Positions 1 to 64,000 of a stretch of 64,000 bases of DNA are shown here, piece after piece (the stretch's first letter is position 1; each line of letters opens with the position of its first letter). The position numbers were made by a program, and so were the translations under genes. Source of the stretch: a virus; IMG/VR virus record IMGVR_UViG_3300021135_000003; one strand, 5' to 3'. The notes beneath the pieces were generated by a model. The model had not been told where the DNA came from and ran no database searches. It saw nothing but the letters and a program-made list of their open reading frames with translations.

Positions 1-1908
1 TTCGATCAATTAATAACATCAAAGGAGTCCACTGTATCAGAACAGGTGCATGTGGTAAATATAGACGATGAGTTTATTAAGCAAAAAGGACAGTTCCCGT
101 TCCCTAGAGCAGAATATGCAAAAATTATTGAAGATCTGTATAAACGCAATGCTGGTCTTGTTGTGTTTAATGTTTACATGCCTGATATCGATAGGTTTCT
201 TCAAGATGATATACTTGCTAACACGCTAAAGAAGTATCCAGTAGTACTTCCACATTCAGCAACAACAGATAATATTAAAAATAAGTATCCACCATTCCGT
301 CCAGGTGTTTCGGTTATTGGTGGCTCTGCTGAAACTACAGGAGTGAAGTATAATGCAATTGAACCGAACGTCAAGTTACTTAACAACACTGCTGCTGGGA
401 TTGGCGTTGTTAATACCCTTCCAGAAATCGATGGCGTCACAAGAAGAGTTCCAATGGTCGTCAATTCTGGAGGACAGTTGTTCCCTAGTATTGCTTTGGA
501 GACGTTGCGAGTTGCAAGCGGAGATCCCAGCTTCCAAGTTAAAGTTGGAGAAGGAGGAATCGAAGCAGTCAGAATTCCTAAGTTCGGAAAAATATATACC
601 GATGAACTCGGTAGAATTTGGGTTGATCCAACCAAGCAACCTATTGTACACTCAGCAAGCGTTTTACCAAAAGACTTTAAAGGTGGGATCGTCATCGTCG
701 GACTTACTGCTAAAGGTCTTACAAATCCAGTCGCCATGGCAGGAGGAGCCAGCTATCCGCATTATGTACAAGCATCAGTTTTAGATACAATAACAAGTGG
801 TACTAACATAAGCAGACCAGAGTGGGCTCTGCTTGCCGAGTTAGGATTTATGATTGTGGCAGTCGTCCTTTCAATCTATCTAACGAGGTATACACATGGC
901 TACATCTTCGCAGCGTTATTGGGATTCGCTTCCTATTATGGTGGCATGGAATTATTTCTTCGATCTCAGTATCTACTTGATGCTGTCTTCCCGATTCTTA
1001 CCATTGGCATCTGCAGCTTCCATGGATACATTGTCAAATTCCTTTCAGAACTGCGCCAAAAGCTCCAAATTAAGAAACAGTTCGGAACCTACCTCAGCCC
1101 AGCATTAGTTGCTAAACTACAAAAAAATCCAGAGTTATTAACTCTTGGTGGAGAGCGTAGAGAATTATCAATTATGTTTACTGACGTGCGTGGCTTTACT
1201 TCTATATCAGAACACTATGGTGATGATGTAGAAGGATTGACTGAAATTATGAACAGATATATGACAGCAATGACGTCAAAAATTTTAGAAAACAATGGCA
1301 CATTAGATAAATACATCGGAGATGCCCAAATGGCATTCTGGAATGCGCCACTTGATGAACCACAACACGCCAAGATGGCTTTGAAAACTGCACTACAAAT
1401 GATGGAGAGTTTGGATGAATTTAATACAGAAATCACTAAAGAGAATGTGCCACCTTTTGGCATGGGTCTTGGCATTAATACTGGTTCCGTCATTGTTGGC
1501 AATATGGGTAGCAGCCAGCGTTTCGATTATACTTGTCTTGGGGATTCTGTCAATCTTGCATCCAGACTTGAAGGTCAAAGCAAATCGTATGGTGTTCGAA
1601 TCATTCTTGGACCAGAAACTGCAAGACTTGTTCGGGACGAATACCCTGTTGTAGAACTTGATTGTATTGCCGTAAAGGGTAAGAAGATTGGGGTTAAGAT
1701 TTATACGCCAGCCAAAATAATTAAATACAAACATCAGATGTTCCTTGACGCATACTACTCAGGTGATTGGACAAGAGCCAAAACACTTTGTAGTAAACTG
1801 ATAGAAGAAAAAACCGAGTTGCAACACTACTATGAACTGATGTTAGAACGACTTGAGGAGGGGTTGCCACCGAACTGGGATGGTACCTACCACGCTACGT
1901 CAAAATAA
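1..1908 (+). CDS. CHASE2-domain class III adenylate cyclase (5'-truncated by window edge)
   Basis: Frame open from base 1. CHASE2-like N-part (FPFPRAEYA, PEIDGVTRRVP), 3 TM helices, then cyclase motifs IMFTDVRGFT, LDKYIGDAQMAFW, DYTCLGDSVNLASRLEG. Confidence 0.9.
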   Translation, partial: FDQLITSKESTVSEQVHVVNIDDEFIKQKGQFPFPRAEYAKIIEDLYKRNAGLVVFNVYMPDIDRFLQDDILANTLKKYPVVLPHSATTDNIKNKYPPFRPGVSVIGGSAETTGVKYNAIEPNVKLLNNTAAGIGVVNTLPEIDGVTRRVPMVVNSGGQLFPSIALETLRVASGDPSFQVKVGEGGIEAVRIPKFGKIYTDELGRIWVDPTKQPIVHSASVLPKDFKGGIVIVGLTAKGLTNPVAMAGGASYPHYVQASVLDTITSGTNISRPEWALLAELGFMIVAVVLSIYLTRYTHGYIFAALLGFASYYGGMELFLRSQYLLDAVFPILTIGICSFHGYIVKFLSELRQKLQIKKQFGTYLSPALVAKLQKNPELLTLGGERRELSIMFTDVRGFTSISEHYGDDVEGLTEIMNRYMTAMTSKILENNGTLDKYIGDAQMAFWNAPLDEPQHAKMALKTALQMMESLDEFNTEITKENVPPFGMGLGINTGSVIVGNMGSSQRFDYTCLGDSVNLASRLEGQSKSYGVRIILGPETARLVRDEYPVVELDCIAVKGKKIGVKIYTPAKIIKYKHQMFLDAYYSGDWTRAKTLCSKLIEEKTELQHYYELMLERLEEGLPPNWDGTYHATSK

Positions 1909-1916
1909 CCTTTCTA

Positions 1917-1929
1917 AATCAATAACTTA
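1917..1929 (+). promoter_or_regulatory. IHF-consensus site
   Basis: AATCAATAACTTA fits WATCAANNNNTTR. The same 20-mer recurs inverted at 23477-23496. Confidence 0.5.
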
Positions 1930-1932
1930 CGA

Positions 1933-1997
1933 TAACCCTACTTTTTGTAGGGTTTTTCAACATTTCGCTTTACTTTAATGCAGAAATGGGGTATAAT
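1933..1997 (+). promoter_or_regulatory. Stem-loop plus sigma70-type early promoter cassette
   Basis: AACCCTAC-N5-GTAGGGTT (1934-1954), then TTTACT (1969-74), 17 bp, TATAAT (1992-97). Confidence 0.8.
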
Positions 1998-2029
1998 AGT
2001 TGTATAAATGATAAAAAAGTGAGGTTATT

Positions 2030-2182
2030 ATGGCTGCAATGAAAGAACTTTGGGAAGAAATAAACTATCTTCTTGACACTACTAAGTTTTCTTGCGAAGA
2101 AATCGCAAATGCTCTTAAGTGTCCTGTTGAGTTTGTGAATGAAATTGTTGAACAGCGTTGGAATGAAAGGATTGCTGCATGA
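2030..2182 (+). CDS. Small hypothetical protein (50 aa, not in ORF track)
   Basis: GAGG RBS; MAAMKELWEEINYLLDTTKFSCEEIANALKCPVEFVNEIVEQRWNERIAA; stop overlaps next start. Confidence 0.7.
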   Translation: MAAMKELWEEINYLLDTTKFSCEEIANALKCPVEFVNEIVEQRWNERIAA

Positions 2183-2418
2183 AAATGACATATGCTGAAA
2201 AAAGAGAAGAAATTAAATTGTTCGATCAAGAACATGGTTCTTTCTTTGATCGTGGTTCTGCGGATTCATATTATGGTCGCCCTCGTGACCCCCATCGTGG
2301 TGGCGTAGGTGGCATTTCTGGTCCAAGGATTGATGCAACTCATCTATCCGACATTCATGCCTACAATGCTGGTTATGATTTTAATGAAGAATATGGTGAT
2401 AAAAAGAACTATGAATAA
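2179..2418 (+). CDS. Conserved phage hypothetical protein
   Basis: HGSFFDRGSADSYYGR motif; coupled ORF. Confidence 0.7.
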   Translation: MKMTYAEKREEIKLFDQEHGSFFDRGSADSYYGRPRDPHRGGVGGISGPRIDATHLSDIHAYNAGYDFNEEYGDKKNYE

Positions 2419-2713
2419 ATTTATGAAAATGAAACAACTGAATGAAGCGAATCAAGAAATCCTCTTGATTGCGCAAGAAGAATGTGCTGAGGTTACTCAA
2501 GCCATTAGTAAAGTATTTCGGTTCGGGATGGAAGATCACCATAATGGTGTTTCAAATCGTGAACACTTAGAAGAAGAACTTGGTGACTTAATGTGTATGA
2601 TTGACCTACTGATTGATTCAGGTATGGTCAGTGAATCTGCAGTGATGACTGCAAAACATGAGAAGTTGAATAAACTCCAAACGTGGACAAACATTTTTAA
2701 GGATGCAGCATGA
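2411..2713 (+). CDS. MazG-like NTP pyrophosphohydrolase
   Basis: QEECAEV...LEEELGDL acidic motifs. Confidence 0.75.
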   Translation: MNKFMKMKQLNEANQEILLIAQEECAEVTQAISKVFRFGMEDHHNGVSNREHLEEELGDLMCMIDLLIDSGMVSESAVMTAKHEKLNKLQTWTNIFKDAA

Positions 2714-2949
2714 AAGGTTTGATTACTAATGATTGGGATCGCGATAATCTCAATTTCTTGTTGAATACCAAAGGTGATGATTTTACCGCATTTTGGGAAC
2801 AGTCAGATGAAGATGACAAAAGATATGCACAAGAATTGCTTGATGCATATTCTCGTGAACTAAAGTTACGTTCAGAAGAGTTAGAAATTGAAGCAATGTT
2901 AGTTGATACAACTAATGCAAAAGAACTATTAAAGAAATTTGCTTTGTAA
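2710..2949 (+). CDS. Hypothetical protein
   Basis: ATGA-coupled ORF. Confidence 0.65.
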   Translation: MKGLITNDWDRDNLNFLLNTKGDDFTAFWEQSDEDDKRYAQELLDAYSRELKLRSEELEIEAMLVDTTNAKELLKKFAL

Positions 2950-2958
2950 GAGGAAAAC

Positions 2959-3102
2959 GTGTATAATAAACCTATGAGACCTAGAAATCCAGTAGCAAAG
3001 GATTTAAGAACACCAAAGTACCGTATGCGTACTGTGGAGTCCAAGGTCAAGTATATACGTAACCCAAAACACAGAAAGGCTGATCATGGACTTGGAGTAT
3101 GA
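2959..3102 (+). CDS. Small basic ArfA-like peptide (47 aa, not in ORF track)
   Basis: GAGG RBS, GTG start. NPVAKDLRTPKYRMRTVESKVKYIRNPKH resembles the ArfA pattern N..L..P.FR.R...Y.RK.KH. Confidence 0.5.
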   Translation: MYNKPMRPRNPVAKDLRTPKYRMRTVESKVKYIRNPKHRKADHGLGV

Positions 3103-3331
3103 ACTATACCGAGCAGGTTTAACACGAACAATTAAAATCAAGAGCCATGCTTATGATTTGATTGAGTTTACTATTAAACAAAAATTGGTAAACGAAGAGG
3201 GGAAAGAAATTGCCAATAATGGTCATACCTCTTTCTTTGAAACAAAAGAATTCGTTGAGTTCTTTTCACCTATTATTAATGAAATGAAAGTGAGATTAGA
3301 TAATGGTATTCCAAACAGTATTCAAGAATGA
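3086..3331 (+). CDS. Hypothetical protein
   Basis: ORF in co-directional run. Confidence 0.6.
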   Translation: MDLEYELYRAGLTRTIKIKSHAYDLIEFTIKQKLVNEEGKEIANNGHTSFFETKEFVEFFSPIINEMKVRLDNGIPNSIQE

Positions 3332-3605
3332 TAAAGAATTTGAAGAATTTAAAACATGGACACTCGGAGTTCTCCACGATGAACACATCAAAGATCTGTG
3401 CGTTACTTTTACCAAAAAAGATGGTACCGAAAGAGCAATGCAATGTACGCTCGTTGAGGGAAGAATACCTACAGACAAGATCCCAAAGACCACAGGTTCG
3501 CCTACCACGTCTGATGGATCCGCAGTTCGTGTCTTTGACACCGAAAAATCCGAGTGGAGATCTTTCCGCTGGGAATCCGTAACTAAAGTGGAGTTTACAC
3601 TATGA
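3303..3605 (+). CDS. WYL_2/SH3-like beta-barrel protein
   Basis: VTFTKKDGTERAMQCTL...VFDTEKSEWRSFRWESV. Confidence 0.75.
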   Translation: MVFQTVFKNDKEFEEFKTWTLGVLHDEHIKDLCVTFTKKDGTERAMQCTLVEGRIPTDKIPKTTGSPTTSDGSAVRVFDTEKSEWRSFRWESVTKVEFTL

Positions 3606-3790
3606 TTAAATTGATTTTGCTTTTGTCTTTTGCCGTGTTCATGGTTATCATTGGACCATGCGCCACCATTTGGGCTTTGAACACACTATTCCCATCACTT
3701 AATATTGTATTAAGTTTTGATACTTGGGCTGCAGCGTTGATTCTCGGTGCAGTAGTTAGTGGTCAAGGTCTTTCATTCTCTTCAAAATAA
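3602..3790 (+). CDS. Small membrane protein
   Basis: Two hydrophobic segments. Confidence 0.65.
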   Translation: MIKLILLLSFAVFMVIIGPCATIWALNTLFPSLNIVLSFDTWAAALILGAVVSGQGLSFSSK

Positions 3791-3799
3791 GGATATAAC

Positions 3800-4936
3800 A
3801 TGGCAGTGAATACAGCAAAACGTAGGGCAGCAACTGCGAAAGCAGAAGCGTTCATGAAAGGTGATGAGCGAGTACTCTCACAAGATAATTATATGCGTGA
3901 CTTGCTGCATTCACTGAACTATTATAATTCTAACACAGATGATAAAGATAAAAAGAAGTGGTTCATCAGCCATTATGCTAAGATTGATAAGAAAGTAGCG
4001 GTAGAACTTCTTAAAGTTGATGAATACCATTTCCGTACTCCAGGTATCCTTGCTCGACTAATTGATCTTGGATCTGAACTACAACAAGCTGAGATAAATC
4101 ATTATAACGCAGGTGTTGAGAAGTTACTCAGCCAAATTAAAGTGCGTCAAAAATCTCAAGACAAACAAGATAAGAAAGATGCTGCAGCAGCAAAAGAAGC
4201 GAGCCCATCTAATGTAATATCAATTCAACAAAGAATGGAAGAAAAGGCTCATGACTTGGCTGGCGAGATTGAAGGTGCAATTGATGACTTTGTTCTCGGT
4301 GGTTGCAAATCAGAATTTTCAACAAAGAATTATTTGTTGGCGAATCAAGTGGCTGGACCGATTGCTAAACGCATTGGAGAGTTGTTTGTCGATACTGCCA
4401 AAGAAATTAGAGAAGCGATTGAAGGCGAAGATGAACAACTGGTAGAAGGTTATTCGCATTTTAATAAACGTGAACTCAAGAAGTTCGCTGAGTTTGTTGA
4501 AGGTATTATTTCTGACTGTCAACAAATGGTTCAGACTGCAAAAGCCAATCGTGCTCCACGTAAACGCAAGGAAGTTTCTCCAACTAAGCAAGTTGCAAAG
4601 ATGAAGTACCTCAAAGAGTTCGCTGAATTAAATTTGAAATCTGTTAATCCAACAGGTATAATTGGTTCTAGTGAGGTATGGTTCTATAATACTAAGTATC
4701 GTCGTGTTGGTGTTTATCGAGCAGAGAATGGTACTGTCTCAGTTAAAGGAACTACTATCATTGGCTTTGATATTAAAGAATCTAAAGCGTTTACGCTACG
4801 TAAACCAGAGGAATTTTTTAAGGGACTTGCTATGGGTAAACGTGCTTTGACTAATGCTTTAAAAACTCTTAAGACTAAACCTTCTCAACCAAATGGACGT
4901 ATTAATGAGGAAACTATTATCCTCGGAGCATTTTAA
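3800..4936 (+). CDS. Conserved T4-like phage hypothetical protein
   Basis: 378 aa, AGGA RBS, C-terminal KPSQPNGRINEETIIL motif typical of this family upstream of rnh. Confidence 0.7.
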   Translation: MAVNTAKRRAATAKAEAFMKGDERVLSQDNYMRDLLHSLNYYNSNTDDKDKKKWFISHYAKIDKKVAVELLKVDEYHFRTPGILARLIDLGSELQQAEINHYNAGVEKLLSQIKVRQKSQDKQDKKDAAAAKEASPSNVISIQQRMEEKAHDLAGEIEGAIDDFVLGGCKSEFSTKNYLLANQVAGPIAKRIGELFVDTAKEIREAIEGEDEQLVEGYSHFNKRELKKFAEFVEGIISDCQQMVQTAKANRAPRKRKEVSPTKQVAKMKYLKEFAELNLKSVNPTGIIGSSEVWFYNTKYRRVGVYRAENGTVSVKGTTIIGFDIKESKAFTLRKPEEFFKGLAMGKRALTNALKTLKTKPSQPNGRINEETIILGAF

Positions 4937-5592
4937 TGGAATTTAATTATATAGAAGACGGTATTGATGCAGTTGTTATCGATAACTTCTATACTGAAGA
5001 ACAACTCAAAGAAATTATGCTTGAGTTAAAGTGGTTGACTAAACCAGCAATTTTGCATGGTCCAGATAAACTTGCTTCTGCGAGGGATACGTCAACTAAT
5101 GAAATTGCTACATCTAAGAAAGGTATATTTCTAGAAGAAGTATATAAAGATTGGAGACATTCTGCGTTAATTAGCCATCCAATGGCTAATTTTTCAAAAC
5201 CTGAAGTAAGAAATAAATTGCTTGAGTTTAATTCTTTATTTAAAATTTTATATCATTGTGATAGCAGAACGCATTTGTTATCATATTATGAGAATTCAGA
5301 TTACTATAAACCCCATGTTGATGTAACTGTTTTCACAATACTAAATTATTTCTTTAATGAACCACGTAAATTTTCTGGTGGAAATATAAAACTTTTTTCT
5401 GAAACTTCAAATAAGCAAGCAGAAATTGAACTTAAAAATAATAGAGTTATTTTGCTTGCTGGATGTACTGCTCATGAGGTAACAGAAATTAAATCAGAAC
5501 TCAATAATAGTTTGAGTGGTGATGGTAGATATTGTAATGCAATTTTTCAAACATTACGTGGGGATCCTCCTCAACAACCGAAAGATAGATAA
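4936..5592 (+). CDS. 2OG-Fe(II) oxygenase (prolyl-hydroxylase-like)
   Basis: YYKPHVD (HxD), FSGG, distal H in AHEV, GRY. Confidence 0.8.
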   Translation: MEFNYIEDGIDAVVIDNFYTEEQLKEIMLELKWLTKPAILHGPDKLASARDTSTNEIATSKKGIFLEEVYKDWRHSALISHPMANFSKPEVRNKLLEFNSLFKILYHCDSRTHLLSYYENSDYYKPHVDVTVFTILNYFFNEPRKFSGGNIKLFSETSNKQAEIELKNNRVILLAGCTAHEVTEIKSELNNSLSGDGRYCNAIFQTLRGDPPQQPKDR

Positions 5593-6485
5593 TGATTCTA
5601 ATTGATTATTCACAGGTTGCTCTTGCAGCCATTTTGACATTCCAACGTGAGTTGAAGGGTACTGAGTCTGAGATTAAGAATCTCATTCGTCACGTAACTT
5701 TATCTACAATTAAATCATATAAGAAAAAGTATGGCAAAGAATATGGTGATGTAGTTATCTGTTGTGATGGGCGTAAATACTGGCGCAAAGAATTCTTTGA
5801 ATATTACAAAGGTATGCGCAAGAGCAATCGTGAGAAATCTGATCTAGACTGGGGATTGATCTTTGATACATTATCAGAGATGCGAACTGACCTTGCTACA
5901 TATTTCCCATATAAAGTTATTCACGTTGATCGCGCAGAAGCTGATGATATTGTTGCTGTTCTCACAAAGTACGCACAAGAAAATGAATTGGTTCAAGAGG
6001 GTTTGATTGAAGAGTCTCAAAAGATTCTTATTCTTTCTTCTGACAAAGACTTTAAACAATTACAACTATATCCAAATGTCAAGCAATGGTCTCCGATGCA
6101 GAAAAAATATATCACTGCAACTAAACAAGAAATCATTGAACATAAGATTGAACATATCGTAAAGGGTGATGCTGGCGATGGAGTGCCAAACATTCTAAGC
6201 AAAGACGATGTTTTTATGGTTGGTGAACGTCAAAAACCTATGAGCGCAAAACGTCTTCAAGAATTCTTTGATAATGGTTTTATTGCTTGTAAGAGTGATG
6301 AGGAACGTCGCAACTGGCAACGTAACGCAACTCTAGTTGACTTTGATTTTATTCCAGAAGATGTTTCAAAAACTATTATTGACACATACCTAAATACTAA
6401 ACCGACAGGTGATAAGATGGCGATTATGAATTATCTAATCGAAAACAAATGTCGTTTATTGTTAGATGAACTAGAGGACTTTTAA
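5592..6485 (+). CDS. rnh: T4-type RNase H / 5'-3' exonuclease
   Basis: MILIDYSQ, YWRK...YYKGMRK, EADDIVA, SSDKDFKQL, KGDAGDGVPNILS. Confidence 0.92.
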   Translation: MILIDYSQVALAAILTFQRELKGTESEIKNLIRHVTLSTIKSYKKKYGKEYGDVVICCDGRKYWRKEFFEYYKGMRKSNREKSDLDWGLIFDTLSEMRTDLATYFPYKVIHVDRAEADDIVAVLTKYAQENELVQEGLIEESQKILILSSDKDFKQLQLYPNVKQWSPMQKKYITATKQEIIEHKIEHIVKGDAGDGVPNILSKDDVFMVGERQKPMSAKRLQEFFDNGFIACKSDEERRNWQRNATLVDFDFIPEDVSKTIIDTYLNTKPTGDKMAIMNYLIENKCRLLLDELEDF

Positions 6486-6486
6486 T

Positions 6487-6918
6487 ATGCGTAAATATGT
6501 AACTCAAATGCTTGAGGAGATCCAAAAAGATCCAAAGTGTATTGATGGGTATAAGGGTGATGCTGTTCTTAAATTAATTTTTGAATATGCATTTATTGAA
6601 GAAAAGAAAATGATTCTTCCTGAAGGTACACCACCTTTTAAACCTGCAGCCGAACCATTGGGTATGACACCAACTAATCTATTCAGCGAAATGCGTAGAT
6701 TATATGTTTTCTGTCGAGAAGATTTGACAAAACTAAAGCGTGAGGGATTGTTTATCTCTATGCTTGAAGGTTGTCATCCTACTGAAGCAGAAGTCTTGAT
6801 TGCAGTTAAAGACCAGACACTACATAAAAAATATCCAAAGATCACACGAAAATTGGTAACTGATGCTGGGTTTATTCCACCAGTTGAGAAGAAAGCCAAA
6901 GAAAGTGCGACATCTTGA
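6487..6918 (+). CDS. Conserved hypothetical protein downstream of rnh
   Basis: LPEGTPPFKP...KREGLFISMLEG motif of T4-like phages. Confidence 0.7.
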   Translation: MRKYVTQMLEEIQKDPKCIDGYKGDAVLKLIFEYAFIEEKKMILPEGTPPFKPAAEPLGMTPTNLFSEMRRLYVFCREDLTKLKREGLFISMLEGCHPTEAEVLIAVKDQTLHKKYPKITRKLVTDAGFIPPVEKKAKESATS

Positions 6919-7123
6919 AGACGAAGACAGAGACTTTATTTTATTCCTTTTAAGTTTAGAAGAGGATGAGTTCAAAATGATACTCAACTCTATGACTGAA
7001 CCTGAAGCCATGATAGTATTAAACAATATCCAACTAGCAAGAGAAGAATTGTTTGATGATATGATGGAGAAAGAAGGAATGAAAGCAGCAGCGGAAGTTA
7101 TCAACAAAATCAAAAACCTTTAA
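6905..7123 (+). CDS. Hypothetical acidic protein
   Basis: ORF filling the gap; start uncertain (GTG). Confidence 0.55.
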   Translation: MRHLEDEDRDFILFLLSLEEDEFKMILNSMTEPEAMIVLNNIQLAREELFDDMMEKEGMKAAAEVINKIKNL

Positions 7124-7139
7124 TTATGGAGTTTATATT

Positions 7140-7892
7140 ATGCCTAATTGGTGTGACAATACATTAACAATTACCCATCCAGATAAATCTAAGATTGATG
7201 CTATAGAAGCAAATCTTAAAAGCGATAACATTCAAATATTCAACACCATTTATCCTAATCCAAGTGGAGAGTGGGATTATGAATGGTCAGTTAATAATTG
7301 GGGTACCAAATGGGATGCTATGATTCATGACTGGGAACGACAAGATGATAATACTATTTGGGTATCTTTTGATTCTGCTTGGTCACCACCATTAGCACTC
7401 TATGAGTTTATGGAAGAAAACGGATATACTGTTGAAGCAATATATTGGGAGCCTGGGATGGGTTTCTGTGGTCGTTTTGCTGATGGTTATGATGACTTCT
7501 ATGAATATGACATTAGCGATCGCGATTCATTAGAAAATCTACCAGATGAACTGTTAGACTTCACTGATCTAATTGGTCGCCATGAAGATTGGGTCGCTGA
7601 AGAAGAAGCTGATCGTGAGCGTGAAGAATATGAAGCCACTGTTACTGAGTGGTATCCTGTTGAAACTAATCCCCATTACGTAGGTTTCTATGAGACAAAA
7701 GAAGAAGGCAACTGGCCATTCTATAAATTTGCTCATTGGAATGGCAAGAAATGGACTGTTGATGGTAAGAAACCAAAGTTCAAAATTTCAGGCTGGCGTG
7801 GTTTGAATGAAGATCCAGCAATTCTTACTAATGAAAATGTTGACGATATGCTACAGAACATGATGAAAGATATGGGATTCGAAAAGGTATAA
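7140..7892 (+). CDS. DUF1281/YubB ferredoxin-like domain protein
   Basis: MPNWCDNTL, WYxW..NNWGTKWD, FDSAWSPP, YWEPGMGFCG. Confidence 0.75.
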   Translation: MPNWCDNTLTITHPDKSKIDAIEANLKSDNIQIFNTIYPNPSGEWDYEWSVNNWGTKWDAMIHDWERQDDNTIWVSFDSAWSPPLALYEFMEENGYTVEAIYWEPGMGFCGRFADGYDDFYEYDISDRDSLENLPDELLDFTDLIGRHEDWVAEEEADREREEYEATVTEWYPVETNPHYVGFYETKEEGNWPFYKFAHWNGKKWTVDGKKPKFKISGWRGLNEDPAILTNENVDDMLQNMMKDMGFEKV

Positions 7893-7894
7893 TA

Positions 7895-8650
7895 ATGTTT
7901 TGGATTAAACCAAGCACAATTAATGTGGATTGTTTTACAGCAGATGAGATTGTTTATAATAATTTCAAAATTGATAGAGCACGAGAATTTTTACCAAGTT
8001 GGTGGAAAAATCTTCCAAACAATAAAAAGATAAAAGCAAACCAAGATCCAAGTTCTAATTTAACTATTAATCAGTTAAATTTAAAACATTGCAATGGTTT
8101 TAGAGATTTATTTGCAGAAGGTTTTATATTTCCTTCATGGCTTGATTGTCAGATAGAAATGCTTGATGACAATAAATTTTATATCTCAGGACATGTTGTA
8201 CCAACAGTTAATGTTGAAGTTGGATACCATGGTAGAGATCAAACTGGTTATGAAATATATCCTGATTGTGCTCAATTAAAATTAATTTCTCCATGGTTCT
8301 TTGAAGAAAAGAGTGGAGTAAAATTTAGTTGGAATCAATGCATGTGGAATAACACATCATACCTTAATGATATGCATATACTTCCAGCAGTTATAGATTA
8401 TAAAACTCAAAAAACAACTAACATAAGCGTCTTTATTAAAAAGAAATGTATCGTTAAATTAAATGCGGGAGATCCATTAATCCACATCATACCACTATCT
8501 GACAAAAAAGTAAAAATTACAAATCATCTTTTAAGTAGAGAAGACTTCGTTAAAAGATACAGTGTTGAGATGAATGCAGGAAATTACAGGAATGTTAAAA
8601 AAGTGAAAGCACCAGTTGAAAAGAAATGTCCTTTTGGGTTTGGCCGATGA
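7895..8650 (+). CDS. Hypothetical protein (DUF6065/dUTPase-fold-like)
   Basis: LPSWWK, KHCNG, AGDPLIHIIP, C-terminal CPFGFG. Confidence 0.5.
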   Translation: MFWIKPSTINVDCFTADEIVYNNFKIDRAREFLPSWWKNLPNNKKIKANQDPSSNLTINQLNLKHCNGFRDLFAEGFIFPSWLDCQIEMLDDNKFYISGHVVPTVNVEVGYHGRDQTGYEIYPDCAQLKLISPWFFEEKSGVKFSWNQCMWNNTSYLNDMHILPAVIDYKTQKTTNISVFIKKKCIVKLNAGDPLIHIIPLSDKKVKITNHLLSREDFVKRYSVEMNAGNYRNVKKVKAPVEKKCPFGFGR

Positions 8651-9117
8651 AACAAAAATGGATTGATGCATTTATGGACACAGCTGAACGATTTGCTCAG
8701 CTTTCTAGTGCACAGCGATTGCATGTTGGTGCAGTTGTGGTTAAAGATAATCGTATTATCTCTATTGGTTATAATGGAATGCCATCTGGTTGGACTAATG
8801 AATGTGAAACTAAGATCTATTGTGATGATGGAGATTGGAGAGAACAAACCGACAAACTCCATGATGAGTGGATAACATATAAATTGGTAACGAAAGATGA
8901 GGTTATTCATGCTGAAGCAAATGCTATACTCAAGTTGGCTCGTGATGGGGAGAGCGGAAATGGCAGTAGTCTATTTTGCACTCATGCTCCTTGTATACAC
9001 TGCGCTAAATTAATTCATGGAGCAGGTATAACTAAAGTTTACTATCGAGAATCATACCGAGATACTCTCGGTTTGGATTTCTTACAGAAATGCAATATTG
9101 AAGTCAAAAAGACTTGA
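8647..9117 (+). CDS. cd: dCMP deaminase
   Basis: VGAVVVKD.RIISIGYNG, HAEANA, PCIHC zinc motifs. Confidence 0.92.
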   Translation: MKQKWIDAFMDTAERFAQLSSAQRLHVGAVVVKDNRIISIGYNGMPSGWTNECETKIYCDDGDWREQTDKLHDEWITYKLVTKDEVIHAEANAILKLARDGESGNGSSLFCTHAPCIHCAKLIHGAGITKVYYRESYRDTLGLDFLQKCNIEVKKT

Positions 9118-9142
9118 CTTTAATTAATAAATAGAGTATAAT
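9114..9142 (+). promoter_or_regulatory. Sigma70-type promoter
   Basis: TTGACT-17-TATAAT. Confidence 0.75.
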
Positions 9143-9167
9143 AGGTCTAACAATAGGAATTAATGCT

Positions 9168-9467
9168 ATGAAAAAGATCGCTCTAAGTTTAATGTTTCTT
9201 GCAGTTGCAGGAAGTGCAACTGCACATGGCTACTATCGAGGTGGTGGATATTGGGTTGCTCCAGCAATAGTTGGTGGGATCGTAGGTTATGAACTTGGTC
9301 GCCCACGTTACGTGTATGAAGCACCACCAGTAGTAATTCAACAACCAGTTATTGTTCAACAACCACAAGTGATTTATCAACAACAACCAGTGCAAGTTTG
9401 TGAACAAAAAACATTTCAACAACAAAATGGTCAAATAGTTTCTGGTAACTTCTGTTATCTGAAATAA
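9168..9467 (+). CDS. Secreted Pro/Gln-rich glycine-zipper-like protein
   Basis: Signal peptide MKKIALSLMFLAVAGSATA, IVGGIVG, QQP repeats. Confidence 0.7.
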   Translation: MKKIALSLMFLAVAGSATAHGYYRGGGYWVAPAIVGGIVGYELGRPRYVYEAPPVVIQQPVIVQQPQVIYQQQPVQVCEQKTFQQQNGQIVSGNFCYLK

Positions 9468-9484
9468 TTTTCCTATATATTATA

Positions 9485-9548
9485 TAACCCTACGAAATGT
9501 AAGGTTATTAAAATTTCGCTTTACTTTAATCAAAAACTGTAGTATAAT
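9485..9548 (+). promoter_or_regulatory. Stem-loop plus promoter driving the tRNA-array leader
   Basis: TAACCCTAC..GTAAGGTTA; TTTACT 9520-25, 17 bp, TATAAT 9543-48. Confidence 0.85.
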
Positions 9549-9554
9549 CAATCT

Positions 9555-9677
9555 ATGAAATCGTTAAACATATCCAGACAGCTTAATAAGCATCTACCAC
9601 TCTTAAGTGGCTGGACATGCACACGCCCAGAGATTAATGTATCATATGCGTTTGATCGAGGGGGTTTTGGAAAGTAA
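9555..9677 (+). CDS. Leader peptide of the tRNA array (40 aa, all 20 amino acids)
   Basis: MKSLNISRQLNKHLPLLSGWTCTRPEINVSYAFDRGGFGK*. ATG lies at the expected +1; the 3' end overlaps the antiterminator arm. Confidence 0.7.
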   Translation: MKSLNISRQLNKHLPLLSGWTCTRPEINVSYAFDRGGFGK

Positions 9678-9741
9678 AGTGTAAACTAAAAGTTTATTTC
9701 CCAAAACCCTCTACCTGAAAAGTTAGAGGGTTTTTTGTTTT
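9659..9741 (+). terminator. Attenuator: alternative antiterminator / intrinsic terminator
   Basis: 9659-9678 pairs with 9693-9712 (about 19 bp, one mismatch), or 9703-9713 pairs with 9724-9734 followed by a U tract. Confidence 0.8.
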
Positions 9742-9756
9742 GGCCATCGTGCCCAT

Positions 9757-9769
9757 TGTTCTTTAAAAA
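9757..9769 (+). promoter_or_regulatory. boxA (Nus antitermination) element
   Basis: TGTTCTTTAAAAA, an rrn-type boxA variant, 16 nt before the first tRNA. Confidence 0.7.
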
Positions 9770-9785
9770 TTTGCGTACCAAATGT

Positions 9786-9859
9786 TCCCGAGTGGTGTAG
9801 TGGTAGCACAACAGACTTTGACTCTGTTAGTATAAGTTCGATTCTTATTTCGGGTGCCA
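9786..9859 (+). tRNA. tRNA-Gln(UUG)
   Basis: Cloverleaf; ACAGA-CT TTG AC-TCTGT; CCA end. Confidence 0.9.
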
Positions 9860-9934
9860 TAAGTGAACACATTAAGTAAATCGCAATCCGCTGGTAATGA
9901 TCTGCCATGATTGTGGGTTAGTGTGTTCTCTTAT
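9860..9934 (+). ncRNA. Long-stem structured spacer RNA 1
   Basis: TAAGTGAACACATTAA pairs with TTAGTGTGTTCTCTTA, enclosing an inner stem. Confidence 0.45.
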
Positions 9935-10008
9935 GGGAGTATAACTTAATGGTAAAGTAGCTGGCTTTTAACCAGCAAATCAGAGTTCAATTCTCTGTAC
10001 TCCTACCA
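9935..10008 (+). tRNA. tRNA-Lys(UUU)
   Basis: GCTGG-CT TTT AA-CCAGC; CCA. Confidence 0.92.
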
Positions 10009-10013
10009 ATTAT

Positions 10014-10088
10014 GGTGTCTATGGTGTAGTGGTAGCACCCAACTCTGTGAAAGTTGTAGTACGAGATCGATACTCGTTAGACACCCCA
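10014..10088 (+). tRNA. tRNA-His(GUG)
   Basis: CAACT-CT GTG AA-AGTTG; encoded G-1:C73; CCA. Confidence 0.9.
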
Positions 10089-10095
10089 AGAATTT

Positions 10096-10171
10096 GCTGG
10101 TTTAGCTGATGTGGTCATAGCGGTGGTCTGAAGAGCCATTGAAAGTAGTTCGATTCTACTAGCCAGCACCA
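10096..10171 (+). tRNA. tRNA-Phe(GAA)
   Basis: GTGGT-CT GAA GA-GCCAT; CCA. Confidence 0.88.
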
Positions 10172-10175
10172 AATT

Positions 10176-10249
10176 CCTCGGATAGTTAAATGGTATAACG
10201 TATGCTTGATAAGCGTTTATTACAAGTTCGATTCTTGTTCTGAGGACCA
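10176..10249 (+). tRNA. tRNA-Ile(GAU)
   Basis: TT GAT AA loop; CCTCGGA/TCTGAGG acceptor stem; CCA. Confidence 0.85.
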
Positions 10250-10250
10250 T

Positions 10251-10324
10251 GCCCTATTAGTATAATGGTATTACACCTGTTTTGTAATCAGGTTACGGCA
10301 GTTCGATTCTGTCATGGGGCACCA
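10251..10324 (+). tRNA. tRNA-Thr(UGU)
   Basis: TT TGT AA loop; CCA. Confidence 0.9.
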
Positions 10325-10333
10325 AGTTTTTAT

Positions 10334-10410
<77 letters not shown>

Positions 10411-10416
10411 ATATAT

Positions 10417-10490
10417 GCCTCGTTAGTTTAATGGTAGAACTCTGCTTTTACACAGCAGTCACGGCAGTTCGATTCTGTCACGAGGTACCA
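10417..10490 (+). tRNA. tRNA-Val(UAC)
   Basis: CTGCT-TT TAC AC-AGCAG; CCA. Confidence 0.92.
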
Positions 10491-10492
10491 AT

Positions 10493-10567
10493 GCCCCATT
10501 AGTACAATGAATAGTATACGGTGCTACGAACGCTGAGAAGGTGGTTTGATTCCATCATGGGGTACCA
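10493..10567 (+). tRNA. tRNA-Arg(ACG)
   Basis: CGGTG-CT ACG AA-CGCTG; CCA. Confidence 0.85.
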
Positions 10568-10575
10568 AAGTTTAT

Positions 10576-10670
10576 GGAGAGTAATGCAGGGGAGTTGGTT
10601 CCCCGACCAGCCTTGAAAACTGGGTTCTGCTGACGAAGTGGATGGGGTTCGACTCCTCTGCTCTCCGCCA
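10576..10670 (+). tRNA. tRNA-Ser(UGA)
   Basis: CT TGA AA loop, long variable arm, GCCA end; atypical D arm. Confidence 0.85.
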
Positions 10671-10671
10671 A

Positions 10672-10735
10672 TAACCCTATAAAGTAAAAGGGATTAAAAA
10701 TATCGCTTTACTTTTATAGTTAAATGATGTATAAT
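10672..10735 (+). promoter_or_regulatory. Stem-loop plus promoter cassette (internal to tRNA array)
   Basis: TAACCCTA..AGGGATTA; TTTACT 10707-12, 17 bp, TATAAT 10730-35. Confidence 0.8.
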
Positions 10736-10760
10736 AGTGTCTTGATAAGAAAGGAAGTAT

Positions 10761-11342
10761 ATGCCAAGTGTATTCTTAGTAAGCGATACGCACTTCGGTC
10801 ACGCTGGTGTATGCCGATTCACTGAAGTTGACGGAGTCACAAAGATTCGCCCATGGACTGATCCAGATGAAATGGATGAGGCAATGGTAAAGATGTGGAA
10901 CGAAACTGTAAAGCCAACCGATAAAGTTTATCATCTTGGTGACGTAGTTATCAATCGTAAAGCATTGGGAATTATGCGTAGATTGAATGGTGATAAAGTT
11001 TTGATTCGTGGTAACCATGACATCTTTCGAGATGATGAGTACCGTGAACACTTTCGTGAGTTGCGTGCATATCACGTAATGAATGGAATGATCTTAAGCC
11101 ATATACCTATTCATGAGGAATCGTTGGGTAGGTTCGGTGTTAACATTCATGGTCACTTACACACAAATCGTGTAATGCTTCGTGGATTTAACAACAAGCC
11201 AACTGAGATTGATACTCGTTACCACTGCGTCTGCGTCGAACAAACAGACTTCAGACCCATCTTGTTTGAAGACGTGATTAAAAGAATCAAAGACGAGGGT
11301 GGTACCGTAGGATTCAAAAACGGTAACGGACCAACGATGTAA
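10761..11342 (+). CDS. Calcineurin-like metallophosphoesterase
   Basis: SDTHFGH, HLGD, GNHD, SHIP, HGHLH. Confidence 0.9.
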   Translation: MPSVFLVSDTHFGHAGVCRFTEVDGVTKIRPWTDPDEMDEAMVKMWNETVKPTDKVYHLGDVVINRKALGIMRRLNGDKVLIRGNHDIFRDDEYREHFRELRAYHVMNGMILSHIPIHEESLGRFGVNIHGHLHTNRVMLRGFNNKPTEIDTRYHCVCVEQTDFRPILFEDVIKRIKDEGGTVGFKNGNGPTM

Positions 11343-11345
11343 CTT

Positions 11346-11432
11346 GGAAGATGTGTTGCAAGGTGCGACAGGGGTTTGCTAAACCCTCGTTCAGAAATGG
11401 GCTGATAGGTTCGATTCCTATATCTTCCGCCA
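11346..11432 (+). tRNA. tRNA-Ser(GCU)
   Basis: GGGGT-TT GCT AA-ACCCT; long variable arm. Confidence 0.88.
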
Positions 11433-11435
11433 AAT

Positions 11436-11518
11436 GCGAGTATGATGAAATTGGTAAACATAGAAGACTTAAAATCTTCCGCTTCGGCTTCCCAGTTCGA
11501 GTCTGGGTACTCGCACCA
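11436..11518 (+). tRNA. tRNA-Leu(UAA)
   Basis: GAAGA-CT TAA AA-TCTTC; variable arm. Confidence 0.92.
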
Positions 11519-11525
11519 AGTTTTT

Positions 11526-11600
11526 ACGGCATTAGTATAATGGAGAATACAGTAGGCTTCTACCCTACGAATGTGGGTTCGATTCCTGCATGCCGTGCCA
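11526..11600 (+). tRNA. tRNA-Arg(UCU)
   Basis: GTAGG-CT TCT AC-CCTAC. Confidence 0.9.
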
Positions 11601-11605
11601 GTAAT

Positions 11606-11680
11606 GGGCTGGTAGCTTAATGGTAAAGCAGTCGACTCATAATCGATTGAGTGTGAGTTCAATTCTCACCCAGCCCACCA
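11606..11680 (+). tRNA. tRNA-Ile2(CAU), lysidine type (probable)
   Basis: GTCGA-CT CAT AA-TCGAT arm resembles bacterial Ile2. Confidence 0.8.
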
Positions 11681-11681
11681 T

Positions 11682-11762
11682 ACCTCGGTAGACAAATTGG
11701 TAAAGTCGTCTCTCTCAAAAGGAGAAATTTAAATGTGAGTTCGAATCTCACTCGAGGTACCA
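11682..11762 (+). tRNA. tRNA-Leu(CAA)
   Basis: TCTCT-CT CAA AA-GGAGA; short AU-rich variable arm. Confidence 0.85.
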
Positions 11763-11767
11763 GATAT

Positions 11768-11842
11768 GCACGTATGACTGAATGGTAAGGTAGCAGTCTG
11801 CAAAACTGATGTTCGTAGGTTCGATTCCTACTACGTGCTCCA
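11768..11842 (+). tRNA. tRNA-Cys(GCA)
   Basis: CT GCA AA loop; U73. Confidence 0.9.
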
Positions 11843-11852
11843 ATCTTGCAAA

Positions 11853-11916
11853 TAACCCTACTTGCAATAGGGGATTAAAAATATCGCTTTACTTTTATTA
11901 AAAAGTGGCGTATAAT
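11853..11916 (+). promoter_or_regulatory. Stem-loop plus promoter cassette (internal to tRNA array)
   Basis: TAACCCTAC..TAGGGGATTA; TTTACT 11888-93, 17 bp, TATAAT 11911-16. Confidence 0.8.
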
Positions 11917-12087
11917 AAAGGTTCTTAGTTGATAATGTTATCTAAAAGTCCTCTCTAAGTCGTTACGTCAAGTCGGACGCATGGGGCAATGGTCTTAGTG
12001 GAGGGATATCCGTGGCAGACCTTAAACAGCCAAAACAGCAGCAGTCTATTTTTGGTGGCTACAGACTATAAAGAAAAACCACCATGT

Positions 12088-12163
12088 GCTCGGTTCGTCT
12101 ATCGGTTAGGACACTGCCCTTTCACGGCAGTAAGGAGGGGTTCGATTCCCCCACCGAGTACCA
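12088..12163 (+). tRNA. tRNA-Glu(UUC)
   Basis: CTGCC-CT TTC AC-GGCAG. Confidence 0.93.
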
Positions 12164-12164
12164 G

Positions 12165-12393
12165 ATTTAATTACATTGGGTTACCAAAACCAGTAGGTGG
12201 TTTGGGAGTTCAGGATACTCGACGGAGTGTCGCTCGCCAAACTACACGAAAGATGGAAACGAAACCGAAAGGTGGATACGGTGGTCACGCTGGAGAAAGT
12301 TGGATCATAATGTGAGAAGCAACCAATCGTATGACGAATACGTGGTTAACCATCGGGTGATGGTTGTTGCTAATCATCCCAGTGTAATTAAAT
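12165..12393 (+). ncRNA. Structured ncRNA closed by a 16-bp stem
   Basis: ATTTAATTACATTGGG pairs with CCCAGTGTAATTAAAT; GC-richer interior; starts right after the tRNA CCA. Confidence 0.6.
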
Positions 12394-12395
12394 GT

Positions 12396-12591
12396 GGTAT
12401 TAGTTGTATTGTTTTGGAAAAACTCTGTGCTACCAGGATAATGCACTCTCAACGAACTGGATGTCGACTATCAAGGTTCGCGAGTTGGTGATAATGAAAT
12501 CGTATCGACGGATACACTAATAAGTTATCAACGATAAAAGCAAACGATATCGGGTGAACGATATCCATAACAAAACAATACAACTAATATC
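12396..12591 (+). ncRNA. Structured ncRNA closed by a 21-bp stem
   Basis: GGTATTAGTTGTATTGTTTTG pairs with CAAAACAATACAACTAATATC. Confidence 0.6.
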
Positions 12592-12593
12592 AT

Positions 12594-12686
12594 GGAGCAA
12601 TTGATGCTATGGCGTGTGCATCGGCGGACTGTAAATCCGTCCCCTCGTGGTAAACATTCTTGGTTCGACTCCAAGTTGCTCCACCA
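12594..12686 (+). tRNA. tRNA-Tyr(GUA)
   Basis: GCGGA-CT GTA AA-TCCGT; long variable arm. Confidence 0.88.
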
Positions 12687-12692
12687 TTTTTT

Positions 12693-12767
12693 GGCTCGTT
12701 CGTATAATGGTTATTACACCACTCTGTCTAAGTGGATACAGGAGTTCGATTCTCCTACGAGTCGCCA
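12693..12767 (+). tRNA. tRNA-Asp(GUC)
   Basis: CCACT-CT GTC TA-AGTGG; G73. Confidence 0.88.
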
Positions 12768-12771
12768 AGTT

Positions 12772-12845
12772 TTGTGGTAAGGAAAGTAAAAGGAACATGG
12801 GCAAGTCATTGGCTAGACAATGACCAGATACCGTACCTGCCACAA
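12772..12845 (+). ncRNA. Small structured spacer RNA
   Basis: TTGTGGTA(A)GG pairs with CCTGCCACAA, enclosing a GTCATTG/CAATGAC hairpin. Confidence 0.4.
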
Positions 12846-12855
12846 TTTTAATTAT

Positions 12856-12934
12856 TCCGCAAAACCCGAGCAAGGTGCATGGGCGTGACTGTTAATCACT
12901 GGTTAGTAGAGTTCGATTCTCTAATGCGGAGCCA
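12856..12934 (+). tRNA. tRNA-Asn(GUU)
   Basis: CT GTT AA loop; TCCGCA/TGCGGA acceptor stem; atypical D arm. Confidence 0.85.
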
Positions 12935-12952
12935 TATAAGTAGATAAGTTAT

Positions 12953-13030
12953 AGCGGAGTATGGAAGTGGTCTATCCGTCTGGTCTCATAAGCCATGAAA
13001 TCGTTGGTTCGAATCCAACCTCCGCAACCA
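12953..13030 (+). tRNA. tRNA-fMet(CAU), initiator-like
   Basis: 1:72 mismatch, GCGGAG/CTCCGC, CT CAT AA. Confidence 0.8.
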
Positions 13031-13037
13031 AATGAAT

Positions 13038-13120
13038 GCCCCGATGGTGGAATTGGTAGACACGCTGGTCTTAGAAGCCAGTACTTCGGTGTGAGAGTTC
13101 GAGTCTCTCTTGGGGCACCA
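13038..13120 (+). tRNA. tRNA-Leu(UAG)
   Basis: CTGGT-CT TAG AA-GCCAG; variable arm. Confidence 0.92.
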
Positions 13121-13300
13121 TTGTTGAACGTGTGAGCAAAAGATAGGGCATCCCAACTGTTAGGGAAGATAATCGCCAGTCAAAACAGCGTCCTTTATTC
13201 GGAGAGAATTTATGGCTACCCACCATAGATTGAAATGCTTGAGGATCTGGTGGCAGGAATTTAAAGCTGCCAACTAAACACATAACAGTACGTTCAACAA
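13121..13300 (+). ncRNA. Structured ncRNA closed by an 11-bp stem
   Basis: TTGTTGAACGT pairs with ACGTTCAACAA; internal hairpins ATTTATGG/CCATAGAT and TGGCAG/CTGCCA. Confidence 0.55.
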
Positions 13301-13301
13301 T

Positions 13302-13376
13302 GGTGACGTAGCACAGCGGTAGTGCATCTCCTTCATACGGAGCAGGTCAGTGGCTCGAATCCACTCGTCACCACCA
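13302..13376 (+). tRNA. tRNA-Met(CAU), elongator
   Basis: TT CAT AC loop typical of elongator Met. Confidence 0.85.
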
Positions 13377-13381
13377 GTTTT

Positions 13382-13455
13382 GGGGGATTAGTATAATGGG
13401 ATTACGGCAGCTTTGCAAGCTGTTTATGGGAGTTCGATTCTCCCATCCTCCACCA
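13382..13455 (+). tRNA. tRNA-Ala(UGC)
   Basis: TT TGC AA loop; G3.U70. Confidence 0.92.
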
Positions 13456-13461
13456 TATTAT

Positions 13462-13536
13462 GCAGGATTAATTCAGTGGTAGAATGTTTCGTTGCCAACG
13501 AAAATGTCATCGGTTCGAACCCGATATCCTGCTCCA
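13462..13536 (+). tRNA. tRNA-Gly(GCC)
   Basis: TTTCG-TT GCC AA-CGAAA; U73. Confidence 0.92.
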
Positions 13537-13543
13537 GTGTTTT

Positions 13544-13619
13544 GCCCTTGTAGCTCATTTGGTAGAGCAACTGATTAGTAATCAGTAGGTGGGCGGTTCG
13601 AATCCGTCCAAGGGCACCA
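13544..13619 (+). tRNA. tRNA-Thr(AGU)
   Basis: ACTGA-TT AGT AA-TCAGT; GCC start typical of Thr; otherwise canonical. Confidence 0.9.
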
Positions 13620-13650
13620 GTTTAATAAAATGTTAAAAAATCTAACTTAT

Positions 13651-13657
13651 CTAAATA
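13651..13657 (+). promoter_or_regulatory. T4-type late promoter (CTAAATA)
   Basis: TATAAATA variant. Other copies at 15663, 34426, 39588, 56272 (+) and 49152, 49629 (-). Confidence 0.55.
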
Positions 13658-13687
13658 GAGATATGTTAAATGCTATGAATGATAAAA

Positions 13688-14734
13688 ATGTCAAGAGTGT
13701 TATTCGTTTTAAAACGTAAAGATGATTATAATGTTGAACGTGATAATCATATTGGATTAAGCACAGGGTTATACAACTCTGCAAAATTTATGGATACAAT
13801 GCTCAACGATATTGGTATTGAATCAAAATTAGTAGTTGTTCCTGACAATAATTCAATTGATAGAGAAGTAAGCATATACAAACCAACCCATGTTATTATT
13901 GAAGCATTATGGGTTGTTCCACAAAAGTTTAATATTCTCCAGAAACTACATCCAAAAGTAACATGGATCATTAGATTCCATAGTGAGCTGCCATTCATGG
14001 CTGGGGAAGGTCCAGCAATGGATTGGATTGGGGATTACGCTGAGTTAAAAAATGTTGTTCTTGCATTTAATGCGCCACGTATGTTGCGTGAAGTAAAAAC
14101 ATTTTTAAAGATTAAAAATCCAGTTAGAATTTGGGATTATCGTGTTGTTTATTTACCAAATTTCTACCCACAAAATTTTAAACGCAGAGAAATCAACAGA
14201 GATAAAGAATATATTGATATTGGTTGCTTTGGTGCAGTTAGACCATTGAAGAATCATTTAGTTCAAGCAATCGCTGCAATAGATTTTGCAAATAGTATTA
14301 ATAAAAAGTTGAGATTTCACGTAAATGCAGGTAGAATTGAAATGCAAGGTGCTGCTGCGGTTTCAAATTTAAAAGGCTTGTTTCAGCATCTATATGAACA
14401 TGGACATCAAATGATTAACCATCAATGGACTCCTAGAGAAAAATTTTTAGAACTATGTTCACAGATGGACATTGGGATGCAGTGTAACTTCTCTGAAACT
14501 TTTAATATTGTTGGAGCAGATTTGATTAGTCAAGGTGTTCCATTGATTGGTAGCAAAGAAATACCATGGCAGATTATGGGTAAATGTGAACCTACTGATA
14601 GTAATGATATTAAATTTGGACTGAAGAACGCATATAACCATCCAAAGTTAAATGTTATGTTAAATCAAATAGCATTAAAACGCTACACAGAAAATACCAA
14701 AGAAATTTGGAAAACTTATTTTAAAGGAAAATAA
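13688..14734 (+). CDS. Glycosyltransferase (GT-B / GT4-like)
   Basis: IGCFGAVRPLKN and SETFNIVGADLISQGVPLIG donor-binding motifs. Confidence 0.75.
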   Translation: MSRVLFVLKRKDDYNVERDNHIGLSTGLYNSAKFMDTMLNDIGIESKLVVVPDNNSIDREVSIYKPTHVIIEALWVVPQKFNILQKLHPKVTWIIRFHSELPFMAGEGPAMDWIGDYAELKNVVLAFNAPRMLREVKTFLKIKNPVRIWDYRVVYLPNFYPQNFKRREINRDKEYIDIGCFGAVRPLKNHLVQAIAAIDFANSINKKLRFHVNAGRIEMQGAAAVSNLKGLFQHLYEHGHQMINHQWTPREKFLELCSQMDIGMQCNFSETFNIVGADLISQGVPLIGSKEIPWQIMGKCEPTDSNDIKFGLKNAYNHPKLNVMLNQIALKRYTENTKEIWKTYFKGK

Positions 14735-14932
14735 ATGAAACATAAAGTAAAAATTCATCGTTGGATTAATGGTTTTTTAAAAATTGATAACCATGAATTA
14801 GAAACTCTAGAAGAAGCATTAGATTTTGCTCGTCATGCAACTGAAAATGTTACACATACAGCAAAAATTTATGATGACGTAGGAGAATTAGTCCATACAA
14901 TCGCGGATCAAAATTTAAATACATACGCTTAA
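14735..14932 (+). CDS. Hypothetical protein
   Basis: AAGGA RBS; adjacent ORF. Confidence 0.65.
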   Translation: MKHKVKIHRWINGFLKIDNHELETLEEALDFARHATENVTHTAKIYDDVGELVHTIADQNLNTYA

Positions 14933-14933
14933 T

Positions 14934-15007
14934 ATCTCGATAGTGTAATGGCAGCATACCAGTCTCCAAAACTGTTGGTCGGGGTTCGAGTCCCTGTCGG
15001 GATGCCA
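14934..15007 (+). tRNA. tRNA-Trp(CCA)
   Basis: CT CCA AA loop; G73. Confidence 0.9.
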
Positions 15008-15010
15008 ATT

Positions 15011-15084
15011 GCGGGGTTAGTTTAATGGTAAAACTACAGATTTCCAATCTGTTGTTGAGAGTTCGATTCTCTCACTCCGCTCCA
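15011..15084 (+). tRNA. tRNA-Gly(UCC)
   Basis: ACAGA-TT TCC AA-TCTGT; U73. Confidence 0.92.
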
Positions 15085-15115
15085 AATTAATGAGGTAATA
15101 AGAAAAGAGGTAATC

Positions 15116-15589
15116 ATGCGTAAGGCGATCAACATTGATGAAGTTAGAGAATTCATCATGGCACAGACACCAGAAACCAAAGTATATATCGGTGGTGACT
15201 CTGAACGATTTCTAATAGGAAAGGATTGGTACGCAGATTACATTATGGTTGTTGTTGTTCATATCAATGGAAACAATGGCTGTAAAATCTTTGGTGAAGT
15301 ACAACGTGAACGTGACTGGGATCAGAAACGAGACAAGCCACGTATGCGTCTTATGAATGAAGTTTATAAGATTGCTGAATTGTATTTAAAATTACATGAT
15401 GTGTTAGAAGATCGTGAAGTGGAAGTTCATCTAGATATTAATCCAAATGAAATGCATGGATCATCTTGCGTAATCAATGAAGCAACTGGTTACATTCGTG
15501 GCATGTGTAACGTAATTCCTATGGTCAAACCAAAAGCATTCGCTGCATCTTATGCTGCTGATAGATACAAGTCATATATGGCAGCATAA
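15116..15589 (+). CDS. RNase H-like YkuK/DUF458 family protein
   Basis: VYIGGDSE, RMRLMNEV, EVHLDINP, KPKAFAASYAAD. Confidence 0.8.
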   Translation: MRKAINIDEVREFIMAQTPETKVYIGGDSERFLIGKDWYADYIMVVVVHINGNNGCKIFGEVQRERDWDQKRDKPRMRLMNEVYKIAELYLKLHDVLEDREVEVHLDINPNEMHGSSCVINEATGYIRGMCNVIPMVKPKAFAASYAADRYKSYMAA

Positions 15590-15631
15590 ATAAGATACCA
15601 GCTAGACTGGAATCATGCAGAAATGCATTTC

Positions 15632-15659
15632 AGAGCAGTAGGAAACTACTGCTCTTTTT
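15632..15659 (+). terminator. Intrinsic terminator
   Basis: AGAGCAGTAG-GAAA-CTACTGCTCT-TTTT. Confidence 0.85.
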
Positions 15660-15723
15660 CATCTAAATATATTTGCTTTGCAATAAACTTTAAAGTATAA
15701 TTGTTATTACATGAGGAAAAATA

Positions 15724-16299
15724 ATGCACAATGTGTTAGTCATAGACGATGTTATTGATGAAGAATCTCAAGATTTATTAGAGAACAGCATATTCTCTCC
15801 GCAAACTCAGTGGACATTTGGAAGAACTGTTTTCTGTGATAAACACTTAGAGGTTACTGACGCACAGAGAAAATCATTAATGTCATTCACTAAATCACTT
15901 TATAGAAACGATGATAATTTTTCAGATAAAGATTTAGGTTTGTATACTAGACCACTTCTTGGTAGGTTTAATAATCTATTGACAGCAAGAATCCAGTTAC
16001 AACTTCCAATCATAACAGAATTAAATAAAAAATATGGCGTGCCCCATGTTGATGGTGTGCGCCCATTTCCATTTAAAGTTGCTGTTTATTATGTTAATGA
16101 AGTAGATGGACCAACTGTATTGTTCAAACAAACGACAAATACATCTACTCCAGAAGAAATCAAAGCAGGTAATGTTGATGTTGCTTGTGAAATAGAACCA
16201 AAAAAAGGAAGATTAATTATATTTGATGGAAACATATATCATGCAGTTGGAAAACCTAAAACAGATTTGAGATGTATAATTAATTACAATTTTATATGA
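15724..16299 (+). CDS. 2OG-Fe(II) oxygenase
   Basis: PHVD, VYYVNEVDGPT, PKKGRLIIFDG..YHA, R..INYNF. Confidence 0.8.
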   Translation: MHNVLVIDDVIDEESQDLLENSIFSPQTQWTFGRTVFCDKHLEVTDAQRKSLMSFTKSLYRNDDNFSDKDLGLYTRPLLGRFNNLLTARIQLQLPIITELNKKYGVPHVDGVRPFPFKVAVYYVNEVDGPTVLFKQTTNTSTPEEIKAGNVDVACEIEPKKGRLIIFDGNIYHAVGKPKTDLRCIINYNFI

Positions 16300-16949
16300 T
16301 ACATATTCTTGATAACTTTTACACAAACCCACAAGAAGTAACAAAGTTACTGAACAATGATTACCCCATTTCTGGTTGTGGCACTGGGAATAGAAGTATT
16401 CCATTACAAGATATGAATCCTTCATTGTATAATGATTTTTGTGGGGCAATATACAACATACATAATATAAATCCAACTGGTTTAAAACTTACTACTTTCT
16501 TCATGGAGCATGAATCAAATCCAATTGAAGTATTTAATAAGAAATGGATTCATATAGATGGCAAGAATCCAAATATCTGCATGATGAGTATGGAAGAATA
16601 TAAATTAATTCTATGTGGTCAGATTTTTCTAAGCGAAGATCCAGATCCAGAATGTGGAGTTAAGATATGCGAGTTAAAACCAGAAGTAAAATGGACTGAG
16701 AAAGAATTGATTGAGAATTGTATCGACAATTATACTCTACCAAGAAACAAGTATGATGCTGGTATTATTGACATTCAAGAATATGAAAGATTACATGCAG
16801 AATACCACAATAATTTTAATTTGACCTGTGATATTAAAAATAAGTATAATAGAATGGTAAGCTGGAAAGCAGGAACTCTTCATGGTGACCCAATAACTAA
16901 TAAAATGCGTAAAAGATTAACTCAATACTTCTTTGTTGAAAGATTATGA
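16296..16949 (+). CDS. 2OG-Fe(II) oxygenase-like (DUF6445-like)
   Basis: ILDNFY.NP, WIHID, NKYNRMV..LHG, RLTQYFF. Confidence 0.7.
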   Translation: MIHILDNFYTNPQEVTKLLNNDYPISGCGTGNRSIPLQDMNPSLYNDFCGAIYNIHNINPTGLKLTTFFMEHESNPIEVFNKKWIHIDGKNPNICMMSMEEYKLILCGQIFLSEDPDPECGVKICELKPEVKWTEKELIENCIDNYTLPRNKYDAGIIDIQEYERLHAEYHNNFNLTCDIKNKYNRMVSWKAGTLHGDPITNKMRKRLTQYFFVERL

Positions 16950-17674
16950 AAACATATTCAGTTCAAACATATGATAATGTAGTCCCAGATGATTTACGTT
17001 GGAGAGTCTGGGATTATATACAAAAACAAACCTTCCACGCTACACGCAAAGATGTCAATTATCCAGAAGTAGGTTCTGTCATATATTATAAACCCATAGA
17101 AAATAAAAAAGAATACCTAGACGAAACTTTTCCATCAGTGAATAACCAATACATGCATCGTTGTGTTTTTGGTTTACGTGGAGAAGGACATCCAGTTATT
17201 GAAGAACTTTGGGGGTATATAAACAAAAATATTGGTGGTAATTTTATTATTGATGGTGATACTGAAGGTATGGCTGATCCAAAGTTAGGAACAAATGCCT
17301 ATTCTCTTTGCTATGTTAATGCTCAACCATCAGAAACAATCAAACGATCGCATGCTATACATAGAGATACTATCAATCTAGAAGAAGAAAATCATTATAC
17401 TATACTGTATATGGCAAATCTTCAATGGTATCCAACTTGGATGGCAGAGAATGTATTCTATTCAGATGATGAAACAACAGGCGATCATCAAGAATACCAA
17501 AAAGGTTTTGGTCAGTCAAGAGGATTTGGAGTTGGTTATCCATTTGCAATTGTACCACCAATTCCTGGACGTGTAGTTGTATATGATGGCAGAGCACTTC
17601 ATACAACAAAACCAACAGCCCCATGGGCAGAAGAAATGCGATACGCAGTAGTATTCAGAGTAAGGAAAATATGA
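16946..17674 (+). CDS. 2OG-Fe(II) oxygenase
   Basis: IHRD, PGRVVVYDGRALH, RYAVVFR. Confidence 0.75.
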   Translation: MKTYSVQTYDNVVPDDLRWRVWDYIQKQTFHATRKDVNYPEVGSVIYYKPIENKKEYLDETFPSVNNQYMHRCVFGLRGEGHPVIEELWGYINKNIGGNFIIDGDTEGMADPKLGTNAYSLCYVNAQPSETIKRSHAIHRDTINLEEENHYTILYMANLQWYPTWMAENVFYSDDETTGDHQEYQKGFGQSRGFGVGYPFAIVPPIPGRVVVYDGRALHTTKPTAPWAEEMRYAVVFRVRKI

Positions 17675-18363
17675 ACGAAGAACAAATGTCACCAGTTAAA
17701 AAGACTGTCCTACAATGTGATGGTCCAGAAACTATACATCAGTTGTGGTCAACGCCAATTGGTGTGTCAAGACCATTTACACAAGACTTCATTGAGAAGT
17801 TGAAAGAAGATGTATTCAAGTACGTTCTTCCACGTGCTCAAAAGAATAGCGTAAATGTTTGGGATCTACCTGATTTGCCTGATACTATTCTAGAAGTCCA
17901 GAAAAAGAAATTGGAGTTGGCTGAGAAAACTCTAACATTACATTCAGAGATGCCACTGCCACCAATGCGTATTGCTAAAGGTTACTTCAGACATATTCAT
18001 CCAAATGTTGAATATCGTATTACTCCACACCAGCATGGTTCAACTCTTGGTGTTGGTGTTTTCTATATTAAACTACAAAATGAAAATCCAGGTAATATGG
18101 TGTTCATTGATCCACGTGGTGGCGTCAATTGGTCTAATCAGTTTAGCCCATTCAAACGATTACGATTAGAGGAAGGTATGTTGATTGTAAATCCAGGTTA
18201 TCTAATCCATTATATTGAACCAACTGATTATCAGAAACCAGTTTATCAAGAAAGAGTGATGATCGTGTCCAACATACATAGAATGTATGAGGATTGGATT
18301 AAAGTGTTAGAAAATCAAGATAATGAGAAAATGATTAAGTATATGGCAGGTAATGAAGGTTAA
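17671..18363 (+). CDS. 2OG-Fe(II) oxygenase (TIGR02466-like)
   Basis: PHQH, GVFYI, FIDPR, PGYLIH, ERVMIVSN. Confidence 0.75.
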   Translation: MNEEQMSPVKKTVLQCDGPETIHQLWSTPIGVSRPFTQDFIEKLKEDVFKYVLPRAQKNSVNVWDLPDLPDTILEVQKKKLELAEKTLTLHSEMPLPPMRIAKGYFRHIHPNVEYRITPHQHGSTLGVGVFYIKLQNENPGNMVFIDPRGGVNWSNQFSPFKRLRLEEGMLIVNPGYLIHYIEPTDYQKPVYQERVMIVSNIHRMYEDWIKVLENQDNEKMIKYMAGNEG

Positions 18364-18373
18364 GGAGAACAAT

Positions 18374-18574
18374 ATGACAGAAGAAATTAAACAACAATCA
18401 GCTTGGGCTGAACAATATCATGCTGAGAAATTGCTTAAGAAAGCAAAGAAAAAAGCAAGAAAAAGTTTACAATCAAAAGGTTTATCTAAATCAGAGGCAA
18501 CGAAACTTGTAAAGGGAGCAGTAAATAATATTGCCAACAAACCAATGCGTCGTGCTGCTGGTCGAGGTGGATAA
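18374..18574 (+). CDS. Small Lys/Arg-rich basic protein
   Basis: AAGGAG RBS; KKAKKKARK...RRAAGRGG. Confidence 0.7.
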   Translation: MTEEIKQQSAWAEQYHAEKLLKKAKKKARKSLQSKGLSKSEATKLVKGAVNNIANKPMRRAAGRGG

Positions 18575-19230
18575 TGTTTATTGGTTTAGAATTTGAGAGT
18601 AAATCTCCATTTCTACCTGAATTTAGTATACCTCTTAATAAGACGGTATTTAATCGATATGCTGAGTTGGGTAATGTTGTTTTAGAAAAAGAAACTTATA
18701 TTCTCGAAACAACAAAACCATATCCAGAACATGATAGTCATGATTGGCTAACAAATCGATTATATGAATACAACTTGCTTGACTACTCTTGTGAGTATCC
18801 TGTCTTAGAAGAATTTAAAAAATTCATATATGATTCGTATGTAGAATACTGTGGTATAATTAATGCGCCAGTTGAACAAGTATATGCAAATTGCTGGGCA
18901 AATGTTATTCGAAATAATAATAGGACTATTACTCCCCATACACATTCTGATGCTCATATAGATGCGCCTTTAAACTATTCTTACGTATCAGGCAATATAT
19001 GTATTAGTGCTAATCAAACAAAAACACATTATGCAAATCCATTTTTACCAAAACAAGCATATGGTATTGCTAACATACCAGGAGAGTTAATATTATTTCC
19101 CTCATGGGTTCTCCATTGGGTTGATAAAAATGAAAACGAAGAGCCAAGAATTAGTATAGCATTTGACATTGTTACAGAAGAAGTATTTAAACTACCATCC
19201 CAACGTAAAAATAATTTTAGAAAATTATGA
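18574..19230 (+). CDS. 2OG-Fe(II) oxygenase
   Basis: WANV, PHTH, SGN, LFPSWVLHWV, RISIAFD. Confidence 0.8.
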   Translation: MFIGLEFESKSPFLPEFSIPLNKTVFNRYAELGNVVLEKETYILETTKPYPEHDSHDWLTNRLYEYNLLDYSCEYPVLEEFKKFIYDSYVEYCGIINAPVEQVYANCWANVIRNNNRTITPHTHSDAHIDAPLNYSYVSGNICISANQTKTHYANPFLPKQAYGIANIPGELILFPSWVLHWVDKNENEEPRISIAFDIVTEEVFKLPSQRKNNFRKL

Positions 19231-19823
19231 TCGAAGTAATTGATAATTTGTTAACCCCATCGTATTGTGATTCAATTTACAATTTGGCCAAATATCATTT
19301 GTCGTATCAATATTCATTAAAAACATCATACACTAATGAACAAGATGCGCCACCATTATTGTATGATCCATTAGTAAAAGATGCTGGTCAATTATCATGC
19401 GTTGTACAAGATAGCGATCTTAGACAAAATATAACATTTGGTTGGGCATATGAACAATTGAAACCAATATTCTATACAGTAAAGGATAAATTTCCTGAGT
19501 TAGAACTTGGTGGTAGTAACAGAGTTAAATTTAATATTTTACTACAACAAAAAGAGTTTCAGGGATTTTATAATCAACCACATGTTGATGTTCCAAGTCC
19601 AACGTATACAATGGTTTATTATTTGAATGATTGCGATGGTGATACTGTTATCTTTAATGAAAAATATACTGATAATCATGAGCCATTAAAACTAACAGTG
19701 GCTCAGCGTGTTTCTCCTAAGAAAAATAGAGCAGTGATATTTGAAGCAGATAGATATCACGCTTCTTCTAATCCTGTTACATCAGAAAATAGATTTGTAA
19801 TTAATTGGGTATTTTGGAAATGA
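19227..19823 (+). CDS. 2OG-Fe(II) oxygenase
   Basis: PHVD, YYLNDCDGDT, PKKNRAVIF..YHAS, RFVIN. Confidence 0.8.
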   Translation: MIEVIDNLLTPSYCDSIYNLAKYHLSYQYSLKTSYTNEQDAPPLLYDPLVKDAGQLSCVVQDSDLRQNITFGWAYEQLKPIFYTVKDKFPELELGGSNRVKFNILLQQKEFQGFYNQPHVDVPSPTYTMVYYLNDCDGDTVIFNEKYTDNHEPLKLTVAQRVSPKKNRAVIFEADRYHASSNPVTSENRFVINWVFWK

Positions 19824-21544
19824 ATAAAATGAATAAAGAAGATATTTGGATTCTTTCAGTTGCAGGATATATGCACAATGGATCTTGTTGTTTAATGAAA
19901 AATGGTGAAATTGTTTTCTACATAGAAGAAGAAAGATTAAGTAGAATTAAAGCAGAGAATATGCCAATGTTGGCTATTCTTGAGGTGAAGAAGTATACTG
20001 ATAGATTAGATTATCTGTTAATGGATGAACCCAATAAAAGAAATAATGAAAATCCATATATCAGACTTTGTCAGAAACTTGGTTTAATCCCAACAGGAGA
20101 TTTTAAGGGATTACCTGATCCATCAAAGACATTACACCACGATGCCCATGCGGCATCTGCTTTTTATAGTTCTGGATTTGATAAAGCAGTTTGTGTAACT
20201 GTTGATGGTGGTGGTTCTTATAAGCAGTGGTCAGATGATATAATGCACGATCGTTTACCACAAAATTCTATGAAAACTGAAGATGATATGTCAGTTAATA
20301 GAACACTGCATGGTTTAAATGTTGGAGTAGAAACTGAATCTGTTTATTTTATGGAATATCCATCAAAGACTGAACTTTTGTATAAACGACTATACAATCC
20401 ACTTTTACATAATTCTTACAACATCAATAATCTATATTTTTTTGAACCACACATTGGTCCAGGATTTTTATATGCAGCAGTTGCTGCTCATCTTGGTCAT
20501 GGTTCATTGGAATGTGGTAAGGCAATGGGATGGAGTTCTTACGGTAAACCTAATCCAAATTTAAATTTGTACAGAGAAGATGGATACGTTGATCGAAATA
20601 TGTACTTACCAAATACAAAAGACATATACATGACTACGTTGACTGGGTTTGATCGATATCCAGAAGAGGATTGGTGTTATGCTGTTCAAAAAGGTACTGA
20701 GAAATATGTTCTAAACTTAATATTATCTGCCATCAATAATAGTGGTTGTAAGAATGTAGTTCTCAGTGGTGGTTATATGCTTAATTGTGTAGCGAACTAC
20801 GAATACTTAAAGCATTTACCAGAGGGATGTAAACTATACATTGATCCACCTTCTAGTGATGCAGGTTTATCAATTGGATTGGCAAAGAAATTTTGGAATA
20901 GCAAATTTCCTTCACAACCAAAGAAACAAGAAACATTTTATCTTGGTCCACCACCTGATTACAAATTTGATTTGCCTTGCAATGAATTTTCTAGTAAAAT
21001 AGTATCGTATGCTGATGTTGTTGATCTGTTGGTTGATGGTAATATTATTGCAATGTATCAAGGTAGATCAGAAGCTGGACCAAGAGCACTAGGCAATAGA
21101 TCTATCCTTTATGATCCACGTGTGAAGGATGGTAAAGATTTTGTCAATAGAATAAAGAACAGAGAATGGTATAGACCATTTGCTGGAACTATTTTAAAAG
21201 AAGATGTTCATGAATGGTTTGATATGCGTGGGCTTGAAGATTCTCCATTCATGATGTATGCTGTAAATGCAACAGATAAGGCGAAAGAAATTGTACCAGC
21301 AATTATCCACGTTGATGGAACATGTCGTATTCAAACAGTAACATTGGAAGAAAATTTACACTACTACAATTTGATAACAAAATTCAAAGAAGTCACTGGT
21401 GTTCCAATTTTATTCAATACTAGTTTTAACTTGGCTGGCGATCCTTTAGTTGAAACAATGACAGATGCGCTGGATACACTACGTAGATCAGAAATAAAAT
21501 ATTTGTACTTACCAGAAAGAAGCGAATTGATATGGAAATTATAG
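19820..21544 (+). CDS. Carbamoyltransferase (NodU/CmcH/TobZ family)
   Basis: EEERLSRIK, HHDAHAASAF, VDGGG, SGGYMLNC, GRSEAGPRALGNRSIL, KNREWYRPFA, HVDGTCRIQTV, NTSFN. Confidence 0.93.
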   Translation: MNKMNKEDIWILSVAGYMHNGSCCLMKNGEIVFYIEEERLSRIKAENMPMLAILEVKKYTDRLDYLLMDEPNKRNNENPYIRLCQKLGLIPTGDFKGLPDPSKTLHHDAHAASAFYSSGFDKAVCVTVDGGGSYKQWSDDIMHDRLPQNSMKTEDDMSVNRTLHGLNVGVETESVYFMEYPSKTELLYKRLYNPLLHNSYNINNLYFFEPHIGPGFLYAAVAAHLGHGSLECGKAMGWSSYGKPNPNLNLYREDGYVDRNMYLPNTKDIYMTTLTGFDRYPEEDWCYAVQKGTEKYVLNLILSAINNSGCKNVVLSGGYMLNCVANYEYLKHLPEGCKLYIDPPSSDAGLSIGLAKKFWNSKFPSQPKKQETFYLGPPPDYKFDLPCNEFSSKIVSYADVVDLLVDGNIIAMYQGRSEAGPRALGNRSILYDPRVKDGKDFVNRIKNREWYRPFAGTILKEDVHEWFDMRGLEDSPFMMYAVNATDKAKEIVPAIIHVDGTCRIQTVTLEENLHYYNLITKFKEVTGVPILFNTSFNLAGDPLVETMTDALDTLRRSEIKYLYLPERSELIWKL

Positions 21545-22182
21545 ACCCATGGTCACCAATTATTTTTAGAGACAGTTACTTGGGGACTGATTTCAAAAAA
21601 ATGATTGAGCGATATAAAACATTCGAGAAAGATATTCCAGGTAATGGAGATGTTGAGCGTGATGGTGGACAAAGTTCTGTGTCATATTCTAGAACTACTC
21701 ACGATCATCCACATCTTTGGCCAGAACTGGAAGGTTTCAGAAATCATTTAGATTCTATTCTAGACGAAGTGCTTACTCGCTGGCAAATTAATGGCATTCC
21801 ATATAGACCAACAGATAGTTGGATGAATGAACATCCAAAAGGAGCATGGACAGATGAACACAATCATAAGGGAGCAAACTTTGTAGTAGTTTATTATATC
21901 CATGTTCCAGAAAATAGTGGCACGTTAATGGTAAGAGATCCAATGGAATATCATTGGGGAGGTTCTCATGGAATGCAAATTAGAGGAACTGCTGGTGATA
22001 GTATTTGGTATCACATAGGTCCAGTAAAGACTGGTGATATAATTATGTTTCCTGGATGGATATACCACAAAACAGAAAAAAATCAAGTTGATGAATCAAG
22101 ATATGTGATGAGTATAAATTTTTCCAGTGTTAGAATGAATACTAAACTTTTGGAAGATAATAACAATAAAGTGTATGGATAA
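21532..22182 (+). CDS. 2OG-Fe(II) oxygenase (TIGR02466-like)
   Basis: SWMN, EHNH, VYYI, MFPGWIYH, RYVMSIN. Confidence 0.8.
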   Translation: MEIIDPWSPIIFRDSYLGTDFKKMIERYKTFEKDIPGNGDVERDGGQSSVSYSRTTHDHPHLWPELEGFRNHLDSILDEVLTRWQINGIPYRPTDSWMNEHPKGAWTDEHNHKGANFVVVYYIHVPENSGTLMVRDPMEYHWGGSHGMQIRGTAGDSIWYHIGPVKTGDIIMFPGWIYHKTEKNQVDESRYVMSINFSSVRMNTKLLEDNNNKVYG

Positions 22183-22853
22183 TGCTAATATTTTTAAATT
22201 ACCCAACGAACTCTGACTTTATACCAGAATGGACTTTACCAATCTTTAAAACAAATTACTCTGATTCAAATAAATTCATTGAGATAATTTTAAATAAAGA
22301 ACAATCTATACTGGATTTGAGTAAAGATGACTACTCAAAATATGGAACTATGAAACCAGGAGAAACTCTTAATAATTGGGTGAGTGCTAGTATACCACAT
22401 TATAATTTCTTTGAAAGTGATGATGAAGAAATCATTGGTCTAAAAAATTTTATAAAGAAATCATATGTAGATATGGTGACTGGAATGAAACTACCAGATG
22501 AAGAAGTTTATATTCATGGATGGATTAATATAGTTCGAAAAGGTAGAAAGATAGAAGCGCACAATCATACTAATGGCCATCTTGAATCAAAAACCTATTC
22601 AAGCGCATATCTTTCTGGTAATCTTTGTATAAATGCAGAAAACACAACTACCAATTATAGATCACCTTACCTTGAGCAGATGTGGCAAAGAATACCAAAT
22701 GTTAATGGGGATATGGTTTTGTTTCCAAGTTTCGTTATGCACGATACATCTATAAACAATTCAGAAACTCCAAGATTATCAATCGCATTTGATATTTTAC
22801 CAGAACGTGTGTATATGATGTTGAATAACAAAAATATTTTTTGTAAACTTTGA
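22182..22853 (+). CDS. 2OG-Fe(II) oxygenase (paralog of 18574..19230)
   Basis: WINI, AHNH, LSGNLCI, LFPSFVMH, RLSIAFD. Confidence 0.8.
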   Translation: MLIFLNYPTNSDFIPEWTLPIFKTNYSDSNKFIEIILNKEQSILDLSKDDYSKYGTMKPGETLNNWVSASIPHYNFFESDDEEIIGLKNFIKKSYVDMVTGMKLPDEEVYIHGWINIVRKGRKIEAHNHTNGHLESKTYSSAYLSGNLCINAENTTTNYRSPYLEQMWQRIPNVNGDMVLFPSFVMHDTSINNSETPRLSIAFDILPERVYMMLNNKNIFCKL

Positions 22854-22862
22854 AAGATACCT

Positions 22863-22997
22863 ATGCCTAGATTTTGTTGTGATAACCTATGCAATCAGGG
22901 ACGTGATTGCCCCCAAAGAACGCAACATCAAATGCGTTTCTATAATTTAATCCAATCAATTAAAGGACTATATGCTAGAATGTTTAATCGCAGGTGA
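22863..22997 (+). CDS. Small Cys-rich peptide (44 aa, not in ORF track)
   Basis: CCDNLCNQGRDCP motif recurrent in phage small proteins. Confidence 0.55.
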   Translation: MPRFCCDNLCNQGRDCPQRTQHQMRFYNLIQSIKGLYARMFNRR

Positions 22998-23373
22998 TTC
23001 AATAGCAGTTGGAATTGCCAACGTAAGGAAAGAATGCGTTTCGTATTCTAAGGGTGGAATTAATTCAAAACAATGGCTTGATAAGAATATTCAGAATATG
23101 CCACTCCAAGCACGTCATGTTATTATCTCGCTTGGATCAAACGATCATAAGTATATCAAGACAGAAGAAGAACTGCGCAATATTCGTAAACTAACAAATG
23201 CTCAGGTAGTTTACTGGGTAATGCCAAGCGATAAGTTTCCAGCAGCGCAGTCAGCAGTTTGGCATATCGCAAATGAGAACAATGACATAATCCTTGGAAC
23301 AAAACGATATCAAGCAGATGGTGTTCATCCAAGTTGGGCTGGTTATAAAGAAATTGCAAAGGCATCCGAATGA
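22972..23373 (+). CDS. SGNH/GDSL hydrolase-like protein
   Basis: GDS, GSND, DGVHP blocks. Confidence 0.75.
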   Translation: MLECLIAGDSIAVGIANVRKECVSYSKGGINSKQWLDKNIQNMPLQARHVIISLGSNDHKYIKTEEELRNIRKLTNAQVVYWVMPSDKFPAAQSAVWHIANENNDIILGTKRYQADGVHPSWAGYKEIAKASE

Positions 23374-23436
23374 GTAATGGTGGAAAACCCGAGAAAACAG
23401 ACTAGATTTCCCTCCAGTTTATCGTCGTTTAACAGA

Positions 23437-23650
23437 TAACCCTACCAAAAGTAGGGTTTTTTCGCATTTTGGAGCACGTAAGTTATTGATTTAGAAGGGG
23501 ATTTTAGAGTCATATTTCGCTTTACTTTAATCCAGAAAACAGGTATACTTACTGTATGATAATTGAAAAGGATCTGAAGTCGGTAAAACCCTCAAAAGTT
23601 GAGGGGAATGCAAAAAATACCTTTACTTTAATCCGATTCTGTAGTAAACT
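23437..23650 (+). promoter_or_regulatory. Two tandem stem-loop/promoter cassettes with an IHF-like site
   Basis: AACCCTAC/GTAGGGTT hairpin, TAAGTTATTGATT 23479-91, TTTACT-17-TATACT 23521-49, CCCTCAA/TTGAGGG hairpin, TTTACT-17-TAAACT 23622-50. Confidence 0.75.
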
Positions 23651-23682
23651 ATATGTATAAATTGATTGAAATGGAAAATACT

Positions 23683-24579
23683 ATGAAAACTCTGATCTCC
23701 TTTGACTCCGCTTCTGGAAAATTCGTTGGTACTGTTGATGGAAAAGTTGTTGTTCGTTCTAAGTACGAATCAGCTGTTAAAGCTCGTCTGAACGAAATGT
23801 CTGGCACTATCGCTGAAGCCCAGAAAGCATTCGAAGAGAAATCTGAGAAGTTCGATATCAACACTCGTTTCGGTTTCGTTGAGAAACTCGTGACTATGGT
23901 TGCGTCTGGTGTTCAACCCTCCGCTGTTATCACTGGTGAAGGTGGTCTCGGTAAGACTTATACCGTGACTAAGACTTTGGAAGCCCATGGCTACAAAGAT
24001 ATCTCTGACCTCGCTGACTTCGATGTCGGTGCTGTTATCTCTACTCGCAAATGTTTTACTTTCGTCAAGGGTTATAGCACTGCCAAGGGTTTGTATCGTA
24101 CCCTGTTCGAAAACAATAAGTCAATTATCGTTTTTGATGACTGCGATGCTGTTCTTAAAGATCCAGTTGCTCTTAACATCCTCAAAGGTGCGTTGGATTC
24201 CTACGGTAAGCGTATTATCTCTTGGAATGCTGATATGCGTGACGACGACCTACCTAAGTCATTCAACTTTGAAGGTCGTGTGATCTTTATCTCTAACATG
24301 AGTCAAGATAAAATCGACCAAGCGATCCGTAGTCGCTCTATGATGATTGACTTATCCATGACTACTAGCCAAAAGATTGACCGCATGGAACATATCTCTA
24401 AGTTAGAAGAATTCCTCCCTGAGTACGACCAGTTGGTTAAATCTGATGCGCTCGCCCTAATCCGTGCGATCAAGGATGATGTTAAGGAAATTTCCCTCCG
24501 TACTCTTATCGCTGTTGCCAAGGTTCGTGCTTCCAATAAAGATTGGAAAGACCTTGCAACTTATATGTTAACTGCTTAA
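23683..24579 (+). CDS. AAA+ family ATPase
   Basis: Walker A GEGGLGKT, Walker B IIVFDD, FISN, AIRSR. Confidence 0.85.
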   Translation: MKTLISFDSASGKFVGTVDGKVVVRSKYESAVKARLNEMSGTIAEAQKAFEEKSEKFDINTRFGFVEKLVTMVASGVQPSAVITGEGGLGKTYTVTKTLEAHGYKDISDLADFDVGAVISTRKCFTFVKGYSTAKGLYRTLFENNKSIIVFDDCDAVLKDPVALNILKGALDSYGKRIISWNADMRDDDLPKSFNFEGRVIFISNMSQDKIDQAIRSRSMMIDLSMTTSQKIDRMEHISKLEEFLPEYDQLVKSDALALIRAIKDDVKEISLRTLIAVAKVRASNKDWKDLATYMLTA

Positions 24580-24596
24580 TTTTGAAAGGATATATT

Positions 24597-24800
24597 ATGT
24601 TGGCTTACTGTGATTATATGGCAAAAGTTATAAATGACGCACTGAAGAAAGACAGCCATGAGTATGGTACGTTTGTTGATTCAGTGGGTCGTGTGAACTA
24701 TGATCTTGGTCCACGTGGTGAATTTCTTAGCACTAAGAAAACCATGACTGTGGTTGATCGTAATGGTAAAAATTATATTGTAACTGTTCAGGAGATTTGA
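24597..24800 (+). CDS. Hypothetical protein
   Basis: AAAGGA RBS. Confidence 0.65.
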   Translation: MLAYCDYMAKVINDALKKDSHEYGTFVDSVGRVNYDLGPRGEFLSTKKTMTVVDRNGKNYIVTVQEI

Positions 24801-24801
24801 T

Positions 24802-25002
24802 ATGATTAATTTAGAGAACTATCAGTCCAAGGGTTTGCCACTATACAAAGGTATCCCGATCGAAAACCTAACAGAAGTTCAGGCGCATTTCCGTAAAAAC
24901 ATTCGTGGAATTCGCTATATATTTCGTGGTCCTCGTTTTGATAGCATGCGTTGCTCCACTCGTAAGAAACACGCACATTCGTTTGACATTTATAGGAAAT
25001 AA
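24802..25002 (+). CDS. Hypothetical protein
   Basis: AGGAG RBS. Confidence 0.6.
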   Translation: MINLENYQSKGLPLYKGIPIENLTEVQAHFRKNIRGIRYIFRGPRFDSMRCSTRKKHAHSFDIYRK

Positions 25003-25003
25003 T

Positions 25004-25165
25004 ATGGACACTCTGCAACAAATTGAAACTCGCGCATTCCTGGAACTCATTGAAGTAATGAAGAAACTAGAGATCGATCTAGGTATCGCCAATCATCAGT
25101 TGGAAATGGCTCGTGATCGTATTGCTCAACTAGAATCTGAAGTCTATGGAGGAACTACCCAATGA
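25004..25165 (+). CDS. Small coiled-coil protein
   Basis: AGGA RBS; heptad pattern. Confidence 0.6.
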   Translation: MDTLQQIETRAFLELIEVMKKLEIDLGIANHQLEMARDRIAQLESEVYGGTTQ

Positions 25166-25293
25166 AGGTAAAGAAACTAATCAAGAAGATGTACAGAGCA
25201 ATTCTCCGCTCCGATAAGCCAGCCGAGAAGAAATTCTATCTAAAGATCCTAAAGAAATCCCTCAAGCATAAGCATACGGAAGCAGTGCAATGA
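25162..25293 (+). CDS. Small basic protein (43 aa, not in ORF track)
   Basis: GGAGG RBS; ATGA coupling at both ends; MKVKKLIKKMYRAIL... Confidence 0.6.
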   Translation: MKVKKLIKKMYRAILRSDKPAEKKFYLKILKKSLKHKHTEAVQ

Positions 25294-25538
25294 CCACATT
25301 CACTACCGAAGATCGCATCAAAGCCACTAGCCAACACTACGCCATTCTTACTCTATCCGAGAAGTTTGTTGATGTAGTGGGTTATATTAAAGAACATAAT
25401 CTACCCTATGAGGTTCATGCCAATCGCACTAGGTTTTGGGTTCCTGAGGAATTGCTTTCAGAATTCGTTAGTACCTATGGTGGCTACTGTGACTTTGTTC
25501 CATTCGATCAAAACCTAATGACAGGACAACCAGAATGA
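25290..25538 (+). CDS. Hypothetical protein
   Basis: MTTFTTEDR start; coupled. Confidence 0.6.
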   Translation: MTTFTTEDRIKATSQHYAILTLSEKFVDVVGYIKEHNLPYEVHANRTRFWVPEELLSEFVSTYGGYCDFVPFDQNLMTGQPE

Positions 25539-25765
25539 AAACCATCTCCGATCTTATTATAGAATTACACGATCTTGCAAGAAACCAACCAGATATGCGA
25601 ACTGATATCGCCATACGAAATATAGCAAATGAACTGGCTCGTATCGGAAATGAACAGCATGAGAACTTACTTGCTGGGGATAAGATTATGTCAGACAAAG
25701 GATATTCCCTATCCACTCACGAGAAGCAAGCAGAATTCGCTCGGAAACGTAATTATGACTACTGA
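25535..25765 (+). CDS. Hypothetical protein
   Basis: ATGA-coupled. Confidence 0.6.
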   Translation: MKTISDLIIELHDLARNQPDMRTDIAIRNIANELARIGNEQHENLLAGDKIMSDKGYSLSTHEKQAEFARKRNYDY

Positions 25766-25855
25766 TGACCTATTCTGGCTGGCATTAACTATTATAATGA
25801 CACCAATATCAAGTCTACTCTGTTGCTGGTTAGGAATATTACTACAGGGGAAGAA

Positions 25856-26032
25856 ATGATTCTTGAACACTCCAAAGATCCCGTATCAGCCAAGTGGAAT
25901 GGTGACAAATGGGACATAGGCGAAAGAATCAAGTATCGCTGGATTGATAAAGATAGAACTGCTCGTAGCGAATGGTTCTATGATATAAATGAAGCATTAA
26001 ACTGGATAAAAGAATATGATGAATCAAAGTGA
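25856..26032 (+). CDS. Hypothetical protein
   Basis: Purine-rich RBS; Trp-rich. Confidence 0.55.
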   Translation: MILEHSKDPVSAKWNGDKWDIGERIKYRWIDKDRTARSEWFYDINEALNWIKEYDESK

Positions 26033-26411
26033 AAAATACGCAGGGATCTGCTTTATGCTATTGATATTTGGTATAGGTTTTATGGCTTGGAAAGCGCAAG
26101 ATATGAGACAAAATTGTCGTATGGAAGCAATGAAAGCCAATAGAACAGCCGAGGATATAGTAAAGATATGTCCATGAAAAAAATACTGTCCGATACCATC
26201 AATGGAAAGCCATATCTGGGAGTAGAGGTAGACGATAAAATGCTGAAGTTATCGCTATTACAATATCAGCCAGACTGGAAATTTACTATGGATAAGAGAG
26301 TGATACCGCAGTTAATCGAATTTTTACAGGAATCAATAAAGTGATATCGGTATCATCGCATGGGGCTAAAAACTGATCCTATCTTGATACCCTTGTCTTT
26401 CCACAATCGCC

Positions 26412-26708
26412 ATGCCAACTAAACGCATTCGAAAATATCCCGAGAAGAAATGCCCCACATGCTCTAAGTTATTCACTAAGCAGGGAAAGTATTGCTGTCG
26501 TGCGTGCGGTAACTCTCGTGTATTTACCCCTACCTATAAAGCAAAGGTATCAAATGCGCTGAAGCAAAAGATGATAGATGATCCTGAATTTAAACAAAAA
26601 CAGATCGCCAAGATTATGCCAGATATACCTATACCCCCACAAGTAGAATCACCACTGGGTTTGGATCAGTTTATATCCGATGGTGACCTATGGACTGAAG
26701 CTGAATAA
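26412..26708 (+). CDS. Zinc-ribbon protein
   Basis: CPTC...YCCRACGN. Confidence 0.6.
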   Translation: MPTKRIRKYPEKKCPTCSKLFTKQGKYCCRACGNSRVFTPTYKAKVSNALKQKMIDDPEFKQKQIAKIMPDIPIPPQVESPLGLDQFISDGDLWTEAE

Positions 26709-26743
26709 CATAGTAAATTTTAGGGAAATAACATAGTAAATTT
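26704..26743 (+). repeat. 17-bp direct repeat x2
   Basis: AATAACATAGTAAATTT at 26704 and 26727. Confidence 0.8.
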
Positions 26744-26767
26744 CTGCAAGAATTAGATCAAATATAC

Positions 26768-26796
26768 TTGACTTGCAGCGACTTATCCCGTATAAT
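26768..26796 (+). promoter_or_regulatory. Sigma70-type promoter with no obvious gene behind it
   Basis: TTGACT-17-TATAAT. Confidence 0.6.
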
Positions 26797-26862
26797 AACC
26801 ATGTCGGGTTTGATATTCCCTAATAAGATCCTGTTGTAACAAGGGTTTAGATCCGTAGTTTA

Positions 26863-26927
26863 TTCCCTACTATTCTGTAGGGTTATCCAAGAAATCCCTT
26901 TACTTTAATTCCGATTTAGCGTATACT
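26863..26927 (+). promoter_or_regulatory. Stem-loop plus promoter cassette
   Basis: CCCTAC/GTAGGG; TTTACT 26899-904, 17 bp, TATACT 26922-27. Confidence 0.75.
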
Positions 26928-26957
26928 TACTGTATGATGATTGAAAAAGGACTTAAA

Positions 26958-27212
26958 ATGATTGTAAATCGTGGTGACGTGATTCGCTCTTACGACTTTA
27001 AACCGATGGTTGGTCGTGAGGATTGTTTTGTTGAGGGTGTTGTTGAGCGTGAGTGTACCGATCAAGGATATACTGCTTACAAGATTACCGTGACTAAAGA
27101 CTCATGGTCTGACGCCACTGACAAGGGTCGTGTTGGTAAGATCGTTTATGTTCCTAAGATGGTTGCATTCATGGACTATCCAGGTCGTGTTATTAACCTA
27201 TCCCGTATCTAA
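26958..27212 (+). CDS. Hypothetical protein
   Basis: AAAGGA RBS; GDVIRSYDF..REDCFVEG. Confidence 0.7.
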   Translation: MIVNRGDVIRSYDFKPMVGREDCFVEGVVERECTDQGYTAYKITVTKDSWSDATDKGRVGKIVYVPKMVAFMDYPGRVINLSRI

Positions 27213-27226
27213 GAGGGGTCACTACT

Positions 27227-27391
27227 ATGAGGGGTTCTATACGTGCTATTACTGGTCTTATCATCACTCTCGGTGCTGCTGGTGGTTTGGATACTGCTGC
27301 TGATCGTCAGCTTTATGTGGTCATACTCATTGCTGTCCTTGGTCTTGGTCTTATGTATAGTGGGGTATCTGCTATGAAGGAGATCCGTTAA
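27227..27391 (+). CDS. Small two-TM membrane protein (not in ORF track)
   Basis: GAGG RBS; MRGSIRAITGLIITLGAAGG... Confidence 0.6.
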   Translation: MRGSIRAITGLIITLGAAGGLDTAADRQLYVVILIAVLGLGLMYSGVSAMKEIR

Positions 27392-27606
27392 TGGCCAAGA
27401 TTCGTGCTATTGTTAATGGTGTCAGTTACTATACTAACACTGCTGCATTAAAGAAACAAACCAGCAGTGCCCATACTCTGCAGAATACAGCGTTGTTTTT
27501 TGCTCTAGATAAGATGGGTAAGAATATGGGTGTTGCTACGACAGTGGTATTGTATGATGGTAAGATGCAGCACCATTCATTTGATGTCCAGTTGAGTGTC
27601 GTATAA
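27391..27606 (+). CDS. Hypothetical protein
   Basis: AAGGAG RBS; TAATG coupling. Confidence 0.65.
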   Translation: MAKIRAIVNGVSYYTNTAALKKQTSSAHTLQNTALFFALDKMGKNMGVATTVVLYDGKMQHHSFDVQLSVV

Positions 27607-27770
27607 GGGGATAGGGGTAAATTGAAATCTATATTGAGTTGGACGGGAGTCTCTGCTACAGGACGCTATGTACGACCGACCGATTTTACCTCGGAATAAC
27701 CTACAGCAATTAGAACTCACAGTCAGAAAAAAATTCCCCGAGAAAATTTTTGTTGTAAAAGGTTGCTAGA

Positions 27771-27986
27771 ATGAAATTATGCTACTCAAAAAAGAAGTAT
27801 TATGTTCACTTGTATAAAATGATTGAAGGCAGTGATGCTAATGGTAGGTGGAGCATGAATTACATATGCACACCTCACTTAGGTCGTGCAAGATATTATG
27901 CTAAAAAATTGAAACTAAAGCATAGACAAATAGATGTGCGTGAGCGAGGCAAAAAGCCCTATGTTTTACAAGGAAGTTGGTTATGA
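27771..27986 (+). CDS. Hypothetical basic protein
   Basis: ORF in co-directional run. Confidence 0.55.
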   Translation: MKLCYSKKKYYVHLYKMIEGSDANGRWSMNYICTPHLGRARYYAKKLKLKHRQIDVRERGKKPYVLQGSWL

Positions 27987-28234
27987 ACGAACGAATTAAA
28001 GCATTAGCAGTCGAAGCAGACTTTATGTTATGTGAGGACGGTAACTTTTACAGCGAAGAACAGTCACAAAAAATTACCGATGGACTACAAAAGTTCGCCG
28101 AGTCGATTGTTCAGGAATGTGCTGAACACGCACTAACCTTTAACAATAATTTACAATCACTAAATGATAAAGAAATTCGTAGTCATTCTAGTAGGGTGAG
28201 TGATTATATTAAAGACCGTATGGGAGTTGAATAA
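27983..28234 (+). CDS. Hypothetical protein
   Basis: MNERIKALA..KFAESIVQECA, a common phage motif. Confidence 0.65.
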   Translation: MNERIKALAVEADFMLCEDGNFYSEEQSQKITDGLQKFAESIVQECAEHALTFNNNLQSLNDKEIRSHSSRVSDYIKDRMGVE

Positions 28235-28491
28235 TGGCATCAGTTAAAGACTATTTTGAAGAACGTGATGCGGATAAACCTTCACCTACTTGGGTTTATG
28301 GAGATCGTATCTCTGGTCGACTAGGTAAGGTTCCAGTCATGGGTATGGTTATTCGTGAGGATTATAATGATTCTTCTTTGGTATTATGTCATCTCGATCT
28401 CCCAGTAAAAGACGGAGACGAATATAGAGTTATTGTTCGTGTACCCAGTAGAGGAATGAAACGATTAAAGGTGTATGATGAAAAAGATTGA
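28234..28491 (+). CDS. Hypothetical protein
   Basis: TAATG coupling. Confidence 0.6.
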   Translation: MASVKDYFEERDADKPSPTWVYGDRISGRLGKVPVMGMVIREDYNDSSLVLCHLDLPVKDGDEYRVIVRVPSRGMKRLKVYDEKD

Positions 28492-28672
28492 TAGATTTGC
28501 ATTTGATACTAATCTAGATGTTTATGGTCTAGGTAAGGATAAAGCCAAGTGGGATGCTAGGCTAGAAGCGTATACTGAGCAGATTGTTCAGTATGTTATG
28601 TGGAAATATGGTCAGACTCGTACTGAACCGAATCTTGGTAAGTTTATTATGGATGGGCTAAAGAATGAGTGA
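28475..28672 (+). CDS. Hypothetical protein
   Basis: AAGG RBS. Confidence 0.55.
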   Translation: MMKKIDRFAFDTNLDVYGLGKDKAKWDARLEAYTEQIVQYVMWKYGQTRTEPNLGKFIMDGLKNE

Positions 28673-28991
28673 TTATCATCCAGATAAGTGGGTATTGCTT
28701 AAGATAGGAGATGAGAATCTCTATAAGGTCTTTGCGTGTTGGTATGGCGGATATGCTGGATCTGACTCGTGGCAGTTAAATAGTGGTGTAGTTTCCGTAA
28801 CCCAGGAAGGATATGTTTATTCCTTTGAGGGATCGTCGGGATCCGTGTATCATTGTCATTCGGATTCGTATGGTACTAATTTTTATGGTGGTGGCGTTCT
28901 TGATAATCTAATTAAGAAATTTGCTGATAATGGTGTGATCATTGAGATTCTAGATGAGAATGTAGATCCAATGACTTTAATTTATGAATAG
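28665..28991 (+). CDS. Conserved phage hypothetical protein
   Basis: PDKWV..YKVFACWYGGY.GSDSW.LNSG motif. Confidence 0.7.
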   Translation: MSDYHPDKWVLLKIGDENLYKVFACWYGGYAGSDSWQLNSGVVSVTQEGYVYSFEGSSGSVYHCHSDSYGTNFYGGGVLDNLIKKFADNGVIIEILDENVDPMTLIYE

Positions 28992-28999
28992 GAAATAAA

Positions 29000-29338
29000 A
29001 TGGTTGGTCTTGAACTTGATATGGAAACAGCGAATAATATTACACGATTGACCCTTACGGACTATCGAGATTATTTGCAGAGTGAAAATGATCGCTGGGA
29101 AGCAAACCCAAAGGATGAAGACAATCCCGATGGGTATTGGTTGCACCCACAAGATTATTCACGTAACTTTAAAACAGTGCGACGCATTAATAAACTATTG
29201 GAAGACTTCGGAGGAGAATTATATGGCCAACGTCAAGCAAGGGAATTTAGCTCGCCCACCTCAATGGTGGAAGCATCTAAGGGATTGGAAGCGTACTTTT
29301 TGGAAATCCGAAAGAGCAAAACAAAACAAAAGGATTAA
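29000..29338 (+). CDS. Hypothetical protein
   Basis: AGGA RBS; C-terminus overlaps next ORF. Confidence 0.55.
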   Translation: MVGLELDMETANNITRLTLTDYRDYLQSENDRWEANPKDEDNPDGYWLHPQDYSRNFKTVRRINKLLEDFGGELYGQRQAREFSSPTSMVEASKGLEAYFLEIRKSKTKQKD

Positions 29339-29351
29339 GGATGAGTTATAG
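29223..29351 (+). CDS. Small Trp/basic protein
   Basis: GGAGGAG RBS; MANVKQGNLARPPQWWKHLRDWKRTFWKSER. Confidence 0.6.
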   Translation: MANVKQGNLARPPQWWKHLRDWKRTFWKSERAKQNKRIKDEL

Positions 29352-29628
29352 TCGGTGGAGTAATAGTTCTTGGTATACATTCTGGAACAACTCCTCAGGA
29401 GATGATAGAGACAGTCAAGTATTATCTGCATGGTATTCAATGGATGCAAATGATTGTATTGATTGGACCTATGAAGAAATTGAAGATCTAATGAAAGAAT
29501 CATTTGATGAAATTACAAAACGTATTATGATTCGATATAGAAACTGTTCTCCAGACGAAGCAGGTGAACTGCAAGAAATTATGCAACTATTTGTTTCTGA
29601 TGTAAAGTCAGATTTCCCTTTACTTTAA
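29341..29628 (+). CDS. Hypothetical protein
   Basis: MSYSRWSNSSWYTFW motif. Confidence 0.65.
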   Translation: MSYSRWSNSSWYTFWNNSSGDDRDSQVLSAWYSMDANDCIDWTYEEIEDLMKESFDEITKRIMIRYRNCSPDEAGELQEIMQLFVSDVKSDFPLL

Positions 29629-29647
29629 TTAAGAAGTAGGGTATAAT
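29619..29647 (+). promoter_or_regulatory. Sigma70-type promoter
   Basis: TTTACT-17-TATAAT. Confidence 0.75.
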
Positions 29648-29653
29648 AGTTGT

Positions 29654-29803
29654 ATGAAATATATTATTGTATTGTTTTTATCTGGCTGCGCAAATGTTAC
29701 AATGATGGATCAGTTGCATGTTAATAATAATGCACCCAATAATTTCGTTGGCAATCCTTGTAATTTTTATGTTGGTGATTACTGTATGTGGGTCAAGAAA
29801 TGA
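29654..29803 (+). CDS. Small lipoprotein (49 aa, leaderless, not in ORF track)
   Basis: MKYIIVLFLSGC lipobox; two further Cys. Confidence 0.6.
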   Translation: MKYIIVLFLSGCANVTMMDQLHVNNNAPNNFVGNPCNFYVGDYCMWVKK

Positions 29804-29970
29804 CAGATGAAGACGCATTGATAATATACAATGAAATGGAAAAGTTCTTTGGATCTTTACCAAATTTTGAACATGAGCCAATTCAATTTGCAAATTGTGT
29901 TAAATTATTTAAATATTATAAACAGAGAGAATTAAATGGAAGATCAGAAACTAGTATCCCTCAGCAATGA
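29800..29970 (+). CDS. Hypothetical protein
   Basis: LPNFEHEPIQF motif; ATGA coupling. Confidence 0.6.
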   Translation: MTDEDALIIYNEMEKFFGSLPNFEHEPIQFANCVKLFKYYKQRELNGRSETSIPQQ

Positions 29971-30154
29971 AGTTGATAAAACCCTACATGCGTTATGTGG
30001 GAAATATGATATTAATCCTTTATCTCTTACTGGTGTAATTCTGGCTCGATTGAAAATTATTGCTGAAGCTGGAGAAGCAACAGAAGATTTTAATAAACTA
30101 TTGAACCATGTTATTACAACCAATTTTACCCCACGAAAATTTACTGTACAATGA
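29936..30154 (+). CDS. Hypothetical protein
   Basis: ORF in co-directional run. Confidence 0.6.
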   Translation: MEDQKLVSLSNEVDKTLHALCGKYDINPLSLTGVILARLKIIAEAGEATEDFNKLLNHVITTNFTPRKFTVQ

Positions 30155-30161
30155 GAAAAAA

Positions 30162-31073
30162 ATGAAAATCGCAATTTGCTCTGACGTCCATCTTGAATTT
30201 GGACAACTTGAACTGGAAAATACAGAAAATGCTGAAGTCCTTGTTTTATCTGGTGATATTTGTACTGCTGTTGATCTTCGTGTCACCGATAGTATTTTAT
30301 CTAGTGCTAAAACTGATCGCTATCTTGATTTTTTTACTGCTTGTAGTAGGAACTTTCCTCATGTGGTTTATGTTATGGGTAATCACGAGCATTACCATGG
30401 TGACTTTGCTACTTCTGCAGGTTATCTAAGAGATGCCATGAAACAATGTGGTGATAATATTCACTTTCTTGATAAAGAAGTTTGGAAATATAAAGACCAT
30501 GTGTTTATCGGTGGTACTCTCTGGACTGATATGAATGGTGAAGATGAAATGACCATGCGCCACGTTGAGCGTCGCATGAATGACTTCCAAATTTGTAAGA
30601 ATAGTTTACGTCAAGTAAATTACCGAACTAATGAACCAATTCTTGATGCTGAAGGCAATCAGGTAAAAGATGAGAATGGTGTTCCAAAATACCATGCAAC
30701 ATTCCATGTTCGTGACGCATACCTTTCTCCATCTGATGCAGTTGAAGACCACAAAGCAATGTTGAAGTTTATTGAAGAAACTTACGCAGATATTCCTCCA
30801 TGGAAGACTGCTGTTGTTTGTACTCACCATGCCCCAAGCAAAGGTTCTGAGCATCCACGTTATAAACACGACCAACTAATGAATGGTGCGTATAATTCTA
30901 AGTTGGATACTTTTATTATGGATCGTCCAGGAATTAAACTTTGGACTCATGGTCATACTCATGAAGACTTTGACTATATGATTAAACAATGCCGTGTTGT
31001 TTGTAATCCACGTGGATATATTAACTACGAGGATCGCGCAGATCGGTTTGAATTGAAGGTTGTGGAGGTTTAA
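30162..31073 (+). CDS. Metallophosphoesterase
   Basis: SDVHLE, SGDI, GNHEHY, THHAP, HGHTH, NPRGY. Confidence 0.9.
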   Translation: MKIAICSDVHLEFGQLELENTENAEVLVLSGDICTAVDLRVTDSILSSAKTDRYLDFFTACSRNFPHVVYVMGNHEHYHGDFATSAGYLRDAMKQCGDNIHFLDKEVWKYKDHVFIGGTLWTDMNGEDEMTMRHVERRMNDFQICKNSLRQVNYRTNEPILDAEGNQVKDENGVPKYHATFHVRDAYLSPSDAVEDHKAMLKFIEETYADIPPWKTAVVCTHHAPSKGSEHPRYKHDQLMNGAYNSKLDTFIMDRPGIKLWTHGHTHEDFDYMIKQCRVVCNPRGYINYEDRADRFELKVVEV

Positions 31074-31267
31074 TGAGAGACCGATGGGTATTAACTGTTG
31101 AAGAAGATCCAGAAACGGGAGATTTAATGCTCCCGTTTACTGATGAGATACTTGCCAAATGTGGATGGCAAATTGGTGACACATTAACATGGACTGTAAA
31201 AACAAACGGATCCATTATTTTATCTAAGAAGGAAATTGACGATGCCGAAATTCACACTGATAGCTGA
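31073..31267 (+). CDS. AbrB/MazE-like small protein
   Basis: GDLMLPFTDEIL..GWQIGDTLTW..GSIILSK. Confidence 0.65.
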   Translation: MRDRWVLTVEEDPETGDLMLPFTDEILAKCGWQIGDTLTWTVKTNGSIILSKKEIDDAEIHTDS

Positions 31268-31487
31268 ACACAATGATATGTTTGGCAGAATGCTTAGTAA
31301 AACTACTCATGAATTTGATGTAGATTATATTGGTGATGTTCTTGAAAACGTAGATTTGTTTTTACGTGGAGCAGGATTTAATCCAACTGGAACGCTTGAC
31401 TATGTTGAAGAACTTGTTGAGCCAACTATGGAAGACTGGGATAAAGTTCATTCACAACATTATTTTGATACGGAGCGAAACAAATGA
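31242..31487 (+). CDS. Hypothetical protein
   Basis: MPKFTLI..FLRGAGF motif. Confidence 0.6.
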   Translation: MPKFTLIAEHNDMFGRMLSKTTHEFDVDYIGDVLENVDLFLRGAGFNPTGTLDYVEELVEPTMEDWDKVHSQHYFDTERNK

Positions 31488-31858
31488 GTAAAGTATTTAC
31501 AGATGTAGAAGTATTTCTATCTGCTTGTGGACAAAAACATCCAAATTTCCCAAGCGAACCAAATGAACTCTCAGATCTCTATTTAAAATTGATCGATGAA
31601 GAGTATAATGAGTTTGCAGAAGCAGTTGCAGACAATGATGACGCTGAACAACTCGATGCTTGTTTCGATATGATGTGGGTTATCATCGGTTATATGAAAG
31701 CACGTGGTTGGGATTGCGAAACTGCGTGGGATGAGGGTGCAAAAAGCAATTTATCCAAGATTAACCCTACTACTGGTATGGTTTTTCGTCGTGAAGATGG
31801 TAAAATTCTGAAACCAGAGGGGTGGAAACCACCTAATTTTGCAAAATTCGTGAAATAA
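31484..31858 (+). CDS. MazG/HisE-like NTP pyrophosphohydrolase
   Basis: LIDEEYNE, DACFD, SNLSK, REDGKILKP. Confidence 0.8.
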   Translation: MSKVFTDVEVFLSACGQKHPNFPSEPNELSDLYLKLIDEEYNEFAEAVADNDDAEQLDACFDMMWVIIGYMKARGWDCETAWDEGAKSNLSKINPTTGMVFRREDGKILKPEGWKPPNFAKFVK

Positions 31859-31859
31859 C

Positions 31860-31888
31860 TTGACTTTAATTAAAAAGTCAGGTATAAT
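31860..31888 (+). promoter_or_regulatory. Sigma70-type promoter (leaderless gene follows)
   Basis: TTGACT-17-TATAAT, ATG 6 nt later. Confidence 0.75.
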
Positions 31889-31894
31889 ATTAAT

Positions 31895-32401
31895 ATGATT
31901 ACACTATACTTAGACATGGATGGCGTGCTTTGCAACTTTGACAAAGCATATCGCTCTTTACGCACTCATGCAGCTGATGGAAAACGATTTCGTTCAGCTG
32001 TTATGGATTTTCACATCTTTGAAGATCTGGAATTTATGCCAGATACACAAGAATTACTCACTTATGTGAGCAAACTCGACTTAATTAATATTGAAATTCT
32101 CACTTCCATGGGAACTTTTGATGTTCAGCAAGGAAATGAAGCAAAAAGACAAAAACAAAAATGGTTAGATAAATGGAATATTCCATATAAAGCCAATTTT
32201 GTTCGTTCTAAAGAAGAAAAATCTAATTTTGCTCACGATCGAGCAATATTAGTTGATGATTCTCCAGGATGCATCGACCCATTTTCTGCAAAGAATGGAT
32301 ATGGAATTTTACATACACGTTCATCTGATACAATTCAGCAAATTCATGATACTATTCGTGGTATTCGTGGGTTATATGCATTAAGGAAAGATTATGCTTG
32401 A
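31895..32401 (+). CDS. HAD-family 5'(3')-deoxyribonucleotidase
   Basis: YLDMDGVL, ILTS, ILVDD. Confidence 0.8.
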   Translation: MITLYLDMDGVLCNFDKAYRSLRTHAADGKRFRSAVMDFHIFEDLEFMPDTQELLTYVSKLDLINIEILTSMGTFDVQQGNEAKRQKQKWLDKWNIPYKANFVRSKEEKSNFAHDRAILVDDSPGCIDPFSAKNGYGILHTRSSDTIQQIHDTIRGIRGLYALRKDYA

Positions 32402-32705
32402 TATTTTTGGACCAACTATTGAATGGATTAAAGATGACTGGAGAAGTAACCCTACTAGATTTGTTCTTGAGCTGCTTGCTTGGGCTATCAGTGTTGGCTG
32501 CAGCATCACGATGGCAGTCACAGTCCCTAATCCTCCTCTTATTTTACTATACCCTGTCTGGATTAGTGGCTGTGCTCTTTATGCTTATGCTGCTTATACT
32601 CGGAAATCGTTTGGGATGCTTGCTAACTATATCTTGTTAACAAGTATTGATACATTTGGATTAATAAGGATGTTGGTGGCGACTGGGGTTTTAAAACACT
32701 GGTAA
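32394..32705 (+). CDS. Membrane protein
   Basis: Three hydrophobic helices. Confidence 0.7.
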   Translation: MLDIFGPTIEWIKDDWRSNPTRFVLELLAWAISVGCSITMAVTVPNPPLILLYPVWISGCALYAYAAYTRKSFGMLANYILLTSIDTFGLIRMLVATGVLKHW

Positions 32706-32713
32706 AAGGAAAT

Positions 32714-33286
32714 ATGTTTAAAGATCTAATAATTGTACCAAATTTTTTTGATAATCCAGAAGAGATTGTTAATATAGCAAAATCTAACACATTTTATGCT
32801 CACACAGAGCACCCCAAAGATAAGGGTACGCAAATTTATTATGGTGGCAAACGATCTGAACAATTAGATGAATATACAAATAATATCTTAAGTGATACTT
32901 TTATAAAAAAAGTAGTTTTTGATAATATTCCGCCAGACTCAACTAGAAATGTTGAATATATGGGTAGTGCATATTTTCATTATTTTTCAAAAGAATATCT
33001 TGGTGGTAAATCTGAAATACATCAAGACTCTGAATTTCTTTCTGGTGTAATTTACTTAAACGACAAACCATTAGAAAACCCAAACGACCATGGAACTATC
33101 GTCTTTAATCAAAATAATGATTCATTTATTATGCCATATATATTTAATACATTAATTATGTATCGCTCTGATTATATTCATGCCCCACTTGCAGGATTTG
33201 GTGAAGATAAAAATAATGGTAGATTATCCCTAGTATTTACTGTACAAAAACTTAAATTAGAAATTTCTCGAAAAACTTTATCATGA
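32714..33286 (+). CDS. 2OG-Fe(II) oxygenase-like (DUF6445-like)
   Basis: NFFDNP, IHQD, SGVIYL, FNTLIMY..IHA, GRL. Confidence 0.7.
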   Translation: MFKDLIIVPNFFDNPEEIVNIAKSNTFYAHTEHPKDKGTQIYYGGKRSEQLDEYTNNILSDTFIKKVVFDNIPPDSTRNVEYMGSAYFHYFSKEYLGGKSEIHQDSEFLSGVIYLNDKPLENPNDHGTIVFNQNNDSFIMPYIFNTLIMYRSDYIHAPLAGFGEDKNNGRLSLVFTVQKLKLEISRKTLS

Positions 33287-33825
33287 ATATTTTTTATCTT
33301 GACAACGATCCCCGTAAGTGTGCAGAAATGCACGTTGATAAACATTGCGTAAAGATGATTCTCGAATATGCACAATTACTTTCTACTGCTCACCGCTATC
33401 TTGACGGTATTCTTACTAATGGTTTATCTAAGTCTGGTCGCAAACGGAAGCAATACATTCTCTCCGATAATCGTGAGCATATATTGTATAGTGCTACTCA
33501 TATTAACCATCCCTCTGCTGTTTGGGTAAGACAGTCGCTAGAAAATTATCAATGGCTTTATAATTTGTTTGTTGACTTATGTTACGAATACAAATTTAGA
33601 TATAATCGTGATCATAAAACATCATTGTTAATGTCAACATTACAATTTCCACCTAATCATATTCCAAAAGATAAATCATTTACTGAACCAACACCAGCGA
33701 TGCCTGACAAATATAAAGTAGCTGGCAATTCTGTGTTATCGTATCATAATTACTATATTGGCGATAAAGCAGAAATGTTTACTTGGAAAAATCGTCAACC
33801 ACCTAAGTGGATTGCATACGTATAA
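33283..33825 (+). CDS. Pyrimidine-dimer DNA glycosylase (DenV-like)
   Basis: MNIFYLD, DKHCVKMILEYAQLLSTAH, THINHPSAVW, AMPD.YK. Confidence 0.8.
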   Translation: MNIFYLDNDPRKCAEMHVDKHCVKMILEYAQLLSTAHRYLDGILTNGLSKSGRKRKQYILSDNREHILYSATHINHPSAVWVRQSLENYQWLYNLFVDLCYEYKFRYNRDHKTSLLMSTLQFPPNHIPKDKSFTEPTPAMPDKYKVAGNSVLSYHNYYIGDKAEMFTWKNRQPPKWIAYV

Positions 33826-33826
33826 G

Positions 33827-34429
33827 ATGCAGTACATTAATTTATTTCCAACACCACTATACGTTGATGAACAATTAGAATTAGCAAAAGAAATTCTTCC
33901 AGTGGCAGAAGATTATCTAAATGTATATGGTGACAAATATCTGAATCAACAAAATTATGATTCAACATATAATATTAATTCTGCTGGATTAAAACAAAGA
34001 ACAGATGCAAGATTAATTAATCTCAATAATTATATTAAGACTGCATCTAGAAAATATTTTGAAGATAATTGTATAGATTCTACTGGATGGTCTTTGACAC
34101 CATATTATTTGTTTAATAAAATAACATCTGGTGGAGCGCATCCACCCCACCCACACCCAGGATCATTATTATCTGGATGTTTTTATTTAAAAGTACCAAA
34201 AGATTCTGCGCCAATTGTATACAATGATCCAAGAGACTATTGGAAATTTATACAATATCCAATTAAATTTGGAGATACTATAGAAAAATATAATTTATTT
34301 CCAGAATATGTTATTAACCCAGTTGAAGGAACATTTTTAATGTGGCCAAGTTGGTTATGTCATGAAGTTCCAGCAAGTGCTAATACTGAAGACAGAATTT
34401 GTGTTGCGTTTAATCTTCAACCAAACTAA
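33827..34429 (+). CDS. 2OG-Fe(II) oxygenase (TIGR02466-like)
   Basis: LFPTP, HPHPGS.LSGCFY, DPR, WPSWLCHEV, RICVAFN. Confidence 0.8.
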   Translation: MQYINLFPTPLYVDEQLELAKEILPVAEDYLNVYGDKYLNQQNYDSTYNINSAGLKQRTDARLINLNNYIKTASRKYFEDNCIDSTGWSLTPYYLFNKITSGGAHPPHPHPGSLLSGCFYLKVPKDSAPIVYNDPRDYWKFIQYPIKFGDTIEKYNLFPEYVINPVEGTFLMWPSWLCHEVPASANTEDRICVAFNLQPN

Positions 34430-34449
34430 ATAGAAGGTAAGGAGATATT

Positions 34450-34698
34450 ATGCCAACATATGTATTTCGTAATAAAGAAACTGGCGAACAGTTTGAACAA
34501 GTGATGAAAATGTCAGAACTCGACCCATTCAGGGAAAATAATCCCCACCTAGAAACAGTAATCCAATCAGTAGCATTTGGAGATCCTACTAAATTAAGCA
34601 CAACTCGTAAATTTGATTCAGGATTTAAGGAGGTATTACAAAAAATACACGAACGATCACCAGGAAGCGAATTAAATAAAACATCGTCACAACTATAA
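34450..34698 (+). CDS. FmdB-like small protein
   Basis: MPTYVF..GEQFE..GFKEVLQKI; late promoter upstream. Confidence 0.65.
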   Translation: MPTYVFRNKETGEQFEQVMKMSELDPFRENNPHLETVIQSVAFGDPTKLSTTRKFDSGFKEVLQKIHERSPGSELNKTSSQL

Positions 34699-34707
34699 GG
34701 AATTCTA

Positions 34708-35478
34708 ATGGCTCGTACTTCGGCAGCAAAAAAAGTAATAGAAATACATAATGAAGAACGTGAGTCAAAGCCAGTTGCTAGTAATCAATTAAAATTAAGA
34801 TTAGATAATTTAAAAACATTTCAACCATTAACTGATAATCAAAAACTATTTTATAATGCATATAAACAGGGTGACTACTTTATAGCACTCCATGGCGTCG
34901 CAGGTACTGGTAAAACTTTCATTGCACTTTATAAAGCAATTGAAGAAGTCCTCGATAAAACAAATCCATTCAATAAAATTATCGTAGTTCGTTCTGCGGT
35001 CCAATCTCGCGAAATTGGTCACCTTCCAGGCGATGTTGGTGAAAAGATGGATATCTATGAACAACCATATCGTCAAATCTGCCATCAGTTATTTGATCGT
35101 AAAGACGCATGGGATCGTTTAGAAGAACAGGGTTATGTAACTTTTATTTCTACCTCGTTTATTCGTGGTATGTCTTTTGATAATGCAATTATTATCGTTG
35201 ACGAGATGCAGAACTTGACTTATGAAGAGATTGATACAGTTATGACTCGTGTTGGTCATATGTCTAAAATTATCTGGTGTGGGGATTATCGACAAACCGA
35301 CCTAAATAAAAGAAAGAACGACGTTACTGGTATTTTAAAGTTTTTTGATATTGCTCAACACATGAAAGCATTTACTCGTATTGAATTTACTGTAGATGAT
35401 ATTGTTCGTTCATCACTAGTAAAAGATTATATTTTAGCCAAACTAAAATATGAAGATTACGAGGACAAGAAAAAATAA
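34708..35478 (+). CDS. phoH: PhoH-family ATPase
   Basis: GVAGTGKT, IGHLPG, FIRGMSF, IVDEMQN, GDYRQTDL. Confidence 0.92.
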   Translation: MARTSAAKKVIEIHNEERESKPVASNQLKLRLDNLKTFQPLTDNQKLFYNAYKQGDYFIALHGVAGTGKTFIALYKAIEEVLDKTNPFNKIIVVRSAVQSREIGHLPGDVGEKMDIYEQPYRQICHQLFDRKDAWDRLEEQGYVTFISTSFIRGMSFDNAIIIVDEMQNLTYEEIDTVMTRVGHMSKIIWCGDYRQTDLNKRKNDVTGILKFFDIAQHMKAFTRIEFTVDDIVRSSLVKDYILAKLKYEDYEDKKK

Positions 35479-36320
35479 TGTATGATTTTGAGATAACACG
35501 TGTCGGTATACCAATTCGTAATACAGACATAACACAAAGTTTTTTAGAAGTTGTTAATAAATTAAAAACAAGCAATGATTGTATTGCGTTAATGACAGCC
35601 GACTATCTTGGAATAGATCATTCTTCTAATCCTGAATATTTAAGTGCTCCTTCAGGACATGAAATACTTTTTAAAGAGTTTGAATTTAATGTATATGATG
35701 GAAATTTAAAATATGGTGTGATGAATACGTTTGGTAGAATATGGAATATTAATGATGGAATTCAGAGGGATGGTCCGACAATAATTTCATATTTGTTTAA
35801 TTTTCTTCAGCAAGAATATAAAAAACTTAAATTTAAACATGTCTATATGTTTACTCCTGGTAGTCCATATGTGTACGATATGTTTACTGAATTTATAAAA
35901 AGAAAACGTGCTTTAAATATTATTGATGCAAGATCTTCTATTCACATATCAACTACTTTAATGTCTGAGTATTTAAATGTAGGAAGATTTAATATCCGAG
36001 AATATATACCAGATTTTATAGAGGAAAAAGATCCATCATTAAAACCTGGATTAAATGTTTTTGGTGGAATTTCTAATAACTATAATCATAATTCTGGTAT
36101 GCCAATGATAGAACATTTTTTTAAATCTCTAAAATCTTTATTAGACATTAATGATTTGTTTTTATATTCAAATATTGGTAAAGATGATGTATTTTTGAAA
36201 GCAGTAACATTTGAAGAGGCACTAAATAATGTTGAGTATTTTTCTAATCCAGATATGATCTTAACGTATGGAGTGTTCAAAAATGATAACAGCAGAACAG
36301 TTTGCTCAGATATTTCCTAG
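35478..36320 (+). CDS. Hypothetical protein
   Basis: 280-aa ORF, TAATG-coupled; no motif recognised. Confidence 0.6.
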   Translation: MYDFEITRVGIPIRNTDITQSFLEVVNKLKTSNDCIALMTADYLGIDHSSNPEYLSAPSGHEILFKEFEFNVYDGNLKYGVMNTFGRIWNINDGIQRDGPTIISYLFNFLQQEYKKLKFKHVYMFTPGSPYVYDMFTEFIKRKRALNIIDARSSIHISTTLMSEYLNVGRFNIREYIPDFIEEKDPSLKPGLNVFGGISNNYNHNSGMPMIEHFFKSLKSLLDINDLFLYSNIGKDDVFLKAVTFEEALNNVEYFSNPDMILTYGVFKNDNSRTVCSDIS

Positions 36321-36894
36321 AAATACAGACCCACAAGGTTGGGTTGCTTCTATGAATAAAACTTTTCCTAATTATGGTATTGATCAACCCCATCGTATTG
36401 CAGCATTTCTTGCTCAATGTGGTCATGAGTCAGGTGGATGGGCTATCTTTGAAGAAAATTTAAATTACTCAGCGCAAGGTTTAATGGGTATTTTTGGTTC
36501 GCATTTCCATGGAGATGCTGATCAATATGCTCGTCAACCAGAAAAGATTGCCAATAGAATCTATGCTAACCGAATGGGCAATGGCGATGAAGCATCTGGT
36601 GATGGTTGGAAATATCGTGGACGTGGTCCAATTCAGTTAACTGGTAAAGCCAATTATACTAAGTTTGCGCAAGATATGTTTGATGACTGGCAAAATTTAC
36701 TTGATAACCCAGACTGGGTAACGTATGATAAAGATTTCGCTTTAATGTCTGCGATTTGGTTCTGGAATGCACATAATCTTAATCACTATGCTGATATTGG
36801 TGATATTAAAACTATGACTAAGATTATCAATGGTGGTTATCTTGGTCTTGATGAACGACAACAATTATATAATCAGATTATTCAATACGTTTAA
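36283..36894 (+). CDS. GH19 chitinase-like endolysin
   Basis: AAFLAQCGHESG, EENLNYS, YRGRGPIQLTGK.NY, INGG..GL.ER. Confidence 0.9.
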   Translation: MITAEQFAQIFPRNTDPQGWVASMNKTFPNYGIDQPHRIAAFLAQCGHESGGWAIFEENLNYSAQGLMGIFGSHFHGDADQYARQPEKIANRIYANRMGNGDEASGDGWKYRGRGPIQLTGKANYTKFAQDMFDDWQNLLDNPDWVTYDKDFALMSAIWFWNAHNLNHYADIGDIKTMTKIINGGYLGLDERQQLYNQIIQYV

Positions 36895-37547
36895 TGAAAA
36901 CATTTATACATCATGATATCGCTAAACTTGAACGTGATACATCCCCCGATGGCACAAGAGTATATAAAACGCCATCGGGTAAATCCTATCCCTCCGTTAC
37001 GACAGTTACAGGACTGCACTCAGCAAAAGGGATCGCAGAATGGAGAAAACGAGTTGGCGAAGCAGAAGCAAATAAAATCTCTGGAAGAGCCTCAGCAAGA
37101 GGAACGAGGATTCACCAGTATTGTGAAGACTATTTACGAGGAAACCTATTCGAAGCAGATATGTTCGACCTCCAAATGTTCAACTCTATCAAACCCCTCC
37201 TTGACCAAGTTGACAACATCCACTGCTTGGAAACTCCATTATGGTCTGACCATTTACAAGTCGCTGGCACAGTTGACTGCATCGCAGAGTTCCAAGGTAA
37301 ACTTAGTGTTATAGATTTTAAAACATCAAGCAAACCAAAAGATAGAGATGACATTCATAACTACTTTATGCAAACTGCAGCATATGCAGTAGCTTTTGAA
37401 GAAAGAACAGGAATTCCTATCGGAAGACTTGTTATTATTATGGCAGTTGATAATGATGATCCAAGATGGTTTATAGAAAAAAGAGACAATTGGATTGGTG
37501 GGTTTAGAAAGTTAAGATTAGATTACAAAAATTTAAAAAATATTTGA
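36894..37547 (+). CDS. PD-(D/E)xK (Cas4-like) exonuclease
   Basis: YPSVTTV, RGT.IH, AGTVDC, IDFKTS, Q.AAYA. Confidence 0.85.
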   Translation: MKTFIHHDIAKLERDTSPDGTRVYKTPSGKSYPSVTTVTGLHSAKGIAEWRKRVGEAEANKISGRASARGTRIHQYCEDYLRGNLFEADMFDLQMFNSIKPLLDQVDNIHCLETPLWSDHLQVAGTVDCIAEFQGKLSVIDFKTSSKPKDRDDIHNYFMQTAAYAVAFEERTGIPIGRLVIIMAVDNDDPRWFIEKRDNWIGGFRKLRLDYKNLKNI

Positions 37548-37554
37548 GGATAAA

Positions 37555-37788
37555 ATGATTTTGTTTAAAACTAAATTTTATGAAAAAACAATGCGCTCAT
37601 TGGGTAAAGTTGTTACATGGCGTATTCTTGTTACGATTACTAATTTTATTGGTGGTTACTTAGCATCAGGATCTTGGATGGTTGGTTTGGGTGTAGTTTC
37701 TTTTGCGCTCGTAGTTAACTCAATTCTATATTTCTTTCATGAACGTGCATGGAATGTAATTGATGTTGGTAAAGAAGTTAAAGAATAA
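37555..37788 (+). CDS. DUF2061 membrane protein
   Basis: RSLGKVVTWR...YFFHERAW. Confidence 0.75.
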   Translation: MILFKTKFYEKTMRSLGKVVTWRILVTITNFIGGYLASGSWMVGLGVVSFALVVNSILYFFHERAWNVIDVGKEVKE

Positions 37789-37789
37789 T

Positions 37790-37818
37790 TTGACATTTTA
37801 AACTATATAATGTATAAT
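37790..37818 (+). promoter_or_regulatory. Consensus sigma70 promoter of tmRNA
   Basis: TTGACA-17-TATAAT. Confidence 0.85.
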
Positions 37819-37824
37819 AGTGAT

Positions 37825-38142
37825 ATGGTTGTATGAAGCAACTAGAAAAGTGTTCTGGACGGGAGTTCGATTCTCCCCACCTCCACCAAAAGTATATTGA
37901 CGAACCGAGTTATCGGTAGCAAACATAGAAACTGTGGCAATATACTTCTGATGGGGGTGACTAGGTTTCGACAGGGCAACAAGTACAGAAGTGGACAACT
38001 TGGCAATGTGAAAGCCATTAGGATTGGGGAAACTCGGTCGAAGAAGCAAAAAACGTAAACGCAAACGACGAACTGTTCGCATTAGCAGCCTAAACACTGC
38101 TTAGGGTTTCGGTAACTTTCCTCGTAACAGAATAAGTTACCA
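37825..38142 (+). ncRNA. ssrA: Two-piece (circularly permuted) tmRNA
   Basis: T-arm plus CACCTCCACCA (ends 37888) precedes GGGGGTG...TTCGAC (37953); G3.U70; tag ANDELFALAA* at 38061-38093. Confidence 0.92.
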
Positions 38143-38170
38143 TTTTTAAATTTAAAAAGGAAGTTAATTT

Positions 38171-38626
38171 ATGAAACATTTAGTTCTAGTTGCTGCTTTA
38201 ATGGCAGCATTTTCTGCCCAAGCATTTGAGGTTGGTGTTACTGGGAGTTATGATAACGCAAAACATGATCAAACAGGTTATGGCGTAACTGTTGGTGAAC
38301 ATTTTGGTAAATTTAGCGCAACTGCTGGATTTGATCGTTATAGCAAAGATAGTTTAAACAAATATAGTATCATTGGTGGTTATGATGTTGCTCAAATTGG
38401 CTCTGCAACTTTAACTGCTAAAATTGGTGCAGTATACCTTGATCAAGAAAATTCAAAATATTATTCCGATCGTTCTGGCTATGCTGGCGTAGTTGGTGCT
38501 GGTGTATCAATCCCAGTAACAAAATCTGTTGCTGCTACTGTTGATTATCGTTATCAGGCTGGACAATCTCGTGTTGATAACTTAAATGGATCAACTGTAT
38601 TGGTTGGCGCAAAGTACGCATTTTAA
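38171..38626 (+). CDS. Outer-membrane beta-barrel protein (OmpA/OmpX-like)
   Basis: Signal peptide, alternating beta strands, C-terminal GAKYAF. Confidence 0.8.
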   Translation: MKHLVLVAALMAAFSAQAFEVGVTGSYDNAKHDQTGYGVTVGEHFGKFSATAGFDRYSKDSLNKYSIIGGYDVAQIGSATLTAKIGAVYLDQENSKYYSDRSGYAGVVGAGVSIPVTKSVAATVDYRYQAGQSRVDNLNGSTVLVGAKYAF

Positions 38627-38627
38627 T

Positions 38628-38894
38628 ATGGAAATTAAACCACTGAGAAAAATGGTTTTGGTCGCTGAAAATGCAGTTGACCAAACCACTGAATCTGGAA
38701 TTATTTTAGATGGAACAACATCTAATCGTAATTCAAAAACAGGTACAGTATTAGCAATAGGTTCTGAAGTTACCGCAGTTAATGTTGGTGACAAAATTTA
38801 TTTGGAATGGAATAAAGGTCAAGTCGTTAAGATTGATGATGCTCAACGTGTAATGATTAAAGAAGAATTTATTGTTGCAGTGGTTGATGCATGA
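38628..38894 (+). CDS. groES: GroES-like co-chaperonin
   Basis: IKPL..VLV, TESGIIL, GTVLAIG, VNVGDKI. Confidence 0.85.
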   Translation: MEIKPLRKMVLVAENAVDQTTESGIILDGTTSNRNSKTGTVLAIGSEVTAVNVGDKIYLEWNKGQVVKIDDAQRVMIKEEFIVAVVDA

Positions 38895-39409
38895 AAGCTG
38901 CAGTAGTTTGCAATGGTCCAAGTAGATTTGCTTTTCAAGAAAATTTAGGGTATAATTATATTATCGGTTGTAATATACCTTGGACTAAAGTAAATGCAAC
39001 AGTTATACTTGATGGCAACGTAATACATCGCTGGGCAGGGGATCCTAATCTGATTTCTTGTCCAGCCTTTTTTACAACCAAAGCATGGCGAACGACTGAT
39101 GAAGTTAAGTTTAGAGAATATATACTAAACAATAATTTGTTTATTGATATGATGCCAGATGCTCCTGAATTCTTTTCAGCTGGTCATGTCGCTGCGCAAA
39201 TTATGTGTGAAAATGATTTCACAGAACTTGATATATTTGGGGTTGACTCAATGTTTAAGGATACTGTTGAAAGTTTTACTAATACATTAGTTTATGATCA
39301 TAATCCTGATTCAGAACTTCAGCGTATAGTAAATTGGAGGTTGAACTGGGATAAACTCCAAAACGATTATCCCGAAGTTACTTTTAATTTTATAAAGGAT
39401 ATAACATGA
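38891..39409 (+). CDS. Hypothetical protein (GT29/Maf-like Rossmann fold)
   Basis: VVCNGPSR, IIGCN, SAGH.A, IFGVD. Confidence 0.5.
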   Translation: MKAAVVCNGPSRFAFQENLGYNYIIGCNIPWTKVNATVILDGNVIHRWAGDPNLISCPAFFTTKAWRTTDEVKFREYILNNNLFIDMMPDAPEFFSAGHVAAQIMCENDFTELDIFGVDSMFKDTVESFTNTLVYDHNPDSELQRIVNWRLNWDKLQNDYPEVTFNFIKDIT

Positions 39410-39585
39410 AAAAAGAATTATTGTTAGCAGCATTAATGGCTAATTTGGCCATTAATGCAATCGCAGCAGATGCACCAAAGAAAGAAACAAAAGCAAAAAC
39501 TACTATTGCTAAAAAAGCGGAAACTCCAAAGGCTCCACCCTCTGGTACAAAACCTACTCCAAAGAAAAAAGTAGAAGCGAAGTAA
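39406..39585 (+). CDS. Small secreted Lys/Pro/Ala-rich protein (not in ORF track)
   Basis: AAGGA RBS; signal peptide MKKELLLAALMANLAINAIA. Confidence 0.65.
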   Translation: MKKELLLAALMANLAINAIAADAPKKETKAKTTIAKKAETPKAPPSGTKPTPKKKVEAK

Positions 39586-39664
39586 TCCTAAATAATTATA
39601 CACGTGGGTTGGTGGAACCCAATAAAACCACCATTACACAAACACAACACAAAGGAGTATTATT

Positions 39665-39940
39665 ATGTCAAATATGACACCATTCGAAATCCGTCTTGAA
39701 CTATTAAAAATGGCAAAAGACATGTTAAATGATGATTATTATGGTAAACGTGAAGTAATTAGCAATAGCTGGCATGCTAAGTTAGAAATTGCTAAAATTA
39801 ATGGTGGAGAGTTACCTGAACATCCAGGATTCCCAGCTTATCCATCCGAAGCAGAAATCATTGCCAAGGCTCAGACCCTAAATGGTTTTGTTTCAAACAT
39901 CCCACTAGATACTACAAAGACTAGCAAAAAGTCCACCTGA
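39665..39940 (+). CDS. Conserved T4-like hypothetical protein
   Basis: TPFEIRLELLKMAKD..YPSEAEIIAKA..LNGFVS; AAGGAG RBS. Confidence 0.75.
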   Translation: MSNMTPFEIRLELLKMAKDMLNDDYYGKREVISNSWHAKLEIAKINGGELPEHPGFPAYPSEAEIIAKAQTLNGFVSNIPLDTTKTSKKST

Positions 39941-39948
39941 TAGGGATT

Positions 39949-39978
39949 GAGAGAGAGCATTTTGCTCTCTTTCTCTTT
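39949..39978 (+). terminator. Probable terminator
   Basis: AGAGAGC-ATTTT-GCTCTCT then a pyrimidine tract. Confidence 0.55.
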
Positions 39979-39992
39979 TACAAGGAGATCAT

Positions 39993-40595
39993 ATGCGTAT
40001 ATACCGTATATACATACCAATAATATTATTATTCTTAAGCGTTATATTATTAACAAAAAATATGTTTTCTGATGCGATGTTGCTTGATGTAAGTTATAAC
40101 CAATTAACTAAAGAAACTCAACAACAAATCGATTGTCTTGCTGAAAATATTTACCATGAAGCTGGCTATGAATCCAGAGAAGGTAAAGAAGCAGTTGCGC
40201 TTGTTACACTTAATAGGACACAGGATCCTAGATTCCCAAAAGATATATGTGGGGTTGTTAAACAGAAAACAACTTCAGTTTGTCAGTTTTCTTGGTTTTG
40301 TCAAAATACTTCTATAAAAAATAAAGATGTATATGAAGACGCAAAAGAAGTAGCAGTTTATGTCTATGCTAATTATGAAAATTTAAAAGACATTACAAAA
40401 GGTGCATTATACTATCATGCAGATTATGTAAATCCAAAATGGAAACTCGAAAAGACTACTGTAATAGGTAGACATATTTTTTATAAAGAAAGTGGAAAAT
40501 ACTATGATGACAAAAATGAATCTGCAACTCAAGGAAGAACAATCAAAACATTCCTTTCTTCTTCTGATGGAGGAGATTACTCTAACCAGCGTTAA
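39993..40595 (+). CDS. SleB-like cell-wall hydrolase (Hydrolase_2)
   Basis: CLAENIYHEA, VTLNR, CQFSW, GALYYHADYVNP.W, IGRHIFY. Confidence 0.9.
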   Translation: MRIYRIYIPIILLFLSVILLTKNMFSDAMLLDVSYNQLTKETQQQIDCLAENIYHEAGYESREGKEAVALVTLNRTQDPRFPKDICGVVKQKTTSVCQFSWFCQNTSIKNKDVYEDAKEVAVYVYANYENLKDITKGALYYHADYVNPKWKLEKTTVIGRHIFYKESGKYYDDKNESATQGRTIKTFLSSSDGGDYSNQR

Positions 40596-41061
40596 GACTG
40601 CGGTTGAGTGGATCTTTGAAGCCAATTTTGCAGAAGAGCGTCCAGAATTACTTAATTTAATTATTACAAGTCCAGGTGGTGATTTGAATGCAGCATTTGC
40701 TTTGATCGACACTATGCGTGGTTCTGCTATTCCAATTCGAACAATTGGTCTTGGTCAGATTGCTTCAGCTGGACTTATGATTTTTATTGCTGGTGATAAG
40801 GGTCATCGTTTGTTGACACCAAATACTTCTATCTTGAGTCATCAATACTCATGGGGTGCATTTGGTAAAGAACATGAATTATTTGCCACTGTTAAAGAGT
40901 TTGACTTAACAACTAAGAAAATGATTAATCATTATAAAAAATGTACTGGTTTATCTGAAACAAAAATTAGAGAGGTATTGTTGCCACCTCAAGATATTTG
41001 GTTAAGCGCAACCGAATCAAAAAAATTAGGACTATGCGACGATGTTAAAGAACTTTCTTGA
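40504..41061 (+). CDS. clpP: ClpP-like protease subunit
   Basis: ITSPGG, GQIASAG (Ser), ILSHQ (His), DIWLSA.E...GLCD. Confidence 0.85.
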   Translation: MMTKMNLQLKEEQSKHSFLLLMEEITLTSVKTAVEWIFEANFAEERPELLNLIITSPGGDLNAAFALIDTMRGSAIPIRTIGLGQIASAGLMIFIAGDKGHRLLTPNTSILSHQYSWGAFGKEHELFATVKEFDLTTKKMINHYKKCTGLSETKIREVLLPPQDIWLSATESKKLGLCDDVKELS

Positions 41062-41230
41062 TTACGTAAGATTCTCTGGTATATGGGTAAGTTTTGCATT
41101 AAACCCATTCCACTGGAGATTATCTGGTTCATTTCATAAACCAACAGATACTGATCCTTCTATGTATGCAATTTATATTACCGTTGGTCCGCTGTCTGTT
41201 AGAACAGTATTGGATAACGGAACATGGTAA
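41042..41230 (+). CDS. Hypothetical protein
   Basis: ORF in co-directional run. Confidence 0.55.
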   Translation: MLKNFLDYVRFSGIWVSFALNPFHWRLSGSFHKPTDTDPSMYAIYITVGPLSVRTVLDNGTW

Positions 41231-41481
41231 AATTAAAGGAACTTATGATTACAAACGATAAAGTGTTTATTATATCAATTCTTCTTGCAATTCTTGCATT
41301 AATTGGTAGTTATACTTACAATAAAAATGCAGAATTAAAATCAATGGAACGAAATATTGACTCTGCAATCGCAAAGGGAATTGATCCTCTTGCAGTTCGT
41401 TGCGCCTATGGTGATTCAAGCTGGATTTGTATGCAATATGCTTCAGGACATGGTAGAGAGTCAAATATCTCTAAAAAATAG
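41224..41481 (+). CDS. Membrane-anchored hypothetical protein
   Basis: N-terminal TM; GIDPLAVRCAY. Confidence 0.6.
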   Translation: MVKLKELMITNDKVFIISILLAILALIGSYTYNKNAELKSMERNIDSAIAKGIDPLAVRCAYGDSSWICMQYASGHGRESNISKK

Positions 41482-41492
41482 TCAAAAATCGC

Positions 41493-41521
41493 TTTACTTT
41501 AATTAAAAAGTAGGGTATAAT
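41493..41521 (+). promoter_or_regulatory. Sigma70-type promoter
   Basis: TTTACT-17-TATAAT. Confidence 0.75.
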
Positions 41522-41528
41522 ATATACT

Positions 41529-41900
41529 GTGATTAACTATTTTGATGACTATATTATGCAAATGATTTTTACATCCCCTGGAAAGTCTAAAAAGAAAAAA
41601 CCCAATGCAAAACAACGTGAGTTACGAGATAGTTGGGAACAGTTGTTAAAGAAGTATACCACAAAGACTGTTGCTCCCAAAAAGCAACAACTCAGTGATG
41701 TATACTCACTTGGAAAACCTGCTTGTCGTGAGACACCTAAGATTCCGAGTCTTCCTTTTACTGGTGGTCCATGTGTTAAAAAAGAAGCTCCAGTTTATAC
41801 AGGAAGTTTGATCAAAGGTATTGGTACTATGCATAAGTCAAATGCAGTTCCAATTTTTAGCGATCAAGAAGCAAAAGATATTGCAACAATGCGTAGGTAA
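41529..41900 (+). CDS. Conserved hypothetical protein
   Basis: YTG..IKGIGTMHKSNAVPIF...DIATMRR. Confidence 0.7.
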   Translation: MINYFDDYIMQMIFTSPGKSKKKKPNAKQRELRDSWEQLLKKYTTKTVAPKKQQLSDVYSLGKPACRETPKIPSLPFTGGPCVKKEAPVYTGSLIKGIGTMHKSNAVPIFSDQEAKDIATMRR

Positions 41901-41902
41901 AC

Positions 41903-41931
41903 TTGACTTTTATGAAGAACTAAGGTATAAT
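41903..41931 (+). promoter_or_regulatory. Sigma70-type promoter (leaderless gene follows)
   Basis: TTGACT-17-TATAAT, ATG 6 nt later. Confidence 0.75.
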
Positions 41932-41937
41932 TATATA

Positions 41938-42150
41938 ATGGATTACAAAACTAAACGACAAGAACTTCTAATTCAGAAGATGAAATTAGATAAGTTCTTT
42001 ACGATGTATTTGGATAAATTTGATCGCCAGATGGATCCAGAACGAACTGATACCCCTATTTGGAAATTATATAAACAGAAATCTGCTGACTATAATAAAG
42101 TTTGCCAAGAAATTCGCAACACTGAATACTGGATTAAAAAACATGTTTAA
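41938..42150 (+). CDS. Hypothetical protein
   Basis: Leaderless ORF. Confidence 0.6.
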   Translation: MDYKTKRQELLIQKMKLDKFFTMYLDKFDRQMDPERTDTPIWKLYKQKSADYNKVCQEIRNTEYWIKKHV

Positions 42151-42358
42151 ATCTTCAAACGATTTTTCGCTCCATATTGAACAGATTGTTCGTGATAAAA
42201 AGATATCTTACATGGATGCTGTTCTTCAATATTGTAAAGAAAACTTTATTGAACCAGAAGATGTCGCAAAACTTGTAAATAAATCTCTTAAGGATAAACT
42301 TGAGGTAAATTTTCAAGATGAAAACTATTTACCTAAAAGAGCAAAACTGGACGTGTGA
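42143..42358 (+). CDS. 33: Late-transcription coactivator gp33
   Basis: FSLHIEQIV..SYMDAVLQYC..IEPEDVAKL...LKDKL; synteny with 59 and 32. Confidence 0.85.
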   Translation: MFKSSNDFSLHIEQIVRDKKISYMDAVLQYCKENFIEPEDVAKLVNKSLKDKLEVNFQDENYLPKRAKLDV

Positions 42359-42966
42359 TGGATGGCTTTAAAGCATATCGTTACTATCTCGCATTAAAGT
42401 TACACTTTACCTCTGAGAAATTTAACGTCTTCGAAAACCGAGGAAATGTTAAAGGTTCACGTGAAGCATTTAATGCTCGGAATGATAGATATATTTTTGA
42501 GAAATTAGCAAGGAAGTTTGGAAACGATCGCGATATTATTCAGTTCTTTGTTGCGAATTTTGCTTATGGTAATGAGTCTGCAATTTATGCAGGTCAAGAA
42601 GCAGATGATAATCTAGCTGAATGGAATAAAAGAAAACAGAGTATTACTAAGATTTTTATTGACGACCTTGCGTCTTTATTGACATATGTTGAGATAAATA
42701 AATTACCAACTTCTAGTATTTTTGATTTTAATTTTAATGAATACCCAGCTGCATTAAAGTTATGGCTCGGTGGTAAAATTTCAATTGAAACCCTTGTGAT
42801 TGTAAATGAACTAGATCATATTATTGAACATTGGCTTGATAATACTTCTGTCCAATATATATGGAGTAGTGAATTATTACGAATAAAGAAGTTGACTGGT
42901 TTTATTAAATATGATAAAGAAAAACTACGTAAAATATTTACACATTTTGTTGAAGAACTAGATTAA
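42355..42966 (+). CDS. 59: Helicase loader gp59
   Basis: Y..YLALKLHF, RNDRYIFEKLA, FFVANF, ISIETL. Confidence 0.88.
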   Translation: MMDGFKAYRYYLALKLHFTSEKFNVFENRGNVKGSREAFNARNDRYIFEKLARKFGNDRDIIQFFVANFAYGNESAIYAGQEADDNLAEWNKRKQSITKIFIDDLASLLTYVEINKLPTSSIFDFNFNEYPAALKLWLGGKISIETLVIVNELDHIIEHWLDNTSVQYIWSSELLRIKKLTGFIKYDKEKLRKIFTHFVEELD

Positions 42967-42967
42967 T

Positions 42968-43189
42968 ATGGGTCGCACATATCATAAATCATCAAAGAGT
43001 TTTGATGATACAGAATTTGGTGGTCGTTCGGGAAAGCATGCCAAACATTCTAACGGTAAAAAAACTGGCGGAATGAGAACGATAAATAACTATGTTGAAG
43101 AAGATTATGACATCAACGATGAAGACTTCGATGATGATGTTGAGTTAGATGATGAAATTTCAATACAACATAATACTAATACAAAGTAA
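42968..43189 (+). CDS. Hypothetical protein
   Basis: Basic N-terminus, acidic C-terminus. Confidence 0.55.
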   Translation: MGRTYHKSSKSFDDTEFGGRSGKHAKHSNGKKTGGMRTINNYVEEDYDINDEDFDDDVELDDEISIQHNTNTK

Positions 43190-43213
43190 TATTTTAATAC
43201 AAAGGAAAATACG

Positions 43214-44131
43214 ATGGATATTCAAACACTCCGTAAAATGCGCAATCAAGACTTCAGCAAAATTGCTGGTGAATTTGATAAAATTTCTAACCCACAAAGT
43301 GGCGAAAAGAAGTCTTATGACGACAATCGCTTCTGGCGTCTAGAAGGCGATAAAGCTGGTAACGGAACAGCAACTCTCCGATTCCTACCACGTGTTGAAG
43401 GCGATGAACTCCCATGGGTTCGCATGTTTAATCACGGCTTCCAAGGTCCAACTGGAAAATGGTATATCGAAAACTCCCTAACAACTCTTGGTGAAAATGA
43501 TCCAGTCGGTGAATTGAACACTATGCTTTGGAACTCAGGTTCTGATGCTAACAAAGAGATCGCTCGTAAACAAAAGCGTAAGTTGTCTTTCACTGCTAAC
43601 GTACTCGTTGTGTCTGACCCAAAGCACCCAGAGAACGAAGGTAAAGTATTCTTGTTTAAGTTTGGTAAGAAAATCTTTGATAAGATTATGGACAAGGCTC
43701 GTCCAACTTTTGAAGATGAGAAGCCAGTGAATGTATTCGATTTGTGGGAAGGTGCTAACTTTAAATTGCGCATGCGCAAGAAAGATGGTTACGCCAACTA
43801 CGATGAGTCAGTATTTTCTGAACCATGTCCTGCTGCTGATTCTGATGAGGAATTGGTTCGTATCGTTAATGCTCAGTACAAGTTGTCTGAGTTTACTGAT
43901 CGTAGCAACTTTAAGTCTTATGATGAATTAAAGAAGAAACTTGATGCAGTTCTTTCTGGTGATACTTTTGCAGGTAAGTCTGCTGCTCAAATGTCTGAGG
44001 AAGATCGTCCAGTTGCTGCGGCACCAACCTTTGCTTCTAAGGCAGCACCAGCACCAAAAGCTGTAGCTGTAGCTGAAGATGATGACGAAGATGTAATGTC
44101 TTACTTTAAGAAAATTGCTGCTGAAGAATAA
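43214..44131 (+). CDS. 32: Single-stranded DNA-binding protein gp32
   Basis: DNRFWRL..DKAGNG, HGFQGPTGKWYIENS, FKFGKKIFDKI, NYDES.F, acidic tail. Confidence 0.95.
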   Translation: MDIQTLRKMRNQDFSKIAGEFDKISNPQSGEKKSYDDNRFWRLEGDKAGNGTATLRFLPRVEGDELPWVRMFNHGFQGPTGKWYIENSLTTLGENDPVGELNTMLWNSGSDANKEIARKQKRKLSFTANVLVVSDPKHPENEGKVFLFKFGKKIFDKIMDKARPTFEDEKPVNVFDLWEGANFKLRMRKKDGYANYDESVFSEPCPAADSDEELVRIVNAQYKLSEFTDRSNFKSYDELKKKLDAVLSGDTFAGKSAAQMSEEDRPVAAAPTFASKAAPAPKAVAVAEDDDEDVMSYFKKIAAEE

Positions 44132-44145
44132 TTTAGTAGTTGTTG

Positions 44146-44170
44146 AAAAGGGCACTTCGGTGCCCTTTTT
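44146..44170. terminator. Bidirectional terminator
   Basis: AAAAGGGCAC-TTCG-GTGCCCTTTT between convergent genes. Confidence 0.9.
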
Positions 44171-45810
44171 TATGCGTATTTTGTAGCGATATACCTACTT
44201 TGAGATGACTCTTGGTTCCTAATTGGAGATTTAATAACCTGATTAGTAGTATTGTTCGTAGTTTGCGGAGCATTGACTACATTAGTCTTGTTACTTGCAA
44301 CTGGAGCACCAGATAATGCCGCATTATCAGCAGATTTTTGTTCAACTGTAGTAGCACTTGTTGGCGTAGCTGCTTCTGGTGTACTACCTTTTGCTTTAGC
44401 AGGTTCAGCATCTTTAAATGGATAGAACGGACCAACGCTAACTTTACCTGTTAATTTTGTATCTAATAAAGTAATTTCTGGAATACCTATCTTAGATAAC
44501 ATACCCATGAAAGCATCCTTCATTGATGTGAAGAATTCTGTTACTGGCTTAATGATATGGTCTTCAGTCCATGCTGCCATATCGCCAATAACTTCTTTGA
44601 TTTTATCTTTATCAAATAATCCAAAAGTTAAGAAATCAATTATACCAGCAAGACCAGCGATAAGTGCTTTACCGATATCGCCTGTCTTTTGGAACTCCTC
44701 AAACCCATCCATAATACCTTCAAATAACGCACCAACAATCATACCAATTGCAAATACTTTACCTAGTGCTTTAAGGATTGCTCCTGGATTTAATAATGCT
44801 TTAAATGCTTGCATTAAACCACCAGAGAGCATACTGAATAACGAATCTAATAAACCACCACCTTCTGGTTTCTTTTCATCTGGTTTAGCACCTTTAGATT
44901 TATCTGCGCCTCCAGTATTCTCAGCAATAATTTTTAAATAATGGAGTTCGTCATCCTCCATTTTTTTACTTTCTTCAACTGCTTCTGCGTTTTGAGTAGC
45001 TTCAGCAGCAGTTGCTGTTGGAGTTTTTTGAGGAGCACTAACCTTATCAAAATTAATATTTCTTTCAGTTGGATCTGGAGTTACTGCTTTTGCACTTTTA
45101 TCATAAGAACGGTATTGGTTAGTTAGCTGTTCTTTTTTATTAAGCATCTCTTTACCAGTTTTAGATGCTCCAAATTCTTCGTCGCTAATACCATGTTTAG
45201 CTTTAAGAGCAGAAATTTTCTGATCATGAGCTTTTATTTGTTTAGAAGTATTATATGCACCTTCAGCATCTTCATCAGTAACATCATTACCAAGTGCTTT
45301 TTGTTTCTGTTTAAACGCATCTTTGGCCAGAGTTTTATTAAAAACACCACCAACATTTAATGCCCCAAGAACTGTTTTCTTTAAACCACCATTAGCAATA
45401 CCAAACTTTTCTTTAACCCCCTCTTTCTTTTGAGTTAAAGAGTCACCAAGTTTTTGTAGAAAATTACCACTAGTATTCATCGCCTTTGCTAACTCAGCAA
45501 TCTTATCAGATTCTTGATAAGCAATCCTGTCCATTTCTTCTCTAGTTTTCCAAAATGTTTTGCTACCTTTTAACTGTTGTTTTGCGGTATCTAGAATTTG
45601 TTCTTGGATTTTGGAAACATCAATACCACCATTAGCATTTTTCTGAATTTTCTCACGGTCTTTAGATAGTTCCATCAGCTTTCTAATTGAAGATAGTTCA
45701 CCAAGAGAAGCCTGTTGTGCTGCCAGTAGATTATCTAATCCCTCAGCATTAGACTGTGTCTGTTGTCTGATACTAGAATTTACTGAACTGTTACCTGTGC
45801 GTTTTGCCAT
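44170..45810 (-). CDS. Probable tape-measure / baseplate hub protein
   Basis: Helical Ala/Gly/Lys-rich protein with a hydrophobic middle; follows gp26 and gp51. Confidence 0.55.
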   Translation of the reverse strand: MAKRTGNSSVNSSIRQQTQSNAEGLDNLLAAQQASLGELSSIRKLMELSKDREKIQKNANGGIDVSKIQEQILDTAKQQLKGSKTFWKTREEMDRIAYQESDKIAELAKAMNTSGNFLQKLGDSLTQKKEGVKEKFGIANGGLKKTVLGALNVGGVFNKTLAKDAFKQKQKALGNDVTDEDAEGAYNTSKQIKAHDQKISALKAKHGISDEEFGASKTGKEMLNKKEQLTNQYRSYDKSAKAVTPDPTERNINFDKVSAPQKTPTATAAEATQNAEAVEESKKMEDDELHYLKIIAENTGGADKSKGAKPDEKKPEGGGLLDSLFSMLSGGLMQAFKALLNPGAILKALGKVFAIGMIVGALFEGIMDGFEEFQKTGDIGKALIAGLAGIIDFLTFGLFDKDKIKEVIGDMAAWTEDHIIKPVTEFFTSMKDAFMGMLSKIGIPEITLLDTKLTGKVSVGPFYPFKDAEPAKAKGSTPEAATPTSATTVEQKSADNAALSGAPVASNKTNVVNAPQTTNNTTNQVIKSPIRNQESSQSRYIATKYA

Positions 45811-45816
45811 TTTAGT

Positions 45817-45960
45817 TTATCTCTTGTTTGTTTCTATTCTTTGTTTTTCTTCTTCTAAATACTGTATTAACATAGCAACGTAAACTTCTCTTTCAAAAGG
45901 AATCATATTTTCAATCTCTGCTAGAGAGTATTTGTGGTACTGCATCAAAGCGAAATTCAT
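45817..45960 (-). CDS. 51: Baseplate hub assembly protein gp51 (not in ORF track; frame open to 46002)
   Basis: (HESLANYYK)MNFALMQYHKYSLAEIENMIPFEREVYV motif. Confidence 0.8.
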   Translation of the reverse strand: MNFALMQYHKYSLAEIENMIPFEREVYVAMLIQYLEEEKQRIETNKR

Positions 45961-45998
45961 TTTATAATAATTCGCTAGACTTTCATGGCAGAGATTAA

Positions 45999-46721
45999 TT
46001 AAAAAAAACTTTGCATTCCCTCCAAGGTTTTAATATGATGTTTGCCACATATTGGACAGTCGTATTCAACATCTTTTTTAATCCTTGGTATAGTTGAAAA
46101 GAATTCTTGGACTTTTATAAATTGCTCAGAATTTAGATTACCCAAGAATTCAATTAGATCTTCTTTCTTTTGTTCTTTAGCGTAGTGTAGTTTATCGCCT
46201 TCGTAAATATAATTTACACACTCAGCTATAATATTAAAAATATTATCTAGATCATCAGTATCAGTTTTTTCTAACTTACTCATAATTTCAATTGTTGGAT
46301 ATTTCATTACAATACCAACATCACCAAATAAATCTATTTTTGCATTATGATTTTCTGGAGTTTCAACAGAAATTTTAGTTAAATCAATTGAGATCTTTAC
46401 CTTGGCTTTATCGTTTTGATCCCCATGGTCATTATCACACGGAAATAATAGTTCAACAGTTTCACCAACAGATTTTGCTCGAATTTGAGTAAAGATATAC
46501 TCAAGATCAAATGTAGCTAAATCATTTGGATCAATTTTATCTAAAATACAAGATCTGATTACACTCTTAAGCGTATCTACCATAATAACAGTATCTTCAC
46601 TTTGTTGCGCAATTAAAATTGCCTTTTCTTCTTTTACTAAAAACGGACGATACTTAACACTTTTTTTAGTAGAAGGTATCACCAAATTATAAATTGGTGT
46701 ACTCATTACTGGCAATGCCAT
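45999..46721 (-). CDS. 26: Baseplate hub subunit gp26
   Basis: YRPFLVKEEK, FDLEYIF..IRAKSVGE, MKYP, CPICG..LEGMQSFF. Confidence 0.88.
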   Translation of the reverse strand: MALPVMSTPIYNLVIPSTKKSVKYRPFLVKEEKAILIAQQSEDTVIMVDTLKSVIRSCILDKIDPNDLATFDLEYIFTQIRAKSVGETVELLFPCDNDHGDQNDKAKVKISIDLTKISVETPENHNAKIDLFGDVGIVMKYPTIEIMSKLEKTDTDDLDNIFNIIAECVNYIYEGDKLHYAKEQKKEDLIEFLGNLNSEQFIKVQEFFSTIPRIKKDVEYDCPICGKHHIKTLEGMQSFF

Positions 46722-46723
46722 AA

Positions 46724-47146
46724 TTATTCTCCTTTAGACATATTCTTAATTAACTTATTCAACTCAGCAGTGCTACCAACAAAGATAGCATTATTCGTTA
46801 CTTTATCAGCACCTTTCTTTGGTGCATCTAATTTTTGTTTTTGCTGATGTATATCTAATAGTTGTTGGTTTACATCAGCCAATTGTTTCATAAGATTACC
46901 CACAACCTCAAAAGCACGTGGATGTTCAGATTGTTTAGCTACTTCAAGAGCAGAATATAAAGCATTCTGTCCAGTAATAAGAAGCTCGCGCAGATTTGCT
47001 CTAGTAGTTTCGTAGTCGGTTTCAATTTTACTTTCTGGTGTTTGTAGAATTTCACCAGTAGTATTATCAATCACTTCGCTTACCTCACATTTAGATTTTG
47101 GAGGTGTCATATTAAACACCTCTGATAATGTATCATCAATTTTCAT
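46724..47146 (-). CDS. 16: Terminase small subunit gp16
   Basis: DYETTRANL, SEHPRAFEV, VTNNAIFVGSTAEL. Confidence 0.8.
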   Translation of the reverse strand: MKIDDTLSEVFNMTPPKSKCEVSEVIDNTTGEILQTPESKIETDYETTRANLRELLITGQNALYSALEVAKQSEHPRAFEVVGNLMKQLADVNQQLLDIHQQKQKLDAPKKGADKVTNNAIFVGSTAELNKLIKNMSKGE

Positions 47147-47148
47147 AT

Positions 47149-47838
47149 TTATAGATCGTTTCTAGTATTTCTTGTTTGTGGGTCACTGGGGTGTAAAACA
47201 GGGGTTACTGCTGCTGGCGCTGGAGTTGTTGTAGGTGCGCTTCCAAAACTACCTGCGCCTGTTGCTGCTGGACTACCAAACCCACCTGCGCCTGCTGCTG
47301 GCGCTGGACTTGGTGAACTACCGAAACCACCCCCACCGAATCCTCCTGGCGTAGATGCGCCAAATGCTGGAGTGCTGCCCATTGATGAACCACCGAATCC
47401 GCCATTTCCTGCTCCTCCGAAACCACCTGTTGATCCACCAAATCCTCCAGCACCACCCATTCCTGTATTTCCACCAAATCCTCCAGCACCACCCATACCA
47501 CCTTGCATCCCGCTAGGAACACCTGACATATTTGTATTGTTTGTCATAGTTTGTGAAGTAGCTGTTGGATTTGCCGCAGTACCTGCTAATTTTTCTTGTG
47601 TGCGACCAAACGCACTAATACCTAAAACTGCTCCCATTGCTATATGAAATAAACCAGCACCCTGGAGAGTTAATGGATTCCATTGAATTAATGGTTGGTG
47701 ATTTAATGTTTGAACAACTGCCCAAAGAATTGGAAATATGCCCATGTCTAATAGACATATCAACATATACATCCAGCCCATAGCTGGACGCCATTTCTTT
47801 TGCATCCAATCTTCGTCTTTTTCCTTTTTCTCTGCCAT
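47149..47838 (-). CDS. 3TM holin-like protein with Gly-rich tail
   Basis: WRPAMGW.Y, W.PLTLQGAGLFH.AMGAVLG..AFGRTQEK; GGAGGF repeats. Confidence 0.7.
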   Translation of the reverse strand: MAEKKEKDEDWMQKKWRPAMGWMYMLICLLDMGIFPILWAVVQTLNHQPLIQWNPLTLQGAGLFHIAMGAVLGISAFGRTQEKLAGTAANPTATSQTMTNNTNMSGVPSGMQGGMGGAGGFGGNTGMGGAGGFGGSTGGFGGAGNGGFGGSSMGSTPAFGASTPGGFGGGGFGSSPSPAPAAGAGGFGSPAATGAGSFGSAPTTTPAPAAVTPVLHPSDPQTRNTRNDL

Positions 47839-47847
47839 TTTAATTCC

Positions 47848-48543
47848 TTAAAACTTTATTGATGGTAAATTTTTAGTTAATGACGGTATTTTAGAAACAC
47901 CATATGCACCGATAGAACCGATAGCAAAATTTTGTAATCTATTTGTTAGAACATTTAATGGGTCATGACTGAGATCATTTACTCCTGGATATCCAATAAC
48001 ATCTTGTTGTTGAAGACCTTCTAATGCTCCGACGTGATAATATTTGTAGGCAAAATTAACAGATAACTTCATAACATCTTTGGCATTATAATCCATCTGA
48101 ACTGCACCAATACTTTTTGGAAATGCTTCAAACATTTTCATATTATATCTTGTTTGATTTTGTAAATCCTGAACTTCAATAACAATATCTGAAGTATAAT
48201 TCTCATAATAATTAAAATTACGAGAAACTGGATTTTGAATATGTTCCATCCAAAAATCAAAAAATAATTTTACAGACATATCAGTATCAACATAAAACGA
48301 CATATTAATGTCTTCATATAATCTTTCATATGGTGCTTTTCTAATTTCGCCATATGTTCTCATATCAGTTGTATTAAAATTTGTTCCAGGCAACTGGATT
48401 TGGTCACAAAATAATACTGTATTCTTTGTTAATGCTGATTCTGCCCATGGTGTATTTCCAAACATTACCGCATATCGGTTTGTTCTAGAAAGACCATTAG
48501 CTTTAATTGAAGAAATAAAATCGTTTATTGGAGAGTTTGCCAT
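47848..48543 (-). CDS. 54: Baseplate tail-tube initiator gp54-like
   Basis: GLSRTNRY.V, LPG, FYVD, EAFPKSIG...V.FAY. Confidence 0.75.
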   Translation of the reverse strand: MANSPINDFISSIKANGLSRTNRYAVMFGNTPWAESALTKNTVLFCDQIQLPGTNFNTTDMRTYGEIRKAPYERLYEDINMSFYVDTDMSVKLFFDFWMEHIQNPVSRNFNYYENYTSDIVIEVQDLQNQTRYNMKMFEAFPKSIGAVQMDYNAKDVMKLSVNFAYKYYHVGALEGLQQQDVIGYPGVNDLSHDPLNVLTNRLQNFAIGSIGAYGVSKIPSLTKNLPSIKF

Positions 48544-49145
48544 TATGCTCTTCTTGTAATTTTTCTGGATTCTGACCAGACTTGTTGTTTAGATGCACCA
48601 ACAAATCTTTCAACTGGTAATAACATAGCAGTTGCCCAATCCTCTGAATAGATTTGTCTAAATTGACTTCTTACATGACCATTTAAATACTGCTTCACGC
48701 AAGGTTTCGCTGGAGCAAAACGGGAAACGCCATCTATTAATGCCCAGCTATATTTAATCTTTGTTGTTTCATCCCAACGACTATTGCTTTTAAAAACTAG
48801 AAGTTGATCAAGCAATTTAATACGTAAATCGTATGGTAAATAATGCATATTTAATCCATAGAAACCATCTTGGGTTTTTCTAAAAGGAAATACCAAAGGG
48901 AATCTATCATAATATGGCAAATCTTCTTTGGTTTTTGGGTCATAAATATACATATACAAAGACCCTGGAACAATTGAAGTTCGCATATCTGATGGCTCAC
49001 CCTTCAACACTTTATTGGGAGTGATGTTTTGCTGAGCCATTGCGGCAACTTGTTTTTCAAACCAACCTCTAGATCTCTTTACCGCAGTTAAGAGATCGTA
49101 TTTATTTTGGTCAAAAACGTCTTGAATTGGTTTCTTAATAGCCAT
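48543..49145 (-). CDS. 2: DNA end protector gp2
   Basis: YDPKTK..LPYYDRFPL, GLNMHYLP, K.YL..HVRS. Confidence 0.88.
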   Translation of the reverse strand: MAIKKPIQDVFDQNKYDLLTAVKRSRGWFEKQVAAMAQQNITPNKVLKGEPSDMRTSIVPGSLYMYIYDPKTKEDLPYYDRFPLVFPFRKTQDGFYGLNMHYLPYDLRIKLLDQLLVFKSNSRWDETTKIKYSWALIDGVSRFAPAKPCVKQYLNGHVRSQFRQIYSEDWATAMLLPVERFVGASKQQVWSESRKITRRA

Positions 49146-49159
49146 ATTCTTTATTTAGG

Positions 49160-49597
49160 TTAAGTAAGCCCAAGTTCTTTTTCTGTTATAATTTTAAATT
49201 CCCATCCACGATCTTTAGCATATTCGGTTGCTGCTTTCCATTTTGCTTGATTTTTAATATATGTAACAGATTCAGCTAGATAACGCTTAGTTTGTTTTCC
49301 AGGATACACAGGTGGAGAACATTGTTTAGCTGGTTTTACTTCAACCAAATATCGCTTTAATTTACCATTTGTTTGTAATACTTGAATTTGAAAATCAACA
49401 AAATACCGATGTATTCTGTTATCAGTTGGGCAGCGATATGGAACGACAGTTTCTTCTGACTGCCATTTTACTATACTTGGGTTTTTATCACACCAAGAAG
49501 CGAATCGGGTCTCCCAACTAGATCGCATTATGATATTAGTCGGATCTCCAGAGTATTTTTCTGGATGCAAAGGTTTAAAGAATCTTTTATGGAACAT
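49160..49597 (-). CDS. 4: Head completion protein gp4
   Basis: P.KY.GDP.NII.RSSWE, W.SEE, HRYFVDF, EVKP, NQAKW.AA. Confidence 0.9.
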   Translation of the reverse strand: MFHKRFFKPLHPEKYSGDPTNIIMRSSWETRFASWCDKNPSIVKWQSEETVVPYRCPTDNRIHRYFVDFQIQVLQTNGKLKRYLVEVKPAKQCSPPVYPGKQTKRYLAESVTYIKNQAKWKAATEYAKDRGWEFKIITEKELGLT

Positions 49598-49635
49598 AAA
49601 TAAGAAATAGAATAGGTAATAATACTATTATTTAG
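49596..49635. promoter_or_regulatory. Pair of opposed late promoters between gp4 and gp48
   Basis: ATAAATA (+, 49596-602) and CTAAATA (-, 49629-35). Confidence 0.55.
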
Positions 49636-49644
49636 AGAAAATAA

Positions 49645-50811
49645 ATGCCAACTACATACGACGAATTAGGTAATGTTATATCTAGCACACCAGATAGTGT
49701 TGAAAATGCTACATCAGGTGGACTATTAACTAACGCACCACCAGCTTCTACCAAAACAAACCTGTATACTGCAAGAGGTGGACCATCCGAATTCAATGCT
49801 GGTATGTATGATATTCAAAATTATTCATATCCAAGCGACCTTATGTCACCAGAGGGGATTTACGGTGGAAACTACGCTATTTTCTATATTAATGTATCAA
49901 TCGATTCAAAGTTGATTACCAGAGATGCTACGCCAACAGTTGAAGACAATACACCTAGAGATCGTGGTGATTTGGTTGGTATGGGGTTATCTAGCAAACA
50001 ATTAGTTGGAGCAAACGTAGGTGCTACTGCGGTTGAGGGTGCTATTGCTGGTGGATTAATGACTGGCGATCTTAAAGGTGCTGGTGTTGGTGCTGTTAAA
50101 GGTGGCGTAGTTGGTGGCGTAGTTGGTGGCGTAGTTGCATTAAATGCACCAGATGCTAAACGAAGTCAGAAACGATTAAAGACTGCTATTGCTTTACATA
50201 TACCAAATAACCTAGCAATTAATTATGGTGTTGAGTGGAGTGACGAAGATACTTCAGCATTAGCGATGGCTGGTGCAGTTGGTGGTGAAATAATGAAAGC
50301 ACTTCAAAGTAAAGGTAAAGATAGTGATGTTACTGGAGTTGGTGCAGATATTTTAACCAACCTCGCATTATCCAAAGGACCACAGGGTGCTGGCAATTCA
50401 GTCGCTACTGGTCTTGCAGCAAATCCTAAAAAGGAACAAGTATTTAAAGGTGTTCATTTTAGAACATTTAGTTTTGACTATAAGTTTTTTCCAAGAAATT
50501 CAACAGAAGCGCAAAATGTAATGAACATTATTAAACAGTTCAAATTACATATGCATCCAGAATTTAAAGATTCTAATAATTTCGTTTATATTTATCCATC
50601 TGAGTTTGATATTTTTTATTATACTGGTGGTAAACAAAATGATAAGATTCATCGTCACACTTCTTGTGTATTAACTGATCTTGCAATTAACTACGCCCCA
50701 AATGGCATGTTCAATACATTTGATGATGGTATGCCAACTCAAATTGATATTACACTTTCATTCCGCGAACTTGCCCTTCTTACCAAAGATAAAGTTAAGG
50801 ATGGTCTATAA
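49645..50811 (+). CDS. 48: Baseplate tail-tube cap gp48
   Basis: NPKKEQVFKG..FRTFSF.YKFFPRN..EA, YPSEF, SCVLT, L.FREL. Confidence 0.85.
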   Translation: MPTTYDELGNVISSTPDSVENATSGGLLTNAPPASTKTNLYTARGGPSEFNAGMYDIQNYSYPSDLMSPEGIYGGNYAIFYINVSIDSKLITRDATPTVEDNTPRDRGDLVGMGLSSKQLVGANVGATAVEGAIAGGLMTGDLKGAGVGAVKGGVVGGVVGGVVALNAPDAKRSQKRLKTAIALHIPNNLAINYGVEWSDEDTSALAMAGAVGGEIMKALQSKGKDSDVTGVGADILTNLALSKGPQGAGNSVATGLAANPKKEQVFKGVHFRTFSFDYKFFPRNSTEAQNVMNIIKQFKLHMHPEFKDSNNFVYIYPSEFDIFYYTGGKQNDKIHRHTSCVLTDLAINYAPNGMFNTFDDGMPTQIDITLSFRELALLTKDKVKDGL

Positions 50812-51566
50812 TGTATTTTAAAAATTTCCCGCAGTTCCTTTATGATTTTGATATTACAACAACAGTCGGTTCTGGAACGCAAGCAGTATTAACTGCAGAT
50901 TTAGCTGGCCAAACAGTTGGTGCTGTAAATATTGTTAATGGTGGTTCAGGATATGTTAATGCAACAATTACATTTTCTGCTCCAGAAACTGGAGATTTGG
51001 CAGCAACTGCTTTTGCTGTCATTAATTCAGGTGTTATTACTGACGTTGTTATAACAGAACCTGGAACTGGATATGCGTCACCACCATTCGTTACAGTTTC
51101 TGCTCCATTTACTCACCAACAAACTCAGACTAAAGCATTAGCATTAACTGATATTACTAGAAATATTCGTTTCCGTAGAGATGTATTAGCAAATGTTACT
51201 GTATATGATTACTATGATATTGTTGATGGTGAAACTCCAGAAATTGTTGCTGAAAAAGTTTATGGCAATGCACAATATCATTGGATTGTAATGTTAGCAA
51301 ATGAAAGATATGATTATCTTGCAGATTGGCCACTTACTCAAGTTGCGCTTGATCAATTTGTAAGCGACAAATATGGTGATGCTTCTGATGATGTTCACCA
51401 CTATGTTGACTATAATGGATTTATTGTAAGTAGTGATGTTCCTGGAGCTACTTCAATTTCAAATAGACAATATGAAGATACTGTAAACGAATCAAAACGA
51501 TCTATTAAAATTATTTCAAGAGAATTAGTTTCTACGATTATACAGAACTTTAAAGATGAGTTATAA
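50811..51566 (+). CDS. 53: Baseplate wedge gp53
   Basis: MYFKNFP, DGETPEIVA...YG...HWIVM.AN, DWPL; extra NGGSGY beta-repeat insert. Confidence 0.85.
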   Translation: MYFKNFPQFLYDFDITTTVGSGTQAVLTADLAGQTVGAVNIVNGGSGYVNATITFSAPETGDLAATAFAVINSGVITDVVITEPGTGYASPPFVTVSAPFTHQQTQTKALALTDITRNIRFRRDVLANVTVYDYYDIVDGETPEIVAEKVYGNAQYHWIVMLANERYDYLADWPLTQVALDQFVSDKYGDASDDVHHYVDYNGFIVSSDVPGATSISNRQYEDTVNESKRSIKIISRELVSTIIQNFKDEL

Positions 51567-52858
51567 TGCAACCAGCGGATAAAGTTTTAAATTTTGCTGG
51601 TGAAGTCAGCATTGACAAATGTGATATTACTACCAGTGGTGGGGTGAAGCAAGATGTTGCTGCACAGGTTATTGCCATTTCAATTTATGAAGACTTATTC
51701 TCTCCATTTATGAGTGGTTCTTTAATTCTTAAAGAATCATTTGACTTAGTGAATCTCTTTCCTTTTGTTGGTGAAGAAATGATTGAGATTGAAATTAGTA
51801 CACCAACTTTAGACGAAAAGAAAAATATTAAAGGTAAATTTTATATTTACAAATTAAGCGATAGAGAATTAATTGGTGATAAGAACATTGTATATCAATT
51901 ACACTTTATTTCTATTGAAGCTGTTATTGATTTAAACAAAAAAATTAGTAAAGTATATACTGGAAGTCCAGTTGATATTGTTACTTCTTTAGTAAAAGAT
52001 TCATTTAATGGTTTACAGAGTCAAAAGGAAATCTTTACTGAACCTACGACAAAAGACATAAAGTTTATTTCTAATTTCTGGTCTCCAGTAAAAGCAATTA
52101 ATTTTGCTACTAGTTATGCTATTAATAAGAACCAATCTCCAAGTTATGTTTTCTTTGAGAATCGTTTTGGTTTTTATTTTATATCATTAGATAGTCTTTA
52201 TGCAAATGGTGTATATCAACAATTTACATATGACAAATATACCAGAGATAAAACTGGAAGTGGCGGTGATTCTAAAAATGTGCAGGAAGATTATAGACGC
52301 ATAGACAATATTACAATTCCAACTGGTTTTGATTATATGGATAGATTGCGTAGTGGTATGTTCTCGTCAAAGGTTACTACTTTTGATATTAATAAGAAAC
52401 AATATAATGTTAAGAATTATGATGCTAAAGCAGACTTCGATAGTTTAAATCATCTTAATAAAAATCCTCTTATTGGTGATAACGCAATTTTTAGATCTAA
52501 TGCATTACTAATAAATTATCCAAGAGATAATGCTAACTTTAGTGGATTTGGTGATGCTACTAATTTTAAAAATCTTCAGAAACGTATTTCATTAATGAAA
52601 ATGGCTGAAGCCAATAAAATTGAAATTGTAGTTCCAGGAAGAGCAGATTATACAGTTGGGCAAAAGGTTTCAGTTACATTAAATAAAATTGAACCAGCAA
52701 GTAATCAAGATAATGACAAAGATTTAATTGACCAAATGTTTTCTGGTTTTTATTTAATTTCAGCAATTAACCATTATATTACTCGTGAGCGTCATGAGTG
52801 TAATATGGAATTAATTAAAGATTCTTTACAATTGAGTATTGATAGGAAAAAATCATAA
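51566..52858 (+). CDS. Baseplate hub / tail protein (gp27-like)
   Basis: IYEDLFSPFMSG, GEE, FFENR.GF.F.SLDSL, SG.YLISAI.H; lies between 53 and 5. Confidence 0.65.
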   Translation: MQPADKVLNFAGEVSIDKCDITTSGGVKQDVAAQVIAISIYEDLFSPFMSGSLILKESFDLVNLFPFVGEEMIEIEISTPTLDEKKNIKGKFYIYKLSDRELIGDKNIVYQLHFISIEAVIDLNKKISKVYTGSPVDIVTSLVKDSFNGLQSQKEIFTEPTTKDIKFISNFWSPVKAINFATSYAINKNQSPSYVFFENRFGFYFISLDSLYANGVYQQFTYDKYTRDKTGSGGDSKNVQEDYRRIDNITIPTGFDYMDRLRSGMFSSKVTTFDINKKQYNVKNYDAKADFDSLNHLNKNPLIGDNAIFRSNALLINYPRDNANFSGFGDATNFKNLQKRISLMKMAEANKIEIVVPGRADYTVGQKVSVTLNKIEPASNQDNDKDLIDQMFSGFYLISAINHYITRERHECNMELIKDSLQLSIDRKKS

Positions 52859-55800
52859 TGTTTTATACAGGTATAGTTGAAAATCGCTCAGATCCTTTAC
52901 AACTTGGTCGATGCCAAGTTCGTATTGTAGGATTGCATACTCACGATAAAACGCAACTACCAACAAATGACTTACCATGGGCAACTCCGATTCAGCCAGT
53001 AGGTTCTGCTGCGATGAATGGTATTGGCTCAACCCCAGTTGGTCCAGTTGAAGGTACAACTGTTATTATTATGTTTGCTGATGATTCGATGCAGCAACCA
53101 TTAATATTTGGTACTGTTGGTGGTATACCACAAAACCCAATTGCTATTTCTGATGATGATAGTGGAACTGCTATCCAAGAATATAGAACAAAAGATATTG
53201 TATTAAGAACTATTGTTGGACCAGTTTCTGGTAAACAATTAACTTTTTATGATCCAGAAAATGGATCTACAAATTTAACGACGCCACTAAAAGCCAATAT
53301 GAAAGTTGTTGGTTTTGGATTATCTCAAAATTGTTATATTGTTACAATTGATTCACCAACTCAGATTACAATTAGTGAAGAAGTTAGTGGTTATACTGAA
53401 AACATTATTACATTTAAAGATCCTCCTTCTAACTTAGATGCAGTAAATTCAAGTAAAGTTCAGGGAGTTGTAACCACAAGTACTGGACAACCTATATTAG
53501 ATAGTTCTGGACAACCAGTAAAATCTGCTCAACCTGATGCATCAGCAACAACTGCTGCGCCAGTTACTCAATCTAATACTAATATATCAATTCCAACAGT
53601 TCCGCCACCAAAATCATCTTCAAACTCTAGTAAAGCATCTGATGGTATTAAAGCACTTATTGCTGCATGCGACAAAGTTGGTTTAACAACAAAAGAACAA
53701 AAATGTGCATTACTTGGTATTGCTGGTGGTGAGTCTGGTTGGATTCCTCAATTAGAAGGTTTTAATTATAGCGAATCTAGATTAAAACAAATTTTCTCTT
53801 TTGCAACAGACGCTACTGCGGCACAATATGCCAATGCGCAAAAGAAAGGTCTTACAAGAGAACAATTTTTCTCTTGGGTTTATGGTCCATCAACTCGTGG
53901 TAAAGGTTTCTTAGGAAATCAAACAGACGAGGATGGTGGTAAATATTATGGACGTGGTTTTATTCAGTTGACTGGTAAAGCGAACTACGCAAAATATCAG
54001 AAGATGGCAAATGCCATGGGATTAACTCTTGATTTAATTAATAATCCTGATTCTCTTGATAGTGATATTAATGTATCAGCATTAGTTGCTGCTTTGTATA
54101 TTAAAGATCGTGTTCCAAAGGGAACTTCACCAACCGACCATCCTGGATATTTCTTTGCTGCTAAAAAATCTGTTGGTGTTAATTCTCCAGATATCGCAGC
54201 ACGTAAATTAGATTACTACCAATATTTTTATGGAGCACAAGCAACAGGCTCAGTAGATAAAGATGCTGGAACTCCAACACCTGAGCCACCAGCAGATGGA
54301 TCTAGTCCAACTCCTGGACCATCACCAGAAAGTGTTGCTCGTGGTACTGATAATACTGGATTTAGAGATCCAAATAATAAGTATCCACTAAAAGATTATA
54401 TCAATGAACCAGATACTAATCGTTTAGCACGTGGCATTATTGATGGTACTATTGTTGCTAAGAAAGATGCAAATAGAAGATTGGGTGTTCCATTAGCAAA
54501 TGGCGAAGGCTCTTGGGATCAACCAATGCCAGCATATGGTGCAAAGTATCCATACAATAAAGTATTAGAAACTGAATCAGGTCACGTTCAAGAGTTTGAT
54601 GATACACCAGGACAAGAACGTATCCATACTTATCATAGAGCAGGAACATATACTGAAGTAGATCCTAATGGGTCACAGACTAATTATATTATTGGTGAAA
54701 ACTTTATAATTATGGAACGTAATGGTTTTATTCACGTTGGCGGAGACTGTAACCTTACTGTTGAAGGTAATGCTAATATTTACGCAAGAACTGACGCTAA
54801 TGTTCAGGTAGAAGGTAATGCTACTTTAACTGTGGGTAATAATTTATCAATTGGTGTTGCCAATGATTTAGATATTGCTGTTGGTGGTGATATGCAAATT
54901 AAAGCAGCTGGTAGTTTGCATATTGCAGCGGATAATATGACTGCTAAATCTGCTAATAATTTATTATTCCAAGCAGGACAAGGCACAAGCATTAAATCAA
55001 ACGCACTTCAGTTAGAATCTTCTTCTGATATGAATATTAAATCAGGCGCAACTCTTAATGCTGATTATGCAACAGGTAATTTTGGTAATGGTGCTTCTGG
55101 TGGTCAAGATGTTGCTGACTTTGATTTACCACCTCCACCTGCTGGAGATCCAGTTGATCCAGTTGTTCCTCAATTACAACCACCAGATCGTCAAACTGAA
55201 GAATTAGCTTCTGCTGAAACACCAGAAGATTATGCTACTCCAGAAGGACGTAAGTTTAATAATGATCAAGCTCAATCTACTGGTGTTCCAAATGCACCAC
55301 CTCCTGTAGCTTCTGAAACTCCAGCATCCCCTTCTGGTGGTAAAGATAGTAAAATTCCTGTTGATTGTCAAGTTATTTACAATACAACAAACTTTACTAA
55401 CGATTATAGAATGTCCAAAAACTTTACGCTTGGTATGTTAATATCAGGTGGCTTAACTGGACCACATAAACTTGTTGATCAAGTGCTTAAAGATACAGCA
55501 AGTAGTCCAGAACGTGTATATAAAGTTCAAGAAATTGTTTGTAACTTGGCCACTGCTGCTCAAAATGTACTTGAACCATACCTAGATGTTCTTCCAGGTG
55601 GTATTGGTGGATACGGTAAACAGTGGACAATCAGTTCAGGATACCGTTTAAAAGGTGTTGTTAAAACTGAAAGTCCAACATCTGATCACTGTAAAGGTCA
55701 TTGTTTTGATGTTGCTTTATTATTACCTGATCGTTTTAATAAAACATATCAGCTTGTTCAACAGTTAGAGAAACTTATTAATTATGATCAGATTATTTTA

Positions 55801-55971
55801 GAATATCGCTATAAAGATCAAGTTTGGATTCATACTGGTTATAAACCTACAGGAAATCGTAAAATGGCATTTACTATGGTAAACGATAAAGTCTACCAAA
55901 GAGATTCCAAAGGCATGCCTTCTGGATTTGTTCTTCTCGATAATGGTGCACCACCACAGGAAAAGAAATAA
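52858..55971 (+). CDS. 5: Baseplate hub / spike gp5 with GH19-like and M15-peptidase-like domains
   Basis: GIVENRSDPLQLGRCQVR, LPWA, YYGRGFIQLTG, YPYNKV.ETESGH..EFDDTPG.ERI, ISSGYR..SDH..G..FD..WIH. Confidence 0.88.
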   Translation: MFYTGIVENRSDPLQLGRCQVRIVGLHTHDKTQLPTNDLPWATPIQPVGSAAMNGIGSTPVGPVEGTTVIIMFADDSMQQPLIFGTVGGIPQNPIAISDDDSGTAIQEYRTKDIVLRTIVGPVSGKQLTFYDPENGSTNLTTPLKANMKVVGFGLSQNCYIVTIDSPTQITISEEVSGYTENIITFKDPPSNLDAVNSSKVQGVVTTSTGQPILDSSGQPVKSAQPDASATTAAPVTQSNTNISIPTVPPPKSSSNSSKASDGIKALIAACDKVGLTTKEQKCALLGIAGGESGWIPQLEGFNYSESRLKQIFSFATDATAAQYANAQKKGLTREQFFSWVYGPSTRGKGFLGNQTDEDGGKYYGRGFIQLTGKANYAKYQKMANAMGLTLDLINNPDSLDSDINVSALVAALYIKDRVPKGTSPTDHPGYFFAAKKSVGVNSPDIAARKLDYYQYFYGAQATGSVDKDAGTPTPEPPADGSSPTPGPSPESVARGTDNTGFRDPNNKYPLKDYINEPDTNRLARGIIDGTIVAKKDANRRLGVPLANGEGSWDQPMPAYGAKYPYNKVLETESGHVQEFDDTPGQERIHTYHRAGTYTEVDPNGSQTNYIIGENFIIMERNGFIHVGGDCNLTVEGNANIYARTDANVQVEGNATLTVGNNLSIGVANDLDIAVGGDMQIKAAGSLHIAADNMTAKSANNLLFQAGQGTSIKSNALQLESSSDMNIKSGATLNADYATGNFGNGASGGQDVADFDLPPPPAGDPVDPVVPQLQPPDRQTEELASAETPEDYATPEGRKFNNDQAQSTGVPNAPPPVASETPASPSGGKDSKIPVDCQVIYNTTNFTNDYRMSKNFTLGMLISGGLTGPHKLVDQVLKDTASSPERVYKVQEIVCNLATAAQNVLEPYLDVLPGGIGGYGKQWTISSGYRLKGVVKTESPTSDHCKGHCFDVALLLPDRFNKTYQLVQQLEKLINYDQIILEYRYKDQVWIHTGYKPTGNRKMAFTMVNDKVYQRDSKGMPSGFVLLDNGAPPQEKK

Positions 55972-56270
55972 TGCCAGCATTGACTTATAAGGGTGCTTTA
56001 TCTGCTGGAGCTGATGGTGGTCCAGCAACACCTCTTACCCATAAAAATCAATGTACTAAAAGTTTTGTTGCAGAAGGTTTAATTGGAGTGGTTGGTGATC
56101 AATTTGAACAACATACTGCAAATAGATCTGTTCATCAGGATGCATTGAGACAAATAACTTCTGGTGCATCTAAAACATATTTTGAGGGATTTTTGGCAGC
56201 AAGAATTAATGATCCAATTGCAGACGGGGATTATGTAAATCAAGGTTCTGCAAAGACATCAGTAGAATAA
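55971..56270 (+). CDS. PAAR-like spike tip (gp5.4-like)
   Basis: GD....H...H, LAARIND, QGS; directly after gp5. Confidence 0.7.
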   Translation: MPALTYKGALSAGADGGPATPLTHKNQCTKSFVAEGLIGVVGDQFEQHTANRSVHQDALRQITSGASKTYFEGFLAARINDPIADGDYVNQGSAKTSVE

Positions 56271-56283
56271 CCTAAATAAACAT

Positions 56284-56676
56284 ATGGCAAAGAATACCCG
56301 ATTATTTTCAGATTTAGATTTAAATTTCACGTTAAATCCAGTGACTCACGATGTAACACGTAGATATGATGAAGATGCGATTAAAACTGCATTAAAAAAT
56401 CTAATTCTTACTGCTAATTATGAAAGACCTTTCCATAGCGAAATCGGCAGTCCAATTAAAAAATTGCTATTTGAACCAGCAACACCAATGCTTGGTGCTA
56501 TGCTAAAAAGAGCAATTACAGATACTATTGATAGTTTTGAGCCAAGAGTAAGCATTATTGATATTGTTGTTGTAACAAATGAAGATGATTACTCTATTGA
56601 CGTTTCGATTGAATTTACTATACTCAATACTACTGCTCCAATAACGCTAGATTTAACTCTACAGAGAACACGATAA
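56284..56676 (+). CDS. 25: Baseplate wedge gp25
   Basis: FSDLDLNF, AIK...NLILT...ERPF...IGS, FEPRV. Confidence 0.92.
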   Translation: MAKNTRLFSDLDLNFTLNPVTHDVTRRYDEDAIKTALKNLILTANYERPFHSEIGSPIKKLLFEPATPMLGAMLKRAITDTIDSFEPRVSIIDIVVVTNEDDYSIDVSIEFTILNTTAPITLDLTLQRTR

Positions 56677-56677
56677 G

Positions 56678-58513
56678 ATGGCAACCTCTAACAAAAAAAT
56701 TAATGTTACTGATCTAGACTTTGATCAGATAAAAACCAATTTAAAAACATTTTTAAGCGGACAATCAGAATTTCAAGATTATGATTTTGAAGGTTCTGCT
56801 ATGTCGGTTTTATTAGACGTCTTAGCATATAACACACATTATAATGCACTGTATAATAACATGGCAATTAATGAGATGTTTTTAGATTCTGCTCGTAAAC
56901 GTAATAGCGTAGTTTCTCTTTCCAAGATGCTTGGATATTCGCCACGTTCTGCCACATCATCTCAAGCAACAGTTACTGTTACAGTTAATACAAATAACCC
57001 AGCAGCAAATACATTAGTTCTACCAGCATATAGTCAATTTAATACTACAATTGATGGTAAAAATTATACTTTCTTTAATAGAGGTTCTGTTGCTGCAACT
57101 AGCAGTACTGGTATTTTTACTTTTCAAAATATTGTAATTACAGAAGGTACTCCACTAACATATAACTATACAGTTGACAGTGGAACTCGTTTTATTATTC
57201 CTAATTCAAATATTGATTTAAATACATTAACAGTTCGTGTTCAGGAATCGCAGTCATCATCAATATTCGAAACCTTTTATCAGGCAGATAGTTTAATTAA
57301 TGTTGATTCTGTAAGTAAAGTATATTGGGTAAAAGAAATTGATGATGGTTTATATGAATTAACATTTGGTGATGGCAATCTTGGTATAGCATTATCCACT
57401 GGTAATGTGGTTCGTTTAAATTATTTTTCATCAAGTTTAGATGCTCCAAATGGCGCAAGAGTATTTACGTATTCTGGTGGATCACTGGGTGTTGGCGCTA
57501 CTATAAGTGTAGTAACAACTGGTATTGCATCAAATGGTGCTGCTCCAGAAGATATTGATTCTATTCGTTTTAATGCACCAAGAATGTATGCTTCACAAAA
57601 TCGTGCAGTTACACCTGACGATTATAAAGCACTTGTATACTCTTTATTCTCTGATGCTGCCTCAGTTTCTTGTTGGGGTGGCGAGGATAATAATCCTCCA
57701 GTATATGGTAAAGTATATCTCTGCGTTAAACCAAAAGATGCTGATAAACTAACAACTACACAAAAATCTCAACTTACTTCAAGTATTCTACAATCAAGAA
57801 ATGTGGTTTCAGTAATTCCAGTTATTGTTGATCCAGAATATATTAATATTGCTATCACATCAACTGTTTATTATAATGAACAGGCTACTACAAAAACTGC
57901 TTCTGACATCGCATCATTAGTTACAAATACAATTAATGCGTATGACGTTAATGAACTTGATCGTTTTGATGGCGTGTTTAGATATTCTAAATTAAGTCGT
58001 TTGATTGACGCAAGCGATCCATCAATCACAAATAATATTACAACTATTCTATTGCGTAGAGCATTAATTGTTCGCTATAATACCTCTGCACAATACCTTC
58101 TAAATATGATTAATCCTATTTGGAGCTCTGGTCAACCAGAAGAATCATTTAAGAGTACTGGTTTTTATATCGCAGGTAGCGATGAATTACATTACCTTGA
58201 TGATGATGGTGTTCAATATGTTCGTTTATTTAAATATGGACAAAATGGTATTAAAATAATTGTTAATGGTTCTATTGGAACTATTGACTACGCAAACGGT
58301 ATCGTGGATATTAGAAATTTAAACATTACGGGTCTTGCTAACGTAGACTTAGAAATTTCTATTCGCCCATTATCTAATGACGTAGTTTCAGCATTAACAC
58401 AAATCGCACATATTCCTCCAGAACATTTAAAAATTACAGCAATTCCTGATCCAACTGCTTCTGGTGATCTACGTGGTGGTTATAACTATACATTTACTTC
58501 TAGTCGTTCATAA
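56678..58513 (+). CDS. 6: Baseplate wedge gp6
   Basis: LDFDQIK.NL, DYDFEGS, LAYNTHY, FGDG, QNRAVT..DY, WGGEDN.PP.YGKV. Confidence 0.92.
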   Translation: MATSNKKINVTDLDFDQIKTNLKTFLSGQSEFQDYDFEGSAMSVLLDVLAYNTHYNALYNNMAINEMFLDSARKRNSVVSLSKMLGYSPRSATSSQATVTVTVNTNNPAANTLVLPAYSQFNTTIDGKNYTFFNRGSVAATSSTGIFTFQNIVITEGTPLTYNYTVDSGTRFIIPNSNIDLNTLTVRVQESQSSSIFETFYQADSLINVDSVSKVYWVKEIDDGLYELTFGDGNLGIALSTGNVVRLNYFSSSLDAPNGARVFTYSGGSLGVGATISVVTTGIASNGAAPEDIDSIRFNAPRMYASQNRAVTPDDYKALVYSLFSDAASVSCWGGEDNNPPVYGKVYLCVKPKDADKLTTTQKSQLTSSILQSRNVVSVIPVIVDPEYINIAITSTVYYNEQATTKTASDIASLVTNTINAYDVNELDRFDGVFRYSKLSRLIDASDPSITNNITTILLRRALIVRYNTSAQYLLNMINPIWSSGQPEESFKSTGFYIAGSDELHYLDDDGVQYVRLFKYGQNGIKIIVNGSIGTIDYANGIVDIRNLNITGLANVDLEISIRPLSNDVVSALTQIAHIPPEHLKITAIPDPTASGDLRGGYNYTFTSSRS

Positions 58514-60876
58514 TGATTACAAGACCTAAAGTTTCATCGATAGTAGCATCACAGCTACCTGAATTTATCAGGGATGACTATCAAACATTCGTTGATTTTT
58601 TAAAAGCATATTATGAATTTTTAGAAAGTACGCAACAGGATCCAATATCTTTACGAGATTTAGATACCACACTTGATACATTTATTACATATTTTAAGTC
58701 TGAACTTGCTACAAGTTTACCATATTCTACAGTTGACGAAAGATTTTTATTAAGTAAAATTAAAGATTTATATCTAGCAAAGGGTAGTGAAGCGTCGTTT
58801 AGATTATTGTTTAGAATTCTTTTTAATAAAACTATTGAACTTGATTATCCTGCAACTCAAATGTTGCGTGCTTCGGATGGTAAATGGAATCAAGACGTTT
58901 CCGTATTCGTTAATATCCTTGTTGGTAAACCAGAGGATATTGTTGGTAAATTAGTTGATGTAGTAACACAAACTAAAATTATTCGTGTTCTTATTGATCG
59001 CCGTCAGTATGTTGAGGTTGAAGTTGATCGTGCAATTAGAATATCAAATAATTTATACGAGTTAATTCTTGATAGACGTTTCTTTGGTACAATTTCAGTT
59101 GGTGATACTTTACGCTATATTGATCCAGCAACTAATCAATTGGTATTCAATGCTCAGATATTACCAACTACTTCAAACTTAATTGTTGAGAAACCTGGAT
59201 CTGGTTTTAAAGTAGGCGACCTCTATAATATCAACAACTATAATGGTTATGGAACCATTATGAAAGTTTCTGCTGTTGATGCGAATGGTGGTATTGCTCT
59301 TGGTCAGTTTATTAAATATGGTACTGGATATACAACAGATTTTACTACAACAATTTCTGCCACTTCTGGACAAGACGTAGCTGGAACTGCTGGTACTATT
59401 ATTCAACGTGTTGATACATTCCTTGCGCCAGCAAATAAAACTGTTAATCTTACTATTACAGAATCATTAAATGGATTTGCTGAATCTGGATCTCTTAATA
59501 CTGCTGATTATAACTTAGAAAGTTCAGCTGAAATTGCTGCAGATATTGCATCATATGGCGTTCAAAAGGGTAACTTCTTTGATGGTGCATATGCTGGTAT
59601 TACACTTCGTGAATTTGGTATTACTAATATCGATTCTCAAGTAACTACTACTGATCCTGCAATTATTAAAGTAACTCTTGGACCATTGGCAAAATATCCA
59701 GGTTACTATGTTAACAACGATGGATTCTTAGATGATGCGGTATTTATTCAAGATAGTAAATACTATCAAGCATTCTCATATGTTATTAAAATTGATCAAG
59801 CATTAGATTCTTACAAAACAATTGTTAAGAATTTAATTCACCCAGCTGGTACTCAGGTATTTGGTGAATACGATATTCGTAATGAATTTTCAATCGGTAC
59901 AGCTTTAGAATCATTAATTAAAATCCTTTCTGTTACATTAAATGATAGTGTTATTACAGATTCAGGAAATGATGTTACTGATCTAACTCGTGTTAATCCT
60001 GTCTTTAATGTTCCTACTGGAACACTATTAAGTGGTTCTTCTGCTGGTATATTGAAGCCAATTGATGATACAGTTTTAAATAATGATGGTAGTCAAGATA
60101 ATCAAACAGTTACCATGGTTGAAACTGGTATTGCATTAGATTCAACAAGAACTATGCCTTACCTAGTAACATCAAAACCAATTGATGATACAGGTAATAA
60201 TAAATTAAATGATGGCAGCACAGTCGATACGTTCTACGTAACTATGACTGATAATGGTACTAATTTTATTGCATTAAGCGGAACTTTATTAACTGGTTCT
60301 GATGCTGGTGTATTAAAAACTTTAGACCAAACTCATATAATAAATGATGGTGTCACAATTGACAACGAGTCTGTAGTATTAGGTGATGGTGGTGATATTC
60401 AAGATTTGACTAGAACTAACCTAGCATTTACCAATACTAAATTACTTGATTCCACTCACTATTTAAATGATGGAACTACATTAGATTCAGAATCTGTGAC
60501 TATGTCTGAACCAACTTACACCAACTCTGATGGTGTAAGTGGACGTTATGGTATTAGTACATATTCAGTTTCTAAAACTATTGATTCAACATCTTTTGTT
60601 CACTATTTGTATGATAACTCAACTGCAGATAGCGATACAATTACACCATTAGATACAGACGCCACAAGTTCTACTGACCTAAATAGAACGACACCTGCGT
60701 TTGCGTTAACTACCACATTTGGTTTATTGCTAAATGATGGTATTACTTCTGATACAAATACTGCCACTCCAACAGATAGTGGCGGTACTATGGACGTAAA
60801 CCCATATGGAGAAGCTGGTTATTTCTTAAATGACAATGGCTTATACGTAGGAAACCCAATAACCTTTACTGGATAA
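58513..60876 (+). CDS. Baseplate wedge gp7-like structural protein
   Basis: QLPEFIR.DY..FV.FLKAYYEF, KG.EASF..LFRILF, QDS.YYQ.FSY, HPAG...FG; Asp/Thr-rich repeats. Confidence 0.75.
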   Translation: MITRPKVSSIVASQLPEFIRDDYQTFVDFLKAYYEFLESTQQDPISLRDLDTTLDTFITYFKSELATSLPYSTVDERFLLSKIKDLYLAKGSEASFRLLFRILFNKTIELDYPATQMLRASDGKWNQDVSVFVNILVGKPEDIVGKLVDVVTQTKIIRVLIDRRQYVEVEVDRAIRISNNLYELILDRRFFGTISVGDTLRYIDPATNQLVFNAQILPTTSNLIVEKPGSGFKVGDLYNINNYNGYGTIMKVSAVDANGGIALGQFIKYGTGYTTDFTTTISATSGQDVAGTAGTIIQRVDTFLAPANKTVNLTITESLNGFAESGSLNTADYNLESSAEIAADIASYGVQKGNFFDGAYAGITLREFGITNIDSQVTTTDPAIIKVTLGPLAKYPGYYVNNDGFLDDAVFIQDSKYYQAFSYVIKIDQALDSYKTIVKNLIHPAGTQVFGEYDIRNEFSIGTALESLIKILSVTLNDSVITDSGNDVTDLTRVNPVFNVPTGTLLSGSSAGILKPIDDTVLNNDGSQDNQTVTMVETGIALDSTRTMPYLVTSKPIDDTGNNKLNDGSTVDTFYVTMTDNGTNFIALSGTLLTGSDAGVLKTLDQTHIINDGVTIDNESVVLGDGGDIQDLTRTNLAFTNTKLLDSTHYLNDGTTLDSESVTMSEPTYTNSDGVSGRYGISTYSVSKTIDSTSFVHYLYDNSTADSDTITPLDTDATSSTDLNRTTPAFALTTTFGLLLNDGITSDTNTATPTDSGGTMDVNPYGEAGYFLNDNGLYVGNPITFTG

Positions 60877-60888
60877 ATAGGAGATTTT

Positions 60889-61341
60889 ATGAAAATCAAA
60901 AAACAAGACGAATTGTTAGCAACTGGGCAAGTACTAATTCAGTTGTTAGATTCAAATGGTAATTTAAAAGAAGAACACAAAGTTAAAAACTTAGTTGTTA
61001 CAACTGGTAAAACTTATATTGCCAACCGTATGCAAGGTTCTGGCGTTGCTACTGTAATGGGCTGGATGGCCATTGGTACTAACACTACTACTCCTGCTGT
61101 TGCCAATACTGCGCTTGGTACTGAAGCTGGACGTGTTACATTAGCATCCTTTACTTCTTCTGGTGCTCAAGTTACTGCTACTGCTACATTCCCAGCAGGT
61201 ACTGGTACTGGTGCTATTACTGAAGCTGGTATTTTTAATGCAAGCTCATCAGGCACTATGCTTTGCCGCACTACATTCCCAGTTGTTAACAAAGCAGCTG
61301 GCGACTCTATTGCTGTTACTTGGGTAGTTACAGTAAGTTAA
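60889..61341 (+). CDS. Virion structural protein
   Basis: NLVVTTG, MAIGT, F.AG.GTGAITEAGIFNA, TW.VT. Confidence 0.7.
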   Translation: MKIKKQDELLATGQVLIQLLDSNGNLKEEHKVKNLVVTTGKTYIANRMQGSGVATVMGWMAIGTNTTTPAVANTALGTEAGRVTLASFTSSGAQVTATATFPAGTGTGAITEAGIFNASSSGTMLCRTTFPVVNKAAGDSIAVTWVVTVS

Positions 61342-61357
61342 TTTTTAGGTAAAATAA

Positions 61358-64000
61358 ATGTCATCATTACTAAAATCTCCGTTAGACAATTCTATTGCTA
61401 ACGCAGTATATAATGAAATCCAAAATCGTAGTGCTCGTTACTACTACTTTTTAGGTAAAACTTTAACATGGCCAGTGGATACAAATCCTCCACTACCAGT
61501 TGATAGTTTTGCTTATGAATTAGCAACACGTAACGAAATTATTACTATGAAAGAAGTTAAGTCAACTGACGTGGCTTTCGTTATCCCTAGAGCAGACTGG
61601 GTTACTGGTCAAGTTTGGGATATGTATGATGACCAATATTCTACTGAAGTTCAAGGTATTAATTTAATTGCTGGTGGATATGGTTATTCATCAGTTCCAA
61701 CTGTTACTATTTCAGGTGGTGGTGGTTCTGGTGCAACTGCAGTAGCAGTGTTAAACTCTGGTGTTGTTGCAGGAATTACTTTAACTAGCAAAGGTATTGG
61801 ATATACTGCTGTTCCAACTGTTACTATTTCAGGTGGTGGCGGCACAGGTGCTGTTGGAACAGCAGCAGTTACTATTGCTCCTTCTGGTGCTCAGCGTTTA
61901 GAAGATACCATGTGTTATGCATTAACTGACGATTTTAACGTATACAAATGTCTTGATAATAATAACAATTCAATTTCTACATATAAACCAGTTGGTACTG
62001 TTGTAGATCCAGTTGTTATGCCTGACGGATATATGTGGAAATACTTATACAGTATTCCTATTGCTCTTCGCAATAAGTTTTTAACTGACGTATATATGCC
62101 AGTTGTTAATTCTATTCGATCTCAGTTTTATTCTGGTGGTGAGATTCTAAATGTCCGTATTGATAATCAAGGACAGAATTATACTTTCGCAAATATTTCA
62201 GTTTCTGGTGATGGTTATATAAAATCAGATCCTGTTTTAATTGACCATATGGTTATTTCAAATCCTGGATCTGGATATACTGGTGGGGCGACAATGACTA
62301 TTGATCCACCAATCAGTGGAGCCAGTGTCTGGCAAAATGGAATTCAGATTCTTGTTGGGCAATCAGTAGAATATAATAATAATCTTTATACTGCAACAGT
62401 TACTGGTACAATGGCTTCTCCTGGACCTACTCACAGATCTGGTGTTGTTGCTAATGGAACTGCAGCTTTACAATATGTTGGAACACGTGCTACTGGTGTA
62501 TTAACTACGACTGGTGGTGCTATTACTGGTTATACCTTATTTGGTAGCATATATGATGTTACAATTACCAATGGTGGTTTGGGTTATACATCTACTCCAT
62601 CAGTGGCATTGGTTGATGATATCGATAGTGCACCTGACGCTGATTATGATGGAACAGGTTTCGTTGGTCAATGTATTATGAATGGAACTTCTGTTGGTAA
62701 AGTTCAAGTTGTTGATCCAGGATATGGTTATGGCTACGCTCAAAATTTAGTTATTGGTACTCCGTTTGTAGCTTCAACTGCATATAGTGTTGGTCAACAG
62801 ATTTATTACTCAAATAGACTTTATACTGTAACTGTTGCTGGAACTTCAAGCGCATCTGCAACCCCAACAATTAATGGAGCAATTACCGCAATTAATCTTA
62901 CTTCTGGCGGATCTGGTTATAGTTCCGTAACTCCTCCTGTTATTAATATTTCTGCTCCTGATGTTTCTACTGGTACTCAAGCTGTTGCTACACCAGTAAT
63001 TACTTCTGGTGTAATTACTGGTATTACTGTTACTGCTGGTGGTTCAGGTTATATTAATCCACCAACTGTTACTATTACTTCATCAATCGGTACTGGTGCT
63101 TTAGCTGGTGCTACTACATTACAAACTGCAACAAATGGAACTATGACACTGCGTTATTCTGGTGTTGCAGCAACTGGTACTGTTAATTTAAGATATGGTG
63201 CTGGTTATAAAGTTGCCCCAAATGTTTCAATTACTGCTATTTCAGGTGGGCTTGGAGCAACAGCATATTTCGTTGCTCCTCCATCTAAAGCAAAATTAAC
63301 ACCAATTATTGTTAATGGCGCAATTAGTGCAGTTCAAATTGATGATGGTGGTACTGGTTATACATACGCTAACTTAACAGTCACTGGTGACGGTAATGGT
63401 GGTGGTACTAATCCGAACACTGCTCAATTAACTGCTGATTTATCTCCAGGTGATTTAAATACTTTACAAGCAAATACTGAACTATTGACACCTGATGGGC
63501 GTATTATGGCTTATCCAGTTATTTCTGGTGGATATGGTTATGGTTCAGATTTTCCTATAACAATTACTGGTGATGGTACTGGTGCTGCAGCAACTGCTAA
63601 TGTAGTTAATGGTACAGTTACAAAAATTACTGTTACAAATTATGGTTTAGGATATCGTTGGTGTAAAGTAGCATTTGATCAAGGTTCTGGTTTCGGTGCT
63701 GCTGCTCGTGGTGTTATGGCTCCATATGGTGGTCATGGTAAAGATCCAATTACTGGTATGTTTGCTAAAACTTTAATGTTTTATACAAACGTATCTAAAG
63801 ATACAAACCAAGGATATATTGTAAATAATGACTTTAGACAATTGGGTATTATTAAAAACCCACGTCAATTCGGAGCATATGGTAACTTGGCTACTTCATT
63901 GGCATCCGCTTGTTATTTGGTAACTGGTTTTATTGATACTACTAACTTTGTCGCTGACCAAAATTTAACACTTGGAACTTCTACTGGTCCTTTGTTTAGA
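61358..64000 (+). CDS. 8: Baseplate wedge gp8-like protein with beta-repeat inserts (3'-truncated; not in ORF track)
   Basis: YYYFLGK, IPR.DW..G..WDMY, VYKCLDNN, DGYMWKYLY, GGHG.DP, NDFRQ.G; many GGSGY repeats. Confidence 0.85.
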   Translation, partial: MSSLLKSPLDNSIANAVYNEIQNRSARYYYFLGKTLTWPVDTNPPLPVDSFAYELATRNEIITMKEVKSTDVAFVIPRADWVTGQVWDMYDDQYSTEVQGINLIAGGYGYSSVPTVTISGGGGSGATAVAVLNSGVVAGITLTSKGIGYTAVPTVTISGGGGTGAVGTAAVTIAPSGAQRLEDTMCYALTDDFNVYKCLDNNNNSISTYKPVGTVVDPVVMPDGYMWKYLYSIPIALRNKFLTDVYMPVVNSIRSQFYSGGEILNVRIDNQGQNYTFANISVSGDGYIKSDPVLIDHMVISNPGSGYTGGATMTIDPPISGASVWQNGIQILVGQSVEYNNNLYTATVTGTMASPGPTHRSGVVANGTAALQYVGTRATGVLTTTGGAITGYTLFGSIYDVTITNGGLGYTSTPSVALVDDIDSAPDADYDGTGFVGQCIMNGTSVGKVQVVDPGYGYGYAQNLVIGTPFVASTAYSVGQQIYYSNRLYTVTVAGTSSASATPTINGAITAINLTSGGSGYSSVTPPVINISAPDVSTGTQAVATPVITSGVITGITVTAGGSGYINPPTVTITSSIGTGALAGATTLQTATNGTMTLRYSGVAATGTVNLRYGAGYKVAPNVSITAISGGLGATAYFVAPPSKAKLTPIIVNGAISAVQIDDGGTGYTYANLTVTGDGNGGGTNPNTAQLTADLSPGDLNTLQANTELLTPDGRIMAYPVISGGYGYGSDFPITITGDGTGAAATANVVNGTVTKITVTNYGLGYRWCKVAFDQGSGFGAAARGVMAPYGGHGKDPITGMFAKTLMFYTNVSKDTNQGYIVNNDFRQLGIIKNPRQFGAYGNLATSLASACYLVTGFIDTTNFVADQNLTLGTSTGPLFR

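Follow-up and report, generated by a model that had tools for sequence, protein, structure and literature searches.

The window analysed here, that is the whole stretch of 64,000 nucleotides, is assigned to a T4-like phage because its genes include those for a gp5-type baseplate hub and a baseplate wedge protein. Among cultured-phage records no relative was found of the region described below, of the flanking 251-aa protein or of the leader peptide, the sole match being to a tRNA-Gln. Ahead of a large array of tRNA genes, the window carries a cassette in which a promoter, a short open reading frame (ORF), two hairpins that share an arm, and a boxA follow one another (Table 1). These elements had been noticed in a first-pass annotation and are present as it had placed them: the promoter TTTACT-17-TATAAT with an ATG where transcription should start, 6 nt past the -10 element; the 40-codon ORF, whose complete set of amino acids and variety of codons were confirmed by reading the sequence and in which Asp34 is the last new residue to appear; the complementarity between the end of this ORF and a downstream segment; the terminator with its U tract that shares this segment; and a boxA followed by the first tRNA gene.

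Table 1. Coordinates of the leader cassette, the first tRNA block and the copies of the promoter motif in the window
Feature	Position	Strand	Description
Promoter-module hairpin	9486-9510	+	Fold -6.9 kcal/mol; equivalents lie upstream of other promoter copies
Promoter P1	9516-9548	+	Extended -35 motif 9516-9527 (TTTACT 9520-9525); -10 TATAAT 9543-9548
Leader ORF (leaderless)	9555-9677	+	40 codons and stop; all 20 amino acids; 34 distinct codons
Mid-ORF hairpin, candidate pause hairpin	9597-9610	+	Part of the minimum-energy fold; also found by RNAalifold, 2 pairs showing compensatory changes
Region 2, 5' arm of antiterminator hairpin B	9659-9678	+	Spans the stop codon and the 6 codons before it
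Region 3, 3' arm of hairpin B	9693-9712	+	Overlaps the terminator 5' arm
Intrinsic terminator T	9703-9741	+	Stem 9703-9713 with 9724-9734; U tract 9731-9741; -16.3 kcal/mol
rrn-type boxA with conserved extension	9757-9779	+	13-mer TGTTCTTTAAAAA at 9757-9769
First tRNA block	9786-10666	+	Gln (at 9786), Lys, His, Phe, Ile, Thr, Pro, Val, Arg, tRNA-like element
Promoter-module 12-mer, exact copies	1965, 9516, 10703, 11884, 23517, 41489		12-mer spans the -35 element
Promoter-module 12-mer, near copies	26895, 29615, 49352		

P1 matches the consensus at 10 of 12 positions, is conserved among relatives and aligns with the other copies of the promoter in the window. Its 12-mer motif occurs at six exact sites, far more than expected by chance, and the internal promoters previously proposed at 10707 and 11888 proved to be further exact copies of the same extended motif. 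The repeated unit appears to be an early-promoter module that consists of the 12-mer over the -35 element, a 17-nt spacer and a TATAAT-like -10 element, often with a small hairpin just upstream and an ATG at the predicted start. As several promoter copies have an ATG at this position, leaderless ORFs in this phage are probably not confined to the head of the tRNA array. At 29654-29803, a 49-codon leaderless ORF starting 6 nt past a copy of the module encodes a classic lipoprotein signal with the lipobox Cys at its end. Another copy is followed at +1 by a 34-codon ORF (23556-23660); about 30 nt beyond it, and before a gene for a 308-aa protein, lies a G+C-rich hairpin, and this region may represent a second leader-type element.

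The 17-mer of the boxA occurs exactly in more than 114 phage contigs and is identical to the boxA in the 16S-23S spacers of Polynucleobacter, other Burkholderiales and Pseudomonas; in the sequences L181, L190, L224 and L167 the exact copy is located between spacer tRNAs and 23S rRNA. This identity points to the likely host group, freshwater Burkholderiales, and also suggests Nus-dependent protection of a long untranslated transcript beyond the decision point. The tRNA-like element at 10576-10666, missed by ARAGORN, scores 36 bits on a long-arm tRNA-Sec model and is probably the last gene of the first block, a class II tRNA. In total, the window contains 26 tRNA genes and one tmRNA gene. The array (9786-15084) covers 19 amino acids; no tRNA-Asn was found in it, yet the leader ORF contains three Asn codons, a point against the attenuator reading given below. 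Among relatives, in L046 (about 12080-12153) and for the second array tRNA of L037, ARAGORN assigns the anticodon TTA (ochre-suppressor-like) or ATA to a tRNA directly after tRNA-Gln, and no such tRNA is present at that place in the window. The tmRNA gene (37796-38184) specifies the tag peptide ANDELFALAA, and the relative L006 also has one (6457-6837). The joint presence of a tmRNA and of the leader suggests that the phage invests in handling stalled ribosomes.

The codons of the leader ORF are more diverse and rarer than expected. Windows of genes contain 24.3 +/- 2.6 distinct codons, against 34 in the leader ORF (P = 1e-4), and for its peptide 29.2 +/- 1.9 would be expected (P = 0.011). Its codon adaptiveness, 0.477, is below the expected 0.663 (P = 0.002), in line with the earlier remark that it draws on codons the phage otherwise uses sparingly. 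There is no run of any one regulatory codon, and the composition is near-flat and complete.

The conservation of this arrangement was surveyed in uncultured phages. A few contigs with the same arrangement were retrieved through the flanking proteins and 29 contigs with an 18-mer from the ORF end; a metallophosphatase encoded within the array was dropped as an anchor, being too widespread. Retrieval anchored on boxA only, which does not presuppose the ORF, brought the total to 166 sequences including the window. An array head was defined as a boxA with a tRNA within 60 nt downstream and no tRNA in the 400 nt upstream, which gave 64 distinct heads in uncultured phage contigs, 61 of them with an intrinsic terminator. 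The ORF was chosen blind to its composition, as the longest one with a -10 element or a Shine-Dalgarno (SD) sequence before its start and a stop no more than 70 nt before the terminator. By this rule a leader ORF lies upstream of the terminator in 57 of the 61 terminator-bearing heads, corresponding to 49 distinct peptides of 32-50 codons, and in all but one of the 49 the stop codon is located 19-31 nt before the terminator 5' arm. All 20 amino acids are present in 36 of these peptides, 19 in another 10 and fewer in the remaining 3. The four heads missed by the start rule also have leaders with all 20 amino acids, and in heads seemingly devoid of an ORF the start is a GTG after an SD sequence and the peptides are complete.

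The cassette was found only at array heads. Internal tRNA blocks carry the promoter and boxA without a leader, so that block-specific leaders for them can be ruled out here. In L043, a gene with its own promoter (4362-4886) is inserted between the leader cassette and boxA. The leader peptide matches no protein family and no phage protein, and only four relatives, all unnamed, were found in a large protein database, as gene callers miss the leader ORF.

How often an ORF of this size would contain all 20 amino acids by chance, a question raised in the first-pass annotation, was estimated with three null models: 0.6% of 40-residue windows of phage genes do so, as do 1.0% of independent draws from the pooled composition of the leaders themselves and 3.6% of draws from a uniform composition. 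The leader sequences are related, so the counts are not independent and overstate the number of independent events. At 50% identity, the peptides form nine clusters with little similarity between them beyond that imposed by RNA pairing, and seven of the nine are complete, the signal thus recurring in separate clusters. Within the family of the window, the mean number of distinct residues is 19.74 and fell to 18.18 +/- 0.16 when residues were shuffled within alignment columns; none of 5000 shuffles reached the observed value. Residues that are missing from their usual column also tend to reappear at another position. In the 16 sequences of this family in which Tyr is absent from its usual column it occurs elsewhere in the peptide (16/16), and the 7 sequences with Tyr in that column never contain a second one; displaced residues were likewise recovered elsewhere for Gln (13/13), Glu (7/7), His (6/6) and Cys (7/9). 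Among the 46 leaders with at least 19 amino acids, codons of both Ser boxes are present in all 46 (35.4 expected), of both Leu boxes in 41 (30.8 expected) and of both Arg boxes in 33 (19.2 expected), and the number of distinct codons exceeds the peptide-based expectation in every leader. This content is strongly non-random, and the sequence comparisons argue that evolution, not chance, has kept every amino acid in the leader.

The end of the ORF and the terminator are tied by RNA pairing. In the window, hairpin B comprises 19 pairs with a folding energy of -23.7 kcal/mol (z = -4.4), and only 1 of 200 shuffles folds as well. The two conformers, when forced on the whole leader, are equal in energy (-50.0 versus -50.1 kcal/mol) in the comparison of folds that the first-pass annotation had proposed. 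Terminator T was missed by a consensus terminator scan only because its loop exceeds the limit of that scan. Among 27 relatives, 94.9% of the cells of helix B are paired, versus at most 68% when the register is slid. Of the cells of T, 97.3% are paired, with an inner pair changed from U-A to G-C in six sequences. Covariation in hairpin B is modest within the family of the window (three pairs changed on both sides), and the helix is also found by RNAalifold; in L048, L061, L051 and L054, one- or two-sided changes in the arms keep the pairing, sometimes at the cost of an amino acid.

A B-equivalent pairing of the last 4-12 codons of the ORF with the terminator 5' arm is present in all divergent families, and in each of the 46 leaders the distance from the start of region 2 to the stop is 4-12 codons. 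The sequence of the terminator stem varies between families with its complementarity kept. Across leaders, folding energies range from -18 to -29 kcal/mol for hairpin B and from -12.6 to -18.8 kcal/mol for T, B being the stronger of the two. L145 provides an internal control, as its ORF, the only one with just 14 amino acids, also lacks the B pairing (-0.6 kcal/mol). Swapping ORF ends and terminator arms between families gave a contrast of -17.6 versus -13.3 kcal/mol, which is only moderate because all arms are C-rich. ORF length, codon diversity and pairing are thus kept across the collected relatives while the peptide drifts, which is the pattern that the first-pass annotation had proposed to look for.

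Nascent-RNA snapshots were used to follow the two hairpins in place of equilibrium folds of the full-length leader under ribosome masks, which were uninformative. In nascent RNA without a ribosome, the 3' end of the ORF captures the terminator 5' arm in 41 of 46 leaders. Capture also occurs with a ribosome anywhere upstream and is blocked by a ribosome over the last 8-12 codons, and a ribosome set at the stop codon in full-length folds leads to T in all 46 leaders. At equilibrium, many relatives adopt T as the state of lowest energy for any ribosome position, and in the window antitermination is obtained mainly for stalls at codons 25-33, as a short helix (9623-9628 with the G run) can hold region 2. 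Since equilibrium folds fail to reproduce the switch in many relatives, the model depends on co-transcriptional folding kinetics.

With footprint models that place the leading edge of the ribosome at A+7 to A+11, a stall would leave B free for a mean of 17.8-18.4 amino acids; one to three amino acids per leader lie too near the hairpin for sensing, commonly Asp (in the family of the window), Val and Gly. The original proposal that a stall at almost any codon frees the arm would therefore hold for about 17-18 of the 20 amino acids and fail in the window for Asp and possibly Phe, which lie in the masked zone of the leader, as its own caveat about stalls in the last codons had anticipated.

In view of this architecture, in which the ORF end forms the antiterminator 5' arm overlapping the terminator in every family, we consider it likely that the cassette is a ribosome-mediated (leader-peptide) transcription attenuator that monitors the overall aminoacyl-tRNA supply ahead of a T4-like phage tRNA array; this supports the reading first given to it. 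The order of events would be as follows. Transcription from P1 would start at or beside the ATG at 9555, so that a ribosome loads directly on the leaderless ORF. The G-rich last codons would then pair with region 3 and, by holding the terminator 5' arm in hairpin B, allow read-through into boxA and the tRNA genes. A ribosome that keeps pace and occupies the last codons or the stop codon would mask region 2, the terminator would form and transcription would end. The time a ribosome needs to cross the leader would depend on nearly every aminoacyl-tRNA, given that no amino acid is missing from the leader, that Ser, Leu and Arg are each encoded from both of their codon boxes and that rare codons are numerous, and a shortage of any one aminoacyl-tRNA would delay the ribosome and increase tRNA transcription, which closes a feedback loop on decoding capacity. 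Past the decision point, boxA would load the host Nus complex for the long untranslated transcript. We infer the direction of the switch and its physiological trigger from these elements, and on the same sequence evidence the cassette probably raises tRNA transcription when the decoding of almost any amino acid slows.

The degree to which the tRNA genes depend on this switch appears to differ between lineages. In the window, the 23-nt spacer between T and boxA contains no promoter-like site, the next promoter being that at 10707, and at least two other families also lack a promoter between T and boxA, so that in these lineages the first tRNA block needs read-through. The strict gating of the first block that had been proposed would therefore hold for the lineage of the window but not for relatives in general: of 53 distinct spacers that separate T from boxA in relatives, 37 contain a strong sigma-70 promoter and 16 do not, and in most relatives the array is thus independent of the switch and the cassette would be at most an added input. 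Between the terminator and boxA of the window, a short inverted repeat around CATCG (9742-9753) looks like the remnant of a deleted promoter, as relatives have the same core in the second promoter or in its upstream hairpin.

The full promoter and boxA unit that directly follows T in most relatives is also what one would expect if the translation-sensing switch had a main output other than the tRNA array, with the tRNA blocks driven by their own promoters. The signal might then be the terminated RNA of about 185 nt or the peptide itself, or a downstream promoter might be modulated by interference from read-through. The use of the same unit without a leader by internal tRNA blocks agrees with this explanation, and there is precedent in Sinorhizobium, in which attenuator-derived RNAs and leader peptides are reported to act in trans (PMC6614838, PMC7298713). 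It is nevertheless unlikely, as several lineages, the window included, have lost the second promoter and keep the cassette 8-26 nt from boxA and a tRNA block, the sequence of the peptide is weakly constrained, and the cassette does not occur away from array heads.

For an attenuator of tRNA genes the leader ORF must be translated, and the evidence for this comes from the maintenance of its frame and from its start contexts. Despite numerous indels, 57 of the 61 heads keep the frame open. Among the 49 leaders, 37 start with a leaderless ATG, 7 with GTG and 4 with ATG preceded by an SD sequence, and 1 with an ambiguous TTG; this switching of starts between leaderless ATG and SD-led GTG or ATG makes it very likely, as judged from the sequences, that the leader is translated. 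The variable sites are spread almost evenly over the three codon positions (28, 27 and 30), which is a weak periodicity, and the case for translation therefore does not draw on dN/dS. Together with a synonymous share of only 38% among single-base codon differences, this weak periodicity indicates little constraint on the peptide, a pattern that suits a leader and speaks against a functional micro-protein.

A conventional small gene that runs from a promoter to a terminator of its own and encodes a functional micro-protein, with B as a stabilising 3' structure and the adjacency to tRNA genes as inherited gene order, is accordingly an improbable explanation, to which we give less credence than to a different output of the switch. 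The strength of the terminator, the conservation of a central block and a C-terminal GGFGK within the family of the window, and the annotation of a few relatives as hypothetical proteins would be in its favour. However, the peptide is unrecognisable between families, in which completeness, ORF length and stop-to-terminator spacing persist. The conserved C-terminus can be attributed to the constraint of RNA pairing, as its residues change when the pairing partner allows (L054, L061, L051). The low synonymous fraction indicates weak selection at the protein level, the peptide has no counterpart among known families or phage proteins, and the retention of all 20 amino acids and of both codon boxes would be left unexplained. 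Least probable is a non-translated structured leader RNA, whether a riboswitch, a T-box-like element or a processing signal, with an incidental open frame: the leader is indeed highly structured as a whole (z = -3.25) and its helices are conserved, but no T-box or other Rfam family matched 9480-9785 even at E-values up to 1, the frame survives the indels, the start context alternates between leaderless and SD-led, and the completeness statistics have no explanation at the level of RNA.

Returning to the attenuator, its wider role may be that of a homeostat. On balance, we lean towards the view that phages of this T4-like group use a leaderless test ORF, in which each amino acid and each split codon box is represented by one codon, to time the ribosome against RNA polymerase and open the tRNA array when any aminoacyl-tRNA becomes limiting. 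A shortage could arise from a codon-usage mismatch, host shut-off, starvation or tRNA-cleaving defence nucleases; a link of the leader to anticodon nucleases in particular is speculation.

Such a leader would bear on why phages carry large sets of tRNA genes and on how these are controlled. Kept complete, it would act as a small natural device that senses decoding capacity as a whole and is coupled directly to tRNA supply, and it could explain how a phage reacts to tRNA depletion, including depletion by defence nucleases. If the proposal is correct, feedback control of phage tRNAs could be tested with simple reporters, and the element would supply synthetic biology with a general reporter of translation stress. 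The completeness rule would also be an unusual, purely compositional selective constraint on a peptide. To our knowledge, the known attenuators sense one or a few amino acids and control biosynthetic or synthetase genes, and a full-text literature search, mostly outside subscription journals, found neither attenuation of tRNA genes nor a leader with all amino acids described. On the homeostat view, no attenuator before this cassette would have had tRNA genes under its control or the full set of amino acids as its input.

The closest parallels are the enterobacterial attenuators trpL, hisL, leuL and pheL and the multivalent thrL and ilvL. They share with the phage cassette, as proposed here, a short translated ORF in the 5' leader, an antiterminator 5' arm at the ORF end, and a mutually exclusive antiterminator and intrinsic terminator, such that a fast ribosome leads to termination and a delayed one to read-through. 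Unlike them, the phage leader has no runs of a single codon, contains every amino acid about once and is on a leaderless mRNA; moreover, the cassette is phage-borne, would control tRNAs and not biosynthetic enzymes, and has a boxA after the terminator. The attenuator of pheST in E. coli, with the pheM leader, is a case of leader-peptide attenuation of a gene of the translation machinery; it differs in that it senses only Phe, controls a synthetase instead of tRNAs and has an SD-led leader. In T-box riboswitches, too, the status of tRNA sets the choice between antiterminator and terminator upstream of translation-related genes, but the T-box binds one uncharged tRNA directly and involves no ORF.

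Other known elements share single features of the cassette. In ermC, msrD and tlrB-type leaders, a stalled ribosome is reported to remodel the downstream RNA (PMC6851288, PMC10314930). Such antibiotic-induced attenuators resemble the proposed phage attenuator in reporting on translation health but need a specific arrest peptide and a drug, whereas the phage leader peptide drifts and only its composition is kept. The leaderless polycysteine short ORFs of mycobacteria are reported to be amino-acid-responsive attenuators (bioRxiv 10.1101/834739), and thus provide a precedent for a leaderless short ORF in this role; they differ in that a single amino acid is sensed in bacterial operons, and control of tRNA genes is not known for them. 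The phage boxA has the same 17-mer as the rrn boxA of Nus antitermination in Burkholderiales and Pseudomonas but, unlike it, heads a tRNA array and lies downstream of the decision point. Considering these likenesses and differences together, the cassette most likely represents the known mechanism of leader-peptide attenuation, the new element being a complete set of amino acids in place of the regulatory codon runs.
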